Part shown: positions 1-64,000 of the stretch, one piece after another
Numbering within the stretch: the first letter of the stretch is position 1
Layout of the letters: every line of letters starts with the position of its first letter
DNA from: a virus
Reading direction: 5' to 3' (one strand)
Virus record (IMG/VR): IMGVR_UViG_3300020051_000004
DNA: 64,000 bases
Position numbers and translations under genes: made by a program
Notes under the pieces: generated by a model
The model's input: only the letters and a program-made list of their open reading frames with translations
Databases searched by the model: none
Told to the model about the DNA's origin: nothing

Positions 1-2
1 AA

Positions 3-527
3 AATTCGGTTAAGAACTCTCCCGACCAGATTTCAACAGCTGGTAACAGAGGGAAAGGGAATAGGGTTTATGTTTATCCTCGCGGCACTAATGATGGAGG
101 TCTGAAACATTACAATGGTAAATCTCCATGTATCACTACATCAAATTGGGAGCATAATATTTTCGCTGCCCAAAGAATTGAATCTAATCTTGAAAAACTT
201 CTTGAAACTAGCAAATATAAAGACTCCTTCCAATGGAGATATGATAAGAAGGGGCGTGTTTTGGTTATGCGTCCAGATGGCTTGAAAATTCAAAGAATCG
301 GAAGGGTCGCAAACGAAAATACAAAGACGGAAATCATCACCTGTCTAACTCAGCCCCACCTAGATAATGGGTTACTCATTCGCAAAATTACCCCTGTTGA
401 GGCGGAGCGCCTTCAAACGGTTCCAGATAACTACACATCTTGTATCTCCGACAACAAACGCTATCATGCTTTGGGCAATGGTTGGACAGTTGATGTTATT
501 GCTCATATTTTGAGTGGAATTCAGTAG
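3..527 (+). CDS. dcm: DNA (cytosine-5)-methyltransferase, C-terminal part (5' end outside window)
   Basis: Frame open from position 3. C-terminal motifs IX/X are present: RKITPVEAERLQTVPDNY...RYHALGNGWTVDVIAHIL. Confidence 0.85.
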   Translation, partial: NSVKNSPDQISTAGNRGKGNRVYVYPRGTNDGGLKHYNGKSPCITTSNWEHNIFAAQRIESNLEKLLETSKYKDSFQWRYDKKGRVLVMRPDGLKIQRIGRVANENTKTEIITCLTQPHLDNGLLIRKITPVEAERLQTVPDNYTSCISDNKRYHALGNGWTVDVIAHILSGIQ

Positions 528-544
528 TTCCCATGACAACAAGC

Positions 545-587
545 GGCCCGCGTCAACTAAGACGCGGGCCTATTTATTTACTTTTTT
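545..587 (+). terminator. Rho-independent terminator
   Basis: Perfect 10 bp stem GGCCCGCGTC-aactaa-GACGCGGGCC followed by a T-rich tract, just after the methyltransferase stop. Confidence 0.75.
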
Positions 588-677
588 GGCGCGACAATTC
601 AAAGGAAAGCCATGCGCCCTGTTAAACTTATTTACACTTGGAAGTGGGGGAATTTAATTTGCGGCGAAAGATTTTAT

Positions 678-705
678 TTGACTTTAGAGTAGAGAATGTT
701 AGAGT
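678..705 (+). promoter_or_regulatory. sigma70-like promoter for the HNH gene
   Basis: TTGACT-16 nt-TAGAGT with TGn extension, 9 nt before ATG 715. Same geometry as the promoter at 49543-49570. Confidence 0.45.
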
Positions 706-714
706 TATAGGTAT

Positions 715-1545
715 ATGGCAACAACAAAACCACCTCAAACGAAAGTCGGAAGAAAATTTGGAATCTTAACTCCTACCACTGGATTTCACGCAAAAAATAG
801 TCGCGGCAAAAATAAATTGTATTATAAATGTGATTGCGAATGCGGAACTAAGGATCATGTAGTTTTATCCTCTAATTTAAGAAATGAAGGTGGTAGCAAT
901 TCCTGTGGATGCAATTGGCATACTGGAAACCGCGCAAAAGATATTACTGGAGAAAGATTTGGAAAATTAACTGCCATCAAACCAACTGAAAAACGTTGGA
1001 GAAAAAATATTATTTGGGTATTCTCCTGTGATTGCGGAAGGGAGGCGGAGCTTCCTTTGGGAGAAGTTGTCTCTTTGAAGCGCCAATCTTGTGGATGTAA
1101 AAAGAAATATACAGATAGAGAAGAAGCTGTATGGACTAAAACTAAAGCTAAAGCCCTTCGTCGTTCAAAAGAATATGGAGATGATAGCGACTTAGATTTA
1201 AAGTCATATATCGACATTACGACTCGGGACTGTTTTTATTGCGGAGCTAAACCAAGGATACCAGTTGTTGATAAGGCGTCAGACCTCAGATTGTTTAGAA
1301 ACACTCTTGATCGAATTAATCCTCAATTTGGATACCTTAAAAGAAACGTTCTTCCATGCTGCTTAGCGTGCAATAGCGCAAAATCAGATAAAAGTTACGT
1401 GGAATGGGCTCACTTCCTCAAGAGTCGCTACGAACACTTTATCGCCACGGAAAAATACTTAAGTCTCATTTTTAACGAAAAGGCTATGAAATCGTCCGAA
1501 GCTTTATTTGTTTTTAAAGACTCTATTACTCTGAATAAGCAGTAG
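715..1545 (+). CDS. HNH-family homing endonuclease with two N-terminal Zn-binding repeats
   Basis: Two G(R/E)(K/R)FGxLT...C.C.CG...SCGC repeats, then CFYCG...LDRIN...GY...NVLPCCLACNSAK. Confidence 0.85.
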   Translation: MATTKPPQTKVGRKFGILTPTTGFHAKNSRGKNKLYYKCDCECGTKDHVVLSSNLRNEGGSNSCGCNWHTGNRAKDITGERFGKLTAIKPTEKRWRKNIIWVFSCDCGREAELPLGEVVSLKRQSCGCKKKYTDREEAVWTKTKAKALRRSKEYGDDSDLDLKSYIDITTRDCFYCGAKPRIPVVDKASDLRLFRNTLDRINPQFGYLKRNVLPCCLACNSAKSDKSYVEWAHFLKSRYEHFIATEKYLSLIFNEKAMKSSEALFVFKDSITLNKQ

Positions 1546-1556
1546 AAGGTTGACAA

Positions 1557-1591
1557 TAAAAAAGGCGCTCTTTTGGAGCGCCTTTTTCTTT
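1557..1591. terminator. Bidirectional terminator between convergent genes
   Basis: AAAAAGGCGCTC-ttttg-GAGCGCCTTTTT, A tract on the left and T tract on the right. Confidence 0.85.
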
Positions 1592-1602
1592 ATTGGTTTA
1601 AT

Positions 1603-2760
1603 TTATGAATCAAACGGATTAACCGTGTTTTGGCCGCTCATGAAAACTCCACGCGACTGATCAGCAACGCCGCCCACATCTGCCGAGAAAACTAAATCGC
1701 ATGTTTGATTGTCTCCGATGGAGAGGGAGCTTGAACTCGAATCAAATTGAGCCCCTTTCAGTGTGTAAGAAATGTTAGGAGTCCCATTTGAGTTTCTAAT
1801 CGTCAACGTAATGTCGTGAGTAGATTCATCATCAAGGGCAGCGCTAAGATTTCTAGAAACAACCTCATTAACAAGAGCGCTCACGGAAAGCGTTGCTGTA
1901 ATTGGAAGAGTGGTTGGACGAGCATACGCAAAGCGAGAGCCAAGCTGGCGAATTGGATCGCGAGAAAGTGGCACGGAAAGCGTTGCGCTCTGAACTCTAA
2001 TGCCGTTTGAACCAGCAGTGTCAAGATTGAACACTGGAGATGCAATACCAGAAGATGTACCAGTCAGCGAACCGAACGTTAGCGTCGCATCCGCAGGTCT
2101 TAAGGCCATAGGAATACCAATACCAGTATAAGATGTTGGAGACGGAAATTTAACGGCAAACGCTGTATTAATCATCTGACCATTAGAAGGGTCAACAGCG
2201 GGAGAAACACAACCAGTAGTCGCTCCACTAACGGTATATGTTGAAGTAATAGCATTGGCAGCTTCAAAACCAATGCTTACAGTAGGAATTTCTCCCACGC
2301 CAATAGAAAGTTCGTAAGAGGAAACGTAAACGTTGCCGAATGAGTAAACTGGAAGACCACTGTAAGCAGCAGACCCACCAGCCATAAAGTTGAGGTCCAC
2401 GCCTTCTGGTGAAACAGAGACATGTAAACAGTTTCCAGATGTAGTTACGATCTGGCCCGAAACAAAGTTTGCTAAGCCTGTAAAACCAGAAGCATCTTGA
2501 ACATAAAAACCCAAAGCTCTTTCTTGGTATCCATCAGTAAGATAATACGAGAAATTGCCGCCAACAGTTGGCTCTTCAGTGACGATTTTTTGAATCGCGG
2601 CCACTTGCCCCATCTGATTTAAGGGCGTACGCGTGATTTCTGTATTTGTGTCGAAGGATTGGAAACGCCCGAATTGAGCGTGCTGCCCTGAAGATAACCC
2701 AGTCAGATTTTTCGAGCAGAATAATCCGAAGGAGGGGTAATTAGTTCTATTTTTAGCCAT
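1603..2760 (-). CDS. Probable major tail tube protein
   Basis: 385 aa, S/G/T-rich and beta-rich. Last gene of the neck cluster, followed by a strong terminator, with a GTGTAA motif upstream. Paralogous to the two tail genes after the tape measure. Confidence 0.6.
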   Translation of the reverse strand: MAKNRTNYPSFGLFCSKNLTGLSSGQHAQFGRFQSFDTNTEITRTPLNQMGQVAAIQKIVTEEPTVGGNFSYYLTDGYQERALGFYVQDASGFTGLANFVSGQIVTTSGNCLHVSVSPEGVDLNFMAGGSAAYSGLPVYSFGNVYVSSYELSIGVGEIPTVSIGFEAANAITSTYTVSGATTGCVSPAVDPSNGQMINTAFAVKFPSPTSYTGIGIPMALRPADATLTFGSLTGTSSGIASPVFNLDTAGSNGIRVQSATLSVPLSRDPIRQLGSRFAYARPTTLPITATLSVSALVNEVVSRNLSAALDDESTHDITLTIRNSNGTPNISYTLKGAQFDSSSSSLSIGDNQTCDLVFSADVGGVADQSRGVFMSGQNTVNPFDS

Positions 2761-2796
2761 AGTGTTTTAGAGAGGTGTATTACTCTTTACACTTTT

Positions 2797-3648
2797 TTAG
2801 ACCCTAGGATACCTCTGCTGCGTCACCTTAAAGTCAATTAGGCCAATGAACATTTCATTTTGCACGCTTTTTCTTAATTGGTCGGTGATTTTTGACGTTT
2901 TTACTTCTTCAATTTGAAGCGGCAAATTAGTGGCAAAACTTTCTCTGGCCAAGGTTTCATAGTTGTAGTAGCCTGTTTTCAAGTCTCCAAACTCATTATA
3001 CGGCGAAAACTGGAAAGGAATTTGCGCGAAAATTTCTTGTTTAGAGTCGGCGAATAAAGACATAACGCCGTCCAGTTGATAAGCATTTTCACAAAAAACT
3101 GTTGCGCCGAATCTAATTTCTGTTGTGTCCATGCCGCCAAAAGCGAATGGTTTGTTGTTCACGGTTTGTTGAGCTACAAAAATCGCAGGCACAACTGGCT
3201 GATAGGGCGGAATACCAGAAACAGAGATGGCGGTGCCAACTTTTGGTGCGGCCAAATATTTTTTCTCAACAATCAAGTCTTCTACCGAATCTTGCGTCAT
3301 GTAAACGTTAAACTCTTTTTGGCAAAAAGTTCCTGTTGGTTGAACACCAGTGTTTAAGCCGCTGGCTAAGACTCGTCCATTATTATAATCAATGAAAAGA
3401 TTATTTGAGCGGCCCGAAAAAGAGTTTCCCACCCAAACGCCAGAATTTATTGCGGCCCCACTAATTGAAGAGTCGGATACCCACTGCTTATAATTACTAG
3501 AAAAACCCTTATACGTTGGAATTTTAGAGTCGGGCAAATAGTAGAGTTTCCCTGTTTTGTTAGAGAAAGCGCGACCTTTACTTAGGAGATGATGATCCAT
3601 CCATAAGAGAAAAGACGACTGAACTTCGTGAGAATACTGGGGAACCAT
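2797..3648 (-). CDS. Virion structural protein, probable tail terminator/neck
   Basis: Directly upstream of the tube gene, has the GTGTAA motif, and contains a PAIFV segment reminiscent of tail-completion proteins. Confidence 0.45.
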   Translation of the reverse strand: MVPQYSHEVQSSFLLWMDHHLLSKGRAFSNKTGKLYYLPDSKIPTYKGFSSNYKQWVSDSSISGAAINSGVWVGNSFSGRSNNLFIDYNNGRVLASGLNTGVQPTGTFCQKEFNVYMTQDSVEDLIVEKKYLAAPKVGTAISVSGIPPYQPVVPAIFVAQQTVNNKPFAFGGMDTTEIRFGATVFCENAYQLDGVMSLFADSKQEIFAQIPFQFSPYNEFGDLKTGYYNYETLARESFATNLPLQIEEVKTSKITDQLRKSVQNEMFIGLIDFKVTQQRYPRV

Positions 3649-3656
3649 AAGTGTAT

Positions 3657-4307
3657 TTACACAGACCTAGCGATTTCAAACCCCATTTCGTTAAACTTCT
3701 GAAACCATTGATCTAAGAACGGGCGAATCCAATTCACAGGTCTAGATGCTGAATTTGAGCCCTGCTGCTTTTGAAGACCAAAGTGAGAGCGCGATTGGCC
3801 GACTCCCATTTCTCCAAACGGCGCATTAACATACCTACCCAACCCTGGAACGCCCCTTTCTAATCCAGTAACCCAACTATATCCATCGACCCACTCTAAT
3901 TGGTCCGCCGTTGCTTCTTCAAAAGATTCCACAGAAGGAAAATCTACTACCTGCCATTTTAAAAACTTGCCGCCGAAAATGTTTAGGCTGCGGGTTATTT
4001 TCATTTTTTTGATTACAGCGTATAGGGCATTAGTTGGTTTAACTTTTCGCCTAAAACCTAAGAAGGAAAACAAATCACCCTTCCCGCCAAGAATATCTGC
4101 GAAATCATTACTTCCAAACCCTGGCCCATATTCAAGAGCTTCAATCACTGGCAAGTTTCTAAACTCTGCGAGCATTTCATTCTTTCTCATTTGGAAAACT
4201 TTTTGAGTGGGGCGCTCTAAAAATTCCCCGACTGTTTTTTTAACAAGCGGGAGGTCTATTTGGTTTTTTAGTTGGGAAATTAAATTCCCTATGCGCGATT
4301 TGCCCAT
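3657..4307 (-). CDS. Putative neck/tail-completion protein
   Basis: 216 aa, between head-closure-like and terminator-like genes. C-terminal WIRPFL resembles HK97 gp10-like ends. Confidence 0.35.
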   Translation of the reverse strand: MGKSRIGNLISQLKNQIDLPLVKKTVGEFLERPTQKVFQMRKNEMLAEFRNLPVIEALEYGPGFGSNDFADILGGKGDLFSFLGFRRKVKPTNALYAVIKKMKITRSLNIFGGKFLKWQVVDFPSVESFEEATADQLEWVDGYSWVTGLERGVPGLGRYVNAPFGEMGVGQSRSHFGLQKQQGSNSASRPVNWIRPFLDQWFQKFNEMGFEIARSV

Positions 4308-4308
4308 G

Positions 4309-4773
4309 TTACTCGTCCGTTGGCGTTAAAAGATACTCGTAATATGGAGAATATTCGGGGCCAAACATTGCAATTTGCCGAGCATTTGAAACGATAGCGA
4401 ATCTTTTGCCGTCTAGCTCTATTCTGCGGGCATCTTTTAAAAATTCATTGGCCGCACTATCTACTTTGATTTTTACTGAGCCTGCTGGTAGGGCAACTTT
4501 GTTTTGTCCGCCCGTAGAAGATGAGCCGTCACTAAAAGAGAATAGTTCTTCGTCTCCTTTTAGGTATCTGATGCGGGCCTTGAAAGTTAGCGATACTGGG
4601 GTGTATTCAAGATTTGTTTGGCCGTAAAAAGAATTGTAGCCCGAATCTGTAGAGATAGAAACCATTTCGCCGTCTTTATAAGCAACAACTTCGCGGGCGA
4701 ATGTTTCGTGGATGTTATTAATCACGTCGCTGATGCTGGTTTTTTGGGCGCTACTTAAATAGGAAATGGCCAT
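4309..4773 (-). CDS. Putative head-closure/head-tail joining protein
   Basis: 154 aa, beta-rich (FKARIRY...RIELDGKRFAIV...YEYLL), typical of stopper proteins. GTGTAA motif upstream. Confidence 0.45.
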   Translation of the reverse strand: MAISYLSSAQKTSISDVINNIHETFAREVVAYKDGEMVSISTDSGYNSFYGQTNLEYTPVSLTFKARIRYLKGDEELFSFSDGSSSTGGQNKVALPAGSVKIKVDSAANEFLKDARRIELDGKRFAIVSNARQIAMFGPEYSPYYEYLLTPTDE

Positions 4774-4776
4774 ACT

Positions 4777-5184
4777 TTAATTTACACGCCTTGCTTTTCT
4801 GGCGGATAAATCTGCGGCTGAATTATTTTTTCGCGGCACCCATTTAAATACAACTTGGTTGTGATTATTTTTCGCGGCCAAAAGTTTTTCCCATAAGTCT
4901 TGGTTTTTTACGGGTTTATTATTGTAGTTTTTCCACCCGTTCTTTAACCATTTATGAATATACTTAGTGGCTCCACTTACTACATACTGGGAATCCGACA
5001 GGATAATTATCTCTTGAGGGTCTAAGAAGTGAGACAAGGCTTTAATCGCGGCAGTCAATTCCATTCTATTCGATGTTGTTTCCGAGAACTCCATTCCAGA
5101 GAAGCTTTTCCCATTTATTACATAAGACCATCCTCCTTGTCCAGAGGAAAGATCATAAGAACCATCTGTATTTATGTAAACCAT
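4777..5184 (-). CDS. rnhA: Ribonuclease HI
   Basis: Motifs YINTDGS, TSNRMELTAAI, SDSQYV, W..NGW..KPVKNQDLW, FKWV and ADLSAR. The usual KGH histidine appears to be missing. Confidence 0.93.
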   Translation of the reverse strand: MVYINTDGSYDLSSGQGGWSYVINGKSFSGMEFSETTSNRMELTAAIKALSHFLDPQEIIILSDSQYVVSGATKYIHKWLKNGWKNYNNKPVKNQDLWEKLLAAKNNHNQVVFKWVPRKNNSAADLSARKARRVN

Positions 5185-5244
5185 CTAGTTATAATAGCAT
5201 AACTCTATATTCTAAGTACTCTTTACTCTCTAAGTTTCTTACCC

Positions 5245-5660
5245 TTTAGGGCAGTCGGGCAGTTTTTTGTCTGCCTTTGTGAGGAGATACTATTTCAGCC
5301 ATTGAAGGTTTAGAATGCTTTGTCGGTATAGTTCGGCTTGCGCCTATCTGTCTTCCTCGCCTTAATTCTATGCTAGGTTAAACTCATAGAACACTTGGGC
5401 ACTGTTGAAACCGCTGGGTTAGCTGACGAATCGAACAGACGTTGTGCCTCAAGTTGGTTTCTCGCCCCTTCGGATTTCTCCTAATGCGATACGATGGAAT
5501 CTTAACTGGGTTCTCCCCACGGCAAACACTTAACTCTGATTTTACCCATCATGTTAAATGTCGGCAACTGCTGAAAACTGCCCTAAAAACAGCGTTGCGG
5601 TTGCATTCATCCTTGTCAACTGGTCGTAAAAAAGCCTACGACTGGCCTTTGGTTATGTCT
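5245..5660 (-). ncRNA. Putative large structured non-coding RNA of unknown class
   Basis: Long-range 11 bp closing stem 5245-5255/5577-5587, at least five internal helices, GNRA loops on the minus strand and a leftward GTGTAA motif at 5668-5673. Strand not certain. Confidence 0.55.
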
Positions 5661-5667
5661 CTATATA

Positions 5668-5693
5668 TTACACTTATTCGCGCTTTCGTGTAA
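5668..5693. promoter_or_regulatory. Back-to-back GTGTAA putative late promoters
   Basis: TTACAC 5668-5673 (leftward) and GTGTAA 5688-5693 (rightward, 22 nt before ATG 5716). The same hexamer precedes many structural genes. Confidence 0.65.
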
Positions 5694-5715
5694 AGAAAAA
5701 CAAGGAACAGGAAAA

Positions 5716-6006
5716 ATGACAGCAAAGGACCAACTTTTGGCGGCTCAACACGCCCAAATCAAAACTCTATACAAGAGCCTACTCAGAGAAATCGAAGACT
5801 TGAAAGAAGAGTTTGACGAGCGTTTTCGACTTTTTCAAGATCAACTGCCGCCAGAATATTTAAAAATGTTAATTGCGGCGAATCCTTTTACTGAGGACCG
5901 ATTTTTTCGTTTGCGCAAAAGAATTTTAGATTCAGGCAACGATGTTGAACGTGCGCTGGTTGGCGAGTCTGAAAGGTATAGCGTTTCTTTTGTTTTTAAA
6001 AATTAG
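5716..6006 (+). CDS. Hypothetical protein (tail module)
   Basis: 96 aa helical ORF, first gene of the rightward tail arm. Confidence 0.7.
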   Translation: MTAKDQLLAAQHAQIKTLYKSLLREIEDLKEEFDERFRLFQDQLPPEYLKMLIAANPFTEDRFFRLRKRILDSGNDVERALVGESERYSVSFVFKN

Positions 6007-6025
6007 TTTTTCGTTAATATAAATT

Positions 6026-6784
6026 ATGACCAACCCCGACAAAACTCTCTACTCCTTCTTCGTTAATCGCAAAGTGGAGAAGTCAAAGAAAGAAGTCTCA
6101 ACAGACGAATCTGGCGCTGAAATTGTTAAAACAATCAAAGAAATTGTTGACGAACCTGTAAAAGTTGTCACTTATCGCCCAAATCGCCGCCAAGATGATT
6201 TGGCTGAAGAAGAATACGCTGTACAGTTTTCAAAGTTTCTAAAAAAAGGTTTGATGACCAAAGCTATGCTTTCCAACAAGTATAGCGACAACGGCGGATT
6301 AATGAGTGAAACAGATTCAAAAGAATACGCCCGACTTCTCAAAGAGCTTGAAGGCTTAAAAGATGAGCATGTTAAAAAGTCTGCTTTCGCTAAGGATGGA
6401 AAGAAAAAAAACAAAGAACTAGACGAACTCGGCGAAAAAATTATTGAATTGAGCCAAACTCTTCTCAGAATTGAGAATCGCTACCAAAATCTCTTTTCTC
6501 TCACTGCCGAAACAAAGGCTGAAACAAAGAGGCTCGAATGGTATTTGATGAACCTATCTTTCATGGAGGAAGACGGCAAACTAATTCCAGTTTTTAATGG
6601 GGCCGACATTGAAGAAAAGCGCGAAGACTATTACAAAAAAGAAGAGAGCGCCGACGAAGTTTACTCCCAAATCATTCGCAAACTCTGGTTTGTTTTTGCA
6701 ATTTGGCAGAACAATCGCGCAATCTCCACTGAAGACCTCGAAAATTTCCTGAAAATGCTTGAGGAAAAAGATGGAGAACAGTGA
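6026..6784 (+). CDS. Putative tail assembly chaperone (first of pair)
   Basis: 252 aa charged coiled-coil protein two genes before the tape measure. Confidence 0.45.
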   Translation: MTNPDKTLYSFFVNRKVEKSKKEVSTDESGAEIVKTIKEIVDEPVKVVTYRPNRRQDDLAEEEYAVQFSKFLKKGLMTKAMLSNKYSDNGGLMSETDSKEYARLLKELEGLKDEHVKKSAFAKDGKKKNKELDELGEKIIELSQTLLRIENRYQNLFSLTAETKAETKRLEWYLMNLSFMEEDGKLIPVFNGADIEEKREDYYKKEESADEVYSQIIRKLWFVFAIWQNNRAISTEDLENFLKMLEEKDGEQ

Positions 6785-7757
6785 TTACATTGAGCTAGTC
6801 TCTGAAATTTTTCAAGGTTACACCGAGTTGATTGTAAAAGGTCGCTCGGTTTTCTTGCGTCATGTCTCGCTCCAAGATCAAGCGAAGCTCTCTGCCTTAA
6901 TTGAAAAACTCACTGAAGAGAAAATCGCACTAGGAATGTCTTCCGAAAAGGACCGACTAGAGTTTCTAAAGAAAGAAAAACTTTGGGGCGAAAATGATGA
7001 TTTGGAGATTGTTGAAAAGGAAAACTATGTTTCAAACCTGTCTCAGACAAAGAAAAAAGTCGCGCTTCCTTCTCAGCAAAAAGCTATTCAAAAGGAAATA
7101 GACGAAGAAACGGCCAAATTAAATCTTTTGCGGGCAAAAAAAAGAGAATTAATCGGCCCAATGACAGCAGAAGATTTTGCGGCCAAAGAGGCTAACGAGA
7201 AATTTATTCGCAGCGTTTTATATACTTCCCCATCTTTCAGTGAGTTAGCTTTTTCGCAAAATGATTTTGATGAGCTTAGCGATGAAGAACTTTTCGATGT
7301 TTATAATCAATATCAGCGAACAATGGAGCGTTTGAGTGACGAAAACATTCAAAAGGCCGTTCTTCAGGATTTCTTTAGTTCTTATATTGGTTTTTGCGAT
7401 AAGTCAATGGATTTTTTTGGTAAGCCGATAATTAATTGTTCTTCGGCCCAAAGAAGTTTGTTGATTTGGGGTCGCTGTTTCTTGAATATTTTCCAGAATG
7501 TAGAAAAAATTCCTGACTCTATCCGAAAAGACCCTAAAGCCTTGCTTGATTTTGCCGACAATTCTCGAAACAGAGAAAAAGTTAAAAATAATTCCAAGGG
7601 CAAAGAAGGCTCAACATCATTTGTGATGGGAACAAAAGAAGACGCCGAAGCTCTTTCTGACGGCGCAACTATTGGTAATTTAGCCGACGAATTAAAAAGT
7701 TCGGGCGGATTCTTATCTCAGAATGATCTTCTAAAAAGAGCTGGCGTGCGCGTGTAA
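6771..7757 (+). CDS. Putative tail assembly chaperone (second of pair)
   Basis: Helical acidic protein immediately before the tape measure. ATG 6771 overlaps the end of the previous gene. Confidence 0.45.
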   Translation: MENSDYIELVSEIFQGYTELIVKGRSVFLRHVSLQDQAKLSALIEKLTEEKIALGMSSEKDRLEFLKKEKLWGENDDLEIVEKENYVSNLSQTKKKVALPSQQKAIQKEIDEETAKLNLLRAKKRELIGPMTAEDFAAKEANEKFIRSVLYTSPSFSELAFSQNDFDELSDEELFDVYNQYQRTMERLSDENIQKAVLQDFFSSYIGFCDKSMDFFGKPIINCSSAQRSLLIWGRCFLNIFQNVEKIPDSIRKDPKALLDFADNSRNREKVKNNSKGKEGSTSFVMGTKEDAEALSDGATIGNLADELKSSGGFLSQNDLLKRAGVRV

Positions 7758-7776
7758 TTCCTTAGAAGGAAAAGGA

Positions 7777-10700
7777 ATGGCGAACATACCCACAGTAGAA
7801 ATCGGTTTTACACCTAGCGAAAGAAGCGCTATTAACGCTCTTTCGAGAGTTCAGAGCATTGCGGACAAGCGTCCAATTAAAGTTGCCTTTTCTACTGACA
7901 CGAAATCCCTTAAAGAGCTTGACTCTGGACTTGGAAAACTTTCGGGCCGCGCAGATGAATTTACAAAGAGCTTAGAAGCATCCAACGCTCGCGTGCTAGC
8001 TTTCGGCGCTTCTGTTTCTATTATTGCGGCGATTCAGAGAAGTTTCTCGAATTTAATTAAATCTACCATTGATGTAGAAGCGGCATTCAAGAAAATTTCT
8101 GTTGTCGGCGATCAATTTGCAAAAACTTCTGGCGATTTAGAGAGATTTGGCCGTGGTATTTTTGATATTGCCCGTCAAACAGGTCAGGCTTTTGATGTGA
8201 CTTCTGAGGCTGCTCTTGAATTTGCTCGTCAAGGTTTGAGCGCTTCCGAAACTCTTACTAGAGTAAAAGATGCTCTTGTTTTGACTCGATTGTCTGGAAT
8301 TGATGCTGCTAGTTCAGTTGAAGGTTTAACTGCTACTGTTAATGCTTTCAAAAAGGAAGGCGTCACAACAACAGACGTTCTCAATAAGCTGATTGCTGTT
8401 GATAATAAGTTTGCTGTTTCCAGCGCCGACTTGATCGAGTCTCTCAAAAGAAGCGCCTCTGTTGCTCAGTCTTCTAATGTTAGTCTTGACGAGCTTATTG
8501 CAACAACTACGGCGCTCCAAGAAGTCACGGCTCGCGGTGGTCCCGTTATCGGTAACGCCATCAAAAGTATTTTAGCCCGCTCTGGTAGAAGCGAAACAAT
8601 TCAGGCGTTTAGAAATTTAAAGGTTGAGGTTCAAGATATTAATGGCAACTTGCGCCCATCTATTGAACTGCTTACAGACTTCTCTTCTAAGATAAAGAAT
8701 CTTCCGCAGCTTCAAAAGAATCAGGCTATTAGCGATTTGGCTGGCGTTTACCAGTTGAATACTGGCACTGCTCTTATTGATATTCTTGCTGAACTTGAAA
8801 CTGGCGCAAGTCGCTATAGAGATGCTTTATCGACAACAAAAGAAGCTACCAATGAAGCTGATGTAGCAAACAGAAAACTTAACGAATCCCTTGACTCTCA
8901 ATTAAAAGCTCTTCTCGCTACTGGAACTGAGCTTGGGTCTTTAATTGGAAATATTTCCATTGCGCCGCTTCTTTCCGAAGGGTTATCTAAGGTTTCTGGC
9001 GTAGGAGATTTTTTAATCAAGGAACTCAGGGCTTCTGGTCCAAATTTAACAAAGGCCGCTTTTGAGGTTCTTCAGGACGCTTTTCTTGTTGCTGGAACTG
9101 CTGGTGCGGCGGCGATTGTTCTTTTTGTTAAAAAGTTTGCGATTTTTGCAAAGGATAGCATCTCTACAGTTTTGGGTTTAAATGCCGCCCAAAAAAACCA
9201 AGAGAACATTCAGCTAAGCATCTTAAATGTTCTTCGCTCTAGGCAAGATATTGCGCAGCAGATTTATAATCTTTCTGGCAATGAAGTTGCTCAGACTCAA
9301 GTGTTAGCGAATCTTTACAAGAGAATTGCTGATGAGAACGCTCGCAACTTGTCGATTTCCAATGCTGTTGCCAAAAACATGTCTGGCGCTTTTGTTGTTG
9401 GATCAAGCGGCGTTCCAGTCCAAAAGGGCAAGGCGAGAGGCGCTTCAAGGGGCTTTGTTCCTGACCTTGTTCAAGCTGAATTTAATGATGTAAAAAGAGG
9501 TGTTGGCGGCGCGAAAAGTAATTCGGGAATTATTGTCCTAGATGATTTTCCAATGGGCGGAGGCAAAAAAGGCCCAATGGTAATGAACTCCTCAGAGGCT
9601 ATCATGCCAATGGGAAGCAAAGGCGCGGCTGTTCTTAATCAAGATATGCTTGATCGGATGGGCTATGGAAAAAGGGCGGCAAGGGGCGATGTTCCGTACT
9701 TATCAAAAGCGGAGAACTCTGTTCGAGCAGAGTTACAGAAAAAACGTCAAGACGAGCTAAAAAAACTTGAAAAAGAAGCTAGTGATGCCCTTAAAGCCAA
9801 ACAGAAAGCCGAACTTGATGCCGCAAAAGCTGCCGAAAAGCAGGCTAAAGCCGCGCAGAGAGAGCAAGAAAAGCTCGCTAATCAAGAAATTGCTGAAGCT
9901 AAAAAGCGCCAAAAAGCTCTTGAAAAAGCAAATAAAGAAAGGGAGCGGGCTGATAAAATTGCTCAAGAGACTGCTCGTAAATCCGCTGAGGCAGAACTAA
10001 AAGCAGCAAAAGCCAAGGAGGAGGATTTCAAAAAGAAATTCCCAGTAACCGCCCAACTTCAGCGCGATCAACAACTTCGTGTGAGCGGAAAATTGTTGCC
10101 GCCAATTTCTGGCGGATTTGGAGCATTTGGAAGATCAACCCAAGAAGATGTTTCTAGATTAATTTCTAGCGCTCAGCTTGAGAAAGCTAGGAAATCTCTT
10201 GGGGGGCAGTTTATTGATTTATTTGGATCATCGCTTTATCCGCAGAACAAAACTCAGTTTTCAGGATTAGCTCAAGCTCCAACTGTTCTTAGTGGCGAAT
10301 CTTTCAGAAAAAGACAAGAACTTGTAGCTGGAATAGAAGCGTCTCAAAATCCGCCTATCTCAGAAAGGTTAAGGCAACAGAGAGAAAGGATAGCCGCTGG
10401 TCCTCGCTTTTTAGCTGGCCCTGCTGAAGGAAAACTTTCTCTGACAGATAGACTTGGAGAAAAGAGTATCCAAAGCATAAACGATGTTTCTCGCGCTCTT
10501 TCTGATTTAGCTCCAGAATTTATTCGGGCAAAAAAAACATTCAGCGAAGCGAGTATCGAACTTGGCGCTCAAGTTTCTGGTGTATTTTTCGGCGCAAGCG
10601 TTGTTGAAAACGGCTTAAAAGGACTAGGCTACGAAGTTGGCAACATGGTTAATGTTGTTCGCGATGCGACTATTGCTTTCTTGGCGATTAAGAAACTTGG

Positions 10701-13700
10701 CGAATTAAAAAGCGGCGGCGGACTTGTTTCGTCTTCTTCTGGTTTTCTTGATAAAGTTTTAGGCGAAGATTTTAAAAGAGGCCGCAAACTTGGAAAAAGG
10801 TCTGGACCTCTTTCTGGCGTCGAAATGGATTTTCTCTCTCAAAGCAAAGGAGCTTCTCGCGGATTTAAAGTTCAAGGGGCGCTTCAAAGTGTTTCCGCTT
10901 TTGGATCAAAGGTTGTGGGACTTTTGCCTGTTGTAGGCCAATTCGCCGCTGGACTGGTTGCGACTGTTAGTATTCTTGATTCTTTTGGTATAGATGTTGT
11001 TGGTAATTTGAGAAAATCTTTTGGCGGCGTTTCTGAAGAAACTGAAAAATTACAAGAGAATTTTAAAGAACTATCTCAGAGCGCTTTTAAAGGTAGCGAG
11101 TTTATTGGTATTGGAGCGGCAGACTTTTCAAGAAGTTTGAAGAATCAACTTTCCGAGATTAAGGAGAGAATTGAGGCGGAAAGACTTGGAGTAGTCACCA
11201 AAGGAAAGACTCAGCCAGAAATCAGAAAAGAAGCCCTTTCAAAAGAGATTGAAAATGTTCTTAATCCGCTAAAAACTGGCAGAACATCTAAACAGAGAGA
11301 ACTTCAAGGCGGATTTATTGGGAGATTTGCAGAAGTAACGAGAGAGGAGTCTTTCTCTAATCTTGACAATAACACTAAGCAAGCTATTCAAAAAACGCTT
11401 GGGCAAATCGCGTTGCAGCCATTTAAAGACCTTAGTAAGGTTGCTGAGTCTCAGTTGGGTCTAACTCCTCAAAAAATCAATGAGCTTGGTTTAACTGGGA
11501 TTAGAAAGCTACTTTTAGAAAAAGCTGCGGCAGATGTTTTTGCCGCCATTAAAGACATTCCGATTGGAAGGGATATTCCAGTTGATTCGGAAAGCAGTCT
11601 TAATTTCTTAACTCAAACTGTCGCAAAATTTTCTCCAAGCGGGGTGAAAGCCGCATTACCCGAAGAAAAAAAAGGAAAGTTAAGACCAACCTCCGACCTT
11701 CAACAAGCTCAGGCACAAGTTAAAGCCGCTCTTGAATTAAGGAAGCTTCAGTTGGACTTCTCTTCGGAGGAAGAGAGAATTCTTCAAACTAGACTTCGTA
11801 CGTCTGAAATTGATGATGTTTCCAAGGCTAATCTTCAGGCTCAACTTGATCTTCTTGCTAAACAGAGAGAGATTCGCTCATCTATTCTTTCCGAAGCCGA
11901 AAGCGGGTTAAATGAACTTCTTTCTCTTGACACAATCAAGGATTCTGACCTATTAACGACGGATATTCAGAAAATTTTAACTGAAATCAAAACTCTTGGC
12001 GGTTCTGCTGATGATGCAAAAGCTAAGATTCAGCAATTATTTTCAGCAGAAAGTTTTGTTAGCAGCACTGAAACTGACAATTTAAAGACTCGCATTTTTG
12101 AGAGACTAGACGGATTAAAACAAATTTCTGCCGAACAGCTTAGACAAGTTGATATTTCTGGAAAGCAAGCGGAGGCCGAAGCGAAAATTCTAACGCAGAT
12201 TCGTGAGCGTCAGCAGTTAATGGATTTAACCTTCTCTTTAAGAAGAATTGGAATCGAAACACAAAAAACTAACCTTGAGGGCCAGATAGGATTAATTGGT
12301 GCTCAAAGTTCTAACCCAAATCTTACTACTCGTCAACAAGATTCTTCTAAAATCAAGGAGTCCGAATTAAGACTTTCCGTTCTTCAGCTTAGCTTGGAAG
12401 ATGAGAGGCTTAAAAAGGAAGAGCAATTAATAAACCTTCAAGATCAATTCGCAAAAGGTCGGATAACAAGCATAGACGTTCTTGAAGAAGAAATTAAAAA
12501 AGTCAATGCTGAGTATAACAATACAACCAAGTCTCTTAACGATCAAATCGCCGCTCTTGAAATTCAGAAGGGGTTAATTGGTGCGATTGTTGGCGAATCA
12601 ACTGCCTATGCAGACTCTATTGATCAAATCACTCGCGGGTTGGGCCAGCGTTCGGCAGACAATAGAGTTGGTCGCTTGCAGGCTAATGACTTGTCTTCAT
12701 TAATGAACAACCTTTCTGAAAGGGCTGCTTTAGATGATTTATCTCAATCTGGATTGTCTGGCGAAGAGGCAATCGCTTTCTTGAGCGAAAGAATAGCTTT
12801 ACGCGAAAAAGAGTCGGAAATTTCTTCGGCCCAAACAGAAGTCCAAAAAGTCCAACTTTCCCAAGAGATGGCCTTGTTGAAGGATATTTTCAGAATCAGA
12901 AAAGAAGGCGGCTCAACTGAAAAACAAATCTCCAAACTAATTGAAGCTCAAAACGCCCGACTAAAAGAGCAGCGCTCAATTAGCGGCGGAGTAGCGAATG
13001 CTCGGGCTCAAATGCAGGACGAAATGAATCAGTTTGGCTCTACTTTCGGAGAAACGGCCACAACAGGTTTTAGAGATGCTCTTTCTGATGCTATGAAAGC
13101 GGCGGCAGACAATACTGGAAATCTTCGCGATGCTCTTCTTGACGTAGCTTTAACTTTTGCCAATAAACTTCGCGATGCGGCTCTTGATAATCTTGCGAAC
13201 ATCTTGACAACTGGCACAACAGGAGAAGGTGGAGCTGTTTCTGGCGCTTTGAAATTCCTTAGTGGGTTATTCAGTGGCGGAGTTCAAGCTAAGGCTGCTG
13301 GCGGCAAAGTAACAGGCGGCACAGGAACAAAGGACGACGTTCCCACTCTTTTGATGGGCGGCGAATACATCATTAACAAAAAATCCGTCCAAAAATACGG
13401 CCCGCAATTCTTTGAAGCGTTGAATAATGGCTCTATTCGTGGAATGGCTACAGGTGGTCAATTCATTCCTGGGACTCGCGGCCAAGGAAAGATCAAGGGC
13501 AATAAAAATCTTCGTAATTTTGCTGGCCAAGCCTATACAAACGGAAACACAGATTTAATTGGAAACTTTGGAAGTGCCGCTGGCGCGTTTTTAGAACCCG
13601 AAAGCCTTCGTTTGTCAACGTTTGCTCGTCAAGCGGATAATCCAATGAATGCGGCGATTTCCGAAACAAAGGACCAAGCGCTCGCTCTTATTTTTGAAGA

Positions 13701-14535
13701 TCAGAATCTAAGAAAACAATATAAAGAACAGCTCAAAGCTATAGCTGAAGCTGAGAAGGCGCAGGACGAAGCTCGTAAAGCTCAGTTGACTCAGTTGTTG
13801 ATTTCGTCTGCGATTAGTGTTGCTGGCGCGGGGTTGAGTTATTACACAGGCGGTTCTGGAGCATCTACTTTAGGAAGTACGGATATGACTGGCGGAAATC
13901 CAGTTAGCCAATTACCTTCCGAATTGGCATATCTTCGTCAATCACCAACTGTTTATACAGGTTCTAGAAGCGTTATCAGGTCTTCATCGTCGGCGGCTAA
14001 TGTTTCTCCGTGGAGAGCAAATACAATGCCTTTGCCTACTGTTGATAACGCTAAACCATTGTACAACACAATTTTTCCAACCGAACTTCTTCCATTAAAC
14101 CCATATCACAACAAGATAGACCTTAATCAAGAATTTTATAGAAATGCTGGTGGAGTTGTCCCAGGAAATGGCTACAAAGACGAGACAAAAATCCTAGCCA
14201 CTGGCGGAGAAGGTGTTGTTCAGCGTCGCGCTATGAAATATCTTGGCGCGGATAATTTAAATAAAATTAATTCGGGCGCAACCATCGGCGTTTCCGAAGA
14301 GAAGTCCGAGGAACTTAACGAAAGGCTTGTCGCGAAGCTTGATGAACTCTCTCAGAAAATGGGTTCTCAAAGCAGTGTCGTTGTTAATGTGTCTATGGAT
14401 AAACAAGGCAATACCAAATCTTCAACTGAAGGCGACCAGTCTAATGACTCTAAGCGCTTAAACAGAATGATCGAAGAAGCTGTTGTTGGAATCTTGAAAA
14501 AGGAGCAAAGACTTGGGGGAGTTCTTAGAAAATGA
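7777..14535 (+). CDS. Tail tape measure protein
   Basis: 2252 aa. N-terminal TP901-type TMP core (AALEFARQG...DALVLTRLSGID...AVDNKFAVSSADL...IGNAIKSILAR), long coiled coils and C-terminal AxGG...D.VP.LL..GEYII motifs. Confidence 0.93.
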   Translation: MANIPTVEIGFTPSERSAINALSRVQSIADKRPIKVAFSTDTKSLKELDSGLGKLSGRADEFTKSLEASNARVLAFGASVSIIAAIQRSFSNLIKSTIDVEAAFKKISVVGDQFAKTSGDLERFGRGIFDIARQTGQAFDVTSEAALEFARQGLSASETLTRVKDALVLTRLSGIDAASSVEGLTATVNAFKKEGVTTTDVLNKLIAVDNKFAVSSADLIESLKRSASVAQSSNVSLDELIATTTALQEVTARGGPVIGNAIKSILARSGRSETIQAFRNLKVEVQDINGNLRPSIELLTDFSSKIKNLPQLQKNQAISDLAGVYQLNTGTALIDILAELETGASRYRDALSTTKEATNEADVANRKLNESLDSQLKALLATGTELGSLIGNISIAPLLSEGLSKVSGVGDFLIKELRASGPNLTKAAFEVLQDAFLVAGTAGAAAIVLFVKKFAIFAKDSISTVLGLNAAQKNQENIQLSILNVLRSRQDIAQQIYNLSGNEVAQTQVLANLYKRIADENARNLSISNAVAKNMSGAFVVGSSGVPVQKGKARGASRGFVPDLVQAEFNDVKRGVGGAKSNSGIIVLDDFPMGGGKKGPMVMNSSEAIMPMGSKGAAVLNQDMLDRMGYGKRAARGDVPYLSKAENSVRAELQKKRQDELKKLEKEASDALKAKQKAELDAAKAAEKQAKAAQREQEKLANQEIAEAKKRQKALEKANKERERADKIAQETARKSAEAELKAAKAKEEDFKKKFPVTAQLQRDQQLRVSGKLLPPISGGFGAFGRSTQEDVSRLISSAQLEKARKSLGGQFIDLFGSSLYPQNKTQFSGLAQAPTVLSGESFRKRQELVAGIEASQNPPISERLRQQRERIAAGPRFLAGPAEGKLSLTDRLGEKSIQSINDVSRALSDLAPEFIRAKKTFSEASIELGAQVSGVFFGASVVENGLKGLGYEVGNMVNVVRDATIAFLAIKKLGELKSGGGLVSSSSGFLDKVLGEDFKRGRKLGKRSGPLSGVEMDFLSQSKGASRGFKVQGALQSVSAFGSKVVGLLPVVGQFAAGLVATVSILDSFGIDVVGNLRKSFGGVSEETEKLQENFKELSQSAFKGSEFIGIGAADFSRSLKNQLSEIKERIEAERLGVVTKGKTQPEIRKEALSKEIENVLNPLKTGRTSKQRELQGGFIGRFAEVTREESFSNLDNNTKQAIQKTLGQIALQPFKDLSKVAESQLGLTPQKINELGLTGIRKLLLEKAAADVFAAIKDIPIGRDIPVDSESSLNFLTQTVAKFSPSGVKAALPEEKKGKLRPTSDLQQAQAQVKAALELRKLQLDFSSEEERILQTRLRTSEIDDVSKANLQAQLDLLAKQREIRSSILSEAESGLNELLSLDTIKDSDLLTTDIQKILTEIKTLGGSADDAKAKIQQLFSAESFVSSTETDNLKTRIFERLDGLKQISAEQLRQVDISGKQAEAEAKILTQIRERQQLMDLTFSLRRIGIETQKTNLEGQIGLIGAQSSNPNLTTRQQDSSKIKESELRLSVLQLSLEDERLKKEEQLINLQDQFAKGRITSIDVLEEEIKKVNAEYNNTTKSLNDQIAALEIQKGLIGAIVGESTAYADSIDQITRGLGQRSADNRVGRLQANDLSSLMNNLSERAALDDLSQSGLSGEEAIAFLSERIALREKESEISSAQTEVQKVQLSQEMALLKDIFRIRKEGGSTEKQISKLIEAQNARLKEQRSISGGVANARAQMQDEMNQFGSTFGETATTGFRDALSDAMKAAADNTGNLRDALLDVALTFANKLRDAALDNLANILTTGTTGEGGAVSGALKFLSGLFSGGVQAKAAGGKVTGGTGTKDDVPTLLMGGEYIINKKSVQKYGPQFFEALNNGSIRGMATGGQFIPGTRGQGKIKGNKNLRNFAGQAYTNGNTDLIGNFGSAAGAFLEPESLRLSTFARQADNPMNAAISETKDQALALIFEDQNLRKQYKEQLKAIAEAEKAQDEARKAQLTQLLISSAISVAGAGLSYYTGGSGASTLGSTDMTGGNPVSQLPSELAYLRQSPTVYTGSRSVIRSSSSAANVSPWRANTMPLPTVDNAKPLYNTIFPTELLPLNPYHNKIDLNQEFYRNAGGVVPGNGYKDETKILATGGEGVVQRRAMKYLGADNLNKINSGATIGVSEEKSEELNERLVAKLDELSQKMGSQSSVVVNVSMDKQGNTKSSTEGDQSNDSKRLNRMIEEAVVGILKKEQRLGGVLRK

Positions 14536-15323
14536 CCCAGTTACTAAACCAAGACAACATTTTTTACCTGAACGGCCAAAAACTTTCGGGCGTTTCTAAT
14601 TTATCTCTTGGGTACACTAACCCACTTGAGAATTATTTAACTTTGGGCGCAAAGAATTTTGGTTATTTTTTGAATGGGCCTATCGAGTCATCCTTAGAGA
14701 TTAGTCGTTCGTTGATTTATTCTGACCCGTTGTTAGCTTTTACGGGCGATTCTTTTTTCTCTGGGAACTTTTCTTATGGAGGCAAAAGCTATTCTTTTCA
14801 AAGCGGCTATTTGACCAATTATTCCGTGAGTTGTTCTGTAGGAGAAATTCCGCAAGTTTCTTCAAGAATTTCTATTTTAGGGGAATTTAAAAGCGGCGAA
14901 AACTTTTTGTCGGAACAAGTTAATGATGGTTTGTTTATCCCATCCCCAAGAACAATCTCTGTTTCTGGATTGGATTTCTCGTCAAACAGAGTTCGCTCGT
15001 TCAACTATTCTTTAGAAGTTCAGAAGCAGCCAATCTTCTCTTTAGAAGGTGGCAGAACGGCCCAATCAGTTAATTTTATTTCGCCCATTAATGTTTCTTT
15101 GTCCGTGGAAATTGAAATGGCCAATTCAGCTATCAGGGATTCTTTCTCTTACTGCGAAAAGAAGGCTGATGATTCTGTTATTATAACTATAAATGATCGA
15201 ACGCTTAACAATTCTATATCTTCGTTTGAAGTTCCAAACTCTACTCTTCTTGGTGAAAGCGTCCAAGTTTCTAGCGATGGTCAACCTGTAAAATCCTTAA
15301 CTTTTGGAGGATTTTTAGAGTGA
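14532..15323 (+). CDS. Tail protein, tube-fold paralogue (distal tail-like)
   Basis: Follows the TMP with an ATGA overlap. Shares SYxxSxxVGEIP and RVxS...PIxxxLSV segments with the tube protein. Confidence 0.55.
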   Translation: MTQLLNQDNIFYLNGQKLSGVSNLSLGYTNPLENYLTLGAKNFGYFLNGPIESSLEISRSLIYSDPLLAFTGDSFFSGNFSYGGKSYSFQSGYLTNYSVSCSVGEIPQVSSRISILGEFKSGENFLSEQVNDGLFIPSPRTISVSGLDFSSNRVRSFNYSLEVQKQPIFSLEGGRTAQSVNFISPINVSLSVEIEMANSAIRDSFSYCEKKADDSVIITINDRTLNNSISSFEVPNSTLLGESVQVSSDGQPVKSLTFGGFLE

Positions 15324-17581
15324 GCGACTTATTTTACGATAGGGATAGAAACATTTCAGGCATCTCTGATTTAGAGACTATTGAATATCAGCCAATTTTT
15401 GGATCAAGCGTCACGTTTTCTACGAGAGCTAATTCTCTGACTTATCCAAACAGAGTCAACAGAAGAATGGGCCAATCCTTAAACTCTGTAATCGCAGAGT
15501 ATGATTTATCTTTTCAGCTTAATGACGCTAACGCTCAAAAGTTAATCAACTACTTAGAATCTAGAAGCGGCGTTTTGCCCGTTTCTCTTTCTGACTCTTC
15601 TAGCATCTATAAGCCCATCACAGGTTTTGCTGATGAATTTTCTTGGGCCACAAAAGGAAATCTTGAAAACGACATATCCTTAAAAGCAGTTGTTGACAAT
15701 CGTTCGCCGCAATTAAATTGGAGTGGATTAGCTTTTGTCGATAACACTTTTAAAATTTGGAAAACTGGGGAACTTGTTCAGCCTTATGAGATTAGATATT
15801 TTGACTATGACGGCCAAAATAAATTCAACAATTACTTTTATTGCACGGGCGAACATTTTTCAACTTACGAAAACGGCCCATTCTCCTCTGGAAGTTTGTG
15901 GACGCAAAATCTTTTCTTAAACGAGTCTCTTGATTATTCAATTTCATCAAAGCCTGATGTTTCAAAGATGGAGTTCAACAACTCTTTCTATTCTCGAATA
16001 AAGACAAAGAAAAACATTCACTCTATTGAAAACTTAACGCTGAAATTTGAAGGTCTTAGCGACGTTCAAACAAAAGCTATTCTTCATTTTGCGGAAAGTA
16101 AATTCGGCGAATTAAAATTTCAATATCAGATTCCAAAAATCTACAATCGCCCGAAAGTTTTTTATTGCCCAACGTGGAGGCATACATGGATTTTTCAAAA
16201 CTCGAACACTGTTGAGTTGGATTTAGTGGAAGATTCGCTAGGCATTTTGCCCAAGAATAATTCTCCAAGCGTTTCTTTTTCTCAAAGAGATTCCACTGAC
16301 CATTTAGAGTTCTCTCTCGAAAGCCAGAACGGCGCAACGGTTATCAAGTCAGGAGATATTCAAAATGTTTTCAGTGACGGGGAAATTAAAATTAATTGGC
16401 AAAACTCGCCCCAAACAGTTTCAATTTTCGGCGCTCCAGAGAAAATTGAGGCGCACAATCAGTTTTTGTGGTCGTTCAATGTTGCAGAATCTAGCTCGTT
16501 GAGAGAACTGGATTTAAGTTCTTGCAATCTTGAGACAATTAATTTCTCCAATAACAAGAAACTTTCTTACGTCGATTTATCAAATAACTCATTAAAGGAG
16601 CTTGACTTAGGCTTAATGAAATCTTTGAAGAGTTTGAACATTTCCAACAACAGAATCTCATCCTTGGATTTAACAAGGTGTTCTGGAATCACTGGGATTA
16701 AATGCGGCGGAAATAAGATTAGCGGCGCTTCTTTTTCTTCGGCCCTTGATGCTTTAGTGAACTACGAGAACTTTTCTGGGGAATTTTTAGCGGCAGATTC
16801 TAATTATGTGGATTTTGCCTCTAATTCTCCTCTGCCAGCCAGTTCATTAAATGATTTCGCCGTTCTTGGATGGAGAGGATGGAATCTTTCTTTCGATAAC
16901 GCGAAAACGCCGCTAGATGTTTCTGGTTACGGTAAGCCAGTTTTGTATTTTAATCAAGACTCGCTAAAAGACAAGCAAAATGGAGAACATATATTCACTT
17001 GGGATGATTCTATTAGAAATTTTGATGCTTCTAGGATCGTTGTATCTGATAGCCTTAAGCCAGAAATTATAAAAGATGAATTTGCTGGCGGCAGAAGTGC
17101 TTTGAGATTTAATGGGGAATCTTGCTTGGCGCAGGTTAATTCTTTAAATTCGCCGATTCATTATTCTATTTTTGCCGTGGTAAAGCCAGCGAGTAGTGGA
17201 ATGATGTGTGTGTTTTCAGATTACTGGAATCGTGGCATGTACGTTTCTGGCAACAAGCTCTTGTCAAAAACAAACATGGGAAGCACTCAGCTTGGGGAAC
17301 TTTCTACTGGCTATAATGTTGTTGGTATTTATACGAGCGGCGTTGTTGTTTCTGGTTCAATTAACTCTCAAACACCAATTACTGGCGCTCCAAGACTTGG
17401 AACATCGAATATTGTTTTGCCAGGGTCGATTGGTCTTCCAAGATACGGCGCTAGCGGAATTTTAAGCGGGCAAAATGGTTTTGTTGGAGAGATTTCTGAG
17501 ATTGCTTTGTTCACTGGCGACGTGAACTTTGGTAAAGTAATGAGAGACTTGGGCGCAAAACACGGATTGGAGATTTTATGA
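15320..17581 (+). CDS. Minor tail protein with leucine-rich repeats and C-terminal LamG-like lectin domain
   Basis: Two minor-tail-like N-terminal domains, LRRs (LRELDLSSCNL, LSYVDLSNNSL, LKSLNISNNRI) and a C-terminal ALRFNG...FVGEISEIALF. Confidence 0.65.
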   Translation: MSDLFYDRDRNISGISDLETIEYQPIFGSSVTFSTRANSLTYPNRVNRRMGQSLNSVIAEYDLSFQLNDANAQKLINYLESRSGVLPVSLSDSSSIYKPITGFADEFSWATKGNLENDISLKAVVDNRSPQLNWSGLAFVDNTFKIWKTGELVQPYEIRYFDYDGQNKFNNYFYCTGEHFSTYENGPFSSGSLWTQNLFLNESLDYSISSKPDVSKMEFNNSFYSRIKTKKNIHSIENLTLKFEGLSDVQTKAILHFAESKFGELKFQYQIPKIYNRPKVFYCPTWRHTWIFQNSNTVELDLVEDSLGILPKNNSPSVSFSQRDSTDHLEFSLESQNGATVIKSGDIQNVFSDGEIKINWQNSPQTVSIFGAPEKIEAHNQFLWSFNVAESSSLRELDLSSCNLETINFSNNKKLSYVDLSNNSLKELDLGLMKSLKSLNISNNRISSLDLTRCSGITGIKCGGNKISGASFSSALDALVNYENFSGEFLAADSNYVDFASNSPLPASSLNDFAVLGWRGWNLSFDNAKTPLDVSGYGKPVLYFNQDSLKDKQNGEHIFTWDDSIRNFDASRIVVSDSLKPEIIKDEFAGGRSALRFNGESCLAQVNSLNSPIHYSIFAVVKPASSGMMCVFSDYWNRGMYVSGNKLLSKTNMGSTQLGELSTGYNVVGIYTSGVVVSGSINSQTPITGAPRLGTSNIVLPGSIGLPRYGASGILSGQNGFVGEISEIALFTGDVNFGKVMRDLGAKHGLEIL

Positions 17582-19233
17582 GCAGACATTACATTAAAAG
17601 CAACTCTATTCTTGTCGCTGTAGATTCTTACGATTCAGGCAACGGCGATCAAAGAGGCTTGTCGTTCTTGGGTCTTCAAGATTCTTTTGGCTTTAGCGTG
17701 GAGATTCCGAAAGTTTCAGCGGGTCAAGTTGGTTCACAAAAACTAGCTTACGAAGAACCTAGTTTTGCGCCAGAGATTTCTTTTGACTTGTCTTTCATTC
17801 CTACTCGGACTTTTGCTAATGAAAATGTTTTAGGGCTCAATTTTGGATACAATAATGAGTTTCTTAGTGTTTTAAATGGCCGCTCTGAGTCTAGCTTTAA
17901 TGTTTATTTGTTTACCTCTGAAAAACAGTCGTATGACTTCATTAATCAAATTAGAAACGCCGAAAGTTTAAATGGCGTTGAGTGCTTGGCCTTGGGAAAT
18001 TGTTTTATCACTCAGTATGGATTCTCTATGCGCGTGAGTGATTTGGCAAGAGCTACAGCATCTTTTGTTTCGTCAAACATTGAGGCAAGCATAGTTTCTG
18101 GCGACAGGGTAAAAATGCCCAACGTAGATTTAAACTCAGGAGATTCGCCGCTTCATTATTTATCTCTTGATTGGCCGCAAATTAGAGTAGCGCTTGACGA
18201 ACTAACCAAAGAGGCTCAACCGATTTTGCCCACAACTGAGGTAAAATTCTATATGGGCGCGGAAAATTTAGAAACGCCGTCTGCAATTATTTCGCCGCTA
18301 AAAGATGCCAAGATTCAGTCATTAGACTTTGGACTTTCTATTCCTCGCGAAACGAGTTATCGTTTTGGCAGTAATTTTCCTTGCGGGCGCAAAATTAAAT
18401 ATCCTGTTCAAGGGCAACTCAATGTTTCGTCCATCGTTTCTCAGTATTCAACTGGAAGTTTTTCTGGAATCATGGGCGGAATGCAAAAACAAAATGTGGT
18501 TTTGAACTTTTTAGACCCCCAAGAAGTTTATTTATCGGGCAAAAGTTTTGCTGAATTATCTGGATTCTTGACTACTGGAACGCTCGGGCCAACTGGATTT
18601 TTCACGGAAAGCAGAAGTTTAAAATTAGAAGCGGCTAAATTAAATTCTTACTCCCAGAGTTTTCCGATTAATGAGTTGGTAACTTCTGAGTTTTCCTTTT
18701 CCTTCCAATGCAGCGAAAGCGGCGGACTGATGCAGAAATTTGGAGTCTTATCTGACGGCGCTCAACCTCCTCATTTATACTCATCTGATTCTAGAAAAAT
18801 CTACGACCCAAGTGGAAATTTGCTGACTATTGACCCATTCTTGTATATTTACGACGAAAACTGTGAGAAAAATTACTTACTTGATGGCGAAAATAATTTA
18901 ATTCTTGCTGATAACTGGACAGAAGAGGATATGAATGCTTGCTTATATGTTTCCCCTCCAAGTCCAGCGCCAGATATTTTGTCTGCTGCTTATCAAGGAG
19001 TGAACGAATCTGTTATTGTCGAGTGGCAACTTTCTGACGTTTTCGATTACCACGCACTAGAAAGATCAACTGACGGAACTAATTATCAAGAATTGCAGAG
19101 AATTTATACTTCAGATACCCAGTATTTCGATGAAAATCTTCCAGCTTTCGGAATTACTCTTTGGTATAGGGTGAAGGCTCATTATTTTGGCAACGTGACA
19201 ATTGGAGCGCCGTTATCAGTATATATTCCCTAA
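17578..19233 (+). CDS. Tail protein, tube-fold paralogue with C-terminal fibronectin type III domain
   Basis: N-terminal ~390 aa align by eye to the tube protein. C-terminus PSPAP...VEWQ...LERSTDG...YFDENL...YRVKA is FN3-like. Confidence 0.6.
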   Translation: MSRHYIKSNSILVAVDSYDSGNGDQRGLSFLGLQDSFGFSVEIPKVSAGQVGSQKLAYEEPSFAPEISFDLSFIPTRTFANENVLGLNFGYNNEFLSVLNGRSESSFNVYLFTSEKQSYDFINQIRNAESLNGVECLALGNCFITQYGFSMRVSDLARATASFVSSNIEASIVSGDRVKMPNVDLNSGDSPLHYLSLDWPQIRVALDELTKEAQPILPTTEVKFYMGAENLETPSAIISPLKDAKIQSLDFGLSIPRETSYRFGSNFPCGRKIKYPVQGQLNVSSIVSQYSTGSFSGIMGGMQKQNVVLNFLDPQEVYLSGKSFAELSGFLTTGTLGPTGFFTESRSLKLEAAKLNSYSQSFPINELVTSEFSFSFQCSESGGLMQKFGVLSDGAQPPHLYSSDSRKIYDPSGNLLTIDPFLYIYDENCEKNYLLDGENNLILADNWTEEDMNACLYVSPPSPAPDILSAAYQGVNESVIVEWQLSDVFDYHALERSTDGTNYQELQRIYTSDTQYFDENLPAFGITLWYRVKAHYFGNVTIGAPLSVYIP

Positions 19234-19254
19234 GTGTAAATCTATCTAAGGAAT

Positions 19255-20646
19255 ATGGCTGGCGTTTTTTCACTTACAAACTCTTCTGCAAGACTTGATC
19301 AAGCGATCAATGCAGTTCACAGCGGACTTTTCCCCAACTCTTCTGGAGTTATTTACTCTACAGGAAATCAAACCGTCACTGGAAACAAGACTTTTGCTAG
19401 CCAATTAGTAGCAGATGGTCTTTTCAAGGCTTCTGGCAGCGTTTCTGGCGAGCTTTCGCCGCATTCTAATGGGTTGGTTCCTCTTGGCTCCCCAACGAAG
19501 CGTTTCGGCATGGCTTATGCGACGGGGTTTTCTGGTGACAACGCCCATTTCAATGGCAATGTTACGATTCTTGGTTCGCTAAACGCTAACATTAACATTG
19601 CCGCTACTGGTTTATCAGCCATAACTGTTACAGGAACAGGGTTCTTTGAAAACATTAGAGTAACTGGCGAAAGCTCTTTTGGCGGTACATCAACTTTTTC
19701 GGGCGCTAGCAATTTTTCTGGGAACAATAATTTTAGCGGCCAAAATGTTTTCGGGTCAACTGTTTCATTCAAATCTTCTGTATTTTTTGAAGCGGGCCAA
19801 AATGTTTCTGGCGCAGCTAATTTTAGAGGTGGCTTAATCGCTCATTCTGGAGTTACAGCTACAGGAGCTTTTTCTCACGAAGGTCGGGCAACTCTTACGG
19901 GTGATTTCTTTCACGACGGAACAATTCGTCAAACAGGAAATTCTTTTTTAATTGGGAATCTTAGTGTTGGTGGAAGCACTAATCTTACTGGCGATTTTAC
20001 AGTAAATGGCGGCGCAGTTTTAGTTAAAGGTTCTACTTTTTTCACGACTGGTTCCAGCCCTGCTGACCGTCTCGGAATTAACCAGAACGTTGATCAAACT
20101 GGCGACTACAATTTAACAGGCTCTCTTAGAGTTTCCAGTCAAGCATATTTTACTGGCGGTGCGACTTTCAAAGGAACATCTTTCTTTGAAACCCAGAGAA
20201 TTTCGGGCGATTTATTTCAAAGTGGTTCATCCACATTTACAGGAACTCAAACTGTCACTGGAAACTCTACTGTCGTTGGTAATGCTAATATTAGTGGCTC
20301 CACTAGAATCAGTGGCAACCTAACTGTTGTTGGCAATACTGGAAATTCTGTATCTTTTGAAACTTTTGTTAAGCCTTATGTTGTTGCTAGCGGTATTGGA
20401 ACCTCTAGAATCGACACCTTGACAATGAGTAATTTTTGGAATGGCGGAATCGCTGTTGCTCCAGGAACAGGTATTTGGATCACGGCTTATTCTGGAAGAA
20501 TAGGAGAGCAGGCTTTACTTTTGACTGGCTGTAGCACAAGCGCTGCTCATAACAATGACTTACCAACTGGCACGTACGGAAGAGTTATTACTCTTACCTG
20601 CGCTGGAATGAGAAACGGTTCTGGCGTTTGGCATCCACGTCTTTAA
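19255..20646 (+). CDS. Tail fibre/spike with beta-helical repeats
   Basis: GNQTVTGNKTF fibre motif, then ~6-residue xx(S/T)G repeats. Own GTGTAA motif upstream. Confidence 0.7.
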   Translation: MAGVFSLTNSSARLDQAINAVHSGLFPNSSGVIYSTGNQTVTGNKTFASQLVADGLFKASGSVSGELSPHSNGLVPLGSPTKRFGMAYATGFSGDNAHFNGNVTILGSLNANINIAATGLSAITVTGTGFFENIRVTGESSFGGTSTFSGASNFSGNNNFSGQNVFGSTVSFKSSVFFEAGQNVSGAANFRGGLIAHSGVTATGAFSHEGRATLTGDFFHDGTIRQTGNSFLIGNLSVGGSTNLTGDFTVNGGAVLVKGSTFFTTGSSPADRLGINQNVDQTGDYNLTGSLRVSSQAYFTGGATFKGTSFFETQRISGDLFQSGSSTFTGTQTVTGNSTVVGNANISGSTRISGNLTVVGNTGNSVSFETFVKPYVVASGIGTSRIDTLTMSNFWNGGIAVAPGTGIWITAYSGRIGEQALLLTGCSTSAAHNNDLPTGTYGRVITLTCAGMRNGSGVWHPRL

Positions 20647-21683
20647 ATGACACTGTGGCTGAATAGTTCACCAATCTTGTCTCTATGTCGCTCAAAAGGT
20701 GGAAATCCATAAAAATATCCAAACGAGCGGCTCATTTTTTCAGTAAGCTCTAGCAGTTTTCTCTGGCGCAATCCTTTATAAAGATAAACTTGTTTGATAA
20801 GCTCCTCGATTAACGCCAAAAACTTCATGGCGCGAACTATTTGAGAACATTTCTGAAATTCAGCGGGCGAAAAGTTGTTGGTTTTCTTGTATTCTTGAAG
20901 CAAGTGGTTTTCCATTTGCTCACTTAGAAAGAACTCGTATTTGAGAGAAAGAATGTCCAACAACCGATTGCCGCGAAAAGAATTTTCAAAATTAATCATG
21001 GAAAAACTTCCTTCGTGAAAAAGTAACCTTGAAGGAGAGATTTCGCCGTGACAAAAATTAGAGCCCTCCATTGAAGCGTCGTATAGGTTTTTGATGATGT
21101 TTTTGGTTTCCCCTGTTTCCTTGAAACATAAATCAATGATTTCCTGATCTTCGCCGAAATCTGCTTTGCGCAACTCTGAGTATAAAAAACTTTCGGCCCC
21201 AAAATAATTATCTGCTAGTTTTTCGCTGAACGAAGGAAGACTTTGACAATTTTCTTGCAGAGAGTTTAAGAACGACAAAAAACCCTGTTCGTTTTGAGAT
21301 AGCGTTGATTTCCCAAAAGACGCGCAGTTGTCCTTGTTGATCCAAGTGGACAAAGAATAATTTGCGCCATAATCTTTAATTTCTCCAAGGCGAATTGGAA
21401 TTGGAAATCCGCCGCCAAATTTTAATTCTTCCAGAGCCGCGAAATCTTTTTGCAAGGATTTATTTAAAGCGTCCAAAGATATTTTTGCCAAGAATTGGCC
21501 TTTATTTGAGACTATCCTGTAGGAATCGTAGTCATCGTTATTGTCAACAACAAAAGTTTGAGAAATTTCACCAAGATTATTTTTGGCCGCGATAGTTTTT
21601 AAGATGTTTTTTTCTGTGTCAGTTGTTTGAGGAGAACTGGCAAAAATGTAAACTTTATCTCGGAGAATGTTTTCGATTCGCAT
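20643..21683 (-). CDS. Aminoglycoside-phosphotransferase/choline-kinase-like protein, probably catalytically degenerate
   Basis: APH-like layout with FCHGEI (for HGD) and MINFE (for IDFE). Confidence 0.6.
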   Translation of the reverse strand: MRIENILRDKVYIFASSPQTTDTEKNILKTIAAKNNLGEISQTFVVDNNDDYDSYRIVSNKGQFLAKISLDALNKSLQKDFAALEELKFGGGFPIPIRLGEIKDYGANYSLSTWINKDNCASFGKSTLSQNEQGFLSFLNSLQENCQSLPSFSEKLADNYFGAESFLYSELRKADFGEDQEIIDLCFKETGETKNIIKNLYDASMEGSNFCHGEISPSRLLFHEGSFSMINFENSFRGNRLLDILSLKYEFFLSEQMENHLLQEYKKTNNFSPAEFQKCSQIVRAMKFLALIEELIKQVYLYKGLRQRKLLELTEKMSRSFGYFYGFPPFERHRDKIGELFSHSVI

Positions 21684-21696
21684 GTTTATATTAACG

Positions 21697-21733
21697 GAAA
21701 ACCCCGAACCACCTTTCGATAGTTCAGGGTTTC
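21697..21733 (-). terminator. Rho-independent terminator
   Basis: Minus strand CCCUGAACUAUC-GAAA-GGUGGUUCGGGG-UUUU, with G-U pairs favouring this strand. Confidence 0.75.
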
Positions 21734-21759
21734 AGAACATCTCGTTCTAAGGCATTTGA

Positions 21760-21942
21760 TTAGTTGACACCAATTACGCTAGTCTTAGCTAGCTTGCGAA
21801 GGCGATTTTTGTTTCGATCAAAGACCGTGAGATAACAGCGTGTCATGCTGCGAGCTTGAGCGTTAAACCGCTCTCCTTGCTTAGTAGAAAGAGTGAAGAA
21901 GCGGCCTTTGGTTAGCTTTAGAGTATGTTCGATGTTTTCCAT
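21760..21942 (-). CDS. Hypothetical protein (small beta-barrel-like)
   Basis: 60 aa, with an A/C-rich leader, upstream CGTTAATAT motif and downstream terminator. Confidence 0.65.
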   Translation of the reverse strand: MENIEHTLKLTKGRFFTLSTKQGERFNAQARSMTRCYLTVFDRNKNRLRKLAKTSVIGVN

Positions 21943-21997
21943 GTGTTTTAGGGGTGTGATATATTAACGGTTAAATTAGCGAGGTCTGTCGTTTATT

Positions 21998-22240
21998 TTA
22001 TACTTTTTTAAGAGTCGCTCCTTTTGCGAATGAAAGGATAACGGCCTTGTTTTTGAGGGTAGTATAAGTTCCTCTAATAATAACTCCATCTTCAATTTCA
22101 AACCCTTCTGTTTTAATTGCGTGTCCATTTTCATCTGCACTTGTTTCAAGGATTAATTTGAAATTATTTTCATTTTGGCTCGCGACAATTTCTTGTTCTG
22201 GAGTTAGTTTTATAGATTTAACGGCTAGTGTGTGGCTCAT
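21998..22240 (-). CDS. Hypothetical protein
   Basis: 80 aa ORF co-oriented with neighbours. Confidence 0.6.
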   Translation of the reverse strand: MSHTLAVKSIKLTPEQEIVASQNENNFKLILETSADENGHAIKTEGFEIEDGVIIRGTYTTLKNKAVILSFAKGATLKKV

Positions 22241-22292
22241 GTTTTTACTTTGGTATGTGGTGAATTAACGTGTTAGGCGGAGAGTTTTATCT

Positions 22293-22598
22293 CTAAATCT
22301 GATTGTTTTCTGGATTTTCGTAGTCGATTGTTTCGTTGAATTTTTCCATTTCAGCATCACAATCGTTCTTGATTTTTTTAACAGCCAAAAAAGCGGCGCT
22401 ACCAAAGTCTTCATTTGATCTAAGTGCTGCGTTAATTAGCGTCATATGTTCGCAGGCAATAGAAAAAAGATGAACCCTTTTTAAAAGGTATCCTAGTGGC
22501 AAAGGGTCTTTTAAGCCTCCTTCGCTTCCTCTTTGTAATGACTTTTGCAATAGTTGTCTAAATTTCTTTTCAGTAAATCGTGGTTTTTTCTTGGGCAT
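22293..22598 (-). CDS. Hypothetical protein
   Basis: ORF tiled between neighbours; start ATG chosen just after the upstream stop. Confidence 0.55.
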   Translation of the reverse strand: MPKKKPRFTEKKFRQLLQKSLQRGSEGGLKDPLPLGYLLKRVHLFSIACEHMTLINAALRSNEDFGSAAFLAVKKIKNDCDAEMEKFNETIDYENPENNQI

Positions 22599-22599
22599 A

Positions 22600-22812
22600 T
22601 TATTTTGGGTTTTCAATTAATTTTGGGTCTTTTTTGCCAGCCTTCTTAAAAATTGTCTCTCTAAAATCATCACACATTTTCGATAACTCTTCTGCGTCAA
22701 CTTCTGACAGTGGGAATCCGCTCTCAAACGAGATCCCTTGCTGTCTTGCAACAGGTGGAAGAATTGGTATTACGAAGTTAGGAGCCTGAAATGGTTTTAG
22801 TTGTAGGTTCAT
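22600..22812 (-). CDS. Hypothetical protein
   Basis: 70 aa ORF tiled in operon. Confidence 0.6.
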   Translation of the reverse strand: MNLQLKPFQAPNFVIPILPPVARQQGISFESGFPLSEVDAEELSKMCDDFRETIFKKAGKKDPKLIENPK

Positions 22813-22817
22813 GTTGT

Positions 22818-23075
22818 TTAATAAGATAGTTCTTTTATGACTCGCCTGTACAGCTTAGCTTTTCCCTTGCAGTCATCTGAAATTGTAACGCAGTTTCCCC
22901 ATGCGTCGTATTTTTCTGAAAACGAAACGGTATTGACTGTCAATCTAGCGTATTCCTCCAGTTTCTCAGCTTCTTCAGTCAAGAGTCGCGCCAAAAATTT
23001 TGGCTTTTCAATGATCGTTTTAATATGTTCTCTTGCGTTCTCTGGGATTTTCATTAATGGGCTATTTTTATTCAC
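22818..23075 (-). CDS. Hypothetical protein
   Basis: 85 aa, GTGA overlap with the Clp ATPase stop. Confidence 0.55.
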   Translation of the reverse strand: MNKNSPLMKIPENAREHIKTIIEKPKFLARLLTEEAEKLEEYARLTVNTVSFSEKYDAWGNCVTISDDCKGKAKLYRRVIKELSY

Positions 23076-25396
23076 GACAGTTCGATTTTATTATTTTCAG
23101 CCTTTACATTAATGGTTTTTGGCCTCTTGTCAAGAATAAACTTTGCCAGCGGCACATCTAATTTTCGCCGCACTGTTGTTTGAATTTCTCGCGAGTGGGA
23201 GTTTTGGGCTTTAATTTCTTTTAGGAGCATCGGGGCCACACTAGAGTCAATAACCACTGACACGCCAGAGTCTCTTAGTTTTTCAACTGTTTGGTTAATG
23301 AACTTGTTTAGGATATTAGTCATCATTTCGTCACTCATATCCTTAAACACAACAATCTCATCTACTCGGGCTCGAAATTCGGGCGCGAAATCTTTTTGCG
23401 CCGCTTTTTCGTGATGATCTGTTGAAGGCTGAACGTTAAACCCAAGACTTTTTGGCGGCTCGCTTCCACTGTTTGTCGTGAGGATAACGATTGTGTTGGT
23501 GAAATCAACCCTGAACCCTTGACCATCAGTGAGATAACCGTCATCCATGATTTGGAGTAGGAGGTTGTGAATGCTTCTGTCTGCTTTTTCAATTTCATCG
23601 AATAGGACGACGCACGATGGATTATGCTTTACAAACTCAGTTAATCGCCCGCCATTTTCATATCCCACGTATCCAGCCGTTGTTCCAATGAGTGAAGAGC
23701 TAGAAAAACGCTCTGAGAACTCGCTCATGTCTAGTTTTAGGATAGCTTTTTCGTCTCCAAAATAATGAGCGGCCAAATCTTTTGAGAGTTGTGTTTTGCC
23801 GAGGCCAGTTCCTCCAACAAACATAAACTTTCCGAGTGGTTTGTTCTTATCTCTGAGTCCCACTTTTGAACATAGCAATACATCGCATACTTTGTCAATC
23901 GCGTGATCTTGACCAAAGATTGCGACCTTTAGTTTATCCGCCAACCCATCAATTCCAGACGTTTGCAGTTGTTTTAGTTGGTTTTCAGTGATTTTGTGTT
24001 TTTCGGCGAAAGTTGCTAAGGCTTTTTGAGGAGTAATCAGAGGAACGTTTTGTTCGATTTGTTCCATCCATTTGTTGAGTTTTTTGGCCCACTTTTCTAG
24101 CTTGCGATTAAATTTCTCAAACTCAGGAGAGTTTTCCTTCATGTTTGGGCTGACTTTATCTATAATGTTTTGCCACTCTTCGTGTAGTTTCGGCGGATGA
24201 GTAAAATGCTCATTTTTTGAACGCGCCCCAAGAAAATCTAGAGTGTCAAATGCCTTTTCTGGAAAACGGCGATATGGAACGAACTTTTCGCAAAGGTCTA
24301 AAACCATGTCGATTGTTTCGGGCGGGAACTCTGCAAAGTGACATTCTTCTAGTTCGTGAATGGAATTGATTAGAATTTGCCGCGTTTCTTCTTTTGTTGG
24401 CTCTTTGACTCTAATGATCTCAAAAAGGTTTGCCATTGACTGGTCTTTTTCAATGCTCTTTTTATAATCAGCCTGAGTAACCGTCGCAAGGCAAGAAACA
24501 TTTGGGCGGGCCAAAATACTTTTCAAAAAGTTGGACACATCACTTGGACCTTCTTTAAATCCGCTACCAGACACTACTTGGAAATCTGGGATAACCAATA
24601 CAGCATTACCATGGCTCGCTAATTCTTCTGACAAGTTTCGGAATCGACTTTCGATAGAGCCCATCATTGCTGTGCCAGCTACAACAGCCGTAACATCTAG
24701 TTCAAAAAATGTTTTGGCCCGCAATACTTCTGAGCTTTTGCCGCTGTTAATTTTTTCAATAACGCCGCGAATAATACTCTTACGGCCAACGCCCGCATCA
24801 CCAATCAAAACAGCGTTGCCCTTTTTATGTCGGCAAAGAATATCTAGGATATTGGAAATTTCTTCGGCGCGGCCATAAATTTTCTGAGGCTCAGTTCCGT
24901 ATTCAAATGATAAGTTTTTGCAGAATCTTTCGATTGTTGGAAAAGTTTCTTTGCCGCTTTCTTCGTCGTCACTTTCTGAGTTTCCTTTGAGGGTAAGCAT
25001 GTCAGATGTTTTCTCTAAGATACTTTCGATAGGATAATCGTAAATCCCGAAATAACTCCTAATAGTTGGCGAAGAATTAAGAATTTCGTGAAAAACATGC
25101 TCTGTATCAAAGAACCCAAAACCAAGAGTTTCGGCGGAATCTTGGGCTTCTTTTAGGACTGAATTATATTCTTCTTCGCAATCTTCAAAAATCTTTGGAA
25201 ACACTTCTGGCAACTTGTCGAGTAAACTGGCGCTAACAGCATCAGCGTCAATTCCAAATGTGGCCAATAAAAATTTAAACTTACTCTCCTTTAAGAGTTG
25301 CGCGAACAAATCGACAACATTGTTTGGGCGGCTATTCTTTTTTGCTGATTTTTCGGATTGTTCAAGATGGTAAAGAAGGCTGGGGGTTTTTTGCAT
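23072..25396 (-). CDS. ClpA/ClpB/ClpC-family AAA+ ATPase
   Basis: Clp N-domain (DTEHV), degenerate D1 and intact D2 (GGTGLGKT, LDMSEF, LIG...GYVGY, VLFDEIEKA, LLQIMDDG.LTD). Confidence 0.9.
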   Translation of the reverse strand: MQKTPSLLYHLEQSEKSAKKNSRPNNVVDLFAQLLKESKFKFLLATFGIDADAVSASLLDKLPEVFPKIFEDCEEEYNSVLKEAQDSAETLGFGFFDTEHVFHEILNSSPTIRSYFGIYDYPIESILEKTSDMLTLKGNSESDDEESGKETFPTIERFCKNLSFEYGTEPQKIYGRAEEISNILDILCRHKKGNAVLIGDAGVGRKSIIRGVIEKINSGKSSEVLRAKTFFELDVTAVVAGTAMMGSIESRFRNLSEELASHGNAVLVIPDFQVVSGSGFKEGPSDVSNFLKSILARPNVSCLATVTQADYKKSIEKDQSMANLFEIIRVKEPTKEETRQILINSIHELEECHFAEFPPETIDMVLDLCEKFVPYRRFPEKAFDTLDFLGARSKNEHFTHPPKLHEEWQNIIDKVSPNMKENSPEFEKFNRKLEKWAKKLNKWMEQIEQNVPLITPQKALATFAEKHKITENQLKQLQTSGIDGLADKLKVAIFGQDHAIDKVCDVLLCSKVGLRDKNKPLGKFMFVGGTGLGKTQLSKDLAAHYFGDEKAILKLDMSEFSERFSSSSLIGTTAGYVGYENGGRLTEFVKHNPSCVVLFDEIEKADRSIHNLLLQIMDDGYLTDGQGFRVDFTNTIVILTTNSGSEPPKSLGFNVQPSTDHHEKAAQKDFAPEFRARVDEIVVFKDMSDEMMTNILNKFINQTVEKLRDSGVSVVIDSSVAPMLLKEIKAQNSHSREIQTTVRRKLDVPLAKFILDKRPKTINVKAENNKIELS

Positions 25397-25405
25397 ATGA
25401 GAAGG

Positions 25406-25669
25406 TTAATCTGGGATAGTGATTTCGTCAATTACTTTATGGTAGATAGATTTAATAGACTTTTCGTGCCGAGACTTTTTTTCATGAGCCTCCTTGATGG
25501 TGCTAATGAGTTGTTCTTTTGAGTCAAAACGTTTCGGCGTACCGTTTATATCGTAAGGTTTTCTTAACTCTTCTAGTGATGGCGTAAGATAAATACATCC
25601 AAACCTTTGTTTTGCATAAAACCATTTGCCAGTGTCGTTGCCTGTTTCGTAGATTCTGTATGTTGTCAT
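25406..25669 (-). CDS. Hypothetical protein
   Basis: 87 aa ORF in operon. Confidence 0.55.
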   Translation of the reverse strand: MTTYRIYETGNDTGKWFYAKQRFGCIYLTPSLEELRKPYDINGTPKRFDSKEQLISTIKEAHEKKSRHEKSIKSIYHKVIDEITIPD

Positions 25670-25677
25670 ATTTTTAA

Positions 25678-26859
25678 TTACTTCACTTGTGAAAGGCGGG
25701 TATAAATAGTTTCTTCGACAATTGAGAACTTGTCAATCATCAAAAGATCGCCAAACTTCTTCCCTACCACCGTTACCACAGAATCTTCTTCTGGCACTGG
25801 TAGTTTTTCTTCAAGGTGGCGGGACCATTTGTTGTCTTTGGCATTATCACCAAACATTCCAGATAGTTTGCCACTTTCATCAGAGATAGAAAGCATCATG
25901 TATTTATTGCCTTTTTTGGAGGTTGTCTTTTTTACTTCAGTCACTACTCCAACAATACGCACAGTTTCATTATCGTCAAGAGAATTAAACTCTAGAATGG
26001 GGGTAAAAGAGTGTTTTGACTCTTCAAACACTTCTCGTAAGGTATAACTGTATGAATACCCAAGCATTTCGCGCTCGAAATACCAGTTGCAGAATTTTTG
26101 GTGGCGAATGTTCTGGTCATAAATGGCTTTGTATTTACCATGCTCATCTCTCAACTTTTGAATACGCTTTTCAGTGAACGCGCTTTTGTTTTTTGCATTA
26201 ATGATTTTTCCTTCCGCGCCATCTTTTAGAGCGGCGAAAACGTCGTAATTATGATGCTCACCAAGCTCAAGAACAGCGAATTTTTCGTTCTCTGTGAGCT
26301 TATTAAACATCTGAGCTTCTAAGACCGTTTTGCAGCGATTTTCCCCAAAGGAATCCAAACATCCAGCCTGAATAAGAGTACAGAGAACGCCAATATTAAG
26401 CCCGCAGTCTTTGGCGGTTTGAAATACTTCGTACTTGTTTTTAAATTCGTGGCCGCGAAATGTTAGGAGGTTTTGGATGCTCTTTTCTGAGATTCCTTTG
26501 ATTGCATCCATGCCAAATCTTAAGTTGTTCCCCTCAATAGAGAAGCTTTCCTTTGATTTTGATAGGTCGGGCGGGAGAAGTTTAATATTAAACAGACCTA
26601 GCTCTTGGGTGATTTTAAACACTTCGGCGAGAGAATCTGGCTCATATTTAGACATTATGAGCAGTGATAGGAAAAACTCTTTAGGGTAATTGAATTTAAG
26701 ATACGTGCAAATTTCGGCAGTTGAGGCATAGGCGACGGCATGAGAATTACTGACGCAAATATCATTGCAGAAGAAATTATGATCTGGGTCGTCAATTTCT
26801 AAATCAATGGTGTTTTTAATTCCGATAGGTGTGATTTTTTTTATTTTGAATGCCTTCAT
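25678..26859 (-). CDS. dnaE: DNA polymerase III alpha, C-terminal half, preceded by split-intein C fragment (aa 1-38)
   Basis: Int-C ends HNFFCNDICVSN, then SHAVAY...YLKFNYP.EF, LRFGMDAIKGI (HhH) and a C-terminal OB fold. Confidence 0.93.
   Translation of the reverse strand: MKAFKIKKITPIGIKNTIDLEIDDPDHNFFCNDICVSNSHAVAYASTAEICTYLKFNYPKEFFLSLLIMSKYEPDSLAEVFKITQELGLFNIKLLPPDLSKSKESFSIEGNNLRFGMDAIKGISEKSIQNLLTFRGHEFKNKYEVFQTAKDCGLNIGVLCTLIQAGCLDSFGENRCKTVLEAQMFNKLTENEKFAVLELGEHHNYDVFAALKDGAEGKIINAKNKSAFTEKRIQKLRDEHGKYKAIYDQNIRHQKFCNWYFEREMLGYSYSYTLREVFEESKHSFTPILEFNSLDDNETVRIVGVVTEVKKTTSKKGNKYMMLSISDESGKLSGMFGDNAKDNKWSRHLEEKLPVPEEDSVVTVVGKKFGDLLMIDKFSIVEETIYTRLSQVK
26746..26859 (-). other. Split intein C-terminal fragment (38 aa)
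   Basis: Blocks F/G: TIDLEI...HNFFCNDICVSN, with +1 residue Ser. Confidence 0.9.
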
Positions 26860-27813
26860 TTGATATTATACTGCGTGCAAATTACCTTATACGATTTTCT
26901 AAAGAATGAATCTAAATCCTTTTCTTCTTTTAAAGAAGCTGCCAAAGCTATTGGTTTCTCCCCATCAAGGATAAAAAATCTATTTGAACGTAAATTTAGT
27001 CATATTGATAGTCGATTTGTTATTGACGGTAGAGATGAAATCTTAACCGTATTAAAGGATTTGTCAACTGGAAAAATTTACAAAACACTTAATTCTAAAA
27101 CATTGGGCATTTCTGCTGGGTTCAAGCCAACAAGAAAAGATATGCTTGCGTTTTGCACTTTAAAAAATAATCGTGCTTATATGGCGACAATAGGAGGAAT
27201 AAAATTTAAAAATCTTAATACCAATCCAGTTAAAGTTCAATCTTATTTAGATAAATACAACACAGAGAGTCGAAGGGCAAATCAAAAGGAAAACCGCGCA
27301 AAAAATATTGAAAGAGATAAAAAGAAAATGCAGGAATGGAAAGATCGGAATCGCGCTCATATGAGGAAGTATAATAATACCTATACTCTTTCCCGACGAG
27401 AGAAAGATATTTCTTTCAGAGTGAGGATGAACCTTCGTGCTCGATTAAGGATGGCTTTGATTGGAGAAACGAAGAGCGGTTCCATACTTGATTTAATGGG
27501 ATGTTCGATGGATTTTTTAAGAAATCATATCGAAAGTCAATTTATAGATGGTATGTCTTGGAATAACTACGCTAAAGTTTGGACCATTGATCATATTATC
27601 CCCTGTTCGTTTTTCGATTTGTCTATTGAAGACCATCAGAGAATGTGTTGTTATTATAAAAATTTGAGGCCGCTTTGTAAAATTGAAAATAGCAAAAAAT
27701 TCAATCATTTACCAGACAACTACCGAAGCTTTATCTCGGATAACCTCATTGAAGCATCGCTTTATCCCGTCACTGCATACAAACTTATGCTCGCTGGACA
27801 CGCGAATCTTTGA
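26860..27813 (+). CDS. HNH-type homing endonuclease, antisense, between the two dnaE halves
   Basis: LMGCS...HIESQF..GMSWNNY..W.IDHIIPCS.FDL...NLRPL...EN..K, a His-Me nuclease family common in large viruses. Start codon uncertain. Confidence 0.85.
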   Translation: MILYCVQITLYDFLKNESKSFSSFKEAAKAIGFSPSRIKNLFERKFSHIDSRFVIDGRDEILTVLKDLSTGKIYKTLNSKTLGISAGFKPTRKDMLAFCTLKNNRAYMATIGGIKFKNLNTNPVKVQSYLDKYNTESRRANQKENRAKNIERDKKKMQEWKDRNRAHMRKYNNTYTLSRREKDISFRVRMNLRARLRMALIGETKSGSILDLMGCSMDFLRNHIESQFIDGMSWNNYAKVWTIDHIIPCSFFDLSIEDHQRMCCYYKNLRPLCKIENSKKFNHLPDNYRSFISDNLIEASLYPVTAYKLMLAGHANL

Positions 27814-27990
27814 TCCATTTTCCAGTTCGACCTCAAAGATTTCTACCTTATTTTGATAAGTGTTTTTTACGGTAGTTTTTTTGCGTCTTTGAGCTTCAAT
27901 GTCCCATGAATATACGGAATCTCCAGAGAGTATGTCTTTAATCATTTTAGGGCCATCCTTCGTATTTACGATTTCGTCTTCAAAAATGCA
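27709..27990 (-). other. Split intein N-terminal fragment (93 aa)
   Basis: Block A CIFEDEIVNTKDG.K.IKDI..GD.V, block B IRVSSEHKF, then a stop codon. Confidence 0.9.
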
Positions 27991-29484
27991 GCGATTAAAT
28001 GAATAATCGGCAGAAGCAATCATGGCGTCCCAGAAAAATTTTGCCACCTCCTCGGGAATACCTTTTGCTTTTGCATTGTCAAAAATGACGGGTTTCCAGA
28101 CCTCCATTTCTTCTTTCTTTTTTTTGCCCGTTGCACGGCGCACGCTTTCTGCGTCCAGCAAAGACAGTCCGAATACTTCATGGCAGACCCTCATGATAGT
28201 TTCTTGGAAGAGAATTGTTCCTTTCGTCTCATCTAGGATTTTATCAAGTGATGGCCATCTTTTTTCTGAGTCCTTTAAGTGGTTTTTGACCTTAACGTAC
28301 TCATCCACAAAACTTAAACTGCCAGGACGACTTAGTGACAGGACATCGCTAAGCTCGTCTAGGTTTTTCGGCTGAACTTTCTGACAAACTTTGAAGCCAA
28401 CATCCGTCTCAATTTGAAAGATTCCTTGCGGAGCCAATAAATTTTGCAAGTGAATATATGTTTTCTCTTTTGGGATTTCAAAATCCTTAAAGTTAATTCC
28501 AACCATCTTAGCGGTTCTCTCAATTACCGATAATGTCCGAAGGCCAAGAATATCAAACTTTACCATTAATGAGCCAACATCACCCATTTCAAATCCAGAG
28601 ATTATCTCTCCATCTTTTGTTGATTGGAGCGGCATCATATCATCAATTTTTTGAGCGCAAATCGCTAATCCCGAAGGATGAACTCCCGTATTCTTTACCA
28701 AGCCTTCAAGTTTGCACGCTACGCGATAGGATTTTGGGTATTGCTTTACATATTTTTCAAACGCAGGGCTTTCCTCTATAGCCTTTTCAAAATCAAGTAC
28801 TTTGCCGAATTTTTTAGGAATTGTGGCGCTGACATGATTAGCTTCGTCTTCCGTAGTTCCATCAACAATTTTTAAACACTCGCGCATACACGCCTTGCCA
28901 CTCAATGTATTTAGAGTCAGAATTTTACTGGTTTGACCAGCAAATTCATCATTGATAAACTTTATCACTTTTTCGCGACTTTGAAATTCAATGTCGTGGT
29001 CGCAATCTGGAAGAAGCGAGCCGTCTAAATAGGTTTTGCCGTCGCTGCCAGCGATTTTTTTTGCGCGGTTTTTGGATACAAACCTTTCAAAATAGAGTTT
29101 ATTTGGAATTGGATCAACATGCGTAACCTTAAGCATGTACAGTACAGCGGAACCGACACAGCTTCCGCGCCCCTTGCCCGTCACAATCCCCTGCTCATCG
29201 CAGAAATTTAGAATTTTCCAATTTAAAAGAATGTATGGGCAAAAACCAAGTTCCTCAAATGTGGAAAGCTCATATTTGATGCGGTCATAATATTCTTGAG
29301 CATTGTCAAGTTTATCAATGCCCTTTTCCTTTACTCCTTCCCAGCATAGTTTCCGAAGGAAGTTAAAGTCGGAAATATTTGGCGAAACACCAAGTTTTTC
29401 GTAAAATCTTGGCTCAATTGATACGGAGGGCAGAATAACGCCCTCTGCCAATGGCTTGTTTAGTGGTTGGAAGTCTTCAAACAT
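27709..29484 (-). CDS. dnaE: DNA polymerase III alpha, catalytic N-terminal half (no PHP), fused to split-intein N fragment
   Basis: GKGRGS.VGS, FERF, PDCDHD, GVHPSG, KFDILGL, GIFQ, RPG and FQE motifs; ends ADYSFNR followed by intein CIFED. Confidence 0.95.
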   Translation of the reverse strand: MFEDFQPLNKPLAEGVILPSVSIEPRFYEKLGVSPNISDFNFLRKLCWEGVKEKGIDKLDNAQEYYDRIKYELSTFEELGFCPYILLNWKILNFCDEQGIVTGKGRGSCVGSAVLYMLKVTHVDPIPNKLYFERFVSKNRAKKIAGSDGKTYLDGSLLPDCDHDIEFQSREKVIKFINDEFAGQTSKILTLNTLSGKACMRECLKIVDGTTEDEANHVSATIPKKFGKVLDFEKAIEESPAFEKYVKQYPKSYRVACKLEGLVKNTGVHPSGLAICAQKIDDMMPLQSTKDGEIISGFEMGDVGSLMVKFDILGLRTLSVIERTAKMVGINFKDFEIPKEKTYIHLQNLLAPQGIFQIETDVGFKVCQKVQPKNLDELSDVLSLSRPGSLSFVDEYVKVKNHLKDSEKRWPSLDKILDETKGTILFQETIMRVCHEVFGLSLLDAESVRRATGKKKKEEMEVWKPVIFDNAKAKGIPEEVAKFFWDAMIASADYSFNRCIFEDEIVNTKDGPKMIKDILSGDSVYSWDIEAQRRKKTTVKNTYQNKVEIFEVELENGSKIRVSSEHKFVCSDGIKRCFNEVIRDKASVVVW

Positions 29485-29713
29485 ATTTGTTATCTTTTTC
29501 TGAAATCCAAACAGCAAGGCAGTAACGCTGCTTTTCGGATAAAAATTTGTGGGTTTGGTAGTGGTTTCTAATTGATTTTAATTTTTCGCTTCTAGCTCCA
29601 GATGAAGCGACGAAAAGTTTTTCATCACTCATGTCAAGGTAATCTTCTGGACGAGAGAAGTCATCATTAAAAAGACCACTCCAAAAATTAGGAATCCAAT
29701 CTTCTGCTGCCAT
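29477..29713 (-). CDS. Hypothetical protein
   Basis: 78 aa ORF overlapping the dnaE start. Confidence 0.55.
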   Translation of the reverse strand: MAAEDWIPNFWSGLFNDDFSRPEDYLDMSDEKLFVASSGARSEKLKSIRNHYQTHKFLSEKQRYCLAVWISEKDNKYV

Positions 29714-29718
29714 ATAAA

Positions 29719-30150
29719 TTATTCTTTAAAATTATTTTTGTTTGGCCGCTCTATTTCTTTGGTTCCATCTGGACTTCTGCTGAATAGCTTGTCTAGCTTT
29801 GGCCCCATTCTACTTGACCAGCGTATTTTGCCATAACCAATGTCATCTTTCAAGCTGATTTTTGCTGTCTTGTAGTCGAATACTAGAGAATACCACATGA
29901 GTCTTTCTGTAACATATTCAAGAAATGAAGTCTTTTCTCCATGAGTGATGATTACATTTTTCTTGTAAATTTCGGCGAATTGTTCAAATGTATCTTCGCC
30001 CTCAATTAAAAGATGATGGTTTCGCCACTTTTTATAAGTTGACGGTTTAGAACTTAAGATTTCTTCAATTTGCGGCCTAAAATATTCTGAGATTTCGTGA
30101 TACTTTTCAGAGTACTCTGGCGGGGCTGGGTAGAGGCATTTAGGATGCAT
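29719..30150 (-). CDS. Hypothetical protein
   Basis: 143 aa ORF in operon. Confidence 0.6.
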   Translation of the reverse strand: MHPKCLYPAPPEYSEKYHEISEYFRPQIEEILSSKPSTYKKWRNHHLLIEGEDTFEQFAEIYKKNVIITHGEKTSFLEYVTERLMWYSLVFDYKTAKISLKDDIGYGKIRWSSRMGPKLDKLFSRSPDGTKEIERPNKNNFKE

Positions 30151-30152
30151 TT

Positions 30153-30785
30153 TTAAATATTTTCTCCGTCGTCGTATCGACTTGGGTTAGTTTTGGGGTA
30201 CGATTTTACTACAGGGTAGGATAGTTTGTCAAGCATTATTTTCTTGCTTCTTTTGTCGCCGCAGAGAAAAAAGTATCGGTGTTTAGGCTCAGGTTTCAGG
30301 GTTTGGATTTTGTTTTGTTTTGCCCACTGTTTTAAATTTGTAACGCCGAATCTGTCTCTCACCGTCATGGGATGAAGTCGCTCGCCATTTACCAAGTAAG
30401 AGTGGTCGTGAGATTTTGTAGCGCCTGTGTAGAGCCAATTTGTAGCTTGATACACGAACCCGCAGTGATTCCATTCGCTATCAGCGTAAGATACAACGGC
30501 GCACGGTTTTTCGAGCATTTTAAGAGAGTTGCCGATTAAAAAGCTTGCGGCGTTCTTTTCTTTTGTTTGAATGACTAAGCGGCTCAACTCAAATAGGCGA
30601 AAATCTCTATCTTTGAATGCGTGTTTTTGAATTGGTGGCGAAGGTTGCCCATAAACAACGACACCTTCGAGTTTGCTGTTAATCTCTAAACCAAAACCCG
30701 CCCAAAAAATGGACGGGCGGCGCGAATAATGTTTTTTAGAAACCCAAAGGTCGGCGGTTTGTTTGGTGACTGGTACTACCTTCAT
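30153..30785 (-). CDS. mom: Mom-like DNA modification enzyme (GNAT fold)
   Basis: KKHYS, GVVVYG, ELSRL, ASFLI, VSYAD...H.G.VYQATNWLYTG and KHRY motifs of the Mu Mom family. Confidence 0.8.
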   Translation of the reverse strand: MKVVPVTKQTADLWVSKKHYSRRPSIFWAGFGLEINSKLEGVVVYGQPSPPIQKHAFKDRDFRLFELSRLVIQTKEKNAASFLIGNSLKMLEKPCAVVSYADSEWNHCGFVYQATNWLYTGATKSHDHSYLVNGERLHPMTVRDRFGVTNLKQWAKQNKIQTLKPEPKHRYFFLCGDKRSKKIMLDKLSYPVVKSYPKTNPSRYDDGENI

Positions 30786-30794
30786 ATTTTTACT

Positions 30795-31148
30795 CTAGGC
30801 CATCCACAACCCATCGTCAACAGTTAAAACTAAATTCAAACCTAGAAACTCCTTCCGCCGATACGAATCTCCGCCCAAATACAAGGCAGTAGTTTCAGTT
30901 GTTAAGCGGCTGTCTAAAGATATAATATCTTGAATCTTTTTACTAGCTCTTGGGCCAGCAAATAGAGTTGTTGGTTGATAAAAGTTTTTAAGGAGAGAGC
31001 TTTTTGCGTTAATGGTTAAGTCGATGATTGATTTGTCTTCGTATCCTTCTTCCCAATATCCAAATGGAAAAGACAAGTATTTATAGCGGCGAAAATAAAT
31101 TTGCGGCCAAGGTTGGTTAGGTTCTAGGATAGTCATGTCAAATCTCAA
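30795..31148 (-). CDS. Hypothetical protein
   Basis: ORF in operon; start may be 31136. Confidence 0.5.
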   Translation of the reverse strand: MRFDMTILEPNQPWPQIYFRRYKYLSFPFGYWEEGYEDKSIIDLTINAKSSLLKNFYQPTTLFAGPRASKKIQDIISLDSRLTTETTALYLGGDSYRRKEFLGLNLVLTVDDGLWMA

Positions 31149-31788
31149 TCTCGTAAATCATTTTTTGAAACACATCTCTTGTGTACCGACAGTCATTTAA
31201 CGAATCATGATGGAGGTTTCTATCATATGGAAAGCCGTAATGCTTAACCATGGATTCCAGCGTAGCTTTTAAACCCCTCTCCCTATGATGCATAAACCTC
31301 ATTTGCCAACAAAGCAGGTCATTATGGTCAACGGTTTTATTTCCCTTTTGAATAGCAACAGACAATGCTCTAGTGTCGATCACTCGATTAATGAATGACC
31401 AGTCTGTAGGCAATCCTATATTGCGTCGCCAGTTGTTGAGGATGTAGTTGTCGAAGTTTAAAATATTTTGCCCAACAATCAATACTGACGGATCATAAAA
31501 ATACTGCGCGAATTCATCCCAAACTTCTTTAGGGTCGCGGGCATTTTGTTCATAGTTATAACGGTCAAAGCGGGTTATTTTGGCCGCTTCTTCGGAGATA
31601 TTTAAGTCAGGCCACCAGATCTCGCGCTGTTTTTCTAGCAGAGTGTTCTTGCCTTGACAAAGGATAAATCCGCTTTGCCATGGTCTATTTTTGTGGATAG
31701 AAGAATCGCCTAATGAGAGATTTTCGGTCTCGCAGTCCCAGAAGAGAATCTTCTGATCAAGTTTGAATCTCAGTAAATTATTGTTCAT
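31138..31788 (-). CDS. DEDDh 3'-5' exonuclease (Pol III epsilon-like)
   Basis: ExoI WDCETE, ExoII GQNILNFD, IDT and ExoIII HDSLND. Confidence 0.88.
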   Translation of the reverse strand: MNNNLLRFKLDQKILFWDCETENLSLGDSSIHKNRPWQSGFILCQGKNTLLEKQREIWWPDLNISEEAAKITRFDRYNYEQNARDPKEVWDEFAQYFYDPSVLIVGQNILNFDNYILNNWRRNIGLPTDWSFINRVIDTRALSVAIQKGNKTVDHNDLLCWQMRFMHHRERGLKATLESMVKHYGFPYDRNLHHDSLNDCRYTRDVFQKMIYEIEI

Positions 31789-32698
31789 AGATAGAAGCTA
31801 TTTTTTCAAACTTTCTGCTCAAAAAGTGTGTTGATTTAAACCCTCCAAGATAGAAAAAGTTTATAAAATCTTGATTATTTGTTGGCGAAAGCCACATGGA
31901 GATATAATAAGTCTGTTTTGTCCTTTTGTCAAGACGTGGATTTGAAACTTTCAATCCCGCTTCGACCAAAATTTCCCTGTACTTGTTTAGAAAACTGAGA
32001 TTCCCAAGCAGAGTGAAATGTCCACCTTTCCCTCTTTTACTAAAACCTCCATCTCCATCAAAATACCCATGCATAAATGCGCTCAAAAAGTTAGTGGGAA
32101 CTTTATCAAAAATAGACGCATTTAAATTTAAAGATTTATTAGGAAGAATCCCAAGGGAGTTCAAATCATTAAAAATTTCTTTTCTCGCTATAATTAGCTT
32201 TGGCCCAGTTTTATCCTCATGTATTTTTCCGCTATAGCATACAGCCTTTGCAAATAAAATAAGATGACACCTATCTTTTTCAGCCAATCCTATTTGAAGT
32301 CTATTTCTGTAAACATTTCCGTCTGCCGCGATAAAGCCCAGCCAATATGCTTTTTCTGGCGTATTTATTTCCTTGAAATAGGTTGCATCTAAATCAAGTT
32401 TGTCGATTTTCATTTCGGTATTTGACCTTCCGCCTCCGTGTTTTGCAAGAATTTTACCTATTGAAGATCGCCCAATAGATATTTCTTTACGAATCTGTTT
32501 AATGGTCTTTTTTTCTTCAAAGTATAGCTTTACCACTGTAGATTCTTGTTGCTCTGTAATTTTTTGGTTCCTAGAGAAACCGTTAGCGCTTGCCGCCTGA
32601 TAAATTTGATTTTTGGTTTTCTGGTATTTTTCACAGAAATATTCTATTGGAACGGAACCGTAATTATTTTTTAGATCTTCTAAGAGGACGCTTTGCAT
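31778..32698 (-). CDS. LAGLIDADG homing endonuclease with N-terminal HTH
   Basis: AYWLGFIAADG and AFMHGYFDGDG motifs. Confidence 0.9.
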   Translation of the reverse strand: MQSVLLEDLKNNYGSVPIEYFCEKYQKTKNQIYQAASANGFSRNQKITEQQESTVVKLYFEEKKTIKQIRKEISIGRSSIGKILAKHGGGRSNTEMKIDKLDLDATYFKEINTPEKAYWLGFIAADGNVYRNRLQIGLAEKDRCHLILFAKAVCYSGKIHEDKTGPKLIIARKEIFNDLNSLGILPNKSLNLNASIFDKVPTNFLSAFMHGYFDGDGGFSKRGKGGHFTLLGNLSFLNKYREILVEAGLKVSNPRLDKRTKQTYYISMWLSPTNNQDFINFFYLGGFKSTHFLSRKFEKIASIYEQ

Positions 32699-32784
32699 AG
32701 TAATTATACTATGCAGATGGAGACGAATAATCTATACCTTTATAAGGAATTTTTGGTAGTTTTTAAAGCGTAGTAGTTGGTCGG

Positions 32785-33144
32785 TCATTGTTTTCTAAGA
32801 AGGTCTTCTAGTTTATCCCATTCTTTGCATAGGGAAATTCTTTCTTTTTCAATTTGCTTTAATCTTCTGTCGATTACGTCTATTTTTAAAGGGGCCGCAA
32901 AAAGTTTTGCCGCTTTCTTTGTTGGAAAAATATGCGCGGTTGGAAATTGAATTGCCCCATCGTAAGAACATGTTAAAAGACAGTGTTTTCCATTCGGACC
33001 ATTAAAGTCAAACCAGCCGTCGAATGTTTCCTGCCACGTTAGTTCATGAGCGTTGGAATAAAACTTAACTGGCACGATCCAAATTTTATCGCCCCTTTTA
33101 AGTTTTTCTAGGAAGCGTTGTCGGGGTGTTTTTGATTTTTGCAT
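32785..33144 (-). CDS. Hypothetical protein
   Basis: ATG 33144 preferred to limit overlap with the upstream ORF. Confidence 0.5.
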   Translation of the reverse strand: MQKSKTPRQRFLEKLKRGDKIWIVPVKFYSNAHELTWQETFDGWFDFNGPNGKHCLLTCSYDGAIQFPTAHIFPTKKAAKLFAAPLKIDVIDRRLKQIEKERISLCKEWDKLEDLLRKQ

Positions 33145-33298
33145 AGAGTTGCCAGTTTTCTTCGTCTTCGTTGTAGAAATCGCAGTGAATTTTTGCTCGC
33201 CAGTAGTCGGAAAACTCGTATTCCTTACCAGTGGTTTCTTTGCGGGCGATGAAGTATTCGATTTCATAGGGGAGATTAAGGAGTTCGTCTGTTGTCAT
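33098..33298 (-). CDS. Hypothetical protein
   Basis: 66 aa acidic ORF. Confidence 0.45.
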   Translation of the reverse strand: MTTDELLNLPYEIEYFIARKETTGKEYEFSDYWRAKIHCDFYNEDEENWQLYAKIKNTPTTLPRKT

Positions 33299-33430
33299 AA
33301 AATTTTTCCGTTAGGACATAAGATACGCACATTGTTTCCATCGTCAAGGAAAGAACATAAACTTTTTGCTAAATTTATCGCATCTTCCAAGTTATCTGCT
33401 ACGTCGGTGCATGGAAACCACATCCCATAT

Positions 33431-34180
33431 TCAAAAATTTGAATTTTCCATAAGGCTCTCCCAACTGAATTCATCGCTCGACATATCCTCCAATTCAGGT
33501 TTGTCCAATGTTTGGTTTTTTCCGCCGATTCGACCAGTTACTATGCGATACGTTACATACGAGTCGTAATCACCCTTATTTCGATAATAAATTGTCTTGG
33601 CCTCTTGAGTCGGCCAATTATTTTGCGCGGCCAATTTTAATGTTTTGGCGCGGAGATTTTCGTCAAAAGGTAAGCTGTTGCTCTCCAAGAAAAGAGTCGG
33701 CGTTGCAAAACTTAAATCAGGAACACAAGTTTGAAAATAAAAAGAATTTCGATGCGTGAAAGAATCATAAAATGGCACGGCTAAAGATAAATCCGCCGAC
33801 CATTTTTCTTTTAAAGTGTCGCAATCCAAGAAACCTTCCGACTCTGTAAAAGCCAGCGAATAGAGCTTCATTAAAAGTTTCGCGCCGTTGTCGTTTTTAG
33901 CGAATACGATTAATTTATGGGCCGAAGTTTTTTTGTCTTCCGCCATTCTATCGTTACAAACGTTGAACCGAATGCCAAAAATTAGTTGAATGCCAAGCTC
34001 TTTTGAACGGTCAAGTGCCGTTTTAAAACCTGTGAACTCGTCTTCTACTAGGACGATTTGTTTTAGGTTGTGGTCCTTGGCGATAGAGAAAATTGAATCG
34101 GGGCCACTGTTTGGTGGCGCTGGTTTCTCAAGAGTAAGAATACTTTTGCGGGAATAGGTGGATTTGAAGAGTGGAATCAT
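33431..34180 (-). CDS. Stand-alone PHP domain of DNA polymerase III alpha
   Basis: STYS..SIL, LVED..TG, GIQLIFG, HKLIVFAKNDNG.K.L.KL.S.A match the DnaE N-terminal PHP. Metal-binding histidines largely lost. Confidence 0.85.
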   Translation of the reverse strand: MIPLFKSTYSRKSILTLEKPAPPNSGPDSIFSIAKDHNLKQIVLVEDEFTGFKTALDRSKELGIQLIFGIRFNVCNDRMAEDKKTSAHKLIVFAKNDNGAKLLMKLYSLAFTESEGFLDCDTLKEKWSADLSLAVPFYDSFTHRNSFYFQTCVPDLSFATPTLFLESNSLPFDENLRAKTLKLAAQNNWPTQEAKTIYYRNKGDYDSYVTYRIVTGRIGGKNQTLDKPELEDMSSDEFSWESLMENSNF

Positions 34181-34181
34181 G

Positions 34182-35267
34182 TTAATTTCGTCTTTGGAAG
34201 GCAGGACAACCCCCATAAAATTTTTCTGTCCATGAAAATAGCTCAATTGGATACTTTGTCAAGAATTTTTCTCGTTCATCAATAAAGCAAGACGCGACCC
34301 AGTTGTTGTCTTTTTCAATGTAGTAGTAGGGGAAGGCGAACTTCGCTTCGCAGGCAAACATCAACGATCCATCTTTTTTAAGTTGCCCTGGATATGTTGC
34401 TCTTCCACAGAGCAAGGCGCACGAAAAAGAATCATCTGTAGGCATTCCTTGATCAGCGGCGAAGTTTTCTTTAGCCGCTTTTTCATCAAACGACTCCAAG
34501 TATTGCTGGTAGTCTTCTAGCTCGTAATCAAAGCCTTTAACGTCCTCTTCTGTGAATACAACAGTGATTCGTCCGCCGCCATTGTGGACTTGTTTTTTGG
34601 TAGCCTTACCACGGTATTCTCCAGCTAGCCATTCCGACTCTAAAGAGCAGTCAAATTTCAAGAAAAGAAACTCACAAGAGATAGTCTTAACGGGTGGAAT
34701 AATCCCAGCATCAGACATTTTTCTCACGGCCTTAGCATAGAAATTGGCCTGCAATGGATCGGAAACATCTTCGCCACGATAGCATTCTTTTGAAGTTTTG
34801 TAGTCGCGAATTAAAGCGTGGCCATCCTTATAAAGAAACAGTCGGTCAATAAAACCTTTGATCCTGTATCTATCTAGCTCCTCAAATAAAAATTCTTTCT
34901 CAGTAAAAACATGAGTAGGATCACCACGAAGCGTTCCATAAAAGTCATAAGACAACCCATTAAGAGTAAAGTCCTTAATCTTTTGAACGTTCTCTGGCGT
35001 GTCAATTTCCAGTTTGAGCAGCCACTTATAAGTTAAGTGTTTGATTCCTTGGCAAGCAAAAATATCGCGGCGCTTCAGTATTTTTTTTACAACGCTCTTT
35101 CGTCTGTCTATTGCAAGACATTCAAGAATAATGTGGACAATCCCACCGACTTTTGAGCCACTATTTCCTCTACTTGGAATATGAAGTAAGTACGAAGACC
35201 AATACTTCCAACTACAACCTATTGCGGTTTTATCTTTGCTTGCTGATTGAGTGACAGTTAATGGCAT
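34182..35267 (-). CDS. PD-(D/E)XK exonuclease (RecB/AddB/Cas4-like)
   Basis: SAS.....C.WKY, G.IVH.ILE, E, GFIDRL, IRDYKTS, Q..FY and C-terminal cysteines. Confidence 0.85.
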   Translation of the reverse strand: MPLTVTQSASKDKTAIGCSWKYWSSYLLHIPSRGNSGSKVGGIVHIILECLAIDRRKSVVKKILKRRDIFACQGIKHLTYKWLLKLEIDTPENVQKIKDFTLNGLSYDFYGTLRGDPTHVFTEKEFLFEELDRYRIKGFIDRLFLYKDGHALIRDYKTSKECYRGEDVSDPLQANFYAKAVRKMSDAGIIPPVKTISCEFLFLKFDCSLESEWLAGEYRGKATKKQVHNGGGRITVVFTEEDVKGFDYELEDYQQYLESFDEKAAKENFAADQGMPTDDSFSCALLCGRATYPGQLKKDGSLMFACEAKFAFPYYYIEKDNNWVASCFIDEREKFLTKYPIELFSWTEKFYGGCPAFQRRN

Positions 35268-36385
35268 TACAGTTTCTTTAAAAATTTCTCAAGTCCATCT
35301 TTTGAGAAGTGGGGTTTGTTCTTTTGGGTGTATTCATAAATTTCTTTGGGCGGCAAAAATTCTCCGCTGCGATTCCACTTTAAAACGTCAATGCCACTTT
35401 CGTGCATCTCGGAAACGTCATTAAGAATGGGCAACCTAATTGCTAACCTGTCAAGAGAAAAAACACTAGAAAGTTTCGCCATTGTTTTAATGGCGGCGAT
35501 TTTTCCTCTGTTTCCATCTTTTGTGTCTTCCTTGGTTGAGTCGTTGTTGGTGGAGATTATGATTTTCTTTGGATTTTTCTCAAGAAGAAAGGCAAGCATT
35601 TCAGCGGAACAGCCTAGTCCAAAGTTTACCAAGTGATTTTCGCATCCATGTTCCGTTAAAGCTAAAGAGTCTCCAATGCTCTCAACTACCGTGATTTCTC
35701 CCAGTAGGTCGATTTTTTCTCGACATTCTGGCAAATTTGGAAGGTAAAATGGATAAATCCAGCCCTGCTTTTTGCCAATGTGTTTCCACTTAGCAAAAGT
35801 GGATTCTTCTGTCCAATTTGTTGCGCGGCCCGAAAAACCAATTAAATCTTCGCTCTCATCAAAGATTGGAAACACTGTTCGGTTATACATCTGGCCCGAC
35901 ATAGCGAAGCCAGCCTGATATTTCTTCATTGTAGCGGGCGAAATATTCTTGCGCGTATAGAAAAAATAGTTCGGCGCTAATCGGGTTAAACAGTCTTTTT
36001 CGTAAATTCGTGGCATTTCAAGTTGTTTTTTAATTTTAACGGGCGCTTGTATGTTTTTGCCGTTTAGTATTTCTTTGATCTTTTTTGAGTCGGAAATGTG
36101 GTGCTTGAGTAGTTGGCCGAATGAGAATTTTTCGTTGGCCGCATAGTCAATGCAATATCCATTGTTCTTATAAACTTGAAGGCTAGTAGGGTTATCGCCG
36201 CCCCTATAAACTGCCTTTGTTCTAAAAAATTGGCCGCAATCTTGAAGCGGCCCATATCCTAAATCTAGTAAAATCTCCCGAACTCTACCAGCTTCAAACT
36301 CAAAATTGTTTGAGGTCGTAGTATTTTTGGAGAAACTTTTCATTCTTTGCTGCGATTTGAAGGACACATTCTGGGCATAAATCAT
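35267..36385 (-). CDS. dnaG: DNA primase (DnaG-like, TOPRIM)
   Basis: R.VFPIFD....IGFSGR, VVESIGD.L.L, NND and ND.SE motifs. Degenerate Zn-binding domain; start uncertain. Confidence 0.85.
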   Translation of the reverse strand: MIYAQNVSFKSQQRMKSFSKNTTTSNNFEFEAGRVREILLDLGYGPLQDCGQFFRTKAVYRGGDNPTSLQVYKNNGYCIDYAANEKFSFGQLLKHHISDSKKIKEILNGKNIQAPVKIKKQLEMPRIYEKDCLTRLAPNYFFYTRKNISPATMKKYQAGFAMSGQMYNRTVFPIFDESEDLIGFSGRATNWTEESTFAKWKHIGKKQGWIYPFYLPNLPECREKIDLLGEITVVESIGDSLALTEHGCENHLVNFGLGCSAEMLAFLLEKNPKKIIISTNNDSTKEDTKDGNRGKIAAIKTMAKLSSVFSLDRLAIRLPILNDVSEMHESGIDVLKWNRSGEFLPPKEIYEYTQKNKPHFSKDGLEKFLKKL

Positions 36386-36536
36386 GGGTAAAAGCTTGAA
36401 GACGAGTTTCCTTGTGCTCTGTTAGTTTTGCGCTGCCCCAATAAAGGGGGAATTTACTTGAGCCGTCCGTTTGGTGCTCTGCTTCGTACCCGCAATTATC
36501 GCAGATGCATTTGTAGGTTTTGATTTGTCTAAGCAT
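36300..36536 (-). CDS. Small Zn-finger protein
   Basis: CDNCG...DLCPEC. Confidence 0.6.
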   Translation of the reverse strand: MLRQIKTYKCICDNCGYEAEHQTDGSSKFPLYWGSAKLTEHKETRLQAFTHDLCPECVLQIAAKNEKFLQKYYDLKQF

Positions 36537-36978
36537 ATGGTCGAAGCAGGTTAGGGGTTTCGCAAATGTTTCCAATTACCTCTAAACTGTTTTTGCGCAA
36601 CGAATATTTCATATCAAAAAAATCTGTTGAAACGCCGCTATATAAATCTTCTTGAGAACTGCCCGATAGAAGAATCCACCCACCTTTACAGAACAAAACC
36701 TCTAGTGGCTGTTTGTTGTTTCTGCTTAGAACAATGTCTCCCTCGTAAACTTCAGTATCTTTTTTATCTAGAAGTCCAGTGAACTGTTGCACCACATAGT
36801 CGCTTGGTTTATCTGGATGAATGAGCCGAATAAATTTTTCAATTGTTAGGTTTTCATACCGTTTTTCTTCATCTGGAGCGAAAAAAGATTCGCAGTAAGA
36901 AAAAGAAAGGCCGTTGCGGGTTTCAAGGTATTTATCTTCTTTCTTGGAGAAGACGCGGAATTTGATTGTTCTGTTCAT
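36529..36978 (-). CDS. YopX-family protein
   Basis: IKFRVF...QFTGLLDK...EVYEGDIV...EVIGNI.E.P.LL. Confidence 0.9.
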   Translation of the reverse strand: MNRTIKFRVFSKKEDKYLETRNGLSFSYCESFFAPDEEKRYENLTIEKFIRLIHPDKPSDYVVQQFTGLLDKKDTEVYEGDIVLSRNNKQPLEVLFCKGGWILLSGSSQEDLYSGVSTDFFDMKYSLRKNSLEVIGNICETPNLLRPYA

Positions 36979-36992
36979 GTTTTTGTGTTTTT

Positions 36993-37415
36993 TTAGCTTA
37001 AAAGTTCTGGGTTTTCAAAAACATTTCCGATTACAACATAACCGTCAACCATGTTTGGATTTGTCAATGTAGTATATTCAAATAGCGTACCCACTCCATC
37101 AATAACGAAGGCTCCAGACTCGAAACTTATTGAGTTTCCAGTTTTAGTCAATGCTCTTTTATCCCATTTTATAATGTCACCCTCATAGATTTCGCGACCA
37201 GTTTTGTCGGTTAAACCCGTGAATTGTTGAATGATTAAATCGCCGCTTATAATTTTCGCTTGAGCCTCCGAGCATAAAAAATGCCGAATCCCAAATGGGT
37301 CTCCATAAGTTCTAAATGAAACAACTTGATAAGTACCAATCAAATCTGGCAGTTCTCTCCATTGAGAATATTCTTTGTCGTAAAAACGAAATTTAAAAGG
37401 GCGGTGGTTCGTCAT
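36993..37415 (-). CDS. YopX-family protein
   Basis: FKFRFYD...QFTGLTDKTGREIYEGDII...VIGNVFENPELL. Confidence 0.9.
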   Translation of the reverse strand: MTNHRPFKFRFYDKEYSQWRELPDLIGTYQVVSFRTYGDPFGIRHFLCSEAQAKIISGDLIIQQFTGLTDKTGREIYEGDIIKWDKRALTKTGNSISFESGAFVIDGVGTLFEYTTLTNPNMVDGYVVIGNVFENPELLS

Positions 37416-38892
37416 GGTCTGATGTTTGAAGTTTTGGGTTTGTTGATTTGGCTTTTACAATATCGCGTAAGTCGCCCCGCTCTTCAACTGAAAAATTAGA
37501 AAAATCGAGGTTAATAAAGTTTTGAACTAACTCATCTCCGAATTTCACGTATTCCAAGTCTCCAGCTACATCTTCTCCAAGGTGGCGGGCTTTAATTCTA
37601 ATTAATTTATGAGTGCCGAATTGCGGGCCTTCGTTCATAATTTCTTCCATAACCTTCTTGCGAAGAATGAATGCGTGAGAACTATAATGAATAATTCTAT
37701 CGGCCCCAGAGATGATGCTTTCGTCGTCAACAATTTGATTAGCCTTCTTATTGGTTGTTACGCCAGAGCGATTTGCCTGCGCCGAAGTAAAAATACTAAT
37801 CATGGGTTTGCCGTCAAAAACAATCTCTTTCTGGATAAATCTTTTGAGCCTATTCACCAAGTCTCCAAGAACTTGCCACTCAGGGGAATTTGATCCCGCC
37901 GAATCTGGTGGTTTGATATAGTCAAAAGAGATGATCATCTTATTGCCTCTACCAACTTCATTGTAGTAATACCTACGTGCAATATCAATAATATCATCAA
38001 CACCCATTCCAGCAACGCTGTAGTAGATGAACTTGCTGTAGTTCTCTTTGATTTTTTGGATAGCGTCTCTTACTTTTTTGCATGTTTCTGGGTTGTTTCT
38101 CCATTTGCCTTTTTTAATTAAGTAATGGGAGACTCCAGAGAGCGCCGAAATGCGCCGAAGTTGAAGCTCTTCTTTTGACATTTCTCCATTATCAAGATGT
38201 AGAACTGGAATCTTATATTTGTCGCCAACAAAGCAGCATTCGTCTAAGGCTAAGGTTGTTTTGCCAGCAGCGGACCTTGCAACAATAGTTGTTACGTTCC
38301 CTGGTTCATGGAGACTTCCGTAAATGCGATTTAAAATTTCAAACCGCCCAAAGATTTCTTCTTTTTGTTCCTTCCCCATGTTCTCGATAACTTCTTCAAT
38401 GTCATCGTAGATATTTACTGGAAGGTCGCTATCAAGTTCAAAATGGTTGATCTTTTTATTATAAATACCATCAGCAGTTTGAATAATATCAATGAACGAC
38501 GAAGAAGGGTCGATCTTCTCCATAGCCTTGCTTAACTCTTGCCCCGTCTTGGCCAACTCTCTTCTGACGCTGAGCTTTTTCAGCTCTCGGGCAATTTTAA
38601 ACGCGGCCCCATCTTCTGATCCTCTTTTGGACAGACCCAAGACGTATCTTGAAATTGGAAGATCGCCTTTATGATTTAAGTTTAGTTGCTCAATTCTTTG
38701 AGCAACTATGTTTCCATTAATTTCTTCGCCACTTTCGACACTTCTTCTAATTATCGAAATGATTGTAGAATCTGGCATATCATCATCATAAATATCACTC
38801 TCACAGAAGAACGAATTGATCGAAAGCCACTCAGACGGTTTTTTTAAAAGCGCCGTGATTAAATTTTGTTGTAGTGTTGTATCGTAAAGCAT
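37393..38892 (-). CDS. dnaB: Replicative DNA helicase
   Basis: IVARSAAGKT, EMS.EEL..R, FDYI, AQANR and ISGADRI motifs. Confidence 0.92.
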   Translation of the reverse strand: MLYDTTLQQNLITALLKKPSEWLSINSFFCESDIYDDDMPDSTIISIIRRSVESGEEINGNIVAQRIEQLNLNHKGDLPISRYVLGLSKRGSEDGAAFKIARELKKLSVRRELAKTGQELSKAMEKIDPSSSFIDIIQTADGIYNKKINHFELDSDLPVNIYDDIEEVIENMGKEQKEEIFGRFEILNRIYGSLHEPGNVTTIVARSAAGKTTLALDECCFVGDKYKIPVLHLDNGEMSKEELQLRRISALSGVSHYLIKKGKWRNNPETCKKVRDAIQKIKENYSKFIYYSVAGMGVDDIIDIARRYYYNEVGRGNKMIISFDYIKPPDSAGSNSPEWQVLGDLVNRLKRFIQKEIVFDGKPMISIFTSAQANRSGVTTNKKANQIVDDESIISGADRIIHYSSHAFILRKKVMEEIMNEGPQFGTHKLIRIKARHLGEDVAGDLEYVKFGDELVQNFINLDFSNFSVEERGDLRDIVKAKSTNPKLQTSDHDEPPPF

Positions 38893-38894
38893 TT

Positions 38895-39134
38895 TTATTC
38901 CTCGTTCATTTCTTCCATATTTCCCATTATGTCTCGCTCGTTCATTTTTTCGCACCAAGTTTCGACAGTTTTTCTCAAGCCCATCATTGTTGCAGAATCA
39001 ATTTCTCGCGGCACTAATGAACGCGCATTTCCTTCACTGTCAAAGTAAAAAAGAACAAAACCTTTGTATGAGTCCTTTTTACCTGTGAGTTCGTAGATTT
39101 TCTGTAGGAAAGTTTCGGGGATTTGGAATGGCAT
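38895..39134 (-). CDS. Hypothetical protein
   Basis: ORF between nuclease and helicase genes. Confidence 0.6.
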   Translation of the reverse strand: MPFQIPETFLQKIYELTGKKDSYKGFVLFYFDSEGNARSLVPREIDSATMMGLRKTVETWCEKMNERDIMGNMEEMNEE

Positions 39135-39170
39135 AGCTAAGATATTACGCCCAAATGTCCAAAACATTAC

Positions 39171-39599
39171 CTACAATTCAACACCTTGGGAAAGAAAAAG
39201 TTGTTCTATTTCGGCGCGAGTCTTTTTATAAAACTCTTTCTCGGTAAATTCAACAAGCACTATTCCATTTCTTTCGCAGAATTCAATCTTTTCTAGGTCG
39301 CGTTTAACTTGACTAAGAAAATTCATTTTACTGCCGCGATGAAAAAAATCATTGTATTTTGCATGTTGGCCCCCCATCGCCTCAATTACAACTCTCTTAG
39401 TTGCGTTATAAATATCGAATCGACTTCTTGTTCCCACTACAGGAAACTCCTCGAACACAAAATCGGCTTTCCAGTAATCAAAAAGAAAATCCTTCACGGC
39501 CTTTTGAAATTTAGATAAACTTTTGCCCTCCCAGTCGATTAGATACTTGGAGGTTTTTTTAACTGTTTTTTTGCGGCCTTTTGCGTCAAGGAAAGTCAT
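39171..39599 (-). CDS. PD-(D/E)XK endonuclease (DUF559/Vsr-like)
   Basis: EEFPV...FDIY....VIEAMG.QH...RD..K..FCE.NGI.LV. Confidence 0.75.
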   Translation of the reverse strand: MTFLDAKGRKKTVKKTSKYLIDWEGKSLSKFQKAVKDFLFDYWKADFVFEEFPVVGTRSRFDIYNATKRVVIEAMGGQHAKYNDFFHRGSKMNFLSQVKRDLEKIEFCERNGIVLVEFTEKEFYKKTRAEIEQLFLSQGVEL

Positions 39600-40751
39600 T
39601 TAGGAAATAATCTCTACAATCTCGTTCGTAAAAAAATCAAGCACGCTTTCATTTTCTGGCTGCTGAAGATATTCAAGAAGGTTATCGTAACCTTGAATCT
39701 TCTCTTGTAGTGTTAGTCCAGCCGATTGAGCCTTTTCTCTAATGTCGTCTGGAAACTTAAACCATGAGCCTGATTTTTCAACCATTTCGTAAGCGATCAT
39801 CATATCGCAAACCTCAAGGGACTTCCAGATACAATTGCCAGTTTTGCCTTTTTGAATTGGGTATTTTACTGTAATTCCAGAGACATCGTTTGCTGATTTT
39901 TTAATCGCAAGCTTCACCCATAAGCCTTTGATTTTGTTTTTAAATTGATCTGGCTGTTCCTTTGGCTTTTCAAGGATATAATCTCCATTATACCTAGGTT
40001 GAAACTCAAAAACATAATCCGACTGGTGTCCAATAGATGATCCACCACTGCTACTAGCTTGGCGAGGAACATTTGGCGCATATGGATCAATCTTGATTTC
40101 AGCGGCGTATTGCCCCGTGACAATAAGAAGAGCGTCATAATGAGCAATTGGAAGTGCTAAATGGCGGAACAATTCTTTTGTAAGCTTTGGAACGCCAGCT
40201 ACCTTTACTTCTCCATCCATATGTTTTTCTAAATCTTTCTTGAGAATAAGTCCATCCAAAGAATCAATAATAATGCAAATATTTTCGCCGCACTCATATC
40301 CTGATTTTAGTGTATCTACAATAATTTTTGCTACTGTTTCAAATACATTACAAGAAAGAACGAACACGGTTCCTTCAGTCCATTCATCAGGAGAATCTAC
40401 AAAATTAAGCCCAACTCTATGCTTCATTTCTTTAGAGAGCCGCCCCTCTGCTTTGACAAAAATCGTCTTGGATTTTGGCATCGCTTTCATGTAGTTTTCT
40501 GCCAAAACAAAGGATAAACTGGTCTTACCCTGCTCCGCCCCTTTTCCTACAAGGCGAATAACTTGACCAGAACGGATTTTGACAACCGAATCAAGAATAA
40601 TTGACCCACTAGAAATTGGCGTTCCTAATGGAATAATTGAGTTATAAATGTCGCCCGAGTAATTTTTATCTTGCATTAAAGACTTGAGAATGTCGGAAGA
40701 TGTTTGTTTTTTATCTTCTTTCGGTGGAAGGGTGCGTTTGATTGTGGCCAT
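39600..40751 (-). CDS. recA: RecA-like recombinase
   Basis: ISSGSIILD, atypical Walker A GKGAEQGKT, IIIDSLD, SSGG..I.H and KSGSWF. Confidence 0.8.
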   Translation of the reverse strand: MATIKRTLPPKEDKKQTSSDILKSLMQDKNYSGDIYNSIIPLGTPISSGSIILDSVVKIRSGQVIRLVGKGAEQGKTSLSFVLAENYMKAMPKSKTIFVKAEGRLSKEMKHRVGLNFVDSPDEWTEGTVFVLSCNVFETVAKIIVDTLKSGYECGENICIIIDSLDGLILKKDLEKHMDGEVKVAGVPKLTKELFRHLALPIAHYDALLIVTGQYAAEIKIDPYAPNVPRQASSSGGSSIGHQSDYVFEFQPRYNGDYILEKPKEQPDQFKNKIKGLWVKLAIKKSANDVSGITVKYPIQKGKTGNCIWKSLEVCDMMIAYEMVEKSGSWFKFPDDIREKAQSAGLTLQEKIQGYDNLLEYLQQPENESVLDFFTNEIVEIIS

Positions 40752-40762
40752 GTGTTTTAGTG

Positions 40763-41026
40763 TTATTCTGCTTTGAAGTAAGGATTATCCCATGAGCCGC
40801 TTTTACCAAGGGTATTAAGAAGCTCTTGTTCAGAAATCATATTTGCGGCGCAAAGTTTTTCTGTAATTAATTTTAAAAGATCAAGATAATTACCGCTATC
40901 TAAGTTTGCGCGACTTGAATCATAGTCAGATACATCGGTTACGCCATTAAGAGCATAATCAAGATAGCATCTAATTGATACAGGAGATTCAACTGAATTG
41001 TTTTTGTTATAGGCTACTTGGATCAT
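40763..41026 (-). CDS. Hypothetical protein
   Basis: 87 aa ORF in operon. Confidence 0.55.
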   Translation of the reverse strand: MIQVAYNKNNSVESPVSIRCYLDYALNGVTDVSDYDSSRANLDSGNYLDLLKLITEKLCAANMISEQELLNTLGKSGSWDNPYFKAE

Positions 41027-41027
41027 A

Positions 41028-41240
41028 TTACCTTTGTTCTATTTCGCTCCACGCGCAAAAGGTTTCCATCCAATATTCTGGGTATTGTTGTTTTTCTATC
41101 CTCTGTATTTTATTTATATTCTTGGCAAAATCTTCGCCGCCATTAAGAATCCTTGATACAAATTCTTCAACCGTTATTTTATGAGGGTAAAAAAGTTCAG
41201 TTGTGTCTTGTCTGATGGGTTTGTCGAAAAATGTTCTCAT
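41028..41240 (-). CDS. Hypothetical protein
   Basis: 70 aa ORF in operon. Confidence 0.55.
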   Translation of the reverse strand: MRTFFDKPIRQDTTELFYPHKITVEEFVSRILNGGEDFAKNINKIQRIEKQQYPEYWMETFCAWSEIEQR

Positions 41241-41596
41241 ATTAGTTCCCTCAGCGACAATTTCCTCTCCACTTTAACATCTTCGCCGAATTTTTCTGGC
41301 GATAGTTCAATGGTTTCTGGAATTTTTGGTTGGTAATTAAAGGCATAAAACTTGCGGGCCAATTCTGTTTCGCCCCACTCACTAGACAGTACGGCCAAAC
41401 TAGGCAACTTCTTTCCAAAATCAACGGTATTCAAGAACTCTAGCGAGAACTTTTCTTCAAGTCTCTTTAGCATAGTGAACTCGCGCATACTCCATTCTCG
41501 GATGTTTTGAGATGGTTTCTCAACAAGTCGTTCGAGCAACTTTGTTTTGTTGATCGGCGGCGGTTTTGGGGTTTTGATTTTTTTAGGGCGGGCCAT
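41237..41596 (-). CDS. Hypothetical protein
   Basis: Start at MARPKK preferred. Confidence 0.6.
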   Translation of the reverse strand: MARPKKIKTPKPPPINKTKLLERLVEKPSQNIREWSMREFTMLKRLEEKFSLEFLNTVDFGKKLPSLAVLSSEWGETELARKFYAFNYQPKIPETIELSPEKFGEDVKVERKLSLRELI

Positions 41597-41603
41597 ATTA
41601 TGT

Positions 41604-42182
41604 TCAGGCAAAAACTGGCCTATCGAAAAAATGATACATCCCAATATTAATCCAGTTTCGCACTTCAGCCATATTTAGAAATAATTCTTCATTGGTTTCA
41701 TGTTTACGATTTTCACAGTCAAAAGCCATTGGTTTAAGCCCTCCATTGGTAGAGCGAAACAAAAACAAGTAACTTCTTTGGCCGACTTTCATTTGTCCTA
41801 AAGTTTTTGACGACATTTCAAAACTAACTTCTTCTCCTTCTGGTAAGTATTCTGGGAACCTATGAACATTAAAAATTGTCAACCATTCTCCATCTACAAA
41901 CTCTGAACTAATAATTTCTTGAATGGATTCCGATTCGATATTCTTATAATCTCCAAGAATTTGGAAACGATTTTCTAGTTCTTCTATCTCCTCTTGAGCT
42001 AAATCAAAGGTAATGTAATGCTTGTTTTCAAGGGTGTAATCTGTTGCCATGATGGCAAACTTTGCTCCATGAGGCTGCAAAATAGAACATGTCACGAAAT
42101 ACTCTTTATCGGGGATTTCGTAGTGGCCTGTTGGTTTTACGGTTTTTAGATACCATTTTTCTTCAAATTGTTGTCGGGTCAT
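41604..42182 (-). CDS. Hypothetical protein
   Basis: 192 aa ORF. Confidence 0.65.
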   Translation of the reverse strand: MTRQQFEEKWYLKTVKPTGHYEIPDKEYFVTCSILQPHGAKFAIMATDYTLENKHYITFDLAQEEIEELENRFQILGDYKNIESESIQEIISSEFVDGEWLTIFNVHRFPEYLPEGEEVSFEMSSKTLGQMKVGQRSYLFLFRSTNGGLKPMAFDCENRKHETNEELFLNMAEVRNWINIGMYHFFDRPVFA

Positions 42183-42207
42183 AAGTTGTGTTATAAGTTG
42201 TGTTATA

Positions 42208-42399
42208 TTAGGGCGCGTCGTAAAACGGAATAATTTTGAGCCACATTAAAATTGGCATGATAAAAAGCACACAGCCGATTCCTCCTAGATAAAGGACTGC
42301 AAGCACCCAAATATAATCTCTGCTCTTGATTGAGAATTTGGTAATCGCAATCACATAATACAATGGAATAAAGGATAATAAAAATGATAAAACGGCCAT
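42208..42399 (-). CDS. Small membrane protein (two TM helices)
   Basis: Two long hydrophobic stretches. Confidence 0.55.
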   Translation of the reverse strand: MAVLSFLLSFIPLYYVIAITKFSIKSRDYIWVLAVLYLGGIGCVLFIMPILMWLKIIPFYDAP

Positions 42400-42400
42400 A

Positions 42401-42844
42401 TTAGTCTTCCCAAAGTTTAAATGTTTTTAGAATAGCCTCTTTACGGACGCTTATTTTCGCCGCAGCAGCTTTAATAAAATCATTACAAGTCCAATCAGAT
42501 TCCGTGTCTGAAAAATCTAAAATTTGCCTTAGAAAAAACCAGTAGAATGAGCTTTCGCCGCTTTCAATAATTTGTTTTTCTATGACATTAAGCATGTCAA
42601 TGTCTATGTGAGGGCAGCAGCTCCAGTCTTCATATTCTTCTGGTTCTGAAAATTCATAATCCTGTGGATACTCAGTATATGGCCAATTAATTTTGTCGAT
42701 AGCGATTCTTTGCATCGCTTCATCTTTTGATCTTAAAGATAAGTAGCCGTTTTGTCTTTCTTTGTCGGTGTAAAAACGCCATGCTTTTACGGGTTTGTAG
42801 CCAAGTAGTTTGTAAATGGCGATGTTTTGTTTTTCTATAGTCAT
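42401..42844 (-). CDS. Hypothetical protein
   Basis: 147 aa ORF. Confidence 0.6.
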   Translation of the reverse strand: MTIEKQNIAIYKLLGYKPVKAWRFYTDKERQNGYLSLRSKDEAMQRIAIDKINWPYTEYPQDYEFSEPEEYEDWSCCPHIDIDMLNVIEKQIIESGESSFYWFFLRQILDFSDTESDWTCNDFIKAAAAKISVRKEAILKTFKLWED

Positions 42845-42873
42845 GCCTTACTTTGACATAACAAAAGAACAAG

Positions 42874-43947
42874 TCAAGAATTATTTACGTCCCAATCGAC
42901 CATTTCGGCCAATAAATCTTCAAAGGTCTTTTTCGGAGTCCATCCGAGTTCGCGGCGAATTTTATTTGACGAGCCGAATAAGAAGTCCACGTCATGGAGC
43001 CTGAAGAACTCTGGATTTACAGACACTAAAATCTGAGATTTGATTCCGCCGATTTCATTGGTATAATTGTCAACAATGTATTTTTCCTCTAAGCCTTCTC
43101 CAACCCAAGAGCCAGAAACTCCAACAGCGGCGAAAGCTTTTTCTACAAACTCTCGAATTGTATGCGTGGCATTCTCAGATAACACATAAGGCTTCCAATC
43201 CTTGGGTTCTCCCTTTTGATTCGCAATAAGCCAAAGACCTTCTGCTACGTCTTTTGCATGTTGCCATGATCTTGATGAGTTTAAATTCCCAAGTTCAATC
43301 GGGGAGAACGGCTCTTTATTTTGAATGGCGCGAACAATTCTTCCTACTCCTTTTGTAATTTTGCGTGTAACGTATTTTTCGCCGCGAAGTTTTGATTCAA
43401 AGTTAAATGTCCATGGTTGGACGACATAGAGATTATAACTATTACGGTAAATGTCCACCATGTAACGAGCATAGCTTTTTGCGGCGGCGTAGGGTGATTT
43501 TGGAGAGATTTTTGTATCCTCGTCTTGAGAGCCATTAGGAGAATCCTCAAAAGTGCATCCTAACTCTTCACTTGTTCCAAGATTAACGAATCGGGCATTC
43601 GGGACATATTTCCTTACAGCCTCAAGAAAATGCACGACGGCTACTCCGTCATAAAGTGCATAGGCTAGGGGGCTTTTCCAACTTTCAGCGACATACGCTA
43701 ACGCAGCAGTGTTAAAAATATAATCTGGTAAATATTTCGCTATAACCGTTTCGATTGATGCACTATCAGCAAGATCAAGAATTTCAACTTCAACCTTAGA
43801 TTCGTCATAGATTTTAGGTTGCTTGTCGTAACTTTTTTGCCTGACCGTTCCAATGATTTTAAAATCAGGATAGTTTTCCTGAAAGAACTGAGCAAGATGT
43901 TGACCTAGTTGACCATTAATTCCAGAAATTAGAACGCTTTTAGACAT
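42874..43947 (-). CDS. gmd: GDP-mannose 4,6-dehydratase
   Basis: LISGINGQLG, TSEE, P.SPYAAAK, FN.ES..RG..YVTRKIT, LGNL...R.W.HAKD and LGW.P. Confidence 0.92.
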   Translation of the reverse strand: MSKSVLISGINGQLGQHLAQFFQENYPDFKIIGTVRQKSYDKQPKIYDESKVEVEILDLADSASIETVIAKYLPDYIFNTAALAYVAESWKSPLAYALYDGVAVVHFLEAVRKYVPNARFVNLGTSEELGCTFEDSPNGSQDEDTKISPKSPYAAAKSYARYMVDIYRNSYNLYVVQPWTFNFESKLRGEKYVTRKITKGVGRIVRAIQNKEPFSPIELGNLNSSRSWQHAKDVAEGLWLIANQKGEPKDWKPYVLSENATHTIREFVEKAFAAVGVSGSWVGEGLEEKYIVDNYTNEIGGIKSQILVSVNPEFFRLHDVDFLFGSSNKIRRELGWTPKKTFEDLLAEMVDWDVNNS

Positions 43948-43948
43948 A

Positions 43949-44995
43949 TCAGATATTAACATCTTTGTCCAAAACCCATCCGTAAAAATTCTCCTTATGT
44001 TGTTTTCTTATCCAATGATAGAATCTCCCTAAAACAAATTTATTTTGCCTGCAAAACTGAGAAATATTTTTAATTTTAATTCTTTCCCCGTCTGGAGAGA
44101 TTAGATTAATGCGTTTGCCGAGTCTTTCTAAATGAGATTTCCTTAAAAGGTCTTTATTTGGGCTTAGGGACCATCCATTAAATACTAAAGCTTTACCACT
44201 TATAAGGGAATAAAGACTACTTCTATAAAATCCATTTTCTTGACAGAATTTATATACATTATCCACAAATATTACTCTTCCGTCTTCATGGTAAAGAGTG
44301 GCTTTATGTTTCGGCCCATTATAATCCTCAATGGAAAGTGCTGAACCAAATCTTTTCCAACCTGTTTTTGAGATCACATCCTTTCTCATTATGGTATTTA
44401 CCACCTGTCTGCTTATACCCTCTTTTTCAAGAAAGAGATTAAATTCATCTGAATTCCTATCGAGAATTACAGATTCATTTGTGAAGATATTGTCTAATTT
44501 TACATACTTTTCAACAAAACTGATTTTTGATACATCAGTTCCTTTTAGAGCAAACCCCTGAGATGATTGATTTATTCCAGAAACCATGTTTAACATTGCT
44601 CCATAATTTAATCCTCTATCTCTACAAAATTGACTCAAGTTCTTAACTTTAATTTCGTTGCCGCTTTTATCTATTAAATCATATGTTTTTACGTGCGTCG
44701 GAAGTTTGGTGCTTTTACCACCAAAGATCAGATTATACCCATTTGGCATCATGCTATTATGCTCAAGTATGAATAATTTTTCTTTTTCAATTAACTCTTT
44801 CTTTGAAACCTCTCCTTCCCAAAGAATGGTTTTTTCAAAATTTTCAAGGCCATATTTTTTAACAGCGGATTTCAAATGAAGGCCATGTGTCCATTTCCAC
44901 CACTTTCCATGTCTATACCTCTCCTCAAAAGAGGCTTCGGTGCTTCCTATATAAGATTTATTATTAACTTTGTTTAAGATTCTGTAAATTTGCAT
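43949..44995 (-). CDS. GIY-YIG homing endonuclease with repeated C-terminal DNA-binding modules
   Basis: IY.I.N.VN.KSYIGST...R...E...GYN; repeated N(L/I/V)xxFCxxxG modules. Own GTGTAA motif upstream. Confidence 0.88.
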   Translation of the reverse strand: MQIYRILNKVNNKSYIGSTEASFEERYRHGKWWKWTHGLHLKSAVKKYGLENFEKTILWEGEVSKKELIEKEKLFILEHNSMMPNGYNLIFGGKSTKLPTHVKTYDLIDKSGNEIKVKNLSQFCRDRGLNYGAMLNMVSGINQSSQGFALKGTDVSKISFVEKYVKLDNIFTNESVILDRNSDEFNLFLEKEGISRQVVNTIMRKDVISKTGWKRFGSALSIEDYNGPKHKATLYHEDGRVIFVDNVYKFCQENGFYRSSLYSLISGKALVFNGWSLSPNKDLLRKSHLERLGKRINLISPDGERIKIKNISQFCRQNKFVLGRFYHWIRKQHKENFYGWVLDKDVNI

Positions 44996-45049
44996 AGAGC
45001 GTATTGTATCTCTATGATTATTACACTAAATCTTTAAGAGTGTTAGGTT

Positions 45050-45400
45050 TTAATACCCAATCTTTTGCTCTTTTAATTCGCCGTTGAAGAATTTTTCTTG
45101 GATTTTTTTCTTAGCCAAGTAGCGTTTGTAGTTCAAATAATCAACTGCCGAGGCTGGAATTTCGTCAGTTTTGGCCATGTCCACTGCTTCAAATATTTTC
45201 TCGTTTGTTTCCACCAGCTCGTCAAACTCATTTGAGTCGATAACGTCTGAAAACTTTTCGAGTGTTATTTGATCTTTGATTTCGTTAGCAAGGTCGAAGT
45301 AGTTTTGGTAGCTTTGTTCGCTAGGTTTTTTGCGGCTCTTTACTAGGGAAATAGCTAACATGTCTAAGGCGTAACCCTCATCAACGGAGATTTTAATCAT
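45050..45400 (-). CDS. Hypothetical protein of the glycosylation cluster
   Basis: 116 aa helical ORF (IS.DEG...D...I...K...N..R...K..I...EQK.Y). Confidence 0.65.
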   Translation of the reverse strand: MIKISVDEGYALDMLAISLVKSRKKPSEQSYQNYFDLANEIKDQITLEKFSDVIDSNEFDELVETNEKIFEAVDMAKTDEIPASAVDYLNYKRYLAKKKIQEKFFNGELKEQKIGY

Positions 45401-45512
45401 ACTTTTTGTGCCAAAATGTTGTATTCGCCGCTTCTAGACAAAGAATATCCGAGCGAGTAGAGTTTTTCTGTTAGTCTCTTGTGTTTTTCGCCAACAGAGA
45501 AAGTATCGTCTG

Positions 45513-45720
45513 AATGAGTGTACTCGTATTCATTGACATACTCCCCGCCGTAAACGACGGGGATTCTCTCATCGCTGAGAGGATTTCCTGCTTCGTTGCG
45601 GACTGCCCCGAAGAACGTAGTTCTTCGCTGGTCTTTCGTCTGCTCCACAGGCAAATGGCACCGCTTGTCCAGCGGCGAGGATATTCTTGGCGGCGTTGAT
45701 GTCTCGGTCATGTGTAGCCC
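45513..45720 (-). ncRNA. Predicted TnpB omega/reRNA (scaffold plus guide)
   Basis: Established IS605 architecture: scaffold overlaps the tnpB 3' end and right end; guide would be the flank TGAATACGAGTACACTCATT. 5' limit approximate. Confidence 0.6.
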
Positions 45721-46841
45721 CACATTCGCATGTCCACTTCCGCATGTCAAGCGAAAGATTCTTTTTTCTTCCACAACATGAGCACGTTTTGCTCGTTGGC
45801 CAGAATCGGTCAACGATTAGCAGTTCGCGCCCACTCCACTTAGCCTTGTATTCGAGCATAGTTCGGAAGTCACGCCAACCCTGCTCGCTGATACAGCGAG
45901 AAAGTTTGCGGTTCTTAACCATGTTTTTAACGGCCAAGTCCTCTAGCGCAATCGTTTGGTTTTCACGAATGAGCTTAGTGGATAGCTTGTGGAGAAAATC
46001 TTTTCGCGTGTCAGCAATGTGTTGGTGAAGGCGTGCCGCTTTAACGCGAGCCTTTTCACGGTTCTTGGAACCTTTTTGCTTGCGAGAATGCAGCTTTTGC
46101 AAGCGTGCTAGCTTTTTGCGCAACTTACGAATGCGCTTGGGCTGTCCAAACTTTTGACCATCGCTGGTTGACGCAAAAGTTTCAATTCCTAAGTCAACGC
46201 CAATCTTTTTGTTGGAATAAGGAAGTTTCGCGATTTCTTCGTCGCAAAGAAAACTCGCAAACCATTGACCCGCAGCGTTTTGCGAAACAACGCATTGACT
46301 AGGCTCACCAGAAAGCTTGCGCGACCAAACAACTTTGAGGGGCGTTTTGATTTTCGCAAGAAAAAGATTGTCGCCCTCAATTCGGAAGGCGTTGTCTAAA
46401 AATCGGGCCGACCCACCGTTTTTGCGACTCTTAAACGATGGATAACCGCCACGTTTCTTGAAAAAGTTGACGAACGCAACGTCTAAATTTCTTAACGATT
46501 GTTGTAGGCAAACACTAGACACTTCATTGAGCCACTCACGTTCGGGCGTTTCTTTTAGTTCCGTCAAACCTTTTGACGTGGCGTTATACGAAACACTTTT
46601 CTTTTGCGTTACCCAAGCCTCACGCTTTTGGGCGAGCGCCCAATTATACACAAATCTGCACGATCCAATTGTCTTACGCAGAACAGTTTCCTGTTCGGGC
46701 GACGGATAGATTCGGAATTTGTATGCGCGATGCGTCATCAAAGAGTATTACACTTAATTTAGAAAAAACTATCGTTATTCTTTAAATAATGCGAAAATTC
46801 ATCCTCTACCTAAAGGAAGAGGTTTTCTTTTCGTCACCTCA
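45533..46841 (-). mobile_element. IS200/IS605-family, TnpB-only (IS1341-type) insertion, ~1309 bp
   Basis: Inserted 3' of TTTAT. Left-end hairpin CCTCTTCC-TTTA-GGTAGAGG; right-end hairpin CCCCGTCG-TTTA-CGGCGGGG ending TCAA; no tnpA. Boundaries ambiguous by up to 3 nt. Confidence 0.88.
45569..46741 (-). CDS. tnpB: RNA-guided endonuclease TnpB
   Basis: AYKFRIYP, RFVYNWAL, RuvC GVDLG / EDL / DRDINAAKNI and Zn ribbon TSKTCSCCG...CECG. Confidence 0.95.
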   Translation of the reverse strand: MMTHRAYKFRIYPSPEQETVLRKTIGSCRFVYNWALAQKREAWVTQKKSVSYNATSKGLTELKETPEREWLNEVSSVCLQQSLRNLDVAFVNFFKKRGGYPSFKSRKNGGSARFLDNAFRIEGDNLFLAKIKTPLKVVWSRKLSGEPSQCVVSQNAAGQWFASFLCDEEIAKLPYSNKKIGVDLGIETFASTSDGQKFGQPKRIRKLRKKLARLQKLHSRKQKGSKNREKARVKAARLHQHIADTRKDFLHKLSTKLIRENQTIALEDLAVKNMVKNRKLSRCISEQGWRDFRTMLEYKAKWSGRELLIVDRFWPTSKTCSCCGRKKNLSLDMRKWTCECGATHDRDINAAKNILAAGQAVPFACGADERPAKNYVLRGSPQRSRKSSQR

Positions 46842-47271
46842 ATAAAAGGGATTTCGCGCCCATTAAAATCCAGTGCTAGCAACACATCCACATCCCAACC
46901 CTCCATGTCAATATAAAGGCGGTCAATTTTTTGAAGGCCCAAAGAGTTAAATAGACTATTAATATCTACCAACGGCGAATAAAAAGCCTTCACCTTTTGA
47001 TGACGATGCTGGAAAACATGCTCTAAACTTGCCGAGGCATGAACCGAACCGCTTTCATCTTCTGGAAAGTAAAAAGGAACGACGCCCGAACAAATTCCAA
47101 CCGCCGAAACAACTGGAATTAATTTTGGCCCTAAAGAAGAGTAAACTGTTTTGGCCGCTTCAATGGCTTTTGGTAGAGCGTCAATTACAATAAATTTGTT
47201 GATGTTTTCTGCGTTTTTAAGAACGTAGTCTTTTACTTGATCTTGGCAGTCGTTGCAGCCGATTTGAAGGA

Positions 47272-47961
47272 TTATTTGGTCCATGTGTAGTGTTTAATTG
47301 TTGCGTGGTCATAAGTCCATTCAGAGCTATCGAATAGCGGCCCATCTTCAGGTTGGTAGCATTCCACCAAACATCCAAGGGCAACAGCCAAATGATATAA
47401 CCCTGTGTTCGCTGTGGATACCCTTCCTGCTTGCCGCATAAGACAAATGAGCTTTGGTAGCTCTAAATCATTTAAAGTCGCGCAATCCCATTTTTGCTCG
47501 TTGTTCTGGATAATAATAGGCGTTTGATTTTTTAATTTCGCGCCAGAAAGAATTTCTTGAACAATGTCAAAAGGTAAGTCTCGGACTTCGCTCCATTTCT
47601 TTGAGACAAAAGGGCACACTAAAACAGGATTAGGTTTATCCCGAAGGTAATTTGCAGCCCAAATTTCTGAGCTTTCGTCAGAGTATAAACATAATGGCCT
47701 AATGTCTGCAAACTCTGCGCTGTAACCAATAATTCCTCGCAGCTTGCGTCTTGCGTAGTGCCCGCTACCATAATCATTCAGTGGTTGCAAATCTTTTCGC
47801 TCGCAGATTTCTACATCCGCTAATCCTTCAAACAAAACGGAGAATCTTTCTTGCTCCTTGAGAAGCTGAACAGTGAATTTTTTGGGCGCGAATTTTGCCA
47901 CTGATGACAGGAGGAGCACATCCCCGAGGCCCATTGAGTCTGGCGAAGAGGAGATTTTCAT
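47272..47961 (-). CDS. Glycosyltransferase family 9 (heptosyltransferase-like)
   Basis: GLGDVLL N-terminus and ANTGLYHLAVALG motif. Confidence 0.8.
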   Translation of the reverse strand: MKISSSPDSMGLGDVLLLSSVAKFAPKKFTVQLLKEQERFSVLFEGLADVEICERKDLQPLNDYGSGHYARRKLRGIIGYSAEFADIRPLCLYSDESSEIWAANYLRDKPNPVLVCPFVSKKWSEVRDLPFDIVQEILSGAKLKNQTPIIIQNNEQKWDCATLNDLELPKLICLMRQAGRVSTANTGLYHLAVALGCLVECYQPEDGPLFDSSEWTYDHATIKHYTWTK

Positions 47962-48140
47962 GCCAGCAAATCTATCGCCGCATCAGCAGCATCCAACCAG
48001 CCTTTTACTTGTTTTTCTTTGGTTGGGTCGTCGTGGAAATCTTTCCAAATGGGGAGAGGGTCGCCATTATAAGCTCTGCCTCCTACCGATTGGCAATAGG
48101 CGGTATAAAGGCGCTCTGCTACTGTGTAGGTATCAATCAT
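47958..48140 (-). CDS. Hypothetical protein
   Basis: 60 aa, ATGA overlaps on both sides. Confidence 0.65.
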   Translation of the reverse strand: MIDTYTVAERLYTAYCQSVGGRAYNGDPLPIWKDFHDDPTKEKQVKGWLDAADAAIDLLA

Positions 48141-48910
48141 GATAATCTTAGGTTATGGGGTTTGTATTCGTAGTGGTCAAAGGAGTCGAGAGAATCATGC
48201 AGGACATGGGCGGGTTTTCGACCTCCTCCTGTAGTGAGCCAGTGTTCATTCCAAAAAGCGGCCCCCCTATTTAAACGAGAGTCAAGATGAAGGTAGCCTT
48301 CGTGGATCAAATACGGTACGTTGCCCGCTTCCAAATCTTGCATATTATTTGGCATTCCAATGGAAAAAACCATATCTCCATTTTCATCAATTACTTCAGT
48401 GCCATCAGAAATTTGAGTATTGGCTGTTCCGTCAGGATTTCGTGCCTGATTAGAGATTCCGCGATAAACGCCTTTTTTTGTAATATTACCTTTCAAATTG
48501 CAGGCTTTATAGTGACCTTCGTCTCTAAAAAGATCAACAGATGGAATCGCTAGACATCTAGCAGGCGAAAATTTAAACTGAAACAAGTAATTGTCTAAGA
48601 TTGGCCTCATCCATTTTTGAATGTATTCATCACCATCTACAAGCATTTGAAATTCATGAGAGCACGCCTGTTGGGCTGCGTTTTTAATTTGTCCATCCAT
48701 TGGAGCCGCTTTAGGAAAACTTGTGTGAATTATTTTGCAATTTTTATATGGGGCTAAAACTTTTTCAACCTCTTCAATCGTATTATCAGTAGATGTATTA
48801 ATCGCCACTACAAGCTCATCACCAAAAATAGCGGAATTTGTTAATGACTTTTGCCATCCGCGAATATCGTGAGAAATAACATTAAATAAGGGAGTAAAGA
48901 TACTTAGCAT
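48137..48910 (-). CDS. Glycosyltransferase family 2-like
   Basis: LSIF, DELVVA...STDNT, KNAA...C and VDGDE (DxD) motifs. Confidence 0.8.
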   Translation of the reverse strand: MLSIFTPLFNVISHDIRGWQKSLTNSAIFGDELVVAINTSTDNTIEEVEKVLAPYKNCKIIHTSFPKAAPMDGQIKNAAQQACSHEFQMLVDGDEYIQKWMRPILDNYLFQFKFSPARCLAIPSVDLFRDEGHYKACNLKGNITKKGVYRGISNQARNPDGTANTQISDGTEVIDENGDMVFSIGMPNNMQDLEAGNVPYLIHEGYLHLDSRLNRGAAFWNEHWLTTGGGRKPAHVLHDSLDSFDHYEYKPHNLRLS

Positions 48911-49023
48911 AATTTTAAATATTAATGTCTCGAAGTTTAAAAATAGTTTCAAACTTTTCCTTTTCTTTTTCTTCTCAATGGTTCCATATCTCCTATATTA
49001 ACGGAGATATGGAAAAAAATCTG

Positions 49024-49536
49024 TTAAATTTGAATCGCCGCCTTGATTGATTCGATTATTTTGAATAAGTGGTTGTATTCTGGGTTTGGTTTTTGCGGTA
49101 ACTGGTAGTACCATTCGTCTCCAAAGATTTTGTACAACTCATCTGCATTCACATCTACTCCACGATCATCAATGTTACTCACGTCCATCCATTTAAAAAG
49201 AGCTTCTTTTTTGGAGATTTCGCCATTTTTTCTTGCGGCCAAAATAAATTGTTTTGCCGCCTGCTGGAGACTTTCTTGAGAATCGTCAGTAATTGTGCTT
49301 CTAATTCCCCTGTGGAACTTCCCAACTAGATAATCTGTTCCAGCTTCAAGAAAGAACTCTTTGATAGAGCTTCGTGCTATTGCGCTCCAAAAATATGACC
49401 AAGCATCGCCGTCACATTCGATGGTCACTTTCCCCTGATTTTTGCCGAAATCCTCAAAGAAGGCGCTTATAGAGTAGATATTTTGGGCGGCATTTGTTAT
49501 TTGGATTTTTTCGACGAGAGATTTGGTGATAGTCAT
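49024..49536 (-). CDS. Hypothetical phage protein
   Basis: 170 aa ORF with its own sigma70-like promoter. Confidence 0.7.
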   Translation of the reverse strand: MTITKSLVEKIQITNAAQNIYSISAFFEDFGKNQGKVTIECDGDAWSYFWSAIARSSIKEFFLEAGTDYLVGKFHRGIRSTITDDSQESLQQAAKQFILAARKNGEISKKEALFKWMDVSNIDDRGVDVNADELYKIFGDEWYYQLPQKPNPEYNHLFKIIESIKAAIQI

Positions 49537-49542
49537 GTTACT

Positions 49543-49570
49543 ACACTAGCATAAGACTTTATCTTGTCAA
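49543..49570 (-). promoter_or_regulatory. sigma70-like promoter, near-leaderless transcript
   Basis: TTGACA-16 nt-TAGTGT with TGn extension, 6 nt before ATG 49536. Confidence 0.6.
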
Positions 49571-49620
49571 CAAAAATCCCCTCCTAGAACGTTTGCAACC
49601 GTTAACCTAAGAGGGGATTC
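49571..49620 (-). terminator. Terminator downstream of nrdB
   Basis: Minus strand AATCCCCTCTTAG...CTAGGAGGGGATT followed by TTTG. Confidence 0.65.
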
Positions 49621-49720
49621 GCCGTTTCAGGGGTTTTGTTTATTTGTTCCTGTCTTGGACTTGTTTTAAAAATCCCGAAGAATTGCGCGTTAAAAAGAGG
49701 CGCTCCGAGAAAAGTTGTTG

Positions 49721-50779
49721 TTAGAGAGTGAACCCGCTAAATTCACCTTCCTTAATTTCAGTATTTCGCGCCCCAATTTTATAAGAAATAATTTCAGACT
49801 CTTGCGGGGCAACTTGTCTTTTAGAGCTATCCATGAAACCGTCCAACCATCCAGCAATAGGACTTGTCTTTTGATCAAAGATTTTTTTGTATCCTAAAGA
49901 TTGAAGGCGGTTATTAGCGAGCCACTCAACATGTCCCGCTCCAACTTCAGCGTTCAAACCAAGAAGAGAACCTTTAGAGAAGAGATATTTAAGCCATTTC
50001 TTCTCATTTTCTACTGCAAGTCCGTAAGTGTCGTAGATTCTTTGCTCATTATCCTTCAGAACTCCTTGGAAACCTTCTTCGGAATTTTCTTTCCAATTTT
50101 TAAAGATATTTTGAGTAATCGACACATGAAGATTTTCATCACGCTGGATTAGAGAAATAATATCAGCATTACCTTTCATCTTCCCTTTATGTCCAAAGAA
50201 AAGAGAACAAGCGAAAGAAATGTAGAACGCCAAACCTTCTGTAATTTGCGTGGACAAAACGGCGTCAAAGATTTTTTGCTTAATATCTTCTGGCTCGCCA
50301 AGAATAGCGTCATAGCTTTTTTTAATTTCTTTTGCCCGCGAAACAATTTCTTCATCTTCAAGAATTGAATCGAAAAACTTTCCTGGGTCTTTTGTGATGT
50401 TCTGAAGAATCCATGTATAAGAGTAGCTATGAACATTTTCAAAGCGAGCCCATGTTCCCATGCAAATTTCAAGTTCTGGATTTGTCACATATTTACCAAC
50501 CTGATGAATTGAACGAGACAGCATACTATCCGTCATAGTTTGCCAGCGAAGGTTGCTATTAAAAATGAACTTCTCAGTATCAGTCAAATTTTCATAATCA
50601 GAGCGATCTTTCGCTAAGGAAATTTCTTCGGGCATCCAATGAAACTCTTCCTGCTTTCTCCAAAGCTCAAAGAACTTGGGATACTTGATCTTATCATACC
50701 TCTGAAGGGCCAACCCTTCTCCAAGAAACATGAGGTTATTTGAGCCGTGAACGTTTTCGGTATTTAGTACTGTTTTCAT
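49721..50779 (-). CDS. nrdB: Ribonucleotide reductase class Ia beta subunit
   Basis: W.PEE, D, ENVHSYSY (radical Tyr), EG..FY.SF, RDE.LH and VAPQE.EI.SY. Confidence 0.95.
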   Translation of the reverse strand: MKTVLNTENVHGSNNLMFLGEGLALQRYDKIKYPKFFELWRKQEEFHWMPEEISLAKDRSDYENLTDTEKFIFNSNLRWQTMTDSMLSRSIHQVGKYVTNPELEICMGTWARFENVHSYSYTWILQNITKDPGKFFDSILEDEEIVSRAKEIKKSYDAILGEPEDIKQKIFDAVLSTQITEGLAFYISFACSLFFGHKGKMKGNADIISLIQRDENLHVSITQNIFKNWKENSEEGFQGVLKDNEQRIYDTYGLAVENEKKWLKYLFSKGSLLGLNAEVGAGHVEWLANNRLQSLGYKKIFDQKTSPIAGWLDGFMDSSKRQVAPQESEIISYKIGARNTEIKEGEFSGFTL

Positions 50780-50783
50780 AAAA

Positions 50784-53045
50784 TTACAGAGAGCAGGCCC
50801 CACTTGAGCATGATTCCTCTTGATTCGCTGCGCTTTGTTTGTCGCCATCGTTTGTATTCAGGTAGTAACCAGTTCTCCACCCCATTTTATAAGCATAAAG
50901 AAACTCTCGAATCACTTTGGAGTCAGGCAAAGCTCCACCTTCATAATGAGCATAATTGTAGTAGCGATTTGCGGAGATAGACATATCAACCCATTTTTGA
51001 AGCGCCGCAACAATGTTAATCATACCAATATTATCCTTCATGTCAAAGGCTAATGTGTATTTATTTTTCCACTGATGAATGTTTGGAACAATTACTGGCA
51101 ACTGTCGAGACTTGGACTCTTTATAAGTAACAAGAGAGCGAACAGGTTCAATTCCATTTGTAGAACTTTGAATCACTGAGCTACTTTCACACGGCATTAA
51201 TGCGGACACGGTTGAATTTCTCAATCCAAATTCCTTGATTTCGGCGCGAAGAGATTCCCAATCCATGGATGGCTTTCTTGTTACAACAGAATCAACATCT
51301 TTTTTGTAAGTGTCGATTGGAAGAATTCCAAGAGAGTATTTGGTTCTATCAAATTTTTCACACGGGCCTTTTTCTTTGGCCAGTTGGCAAGAAGCCTTTA
51401 ATAAAAAGTATTGAATCTTCTCCATCAATTCATCGGCCACATTCGGCGCTTCTGGGTCTTCATACTTTACCCCATTTTTAGCTAGATACGCTGCAAAGTT
51501 AGTGATACCAACAGCAAGAGAGCGGCGCTTTTTGGCGAAATTTTCTGCTGCTGGCGCAAAATAATCCTGATAATCAATTAGCTCGTCCAACATGCGAACT
51601 GTAATGTCACAAATATCTTCCATTTCTGCGTCAGAGTTAATTTCCAACACATTAATTGCAGACAGAACACAGATTCCAATTTCTCCATCTGGATCGTTAA
51701 TGTTTTTTAATGGTTTAACTGGTTGACACACTTCCAGGCAGAGGTTGTTCATACGAACAGTGTCTAGCCAAGCTCCTCGCTCATTGGTATGATCAATATT
51801 AGCAAAGTAAATTCTGCCAGTCTCAACGCTTTCTTTTGTGAAAAGGCTCATTAATTGAGCCGCTGGAATTACTTTCTTTCTTTTGAGTTTGGTTGATTTT
51901 TCATACTTTTCATACAAAGAGTCAAACTCTGGTGTTCCGAATTTTTCATACAAATCTCCAACTTCATGTGGGGAAAAAAGAGTAATATTTCCGCCGCTCA
52001 AAAATCTTTCATAGAAAACTTTAGAGAATTGAATCACATAATCCAACTTGCGAACTCGGTTATCGTCAGTTCCAGCATTATTCTTTAGCTGAAGAATATC
52101 TTCGATTTCGTAATGCCAAAACGGAAAATTAACTGTTGCGCCACCACCACGAATACCGTTTTGATGACAGGACTTTACAGTTGACTCAAATACCTTTAGA
52201 AAAGGAATAACACCAGTATGAATAACATCACCCTTACGAATTTCAGAGCCAATCGCTCGCATTTCTCCAGCATTTAATCCGATTCCAAAGCGTTGAGAAG
52301 TGGCGAAACCAACTGCCGTGTTGGCCGCAAAAATAGATTCAATGCTATCCCCAATATCAATTAAGCAACAAGACGAGTACTGGCGGAGCTTTGTTCTTAC
52401 TCCAGCCATTAGAGGAGTGGGCAAATTACTCTTGTGTTTTGAGTAGGCGTCATAAGCCTTTTTTACGCGAGCAATCCTTGTTTTAGAATCATAAGCGCTA
52501 AAAAGAGTCATCGCAACAAGCATATAAGCAAATTGCGGCGTTTCAAAAATTTCACCCGTTTTTCTGTTTTGAACCAAGTATTTATCGCAAAGCTGTTGAA
52601 TACCAGCATAAGTAAAAATATCGTCGCGTGAATGCTTGATATAGTCATCGAGTTTATTAATTTCACTCTCGGTATAAAGCTCTAGAACAGCATTCTCATA
52701 AACGCCAGCAGCAACGTTTTTCTTAATAAAATCAATTAATTTAGGTGGGTTTTTGCCGCCCCAAACCTCTTTTCTAAGTTGATAATTAACCAAGCGGCCA
52801 GCTACATATTGGTAATTTGGAGTCTTCTCGGAAATCATTCCAACAGCAGAGTCGATAACTGATTGATGAATCTCTTTTGTAGAAATTCCGTCAAATAGTT
52901 GAAGTTTTGCATTAGCGCAAACTGTATTTGCAGAAACGCTTGATACTCCCTCAGTAGCCCATTTTACTACTTGTTCAACCTTCTCCGCGCTAAAAATTTC
53001 TGTTTCGCCATTCCGTTTTTTTACTGTAAAGTTTCCGTGTTCCAT
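50784..53045 (-). CDS. nrdA: Ribonucleotide reductase class Ia alpha subunit with ATP cone
   Basis: VKKRNG ATP cone, PTP...SSCC, NLCLE, MP.ESSS...NGIEP and C-terminal CSSGAC. Confidence 0.96.
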   Translation of the reverse strand: MEHGNFTVKKRNGETEIFSAEKVEQVVKWATEGVSSVSANTVCANAKLQLFDGISTKEIHQSVIDSAVGMISEKTPNYQYVAGRLVNYQLRKEVWGGKNPPKLIDFIKKNVAAGVYENAVLELYTESEINKLDDYIKHSRDDIFTYAGIQQLCDKYLVQNRKTGEIFETPQFAYMLVAMTLFSAYDSKTRIARVKKAYDAYSKHKSNLPTPLMAGVRTKLRQYSSCCLIDIGDSIESIFAANTAVGFATSQRFGIGLNAGEMRAIGSEIRKGDVIHTGVIPFLKVFESTVKSCHQNGIRGGGATVNFPFWHYEIEDILQLKNNAGTDDNRVRKLDYVIQFSKVFYERFLSGGNITLFSPHEVGDLYEKFGTPEFDSLYEKYEKSTKLKRKKVIPAAQLMSLFTKESVETGRIYFANIDHTNERGAWLDTVRMNNLCLEVCQPVKPLKNINDPDGEIGICVLSAINVLEINSDAEMEDICDITVRMLDELIDYQDYFAPAAENFAKKRRSLAVGITNFAAYLAKNGVKYEDPEAPNVADELMEKIQYFLLKASCQLAKEKGPCEKFDRTKYSLGILPIDTYKKDVDSVVTRKPSMDWESLRAEIKEFGLRNSTVSALMPCESSSVIQSSTNGIEPVRSLVTYKESKSRQLPVIVPNIHQWKNKYTLAFDMKDNIGMINIVAALQKWVDMSISANRYYNYAHYEGGALPDSKVIREFLYAYKMGWRTGYYLNTNDGDKQSAANQEESCSSGACSL

Positions 53046-53267
53046 AGGTGCTATATACTTACATGCAAACCACCCCAAGTCTAGCAGTTTTTTGGGTTTT
53101 TCTTTCGGATTTCTTTGTTGAGAAAACGTCTCAGCAAAATCTTTCAAAATGGGCGAAAAAAGTTGAGATTTTTTAGCGTTGAAAATCAACAATTTATGCG
53201 GGCGATAAAAATTTTGTTGAAAGGTTTTGGGGAGAAAAAACGTTAGATAAATGCTGTCTTTGAAATA

Positions 53268-53533
53268 GTACAGTGGTTCGCTTCGCTCACTAATTAACGA
53301 ACTCGCCGCTCCGCTCTGAGTTCTAAACTAAAGCGCAAGCGCAAAGGCTAACTGAGGAACGAAGTTTGCCTTCACTGGGGTCTGGGGTGTGAAACCCCCA
53401 GAATCGTAAGATTCCTGCGAAACGAAGAGTAGCAGTGAATCAATGTGAGCGAAGCGAACGAAGATTGTACGCACACGCGAGAAAAAGAAGACGCCCAAAC
53501 ATTTCGCCTACGGCGATTAGCCTAGCGGCTAAG
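53268..53533. other. Branched inverted-repeat element at the transcriptional divergence point (candidate replication origin or structured RNA)
   Basis: Perfect 15 bp IR 53276-53290/53445-53459 enclosing several hairpins, with two more hairpins downstream. Confidence 0.6.
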
Positions 53534-53615
53534 TAATCAATAAATTATTTTGGCCGCGAAAAAAGTTTGTACATTCTCGATAGATTATGTACATCTATAC
53601 GTACTGTACGAGAAC

Positions 53616-53984
53616 ATGACAAAAACAATGAACCTGCCTGTTGATTACTCTACTTTTGTTTCGCGCCTCTTAAAAGATGGCAAGGATATTCTTGAATCTT
53701 TGACGCCTGAAAAATGCAACCAGTGGCATTTGGCTGTTGGCATCGCAGGAGAAGCTGGTGAACTCGCGGACGCTTTCAAGAAATATGTTGTTTATAACAA
53801 GCCTCTTGATCGAAAGAATGTGATTGAAGAGTTGGGCGACCTTGAATTTTTTATCGAAGCAACTCGTCAGTCTATTGGAGTTTCAAGAGAAGATGTTCTT
53901 TTGGCTAACGAAGAAAAGTTGATGACGCGATATAAAGATGGATATTCTGATTTCGCCGCTCAAAACCGCGCAGACAAACAGTAA
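53616..53984 (+). CDS. MazG-like nucleoside triphosphate pyrophosphohydrolase
   Basis: GIAGEAGELAD..KK...EELGDL...N..KL..RY. Confidence 0.88.
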   Translation: MTKTMNLPVDYSTFVSRLLKDGKDILESLTPEKCNQWHLAVGIAGEAGELADAFKKYVVYNKPLDRKNVIEELGDLEFFIEATRQSIGVSREDVLLANEEKLMTRYKDGYSDFAAQNRADKQ

Positions 53985-53986
53985 CT

Positions 53987-54172
53987 ATGGACTTCTCAAC
54001 CATCCTGAATAAATCAAAAAACTACGCATTTGCTTTTCTAAACGAGCAAAATGTAGAATGGCGCGTCTCAGAAATTGATGGCCGCAAACAAGTTGTCACT
54101 AGAGACTATAACCCTGAACGGCTGAATCTTGTAGTGAGAAATGATAGAGTAGTAGATTTCACTCTTGGTTGA
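53987..54172 (+). CDS. Small protein resembling I78/potato-I peptidase inhibitors
   Basis: VTRDYNPERLNLVV....V....G C-terminal signature. Confidence 0.6.
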   Translation: MDFSTILNKSKNYAFAFLNEQNVEWRVSEIDGRKQVVTRDYNPERLNLVVRNDRVVDFTLG

Positions 54173-54173
54173 T

Positions 54174-54443
54174 ATGGAGACGAACGAACAACACAACCAA
54201 TCAGAGCTAGATTATTTATTGGGCCGCGCAAATTTTTGTTTGAGCAGCCTTGAAACAATTTTGCATACTCTCAATAAGAATTTCCCAGTTGATGGATGTA
54301 AGTGGGCCGTCTGGGAGAATCAGGTTGATTGTGTTCGTTTTGAAGATTTGGAGTGGGACGAATTTGAGGAGCCTAATGAGCCAAAATGTTCCAAGGGACC
54401 ATTCTTTGATGAACAGGATCAGGAGTTTTATTTGCGCCAATAA
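54174..54443 (+). CDS. Hypothetical acidic protein
   Basis: ORF in operon. Confidence 0.55.
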   Translation: METNEQHNQSELDYLLGRANFCLSSLETILHTLNKNFPVDGCKWAVWENQVDCVRFEDLEWDEFEEPNEPKCSKGPFFDEQDQEFYLRQ

Positions 54444-54447
54444 ACCT

Positions 54448-54627
54448 ATGAACAAAACAACAATCAACGACGCCATAAAAATCCTCCAAGATTTAAAAGA
54501 AGAGGTTGGCGGAAATGCTGTTTTTATTGTATTTGGCATACATGGAGACAGAGAATATCCCAAAGGATGGAATTCTCTCATCAGAATTAAGGACAATGAA
54601 GAATTTGAGGAGTTTTATTTAACATGA
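54448..54627 (+). CDS. Hypothetical protein
   Basis: ATG 54448 follows the upstream stop; ATGA overlap with the next gene. Confidence 0.5.
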   Translation: MNKTTINDAIKILQDLKEEVGGNAVFIVFGIHGDREYPKGWNSLIRIKDNEEFEEFYLT

Positions 54628-55175
54628 TTAAAAACATTTTACTCGATATGGACTCCGTGATAGCGGATTTCCTTCCGTCAGCACTTCGCGTATTAAATAG
54701 AAAGTATCGCAAAGACAATCCTGCGACAATAAAAGAATATCAGGAATACGGTCAGTTTAGTATAGCTGATTTTTATGGCATTTCCAAAGAGCAATTCTGG
54801 GCGGCGATTGATTCAGATCAGTATTTTTGGATTAATATACAACCATTTCCTTGGGCCGCTCAGTTAGTTGGGTTTTTAAATGAATTTGCCCCTGTTACTA
54901 TTGCCAGTTCTCCGCATACTTCAAGAATTTGTATTGCTGATAAAGTTGAATGGCTTCAAAAGCATTTAAACATTAAGAGCGAAGGGTGTATGTTTGGCGC
55001 AAGAAAGTATTTAATGGCCAATCCAGAGACTTTATTGATTGACGACCTTCAAAGTAATGTGGATGATTTTATAACTTACGGAGGAAAAGCCATTTGCGTT
55101 CCATCGAACTGGAATACTGAAAACCTTTCATTTGAAATGATCGTAGCAAAAATTGTAAAAGGAGGACTTGTTTAA
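54624..55175 (+). CDS. 5'(3')-deoxyribonucleotidase (HAD, NT5C-like)
   Basis: LLDMDSVIADF, ASSP, K..WL and LLIDD. Confidence 0.85.
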   Translation: MIKNILLDMDSVIADFLPSALRVLNRKYRKDNPATIKEYQEYGQFSIADFYGISKEQFWAAIDSDQYFWINIQPFPWAAQLVGFLNEFAPVTIASSPHTSRICIADKVEWLQKHLNIKSEGCMFGARKYLMANPETLLIDDLQSNVDDFITYGGKAICVPSNWNTENLSFEMIVAKIVKGGLV

Positions 55176-55747
55176 TGACTATCTACGCAGTGGCAGGAAA
55201 GAAGAGAGTGGGCAAATCAACGCTGACACAAGGCTTCATCAACCATTTTGAAAAACTTGGATTGCGGGCAAAAAATTATGCTTTTGCAGATGAGCTGAAG
55301 AAGGAACTTGATCCTCTTTTCTTGTTGAATGCGGGAGTATCAGCGTTCACAGAAGACCCAGTGGAGAAAGAGTTGTGCAGGGGTGTAATGATTGCATACG
55401 GCACAGGTTATTGGAGACAAAAAGACCCCGACCATTGGATAAAAAAACTTGCGGCCCAATTAAAAAAGGACGAAGGAGAAGTTGATGTTGCAATAATTTC
55501 TGACGCCCGTTTTGCCCAAAATGAAATTCCATGGGTTAAAAGTCTTGGCGGCAAAATCATTTATTTGATTCGCACTGACGACGAAGGTAAAGAATTTCCG
55601 CCCGCTGGAATTGATGAAGAAATCAATGATCCAGAATTAAGAAAGGCCGCTGATTTTATTTTTTCTTGGGGAAATTACGAGAATAATCTAGAAAAATGCT
55701 ATTATACTGCAAGCAACTGGCTTAGCGAAATTTTAGCACATGGATGA
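55175..55747 (+). CDS. Deoxynucleoside monophosphate kinase-like P-loop kinase
   Basis: GKKRVGKST, FADELK, R...IAYG..R..DPDHW and ISDARF..NE. Confidence 0.8.
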   Translation: MTIYAVAGKKRVGKSTLTQGFINHFEKLGLRAKNYAFADELKKELDPLFLLNAGVSAFTEDPVEKELCRGVMIAYGTGYWRQKDPDHWIKKLAAQLKKDEGEVDVAIISDARFAQNEIPWVKSLGGKIIYLIRTDDEGKEFPPAGIDEEINDPELRKAADFIFSWGNYENNLEKCYYTASNWLSEILAHG

Positions 55748-56309
55748 TTATTCTTTAGTAATGAAAGTAAAAGAAACTGGCGATAGTTCAGCCATGGCTC
55801 AAATAATTGCTCAGCATTCTGGTGTATTTACAACCGTGCTCGAAAAGTCTTTGCCAGCAGACACTTTCTCAACTCAGAGACAAGACTTTTTGGCCGAAAA
55901 GTCGTTTCATTTGTATGACGCTGTAATGAAATATCGCCCTGATAGTAAAATGAAGCTTTCAACCTTTATTGGCCAAACTATCAAGTGGAAATGCTTATCC
56001 TTAAAAGATCGCGGCCAAGATAAAGACACCGTTTTTCTTGAATCTTTAGATAATCCGCCGCCTGAAAAAGAAGAAGAATGCAGCGACAAAAAGTTCAAAA
56101 TCGAACAAATCTTTCAATTCGCTGAAAATTATCCAAACGAAACCGCAAGAAAAATCGTAACACTGCGTTATGATAGCAAGAACCACCTTCCATGGAAGGA
56201 AGTCTCAAAAAAATTAGGAATTTCAGTTGCACAAGCTACTCGTTTGAACTATGAGTTCTTAAATGCTGCGAAAGCTCACTTCTCAAACGCCGAAGGGCTT
56301 CAGGGTTAA
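55740..56309 (+). CDS. Phage sigma70-family factor
   Basis: D..LV..VK..GD..A...I..H, AVMKY.P...KLSTFI (region 2) and C-terminal HTH WKEVSKKLGIS. Confidence 0.75.
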   Translation: MDDYSLVMKVKETGDSSAMAQIIAQHSGVFTTVLEKSLPADTFSTQRQDFLAEKSFHLYDAVMKYRPDSKMKLSTFIGQTIKWKCLSLKDRGQDKDTVFLESLDNPPPEKEEECSDKKFKIEQIFQFAENYPNETARKIVTLRYDSKNHLPWKEVSKKLGISVAQATRLNYEFLNAAKAHFSNAEGLQG

Positions 56310-56320
56310 TTTTATAAGAT

Positions 56321-56632
56321 ATGAAAATCATCAGCCACCAATGTTTAATCGTTTTACAAAACGATGACGACTTTAAACTTTCCACCGAAAACTTTAAGCC
56401 AGCCAAAATTAACTTTTCCGCCACAAAAGAGTATGTTGTAGATAACCACAAGGTGGACTCTATACCCTTGCATTATTACGAAATTGAAGAATCGCCCGTT
56501 GAATTTTTAAATAAGCAACTTATCTATTTTGCTGGTCCGCTTTTTCGCTCTATAAAAAGAGAGGATTTACTCCCAGCTTTCCTTGAAGAAAGAAATAACT
56601 TCTTGTCTAAAGCGAAAAACCTGCTAGAATAA
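56321..56632 (+). CDS. Hypothetical protein
   Basis: 103 aa ORF in operon. Confidence 0.6.
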   Translation: MKIISHQCLIVLQNDDDFKLSTENFKPAKINFSATKEYVVDNHKVDSIPLHYYEIEESPVEFLNKQLIYFAGPLFRSIKREDLLPAFLEERNNFLSKAKNLLE

Positions 56633-56637
56633 AATTT

Positions 56638-56895
56638 ATGAGAAACATTGATGATGAAATAAAAATGTGGGAAGAAATTTTCCGCAAAGAAAAAGAAATT
56701 TACGACAGACTCTCTCCGTCATTAAAAACCAACGTCGAGTTGGAAACTTGGCACGAAGCTATAAGTCATCTTCACACTGCTCAATCAAATATTGATAAAT
56801 TGCACAAACAGAAGAGGTCTGACTATCTTGACGCTCTTAATGACATTTTTAAGAAAAATATGGCAGAATCAAACCAACCAACAAATCACCCCTAA
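56638..56895 (+). CDS. Hypothetical protein
   Basis: 85 aa ORF in operon. Confidence 0.6.
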   Translation: MRNIDDEIKMWEEIFRKEKEIYDRLSPSLKTNVELETWHEAISHLHTAQSNIDKLHKQKRSDYLDALNDIFKKNMAESNQPTNHP

Positions 56896-56901
56896 AAACA
56901 C

Positions 56902-57279
56902 ATGCTAACCATCCAATCCGTAGGTAATCTCGTTAACGATCCAAAACTCGTTACTCTCAAAGACGATTTCAAAATTGTCGAATCTCGAATCGCCGTCACA
57001 AAGTCCAAAGATCGCTCTGCCTTTATTGACGTAAAGTTTAAGAATAATAAAGCGGGCGAAATCTTTCTTCAATACGCAAAACAAGGCTCTGGAGTCTCCG
57101 TGTGGGGAGAGCTTGACGAAGAAACTTGGGGAGAGGGAGAAAACAAGCGTAGTAAATGGGTAATCGTTGCTGATGGTTTCCGATTTACAGGAGGTCAGAA
57201 GTCAGATGACAAACCTGCGGCCAAAACCCAAGTGCCAAAGAAATCTGTTCAAGACAGTACCGAGGACATTCCTTTTTAA
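56902..57279 (+). CDS. ssb: Single-stranded DNA-binding protein
   Basis: VGNL..DP, G..V.V.G.L...W and acidic EDIPF tail. Confidence 0.92.
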   Translation: MLTIQSVGNLVNDPKLVTLKDDFKIVESRIAVTKSKDRSAFIDVKFKNNKAGEIFLQYAKQGSGVSVWGELDEETWGEGENKRSKWVIVADGFRFTGGQKSDDKPAAKTQVPKKSVQDSTEDIPF

Positions 57280-57292
57280 TGAAAAATCTAAT

Positions 57293-57368
57293 TGCGGGAT
57301 AGAGAAATTGGTTATCTCATCAGTCTCATAAGCTGAAGTTTTCCGTTCAAGTCGGAATCCCGCAACCA
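57293..57368 (+). tRNA. tRNA with CAT anticodon (Met, initiator-like features)
   Basis: Acceptor TGCGGGA/TCCCGCA plus ACCA; D stem GAGA/TCTC; anticodon arm TCAGT-CTCATAA-GCTGA; T arm TTCCG-TTCAAGT-CGGAA. Confidence 0.93.
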
Positions 57369-57394
57369 CTTCACAATCAACCAACTAAAAACAC

Positions 57395-57685
57395 ATGCCC
57401 GAAGAAAAACTAACAAAGAAAGAAAAGTCAGTTGAAGCAGCCTTTGCTGAAATTCAGCCAGCTTCAACCAAGACCGTTCCAGCGGTAATCGAAGAAACAA
57501 TCCTTGAACCAAGGACAATCGAAATCGCCCCCGATTCTCCATGGAAGAAGATTCACTCAGATAGCGCCATTACAACTTTCACTATGGAAGTAAAAGGAGC
57601 AGGAACAATCTTGCGAACACAAACATATGGCTCGGAATCAATGGTATTCCTACCTAACGTTTTGGCGTCGCAGCTTCCTAAGTAA
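57395..57685 (+). CDS. Hypothetical protein
   Basis: 96 aa ORF with an AAAAACAC leader, inside the RNA gene cluster. Confidence 0.7.
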   Translation: MPEEKLTKKEKSVEAAFAEIQPASTKTVPAVIEETILEPRTIEIAPDSPWKKIHSDSAITTFTMEVKGAGTILRTQTYGSESMVFLPNVLASQLPK

Positions 57686-57770
57686 AAGATTAGGCATTGC
57701 GCCGAGGTTGGTTTGCCTTGGTTAATTCATCGGCCTGTGGGTAAGCGCATAAAACCCCACACTTCTGATT

Positions 57771-57935
57771 TTCCTATTAAGGAAGTTGGCTTAGAAGCAG
57801 CCATCTTTTAAAGAGTAATGATCTAAACTGGTCGGAGTGTTCCTGTTACCTAGTACAACATAGAATAACGGCAAATAGCTCTTCTGTTTCTCATGTACGA
57901 GTTCAGGTTTTGGCGTAACAGCACACTTTTTGGGA
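57771..57935 (+). ncRNA. 23S rRNA GTPase-associated-centre (H42-H44) mimic RNA with internal insertion
   Basis: AGGAAGTTGGCTTAGAAGCAGCCATCTTTTAAAGAG (57780-57815) and GCGTAACAGCACACT (57913-57927) match the L11-binding domain; closed by its own stem 57772-57781/57926-57935. Confidence 0.8.
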
Positions 57936-57954
57936 TCATTTTTTAAAAAAAATA

Positions 57955-58021
57955 GGCGGCGCTTGATTATGGCACCTTGAATGAGGTTCTTTAAAATAAC
58001 AGCGAGTTAACCCGCCAACCA
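57955..58021 (+). ncRNA. Putative small RNA with acceptor-like stem and 3' CCA
   Basis: GGCGG...CCGCC-AACCA followed by CTT, like the neighbouring tRNA. Body folds as a long hairpin, not a cloverleaf. Confidence 0.35.
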
Positions 58022-58030
58022 CTTTCTACC

Positions 58031-59119
58031 ATGCAGTATATTCTCGAAACTCCAATCAACAGCCTCTCCTTGGGGCAAATTGGCTTCAACCTCCTCAAAG
58101 CTTCTTTTGAAGCGGGCCATGATGTTGCCTTATTCCCTATTTCAGGAGACAGCAACAAACCTCTAGAGGCTGACTTTTCTGCTTATGAAGTAGAAGAAAG
58201 TTTCGGGAATTACATTCGAGAAGCAGTCTCAAAAAGATACTCGTTCTTGGAAAAAGACGCTCCCGCAATTAGAAACTGGCACTTGAACGGCAGCGATTTG
58301 TTGAGAACAAACAACCAAGTGTTGTTAACTTTCCATGAGACGAATTATGCTACACCAGTAGAAGTCTCTATCGCTAACCTCCAAAAGAAAACTCTTTTTT
58401 GCGGCAATTTTTCCGAGAAAGTTTTTAAAAATTTTGGGGCCGAAAATGTTGGGTCGTTCAATGTAGGATTTGATTCTTCGTTTAAGCATGAAGGAAAAAC
58501 AATTCGCGCCTCTGATGTTTCTTTTTTACTTGGCGGCAAATTTGAATCGCGCAAGTTCACCAAGAGACTTTTAAATCTTTGGGCAAAAAAATTTGGCAAC
58601 AATAAGAAATATTCTTTGAATTGCCTGATCTTTAATCCATTTTTCTCTCCTGATGATAATTCTAAGCTCATCAATGATGCTCTAGAGGGAAAGAGATATT
58701 GGAACATTAATTTTTTGCCGCGTTTAAGAACAAATAAAGAAGTTGCGGCGCTTTTGGCTGCTTGTGATGTTGATTTGAGCGCGTTTGGCGGAGAGAGTTG
58801 GGGTATGGACGCATTTAACATGACATGCCTAGGTAAATGGGCCGTTTCTAACGTTTCTTGGGGCCAAGCAGCATGGGCAGATGAAGCTAATTCAGTAACA
58901 GTGTCCACTGATAAACTGCGGCCCGCTCCAGATGGGGCGTTTTTCCATCCAAACGGAGATTTTAATCAAGGTTATTTCCCAGAACTTTCGGATGAACAAA
59001 TCATTGACGCTCTTGAGAGAGTTGAAGCTAAGGCTGGAACTGTTAATGAGAATGGGTTGCAATTAGCAGAACGGATGACTTATTCAAAAACGTTGGAGCA
59101 AATTTTGTCTAATTTCTAA
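58031..59119 (+). CDS. Glycosyltransferase, GT-B/GT4-like
   Basis: FHET, GKFESRK, LNCLIFNPF and GESWGMDAFN..CLGK (E-x7 motif variant). Confidence 0.75.
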   Translation: MQYILETPINSLSLGQIGFNLLKASFEAGHDVALFPISGDSNKPLEADFSAYEVEESFGNYIREAVSKRYSFLEKDAPAIRNWHLNGSDLLRTNNQVLLTFHETNYATPVEVSIANLQKKTLFCGNFSEKVFKNFGAENVGSFNVGFDSSFKHEGKTIRASDVSFLLGGKFESRKFTKRLLNLWAKKFGNNKKYSLNCLIFNPFFSPDDNSKLINDALEGKRYWNINFLPRLRTNKEVAALLAACDVDLSAFGGESWGMDAFNMTCLGKWAVSNVSWGQAAWADEANSVTVSTDKLRPAPDGAFFHPNGDFNQGYFPELSDEQIIDALERVEAKAGTVNENGLQLAERMTYSKTLEQILSNF

Positions 59120-59124
59120 AAGAC

Positions 59125-59343
59125 ATGTTAAACTGGCAAAAAGATTACGACGATTCGTGGAATACTTCTTGGCGGGCCGAAAGCAAGCGGCTCGCCTTTT
59201 GGCGTTTAAGTCAAAAACTAGAGAGCGACCAAATCTGGTGGTATGAATCTCACGACCCCGAATTAGCCGATGATTGTCCATGTGAATGGGACAACCTCGC
59301 TGACGCAAAAGAATACATCCAAGAACAAGAAGACTCCCTCTAA
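59125..59343 (+). CDS. Hypothetical protein
   Basis: 72 aa acidic, Trp-rich ORF. Confidence 0.55.
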   Translation: MLNWQKDYDDSWNTSWRAESKRLAFWRLSQKLESDQIWWYESHDPELADDCPCEWDNLADAKEYIQEQEDSL

Positions 59344-59741
59344 TGGCATTATACGATTTTGAACATATCCGAACTGGCGAGATACAAACCGTCTTTTTCC
59401 GCATGAATGACGAGAAAATTTATTGCGGCCCAAATAATGATCAAAAAGGAGAATGGCGCAGAATTTTCACTGTTCCAAATGCTGCTATTGATTGTAAAAT
59501 TGATCCATATTCTAAAACCGAGTTTGTTGAGAAGACGCGCAATAAAAAAGGCAGCGTTGGAGACTTGATGGATGAAAGTGCCCGACTCTCAAAAATCCGC
59601 GCCGAAAAAAATGGCCAAGACCCTATTAAAGAAGGCTTCCTAAAGAAGTATAAAAAGGACACTGGTAAAGACTACAAATCCTTGGATAAGAATAAAACCA
59701 TTGAAGGTAAGGGTTTCAAGGTTGATTTTGGGGCAAGTTAA
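59343..59741 (+). CDS. FmdB-like regulatory protein (degenerate Zn ribbon)
   Basis: M.LYDFEH..TGE...VF..MND...W.RIF..P N-terminus. Confidence 0.5.
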   Translation: MALYDFEHIRTGEIQTVFFRMNDEKIYCGPNNDQKGEWRRIFTVPNAAIDCKIDPYSKTEFVEKTRNKKGSVGDLMDESARLSKIRAEKNGQDPIKEGFLKKYKKDTGKDYKSLDKNKTIEGKGFKVDFGAS

Positions 59742-60591
59742 GCTCTTTCTCCCAAGCAGATAGTTCAATTTTGCCGCAGTAATCCGAGAAGTGATTTCTC
59801 ACGGGATCAGCGTCTAATCCTAGTTCGTGAAATCCAATCAGGTAATTCTGATATTTGTTCTTGACCGACATTGGATATGGAATTTTATCTGGCCGCGAAA
59901 AACGATGATTCCATCTAAGAAAAGGGGCGCATAAAACTTTTTTGCCCGCTTGTCTATATTTTTCTGCAATGTAGAACTCTTCGCAGCCAAAACCCTTGAA
60001 TTTTTTAGAAAACCCTATCCAAGAATTCTTGCGGCAAGAAAATAATCCGAGTCCCTGCATGGGAATCTCAAAAGGTTCAGCGGCGGAATCTTTTCCCCTA
60101 TCATCGCAATCCCATTTTCCAAACATTTGAGTTCCCCATTCTGGTTTAAAATGAGTGGCGATATTCTTTAAATCGTCATATAAAAGCGGCCCTTGGATTA
60201 GGTTCCCGCTGTCCTCTCCACGGTCATAAAAGGAAATGAGTTTTTTTAAAGCGCCGCTTTCAATTAAGACGTGGCAATCCATGCACAAAACCGCTTCCGC
60301 ATTAGACTCTGAGAAAACTTTTTCGCGGGAAGATGTTCCAGTCACTTCCTCATAAGGAACATACTTAATTGGCTCTTTTATCCACTTACAAAATTCTTTT
60401 ACAGCTTTTCCGTGCTCTGATCTTGGGTTATTATCAATAATGACAAACTCAACGTCACTCAACACCTCACTGTGGAACATTCGTATCGCTTGAATGGAGA
60501 AATACACACCATGGAAGTCATCAAACGTGCTCATTCCAATGGTTAGTTTCTTAGGTGTAGAAATTTTAGCAATCACAATTATACTAACCAA
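59716..60591 (-). CDS. Glycosyltransferase family 2
   Basis: LTIGM.TFDD, VIIDN, CMDCH (DxH), GLGLF and F.GFGCEE. Confidence 0.82.
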   Translation of the reverse strand: MVSIIVIAKISTPKKLTIGMSTFDDFHGVYFSIQAIRMFHSEVLSDVEFVIIDNNPRSEHGKAVKEFCKWIKEPIKYVPYEEVTGTSSREKVFSESNAEAVLCMDCHVLIESGALKKLISFYDRGEDSGNLIQGPLLYDDLKNIATHFKPEWGTQMFGKWDCDDRGKDSAAEPFEIPMQGLGLFSCRKNSWIGFSKKFKGFGCEEFYIAEKYRQAGKKVLCAPFLRWNHRFSRPDKIPYPMSVKNKYQNYLIGFHELGLDADPVRNHFSDYCGKIELSAWEKELNLPQNQP

Positions 60592-61127
60592 TTTAATTGG
60601 CCGCTTTTAGATAATTTGTCGATTATCTTTTTTTCTTCTTCTGGTTGATGTAGGGAACCTCTTATAGCGTTGTCTCCAAAATGATGACGCTCTCTATTCT
60701 CCCACCAATCAAATCCAGTGATAAAAACTGATTCGCGGCTCTTTAAATAATACCAAATGGCTAAAAGACCCGTAGAAAAACCATAATACTTTGTGCCGCC
60801 GAACTGTTGAAGCTCAAAAATCCATTGTTCTTGGCTTTTGAATATTTTTTTGGCCGAAATTATTGGAGAAAAACGCTGCCACAATTTATCTTTTTGCGGT
60901 GAAAATTGCCATGAATGAAGGCAAACCTCTGTATAATCCTTCGATAACAAAGGATGATGGGGCTGAACAAAAGAAACCGTGTTCCACCAATGAGTAGTTT
61001 TTTCGCCTGTAAAAGGTTCAAAACCCTTAATCTTGTAGTCGTTAAACCTAACAATAGATTTAAACGAGTCTATCTTAGTTCCCAGTTTTTTGTCCAGAAT
61101 AGAAGGGCCATTTCCAACGATGATCAC
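60579..61127 (-). CDS. GT29 (sialyltransferase-like) protein
   Basis: Sialylmotif L-like IIVGNGPS.....G..IDS...VRFN....F....G.KT, motif S-like STGL.AI...V.ITGFD and VS-like H....E. Confidence 0.75.
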   Translation of the reverse strand: MIIVGNGPSILDKKLGTKIDSFKSIVRFNDYKIKGFEPFTGEKTTHWWNTVSFVQPHHPLLSKDYTEVCLHSWQFSPQKDKLWQRFSPIISAKKIFKSQEQWIFELQQFGGTKYYGFSTGLLAIWYYLKSRESVFITGFDWWENRERHHFGDNAIRGSLHQPEEEKKIIDKLSKSGQLNWLV

Positions 61128-61161
61128 CCTTATATTAAACTATCTATCCTTTTCAACTAGA

Positions 61162-61755
61162 TTAAGGAGCCTCAATATCCCAGAACCTCCAACCACCGCT
61201 AGAAGGAGCATATGCTACAAGCGACCCATTGATCACAACATTATCGGAGTCGCCTGTTCCAGGGTTTGGGGTCCAATTTGTTCCATTGAAAATATAATTT
61301 GACCCTTCAAAATCTACTAATGCGTTGGCTGGCGTCGGAGAAGAAGAGTAAAATAGTGTTCCCAATGTCCATTCTCCTTCTGGAGAAGTCAAGTTGGCGT
61401 TATTTGACTGAGGAATTTCAATGTAAGGAACAGACTCACTGGGGTTTGAGTAATCAGAATAATTCCCAACCAAAGAAGATTTGACCCAATAAACGTAATT
61501 AATTCCAGGCTGAACGTCGTAATCCACATAAGAAGTTTCAGTTAACTCATTTACTATGTTAACTTCTTCCGAGTGAGAGTCTGTGGTGCTGCGATAAATT
61601 GAAAAACTATCGTCAGAAGCGCCGCTCCAAGTTAAAAGAACTTCAAGATGCCCCGCTGTTGATTGTAAATTAGTTGGCGTTGTTGGAGTCATTGTTGATG
61701 GAGAATTAATTTTATATTTTTGATGTGGTATTCTGAGTCTTAATCCTATGATCAT
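61162..61755 (-). CDS. Fibronectin type III domain protein, probably virion-associated
   Basis: PTTPTNL...LTWS...IYRS...SYVD.DV.PG.NY.YWV...S..S. Confidence 0.7.
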   Translation of the reverse strand: MIIGLRLRIPHQKYKINSPSTMTPTTPTNLQSTAGHLEVLLTWSGASDDSFSIYRSTTDSHSEEVNIVNELTETSYVDYDVQPGINYVYWVKSSLVGNYSDYSNPSESVPYIEIPQSNNANLTSPEGEWTLGTLFYSSSPTPANALVDFEGSNYIFNGTNWTPNPGTGDSDNVVINGSLVAYAPSSGGWRFWDIEAP

Positions 61756-61759
61756 TTTA

Positions 61760-62029
61760 TTAAATTTGTTTAACAGCCTGACAAATACCAGAAGAAAGTC
61801 TAAAAGATGTGACGTTTCCTAAAAAACTACTTGGCGCAGCAAAATTAATTCCAACAATAGAAGAAAGATTAGTGACGCCAGAACCAGAAACAGCGGCCAA
61901 AGAAAATCCGCTTGCGCCCAAAGTATTCAATGCGCCGAAATTGCCATTATACCAACCCGTTCCTGTCGCAATTACGCTTCCCCATGTTGCTAGAGATGTA
62001 CCAAGTAGGGAATAAGTCGAAGAGTCCAT
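61760..62029 (-). CDS. Small S/G/T-rich protein, probably virion-associated
   Basis: 89 aa, GTGTAA motif 9 nt upstream. Confidence 0.6.
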   Translation of the reverse strand: MDSSTYSLLGTSLATWGSVIATGTGWYNGNFGALNTLGASGFSLAAVSGSGVTNLSSIVGINFAAPSSFLGNVTSFRLSSGICQAVKQI

Positions 62030-62128
62030 ATCTTTCTTTTACACCTTTCAATGGGGAAAATAAAAGAAAAAGAGAAAAAAGAATGACCCGAAAAGTTTTC
62101 ATGTTAAATAGTAACGATTTTTAGAGAT

Positions 62129-62647
62129 TTGAGTAATATAAGGGAAGCAATTAGCCTTATTTACACAGTGAACTATCCCATCTACAAAGGAAATAAAAAA
62201 AATACTGGAAACTGCGCAAGTTTTCAACTTTCAAACGATAAAAAGTCCTTTTGGATTAAAGCTGTAAACCAGTTTTCGTGGGACGAAAGCAAGCCAGGAC
62301 AAAATAAAGCTTCTTTCAAGGAAAATGCTCGGAATCCAGATAAGTCTATTTCGGTCAAGGTTAATCCTACGGAGCTTGGAGGAATTATTTTTGCATTGGA
62401 TAATTGGGAGCCATGGGAAACAGTTCATAAATACGAAAAGAATGGTCAAAATTTCACTACAAGCATTAAAATCGGAGTTTGGAATCGCCCTGACAATCCA
62501 AAAGGTAACGCAATGTCTTTGTCCATCACACAAGGAGAGAAGAAATTTGGAGTAGCCCTTGAAAAAGGAGAATTGAAAGTTGTTAAAATTATGATGGAGT
62601 CGGCAGTTGTAGAAATGCTTAAATCTGGATGGGTTGAAGAGGAATAA
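62129..62647 (+). CDS. Hypothetical protein, possible ssDNA-binding (PC4/Whirly-like) fold
   Basis: Repeated beta-beta-beta-beta-alpha pattern (..ELGGII / ..GELKVV). Start uncertain. Confidence 0.45.
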   Translation: MSNIREAISLIYTVNYPIYKGNKKNTGNCASFQLSNDKKSFWIKAVNQFSWDESKPGQNKASFKENARNPDKSISVKVNPTELGGIIFALDNWEPWETVHKYEKNGQNFTTSIKIGVWNRPDNPKGNAMSLSITQGEKKFGVALEKGELKVVKIMMESAVVEMLKSGWVEEE

Positions 62648-63516
62648 TGGCCGTGGAAGACAAATTAAGGTCTATAACTTTTGGTATAGCTAATGCCTAT
62701 AAACATCGTGGTGGGATTTACCAGTTAAAAAGCAAGCATAATGGTAAATTTTATATTGGCTCTGCCGCGTCTTTCTATAATAGGCTACACACGCACTCTC
62801 ATCACTTGAGGGAGGAAACCCATTTTAACGATCATTTAATTGCCCATAAAAATAAATATGGAATTGAAGATTTAGTTATGGAGGTTCTTGAATTTGTGGA
62901 TAACACGAATGAAAATTTGATTCGCCGCGAACAATGGTGGTTAGATAATACTGATTGTTTAAATAGAGAGGTTGGCTTTAATAAATGTCCCACGGCACAG
63001 TCTCAGTTGAATCGCGAGATGCCAGACACACATCGTCAAAAAGTAGGCAATCGGTCAATTGGCAATAAATATTGCGTGGGAAGAAAAGCGTCCGAGGAGA
63101 CGAAATTAAAAATTAGTAAAATTCAGGGATTGCCTATTGCTAGGTATAATTGGGATGGAACTCTTATGAGCGTTTATGAAACACCAATGCTTCTTAGAAA
63201 AGCTGGACATTGTGCGGAGAGTGTCCGAAAAGCTTGTAAGGGTATCGCAAATTACAAAAAATCTCTCTGGAGAGTTATTTTGCCAGATCAAGAAATTCGA
63301 GATTTAACGCCCGAAGAGATTAATAACCCAATTTTTAAAGTAAAAAAGAAAAGAATTAATCATTTAGTAGGGGGTCAATTAATAGGTTTATATTCGACAG
63401 TGAAAGAGGCCGCTAAATCCACAGGAATTCCTCATCATAAAATCAGAACCTTATGCAACGGAGAAAGAAAATCATTTAATGAAGTTGATTTTAAATACGA
63501 ATTTTTTTATGAGTAA
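62647..63516 (+). CDS. GIY-YIG homing endonuclease with NUMOD3/NUMOD1 modules
   Basis: GIYQL....GKFYIGSA...R...H...REQWWLD...GFN; SEETKLKIS; YSTVKEAAK.TG. Confidence 0.92.
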   Translation: MAVEDKLRSITFGIANAYKHRGGIYQLKSKHNGKFYIGSAASFYNRLHTHSHHLREETHFNDHLIAHKNKYGIEDLVMEVLEFVDNTNENLIRREQWWLDNTDCLNREVGFNKCPTAQSQLNREMPDTHRQKVGNRSIGNKYCVGRKASEETKLKISKIQGLPIARYNWDGTLMSVYETPMLLRKAGHCAESVRKACKGIANYKKSLWRVILPDQEIRDLTPEEINNPIFKVKKKRINHLVGGQLIGLYSTVKEAAKSTGIPHHKIRTLCNGERKSFNEVDFKYEFFYE

Positions 63517-64000
63517 AAAAACAATTTTAATTCATAGTAATTTTAGCAAGCTGTTTACAGGATTTGGCCGTACATCGCGGACCATTCTTCGCTATTTGTA
63601 TAAAACTGGTAAATACAATCTTGTGGAGGCGGCAAATGGGTTAAGTTTTGATTCTCCAGAATGCCAAAAACAGCCGTGGCCATGCCATGGAACCGCTCCA
63701 ACGCAGGAGCAGCAATCTCAAATTAACAGTGACCCCAATCAGCGCGATCATTGGAATAGGGCGGCTGGATATGGATATTTTGGTATTGATAAAATCGTAG
63801 AGCAATACAAGCCAAATGCGGTTCTATGTATGGAGGATTATTGGGCATTCTTTGGGTTTGAAAAGAAGCCTTGGTTTAAAAAAACTAACCCTATACTTTG
63901 GACCACGGCAGATTCAACACCACTTCAAAGTGAGTTTGTTGATATGGCGACTCATTATGATAATATTTATTGCTGGGCATCATTTGCAGAAAAAGAGTTT
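63509..64000 (+). CDS. Glycosyltransferase (GT4-like), N-terminal part, runs off window
   Basis: ATG 63509 gives MSKKTILIHSNFSKLFTGFGR...KPNAVLCMEDYW...WTTADS.P; frame open to the window end. Confidence 0.65.
   Translation, partial: MSKKTILIHSNFSKLFTGFGRTSRTILRYLYKTGKYNLVEAANGLSFDSPECQKQPWPCHGTAPTQEQQSQINSDPNQRDHWNRAAGYGYFGIDKIVEQYKPNAVLCMEDYWAFFGFEKKPWFKKTNPILWTTADSTPLQSEFVDMATHYDNIYCWASFAEKEF

Follow-up and report, generated by a model that had tools for sequence, protein, structure and literature searches.

A likely stand-alone RNA gene in phages, built on a split copy of the uL11-binding domain of 23S ribosomal RNA

Is a stretch of ribosomal sequence lying between two protein-coding genes of a phage a relic of host DNA, an artefact of assembly or a gene in its own right, and, if a gene, what might be gained by imitating a piece of the ribosome? 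The question arises from a window of 64,000 nucleotides of viral DNA (IMG/VR virus record IMGVR_UViG_3300020051_000004), in which the 345-nt gap between the ORFs 57395-57685 and 58031-59119 holds, on the plus strand, two blocks that resemble part of 23S rRNA. We lean towards reading 57772-57935 (+) as the gene of a stand-alone non-coding RNA of ~165 nt: its ends would fold as a free-standing copy of the 23S uL11-binding domain, as in a large family of phage elements, and it would act in trans, with host uL11 as its most likely ligand. The features on which the argument draws are these:

57293-57368, plus strand: tRNA-Met (ARAGORN and Rfam), ~400 nt upstream of the element and the only tRNA in the window
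57772-57781, plus strand: closing stem, 5' strand, in place of the tip of 23S helix 42; G57781 is the equivalent of G1055; its partner is 57926-57935
57781-57816, plus strand: 5' block, equivalent to 23S 1055-1090, 34/36 identical to genuine 23S rRNA
57783-57807, plus strand: helix 43 in the 5' block, carrying the A1067 loop (A1067 is 57793)
within 57781-57816, plus strand: the U1082-A1086 pair and the 5' strand of helix 44 (G1087, A1088, G1089, U1090), also in the 5' block
57817-57912, plus strand: insert of 96 nt between U1090 (57816) and G1091 (57913)
57821-57827 with 57902-57908, plus strand: basal helix of the insert, six pairs and one A-C mismatch
57834-57838 with 57878-57882, 57843-57848 with 57866-57871, and 57890-57892 with 57899-57901, plus strand: three inner helices of the insert, from the alignment with the relative L032
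57908-57912, plus strand: U-rich linker UUUUG at the end of the insert, a feature of the family
57913-57926, plus strand: 3' block, equivalent to 23S 1091-1104, 12/14 identical to genuine 23S rRNA
within 57913-57926, plus strand: helix 44 with its GUAACA loop (A1095 is 57917), C1092-G1099, A1101, C1102, A1103 and C1104
57926-57935, plus strand: closing stem, 3' strand, complement of 57772-57781
57936-57944, plus strand: UCAUUUUUU run directly after the closing stem, read from the sequence; a possible transcription stop of the window copy

Set against a Bacillota-type 23S sequence, as in locus L004, the 5' block is the sole site of its kind in the 64 kb and was matched in none of 100 shuffles, and its two differences from 23S rRNA, A1058 and U1080, jointly flip a single base pair. 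The identity of the 3' block was equalled in 23/100 shuffles and is not significant by itself; its significance comes solely from its position, its orientation and the evidence of the family. A first-pass annotation of this DNA had already reported both blocks, one base out in its coordinates and with counts of 33/36 and 13/15. The similarity ends at G1055 and C1104, beyond which lie phage genes, and, as that annotation had proposed, the place of helix 42 is taken by an unrelated stem that still pairs (8/10 standard pairs with two U-U mismatches, or 7/9 without G57781-C57926). Inside these borders the helix 43 pairs 1057-1081, 1058-1080, 1059-1079 and 1062-1076 through 1065-1073 are all formed, whilst helix 44 (1087-1102, 1090-1101, 1091-1100, 1092-1099) and its six-base A1095 loop are present at 57813-57816 and 57913-57924, with the insert interrupting them between 1090 and 1091. 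Both functional loops are intact, UUAGAAG around A1067 and GUAACA around A1095, and the insert closes on itself through its basal helix, so that these earlier observations stand as well.

Could the letters alone have told us that such a structure forms? By thermodynamic folding, neither the element as a whole nor its parts did better than shuffles (z = -0.3 to -0.7), and the minimum-energy fold of the element breaks the copied domain, so that energy alone is uninformative here. Rfam matched only the tRNA in the window, at gathering thresholds and also at E = 10, giving the element no non-rRNA family, and no rRNA was found elsewhere in the window. As for its transcription, no promoter was found adjoining the window copy and the terminator scan did not call the U-run at 57936-57944; a promoter-like site does stand ahead of the next gene (58031-59119), which begins 95 nt downstream of the element. 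Considering the UCAUUUUUU run after the closing stem together with this promoter-like site, the window copy probably ends a transcription unit. The U-run is not a trait of the family: at least five U stand at that place in 20/162 members among the matches listed.

It is the family that allows the element to be judged. IMG/VR was scanned with three sequence patterns, of which one took the 5' block as its anchor and the other two the 3' block. Together these scans yielded at least 163 distinct members, all with the same split, a UUUG linker and a closing stem of their own; in the first scan, contigs longer than 80 kb made up about half of the total. As the members were collected by sequence patterns, the conservation figures given below are inflated, and covariation is unaffected. 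The window carries all five features of the family, namely the 5' block 1055-1090, the insert after U1090, the U-rich linker ending in G, the 3' block with A1101 and its own closing stem. When the gap was compared by blastn with 50,697 phage records, the arrangement of the window recurred in Aeromonas phage 4_4572, Ralstonia phage RSP15 and Vibrio phage 2.275.O, each with the 5' block, an insert of 170-240 nt, the 3' block and its own closing stem, in unannotated DNA. A looser search adds Pseudomonas phages pf16, UNO-G1W1, Milchi and Astolliot, Cronobacter phage GAP32, Pectobacterium phage CBB, Xanthomonas phages XacN1 and XbC2, Acinetobacter phage ME3, Serratia phage BF and several Erwinia jumbo phages, bringing the cultured phages with the element to more than a dozen. 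In RSP15 (L002, ~1830-2060) we also noted, directly after the element, an unannotated stretch of ~200 nt with a tRNA-like 3' end, GGTTCGATTCC, which precedes ORF121 and, further downstream, an annotated tRNA-Ser; this stretch may encode a further structured RNA, for instance one resembling a tmRNA or a tRNA.

Not every match in a phage database is of this kind. The match in the record of Paenibacillus phage Pd_22F (L004; MZ092003.1 82477-85513) is genuine 23S rRNA, ~2.6 kb of it and unannotated, and served us as a reference; many records of 2-7 kb named as Staphylococcus, Listeria, Escherichia or Salmonella phages are likewise rRNA fragments, and all these rRNA-bearing records are probably host DNA. 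In the opposite direction, searching one genome per bacterial species with a word from the 5' block returned mostly genuine rRNA of Mollicutes and CPR bacteria, with split copies making up six among the first 120 matches listed, and from this scarcity we take the element to be essentially phage-borne. The six copies in bacterial assemblies (L417, in the complete chromosome NZ_CP175559.1 of Acidithiobacillus sp. M4-SHS-6, and L366, L405, L416, L429 and L470) are presumably prophages, and could provide host assignments for the family. Nor are the elements fresh captures from a host: the copy of phage ME3 departs from the 23S rRNA of Acinetobacter at over ten positions, the base triple described below included, which marks the elements as a phage lineage. 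Carriage is dispensable, as the element is absent from 29 phage relatives found through the neighbouring gene (33-41% identity). The family is absent from Rfam 15 and we found no description of it in the full-text literature searched; to that extent, we could not find these split copies of the uL11 domain described before.

Does selection act on the fold? Across the 163 members listed, the helix 43 pairs, 1082-1086 and the first four pairs of the closing stem are canonical in 83-100%, with up to five pair types each, and covariation is seen at 1057/1081, 1058/1080, 1063/1075, 1064/1074 and 1082/1086, the last with four pair types. In helix 43, 98% of cells are paired and four pairs show compensatory changes, and the closing stems contribute a median of 8 further pairs, compared with 2 when partners are swapped between members. 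When 44 members whose inserts do not exceed 100 nt were aligned with MAFFT, pairing was seen in 93% of cells vs 32-53% with partners slid, and there were 229 double-sided changes vs 80 +/- 7 in shuffles, the observed number being reached in none of 500 shuffles (covariation score 0.59 vs 0.16). A covariance model, R1, built from phage copies only, gives the window, which is among its training sequences, 100 bits, and untrained members from cultured phages 64-71 bits; run on the 23S rRNA of Salmonella and of Paenibacillus, the same model picks out the genuine centre at 51-57 bits (E ~1e-12 to 1e-14), and nothing else in those rRNAs. The fold is under selection, and the first-pass proposal of a selected, free-standing imitation of the uL11- and thiostrepton-binding domain gains strong family-wide covariation.

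The tertiary structure leaves its own signature, here judged by covariation only. Position 1072 and the pair 1092-1099 form what we take, after Draper and Gutell, to be a base triple known from crystal structures (the other tertiary contacts are likewise those of the crystallographic literature), and they change in concert: C with C-G in 98 members and U with U-A in 63, with two mixed, so that 161/163 of the members listed follow the rule, as do 37/37 in the set anchored on the 5' block only. Both states occur inside five separate groups of similar inserts, which means that the switch happened repeatedly. Among the 44 aligned members, 1092-1099 is C-G in 26 and U-A in 18, and the window, with C1072 (57798) alongside C1092-G1099, obeys the rule. 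Tertiary positions other than the triple are kept in 96-100% of the members listed: a purine at 1056 stands opposite A1103 in 156/163 (G in 113, A in 43), U1060 goes with A1088 in 158/163 and does not pair with 1078, and G1071 is found in 161/163. The loops, which touch factors and thiostrepton, are held more loosely than this core. A1067 is A in 118/163 (72%) and A1070 in 131/163 (80%) of the members listed, and A1095 in 32/37 (86%) of the 5'-anchored set; in rRNA, A1070 is invariant (PMC6239185).

The insert is a different matter from the domain that it splits. Across the 163 matches listed its length ranges from 26 to 422 nt (median 138), and inserts are hypervariable, falling into 101 similarity groups. 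Among the matches listed only one relative shares the insert of the window: L032, from an 18-kb IMG/VR contig, whose insert is 78% identical. Comparing them shows six pairs in which both bases differ and pairing is nonetheless kept, three in the closing stem and one in each inner helix of the insert, and 95% of cells in their alignment are paired vs 36-53% with partners slid. A 16-base pattern from the insert had 41 matches in IMG/VR, and the domain accompanied it in none besides L032.

Some inserts seem to add a second ribosomal motif. A sarcin-ricin-like hairpin of the AGUACGAGAGGA type occurs in 12-13/163 members listed, with stems that differ and yet remain complementary, in inserts that are all longer than 250 nt and nearly all longer than 300 nt; the reverse-complement control gave one match. 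It is present in the inserts of L100, L118, L181, L182, L190, L201, L207, L242, L252, L268 and L272, where it looks like a copy of the sarcin-ricin loop beside the copied uL11 domain. A blastn search of all inserts against the whole of 23S rRNA for further imitated regions returned noise equal to its minus-strand control. For the window itself, we considered and rejected a sarcin-ricin copy in the insert: the best 14-mer match is 8/14, and three matches of 7-8 nt to the sarcin-ricin region sit in loops or helices that differ in L032. Two further motifs were seen amongst the inserts. CCCCGUAA(C/A)UGGUAAGG recurs near the 3' end in L001, L005, L013, L158 and ~20 more, which make up the largest insert group, and the word GGUAA stands ~15-20 nt ahead of the UUUGG linker in many otherwise unrelated inserts (alignment A2); the window copy lacks this feature.

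Where does the element sit? A tRNA lies within 1 kb in 102/163 members listed, on the strand of the element in 102/102, and these same-strand tRNAs fix the strand of the element itself; in 59/163 a tRNA adjoins it within 30 nt, on either side, and the flanking tRNAs have ~19 identities. This linkage and common strand suggest co-transcription with tRNAs and release by tRNA-processing enzymes, and we infer that a discrete RNA is expressed. The first-pass annotation had placed the window copy among tRNA and small-RNA genes, of which the tRNA-Met on the same strand was borne out, and no other Rfam match was found in the window. It had also read a stress-signalling theme into a MazG-like gene in the same plus-strand block; no ORF of 53987-59741 has such a match in Pfam or PHROGs, and that link falls away. 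Next to the window element, the ORFs encode an SSB, a nucleotidase, a kinase and proteins of unknown function, and no ribosomal-protein gene was found near it. Indeed, all-vs-all clustering of 2074 neighbouring ORFs within 4 kb gave no consistent protein partner, only HNH, TerD and unknown families in at most 13/161 loci, and four carriers among the cultured phages, examined as complete genomes, have no uL11 gene. With no linked protein family and no uL11 gene in those carriers, the partner of the RNA is most likely a component of the host.

The window is phage DNA, encoding a 2252-aa tape-measure protein, a ClpB-like ATPase, a DnaE-type polymerase and a DnaB-like helicase, along with both ribonucleotide reductase subunits, SSB, a nucleotidase and a dNMP kinase; its DnaE-like polymerase is at most 32% identical to that of any cultured phage. 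Several of its other genes deserve a record of their own. The DnaE-type polymerase lies in two ORFs, 27709-29517 (-) and 25678-26859 (-), with ORF 26860-27813 (+) between them; the first ends in a weak intein-splicing match (residues 524-585, below the Pfam cut-off) and the second has the HHH_6 and OB domains of the DnaE C-terminus, such that the polymerase gene may be split or interrupted by an intein. A protein of the Mom family, a DNA modification family, is encoded at 30153-30785 (-), and the ClpB-like protein at 23072-25396 (-) is a double AAA+ ATPase that PHROGs names an ATP-dependent protease. Two glycosyltransferase genes (GT2 and a sialyltransferase-like GT29) and one for a GIY-YIG endonuclease lie within 59716-61127 (-) and 62647-63516 (+).

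What, then, would such an RNA do? We propose that the phage-specific closing stem would bring the ends together into an autonomous 23S 1051-1108 domain (helices 43 and 44 and the tip of helix 42), which we take to be the minimal uL11- and thiostrepton-binding "GTPase-associated centre", with a variable accessory domain inserted between U1090 and G1091. Transcribed from the same strand as the tRNAs, and in the window at the end of a plus-strand gene block, the RNA would act in trans off the ribosome, offering its fold to a cellular ligand; host uL11 is the most likely one because it recognises exactly this fold. uL11 binds the domain only in its tertiary fold, and the domain folds autonomously (PMC6239185). 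The extent of the copied part coincides with this autonomously folding, uL11-bound domain, and, as the factor-contacting loops vary more than the structural core, a ligand that reads the fold (for example uL11) rather than the loops is most likely on the pattern of conservation. Helix 42 proper, which is needed by L10, was not copied; only its last few pairs are imitated, by stems without conserved sequence, which speaks against the earlier suggestion that L10(L12)n would bind as well.

At the ribosome, RelA activation, stimulation of factor GTPases and RF1-dependent termination all depend on uL11. Were uL11 captured, or a uL11-RNA complex presented, these functions would be changed, possibly as a relC-like loss of RelA activation, altered stimulation of factor GTPases or weaker RF1-dependent termination. 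It counts against a sponge for uL11 that most cellular uL11 sits on ribosomes, and either a very high level of the RNA, or uL11 that is newly made or exchanging, would be required. If the insert carries the function, the copied domain could be a mere chassis for folding or protein binding, and the sarcin-ricin-like hairpin found in about one in thirteen members speaks for translation GTPases, or for enzymes directed against the factor site, and not for uL11 alone. A tentative extension, to which we give appreciably less credence than to the reading with which we began, is that the uL11-loaded RNA serves as a weapon in the form of a free, factor-docking "spare ribosome part": it would either withhold uL11, leaving the host relC-like and with no stringent response, or capture a host factor or defence enzyme, with the insert as a lineage-specific add-on that in the large forms includes the sarcin-ricin loop. 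If true, this would be the first trans-acting imitation of a functional centre of rRNA.

Other roles in trans deserve to be weighed. Perhaps the RNA is a decoy substrate that soaks up a toxin of host defence or of a competitor (an ADP-ribosyltransferase, nuclease or methyltransferase) aimed at the GTPase-associated centre, and so spares the ribosomes. The sarcin-ricin loop, of which some members add a likeness, is a classic target of ribotoxins; the distribution of the element is patchy, and its dispensability among related phages is typical of counter-defence genes; and the 1093-1098 loop is mostly kept (A1095 in 32/37). Against this, we know of no anti-phage system aimed at this centre, the presumed target loops are more variable than the core, and neighbour clustering over 161 loci revealed no linked immunity or toxin gene. 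Enzymes that attack this very site do exist, in that the Rhs toxin Tre23 ADP-ribosylates 23S rRNA at ~1095-1098 in helix 44 and blocks EF-G, but its activity was shown on ribosomes and rRNA (PMC8661411), and overall we consider a decoy unlikely. We are equally doubtful that the RNA, alone or with uL11, docks EF-G, IF2, RF3, RelA or the elbow of an incoming tRNA as a trap or mis-activator and diverts them from host ribosomes. The window copy has both factor-contacting loops intact, and the 12-13 relatives with the sarcin-ricin-like hairpin would unite both halves of the factor site in one RNA; however, the window copy has no such motif (the matching letters of its best 8/14 are not kept in L032), A1067, A1070 and A1095 vary in the family, and factors are not known to bind the isolated domain more than weakly without the rest of the ribosome.

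The remaining alternatives would remove the trans-acting RNA altogether. As a cis-acting element, the sequence would be a processing, stabilising or uL11-sensing signal for a nearby tRNA or mRNA, in the manner of the ribosomal-protein leaders that imitate rRNA, and its place ~400 nt after a tRNA and 95 nt before the next gene, like the members that abut a tRNA within 30 nt, would suit such a role. Yet the neighbours vary by locus with no gene consistently downstream, the adjoining tRNAs are of many identities and lie upstream or downstream, the U-run and promoter-like site of the window separate the element from the next gene, and no ribosomal-protein gene is nearby, all of which makes this very improbable. 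That the element is a dead fragment of host 23S rRNA, or a chimera of assembly, might be suspected from the several "phage" database records, L004 among them, that do hold genuine pieces of rRNA. This we regard as the least credible account by far: the similarity stops exactly at the borders of the domain and comes with a closing stem of its own, no other rRNA lies in the window, the copy in the cultured phage ME3 differs from the rRNA of its host, and the same split and linker recur in at least 163 relatives with compensatory and triple covariation, by which this account is refuted.

If this RNA acts as we propose, it would represent a new viral route to the control of translation, in which a ribosomal RNA centre is copied instead of a protein being encoded. 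This large family has members in phages of Pseudomonas, Acinetobacter, Aeromonas, Vibrio, Ralstonia and enterobacteria that can be cultured, which makes the idea directly testable, and the window copy, as a compact form of the family, is a convenient construct. The family also supplies more than 100 natural variants of one of the best-studied tertiary folds in RNA, repeated coordinated switches of the triple included, and its tolerance of insertion at 1090/1091 is of use for work on RNA folding and engineering.

How does the element compare with what is known? With the GTPase-associated centre of 23S rRNA (E. coli 1051-1108; the uL11/thiostrepton domain of 58-60 nt) it shares the same helices, 1082-1086, the non-canonical G1056-A1103, U1060-A1088, the triple and both hairpin loops. 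Unlike that centre, it is no part of an rRNA, and the stem that closes it is short and of arbitrary sequence; the split at U1090/G1091 is made, in the window copy, by a 96-nt domain that includes the U-rich linker; position 1101 is A where rRNA has U; and A1067, A1070 and A1095 are free to vary across the phage family. The large form of the family, in which the uL11 domain is joined by a sarcin-ricin-like hairpin, differs from the window copy by that hairpin. As a phage-borne non-coding RNA, often in tRNA regions, the element resembles GOLLD and ROOL, large structured phage RNAs found beside tRNAs, and, as a presumed imitation acting on host machinery or defence, it resembles the decoy RNAs of phages and viruses such as the pseudo-ToxI antitoxin mimic (PMC3475682); in contrast to all three, it imitates a functional centre of the ribosome, and it has no relation to them in sequence or in Rfam. 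The leaders of ribosomal-protein mRNAs (the L10 leader, RF00557, and the L1 and S8 sites) are likewise off-ribosome copies of protein-binding sites of rRNA, with competition for a ribosomal protein as the likely shared logic. Such leaders are cis-regulatory, lie in the mRNA of the protein that they bind and copy local motifs only, whereas the phage RNA gene copies a whole tertiary domain almost base for base, with no Rfam match and no ribosomal-protein gene nearby. Finally, phages are known to encode ribosomal proteins, including uL11 itself in cyanophage PhiMa05 (PMC13157829; PMC6375957), which shows that phages do interfere with the stalk-base region of the host ribosome; there the means is a protein gene, and in the family described here it would be an RNA.
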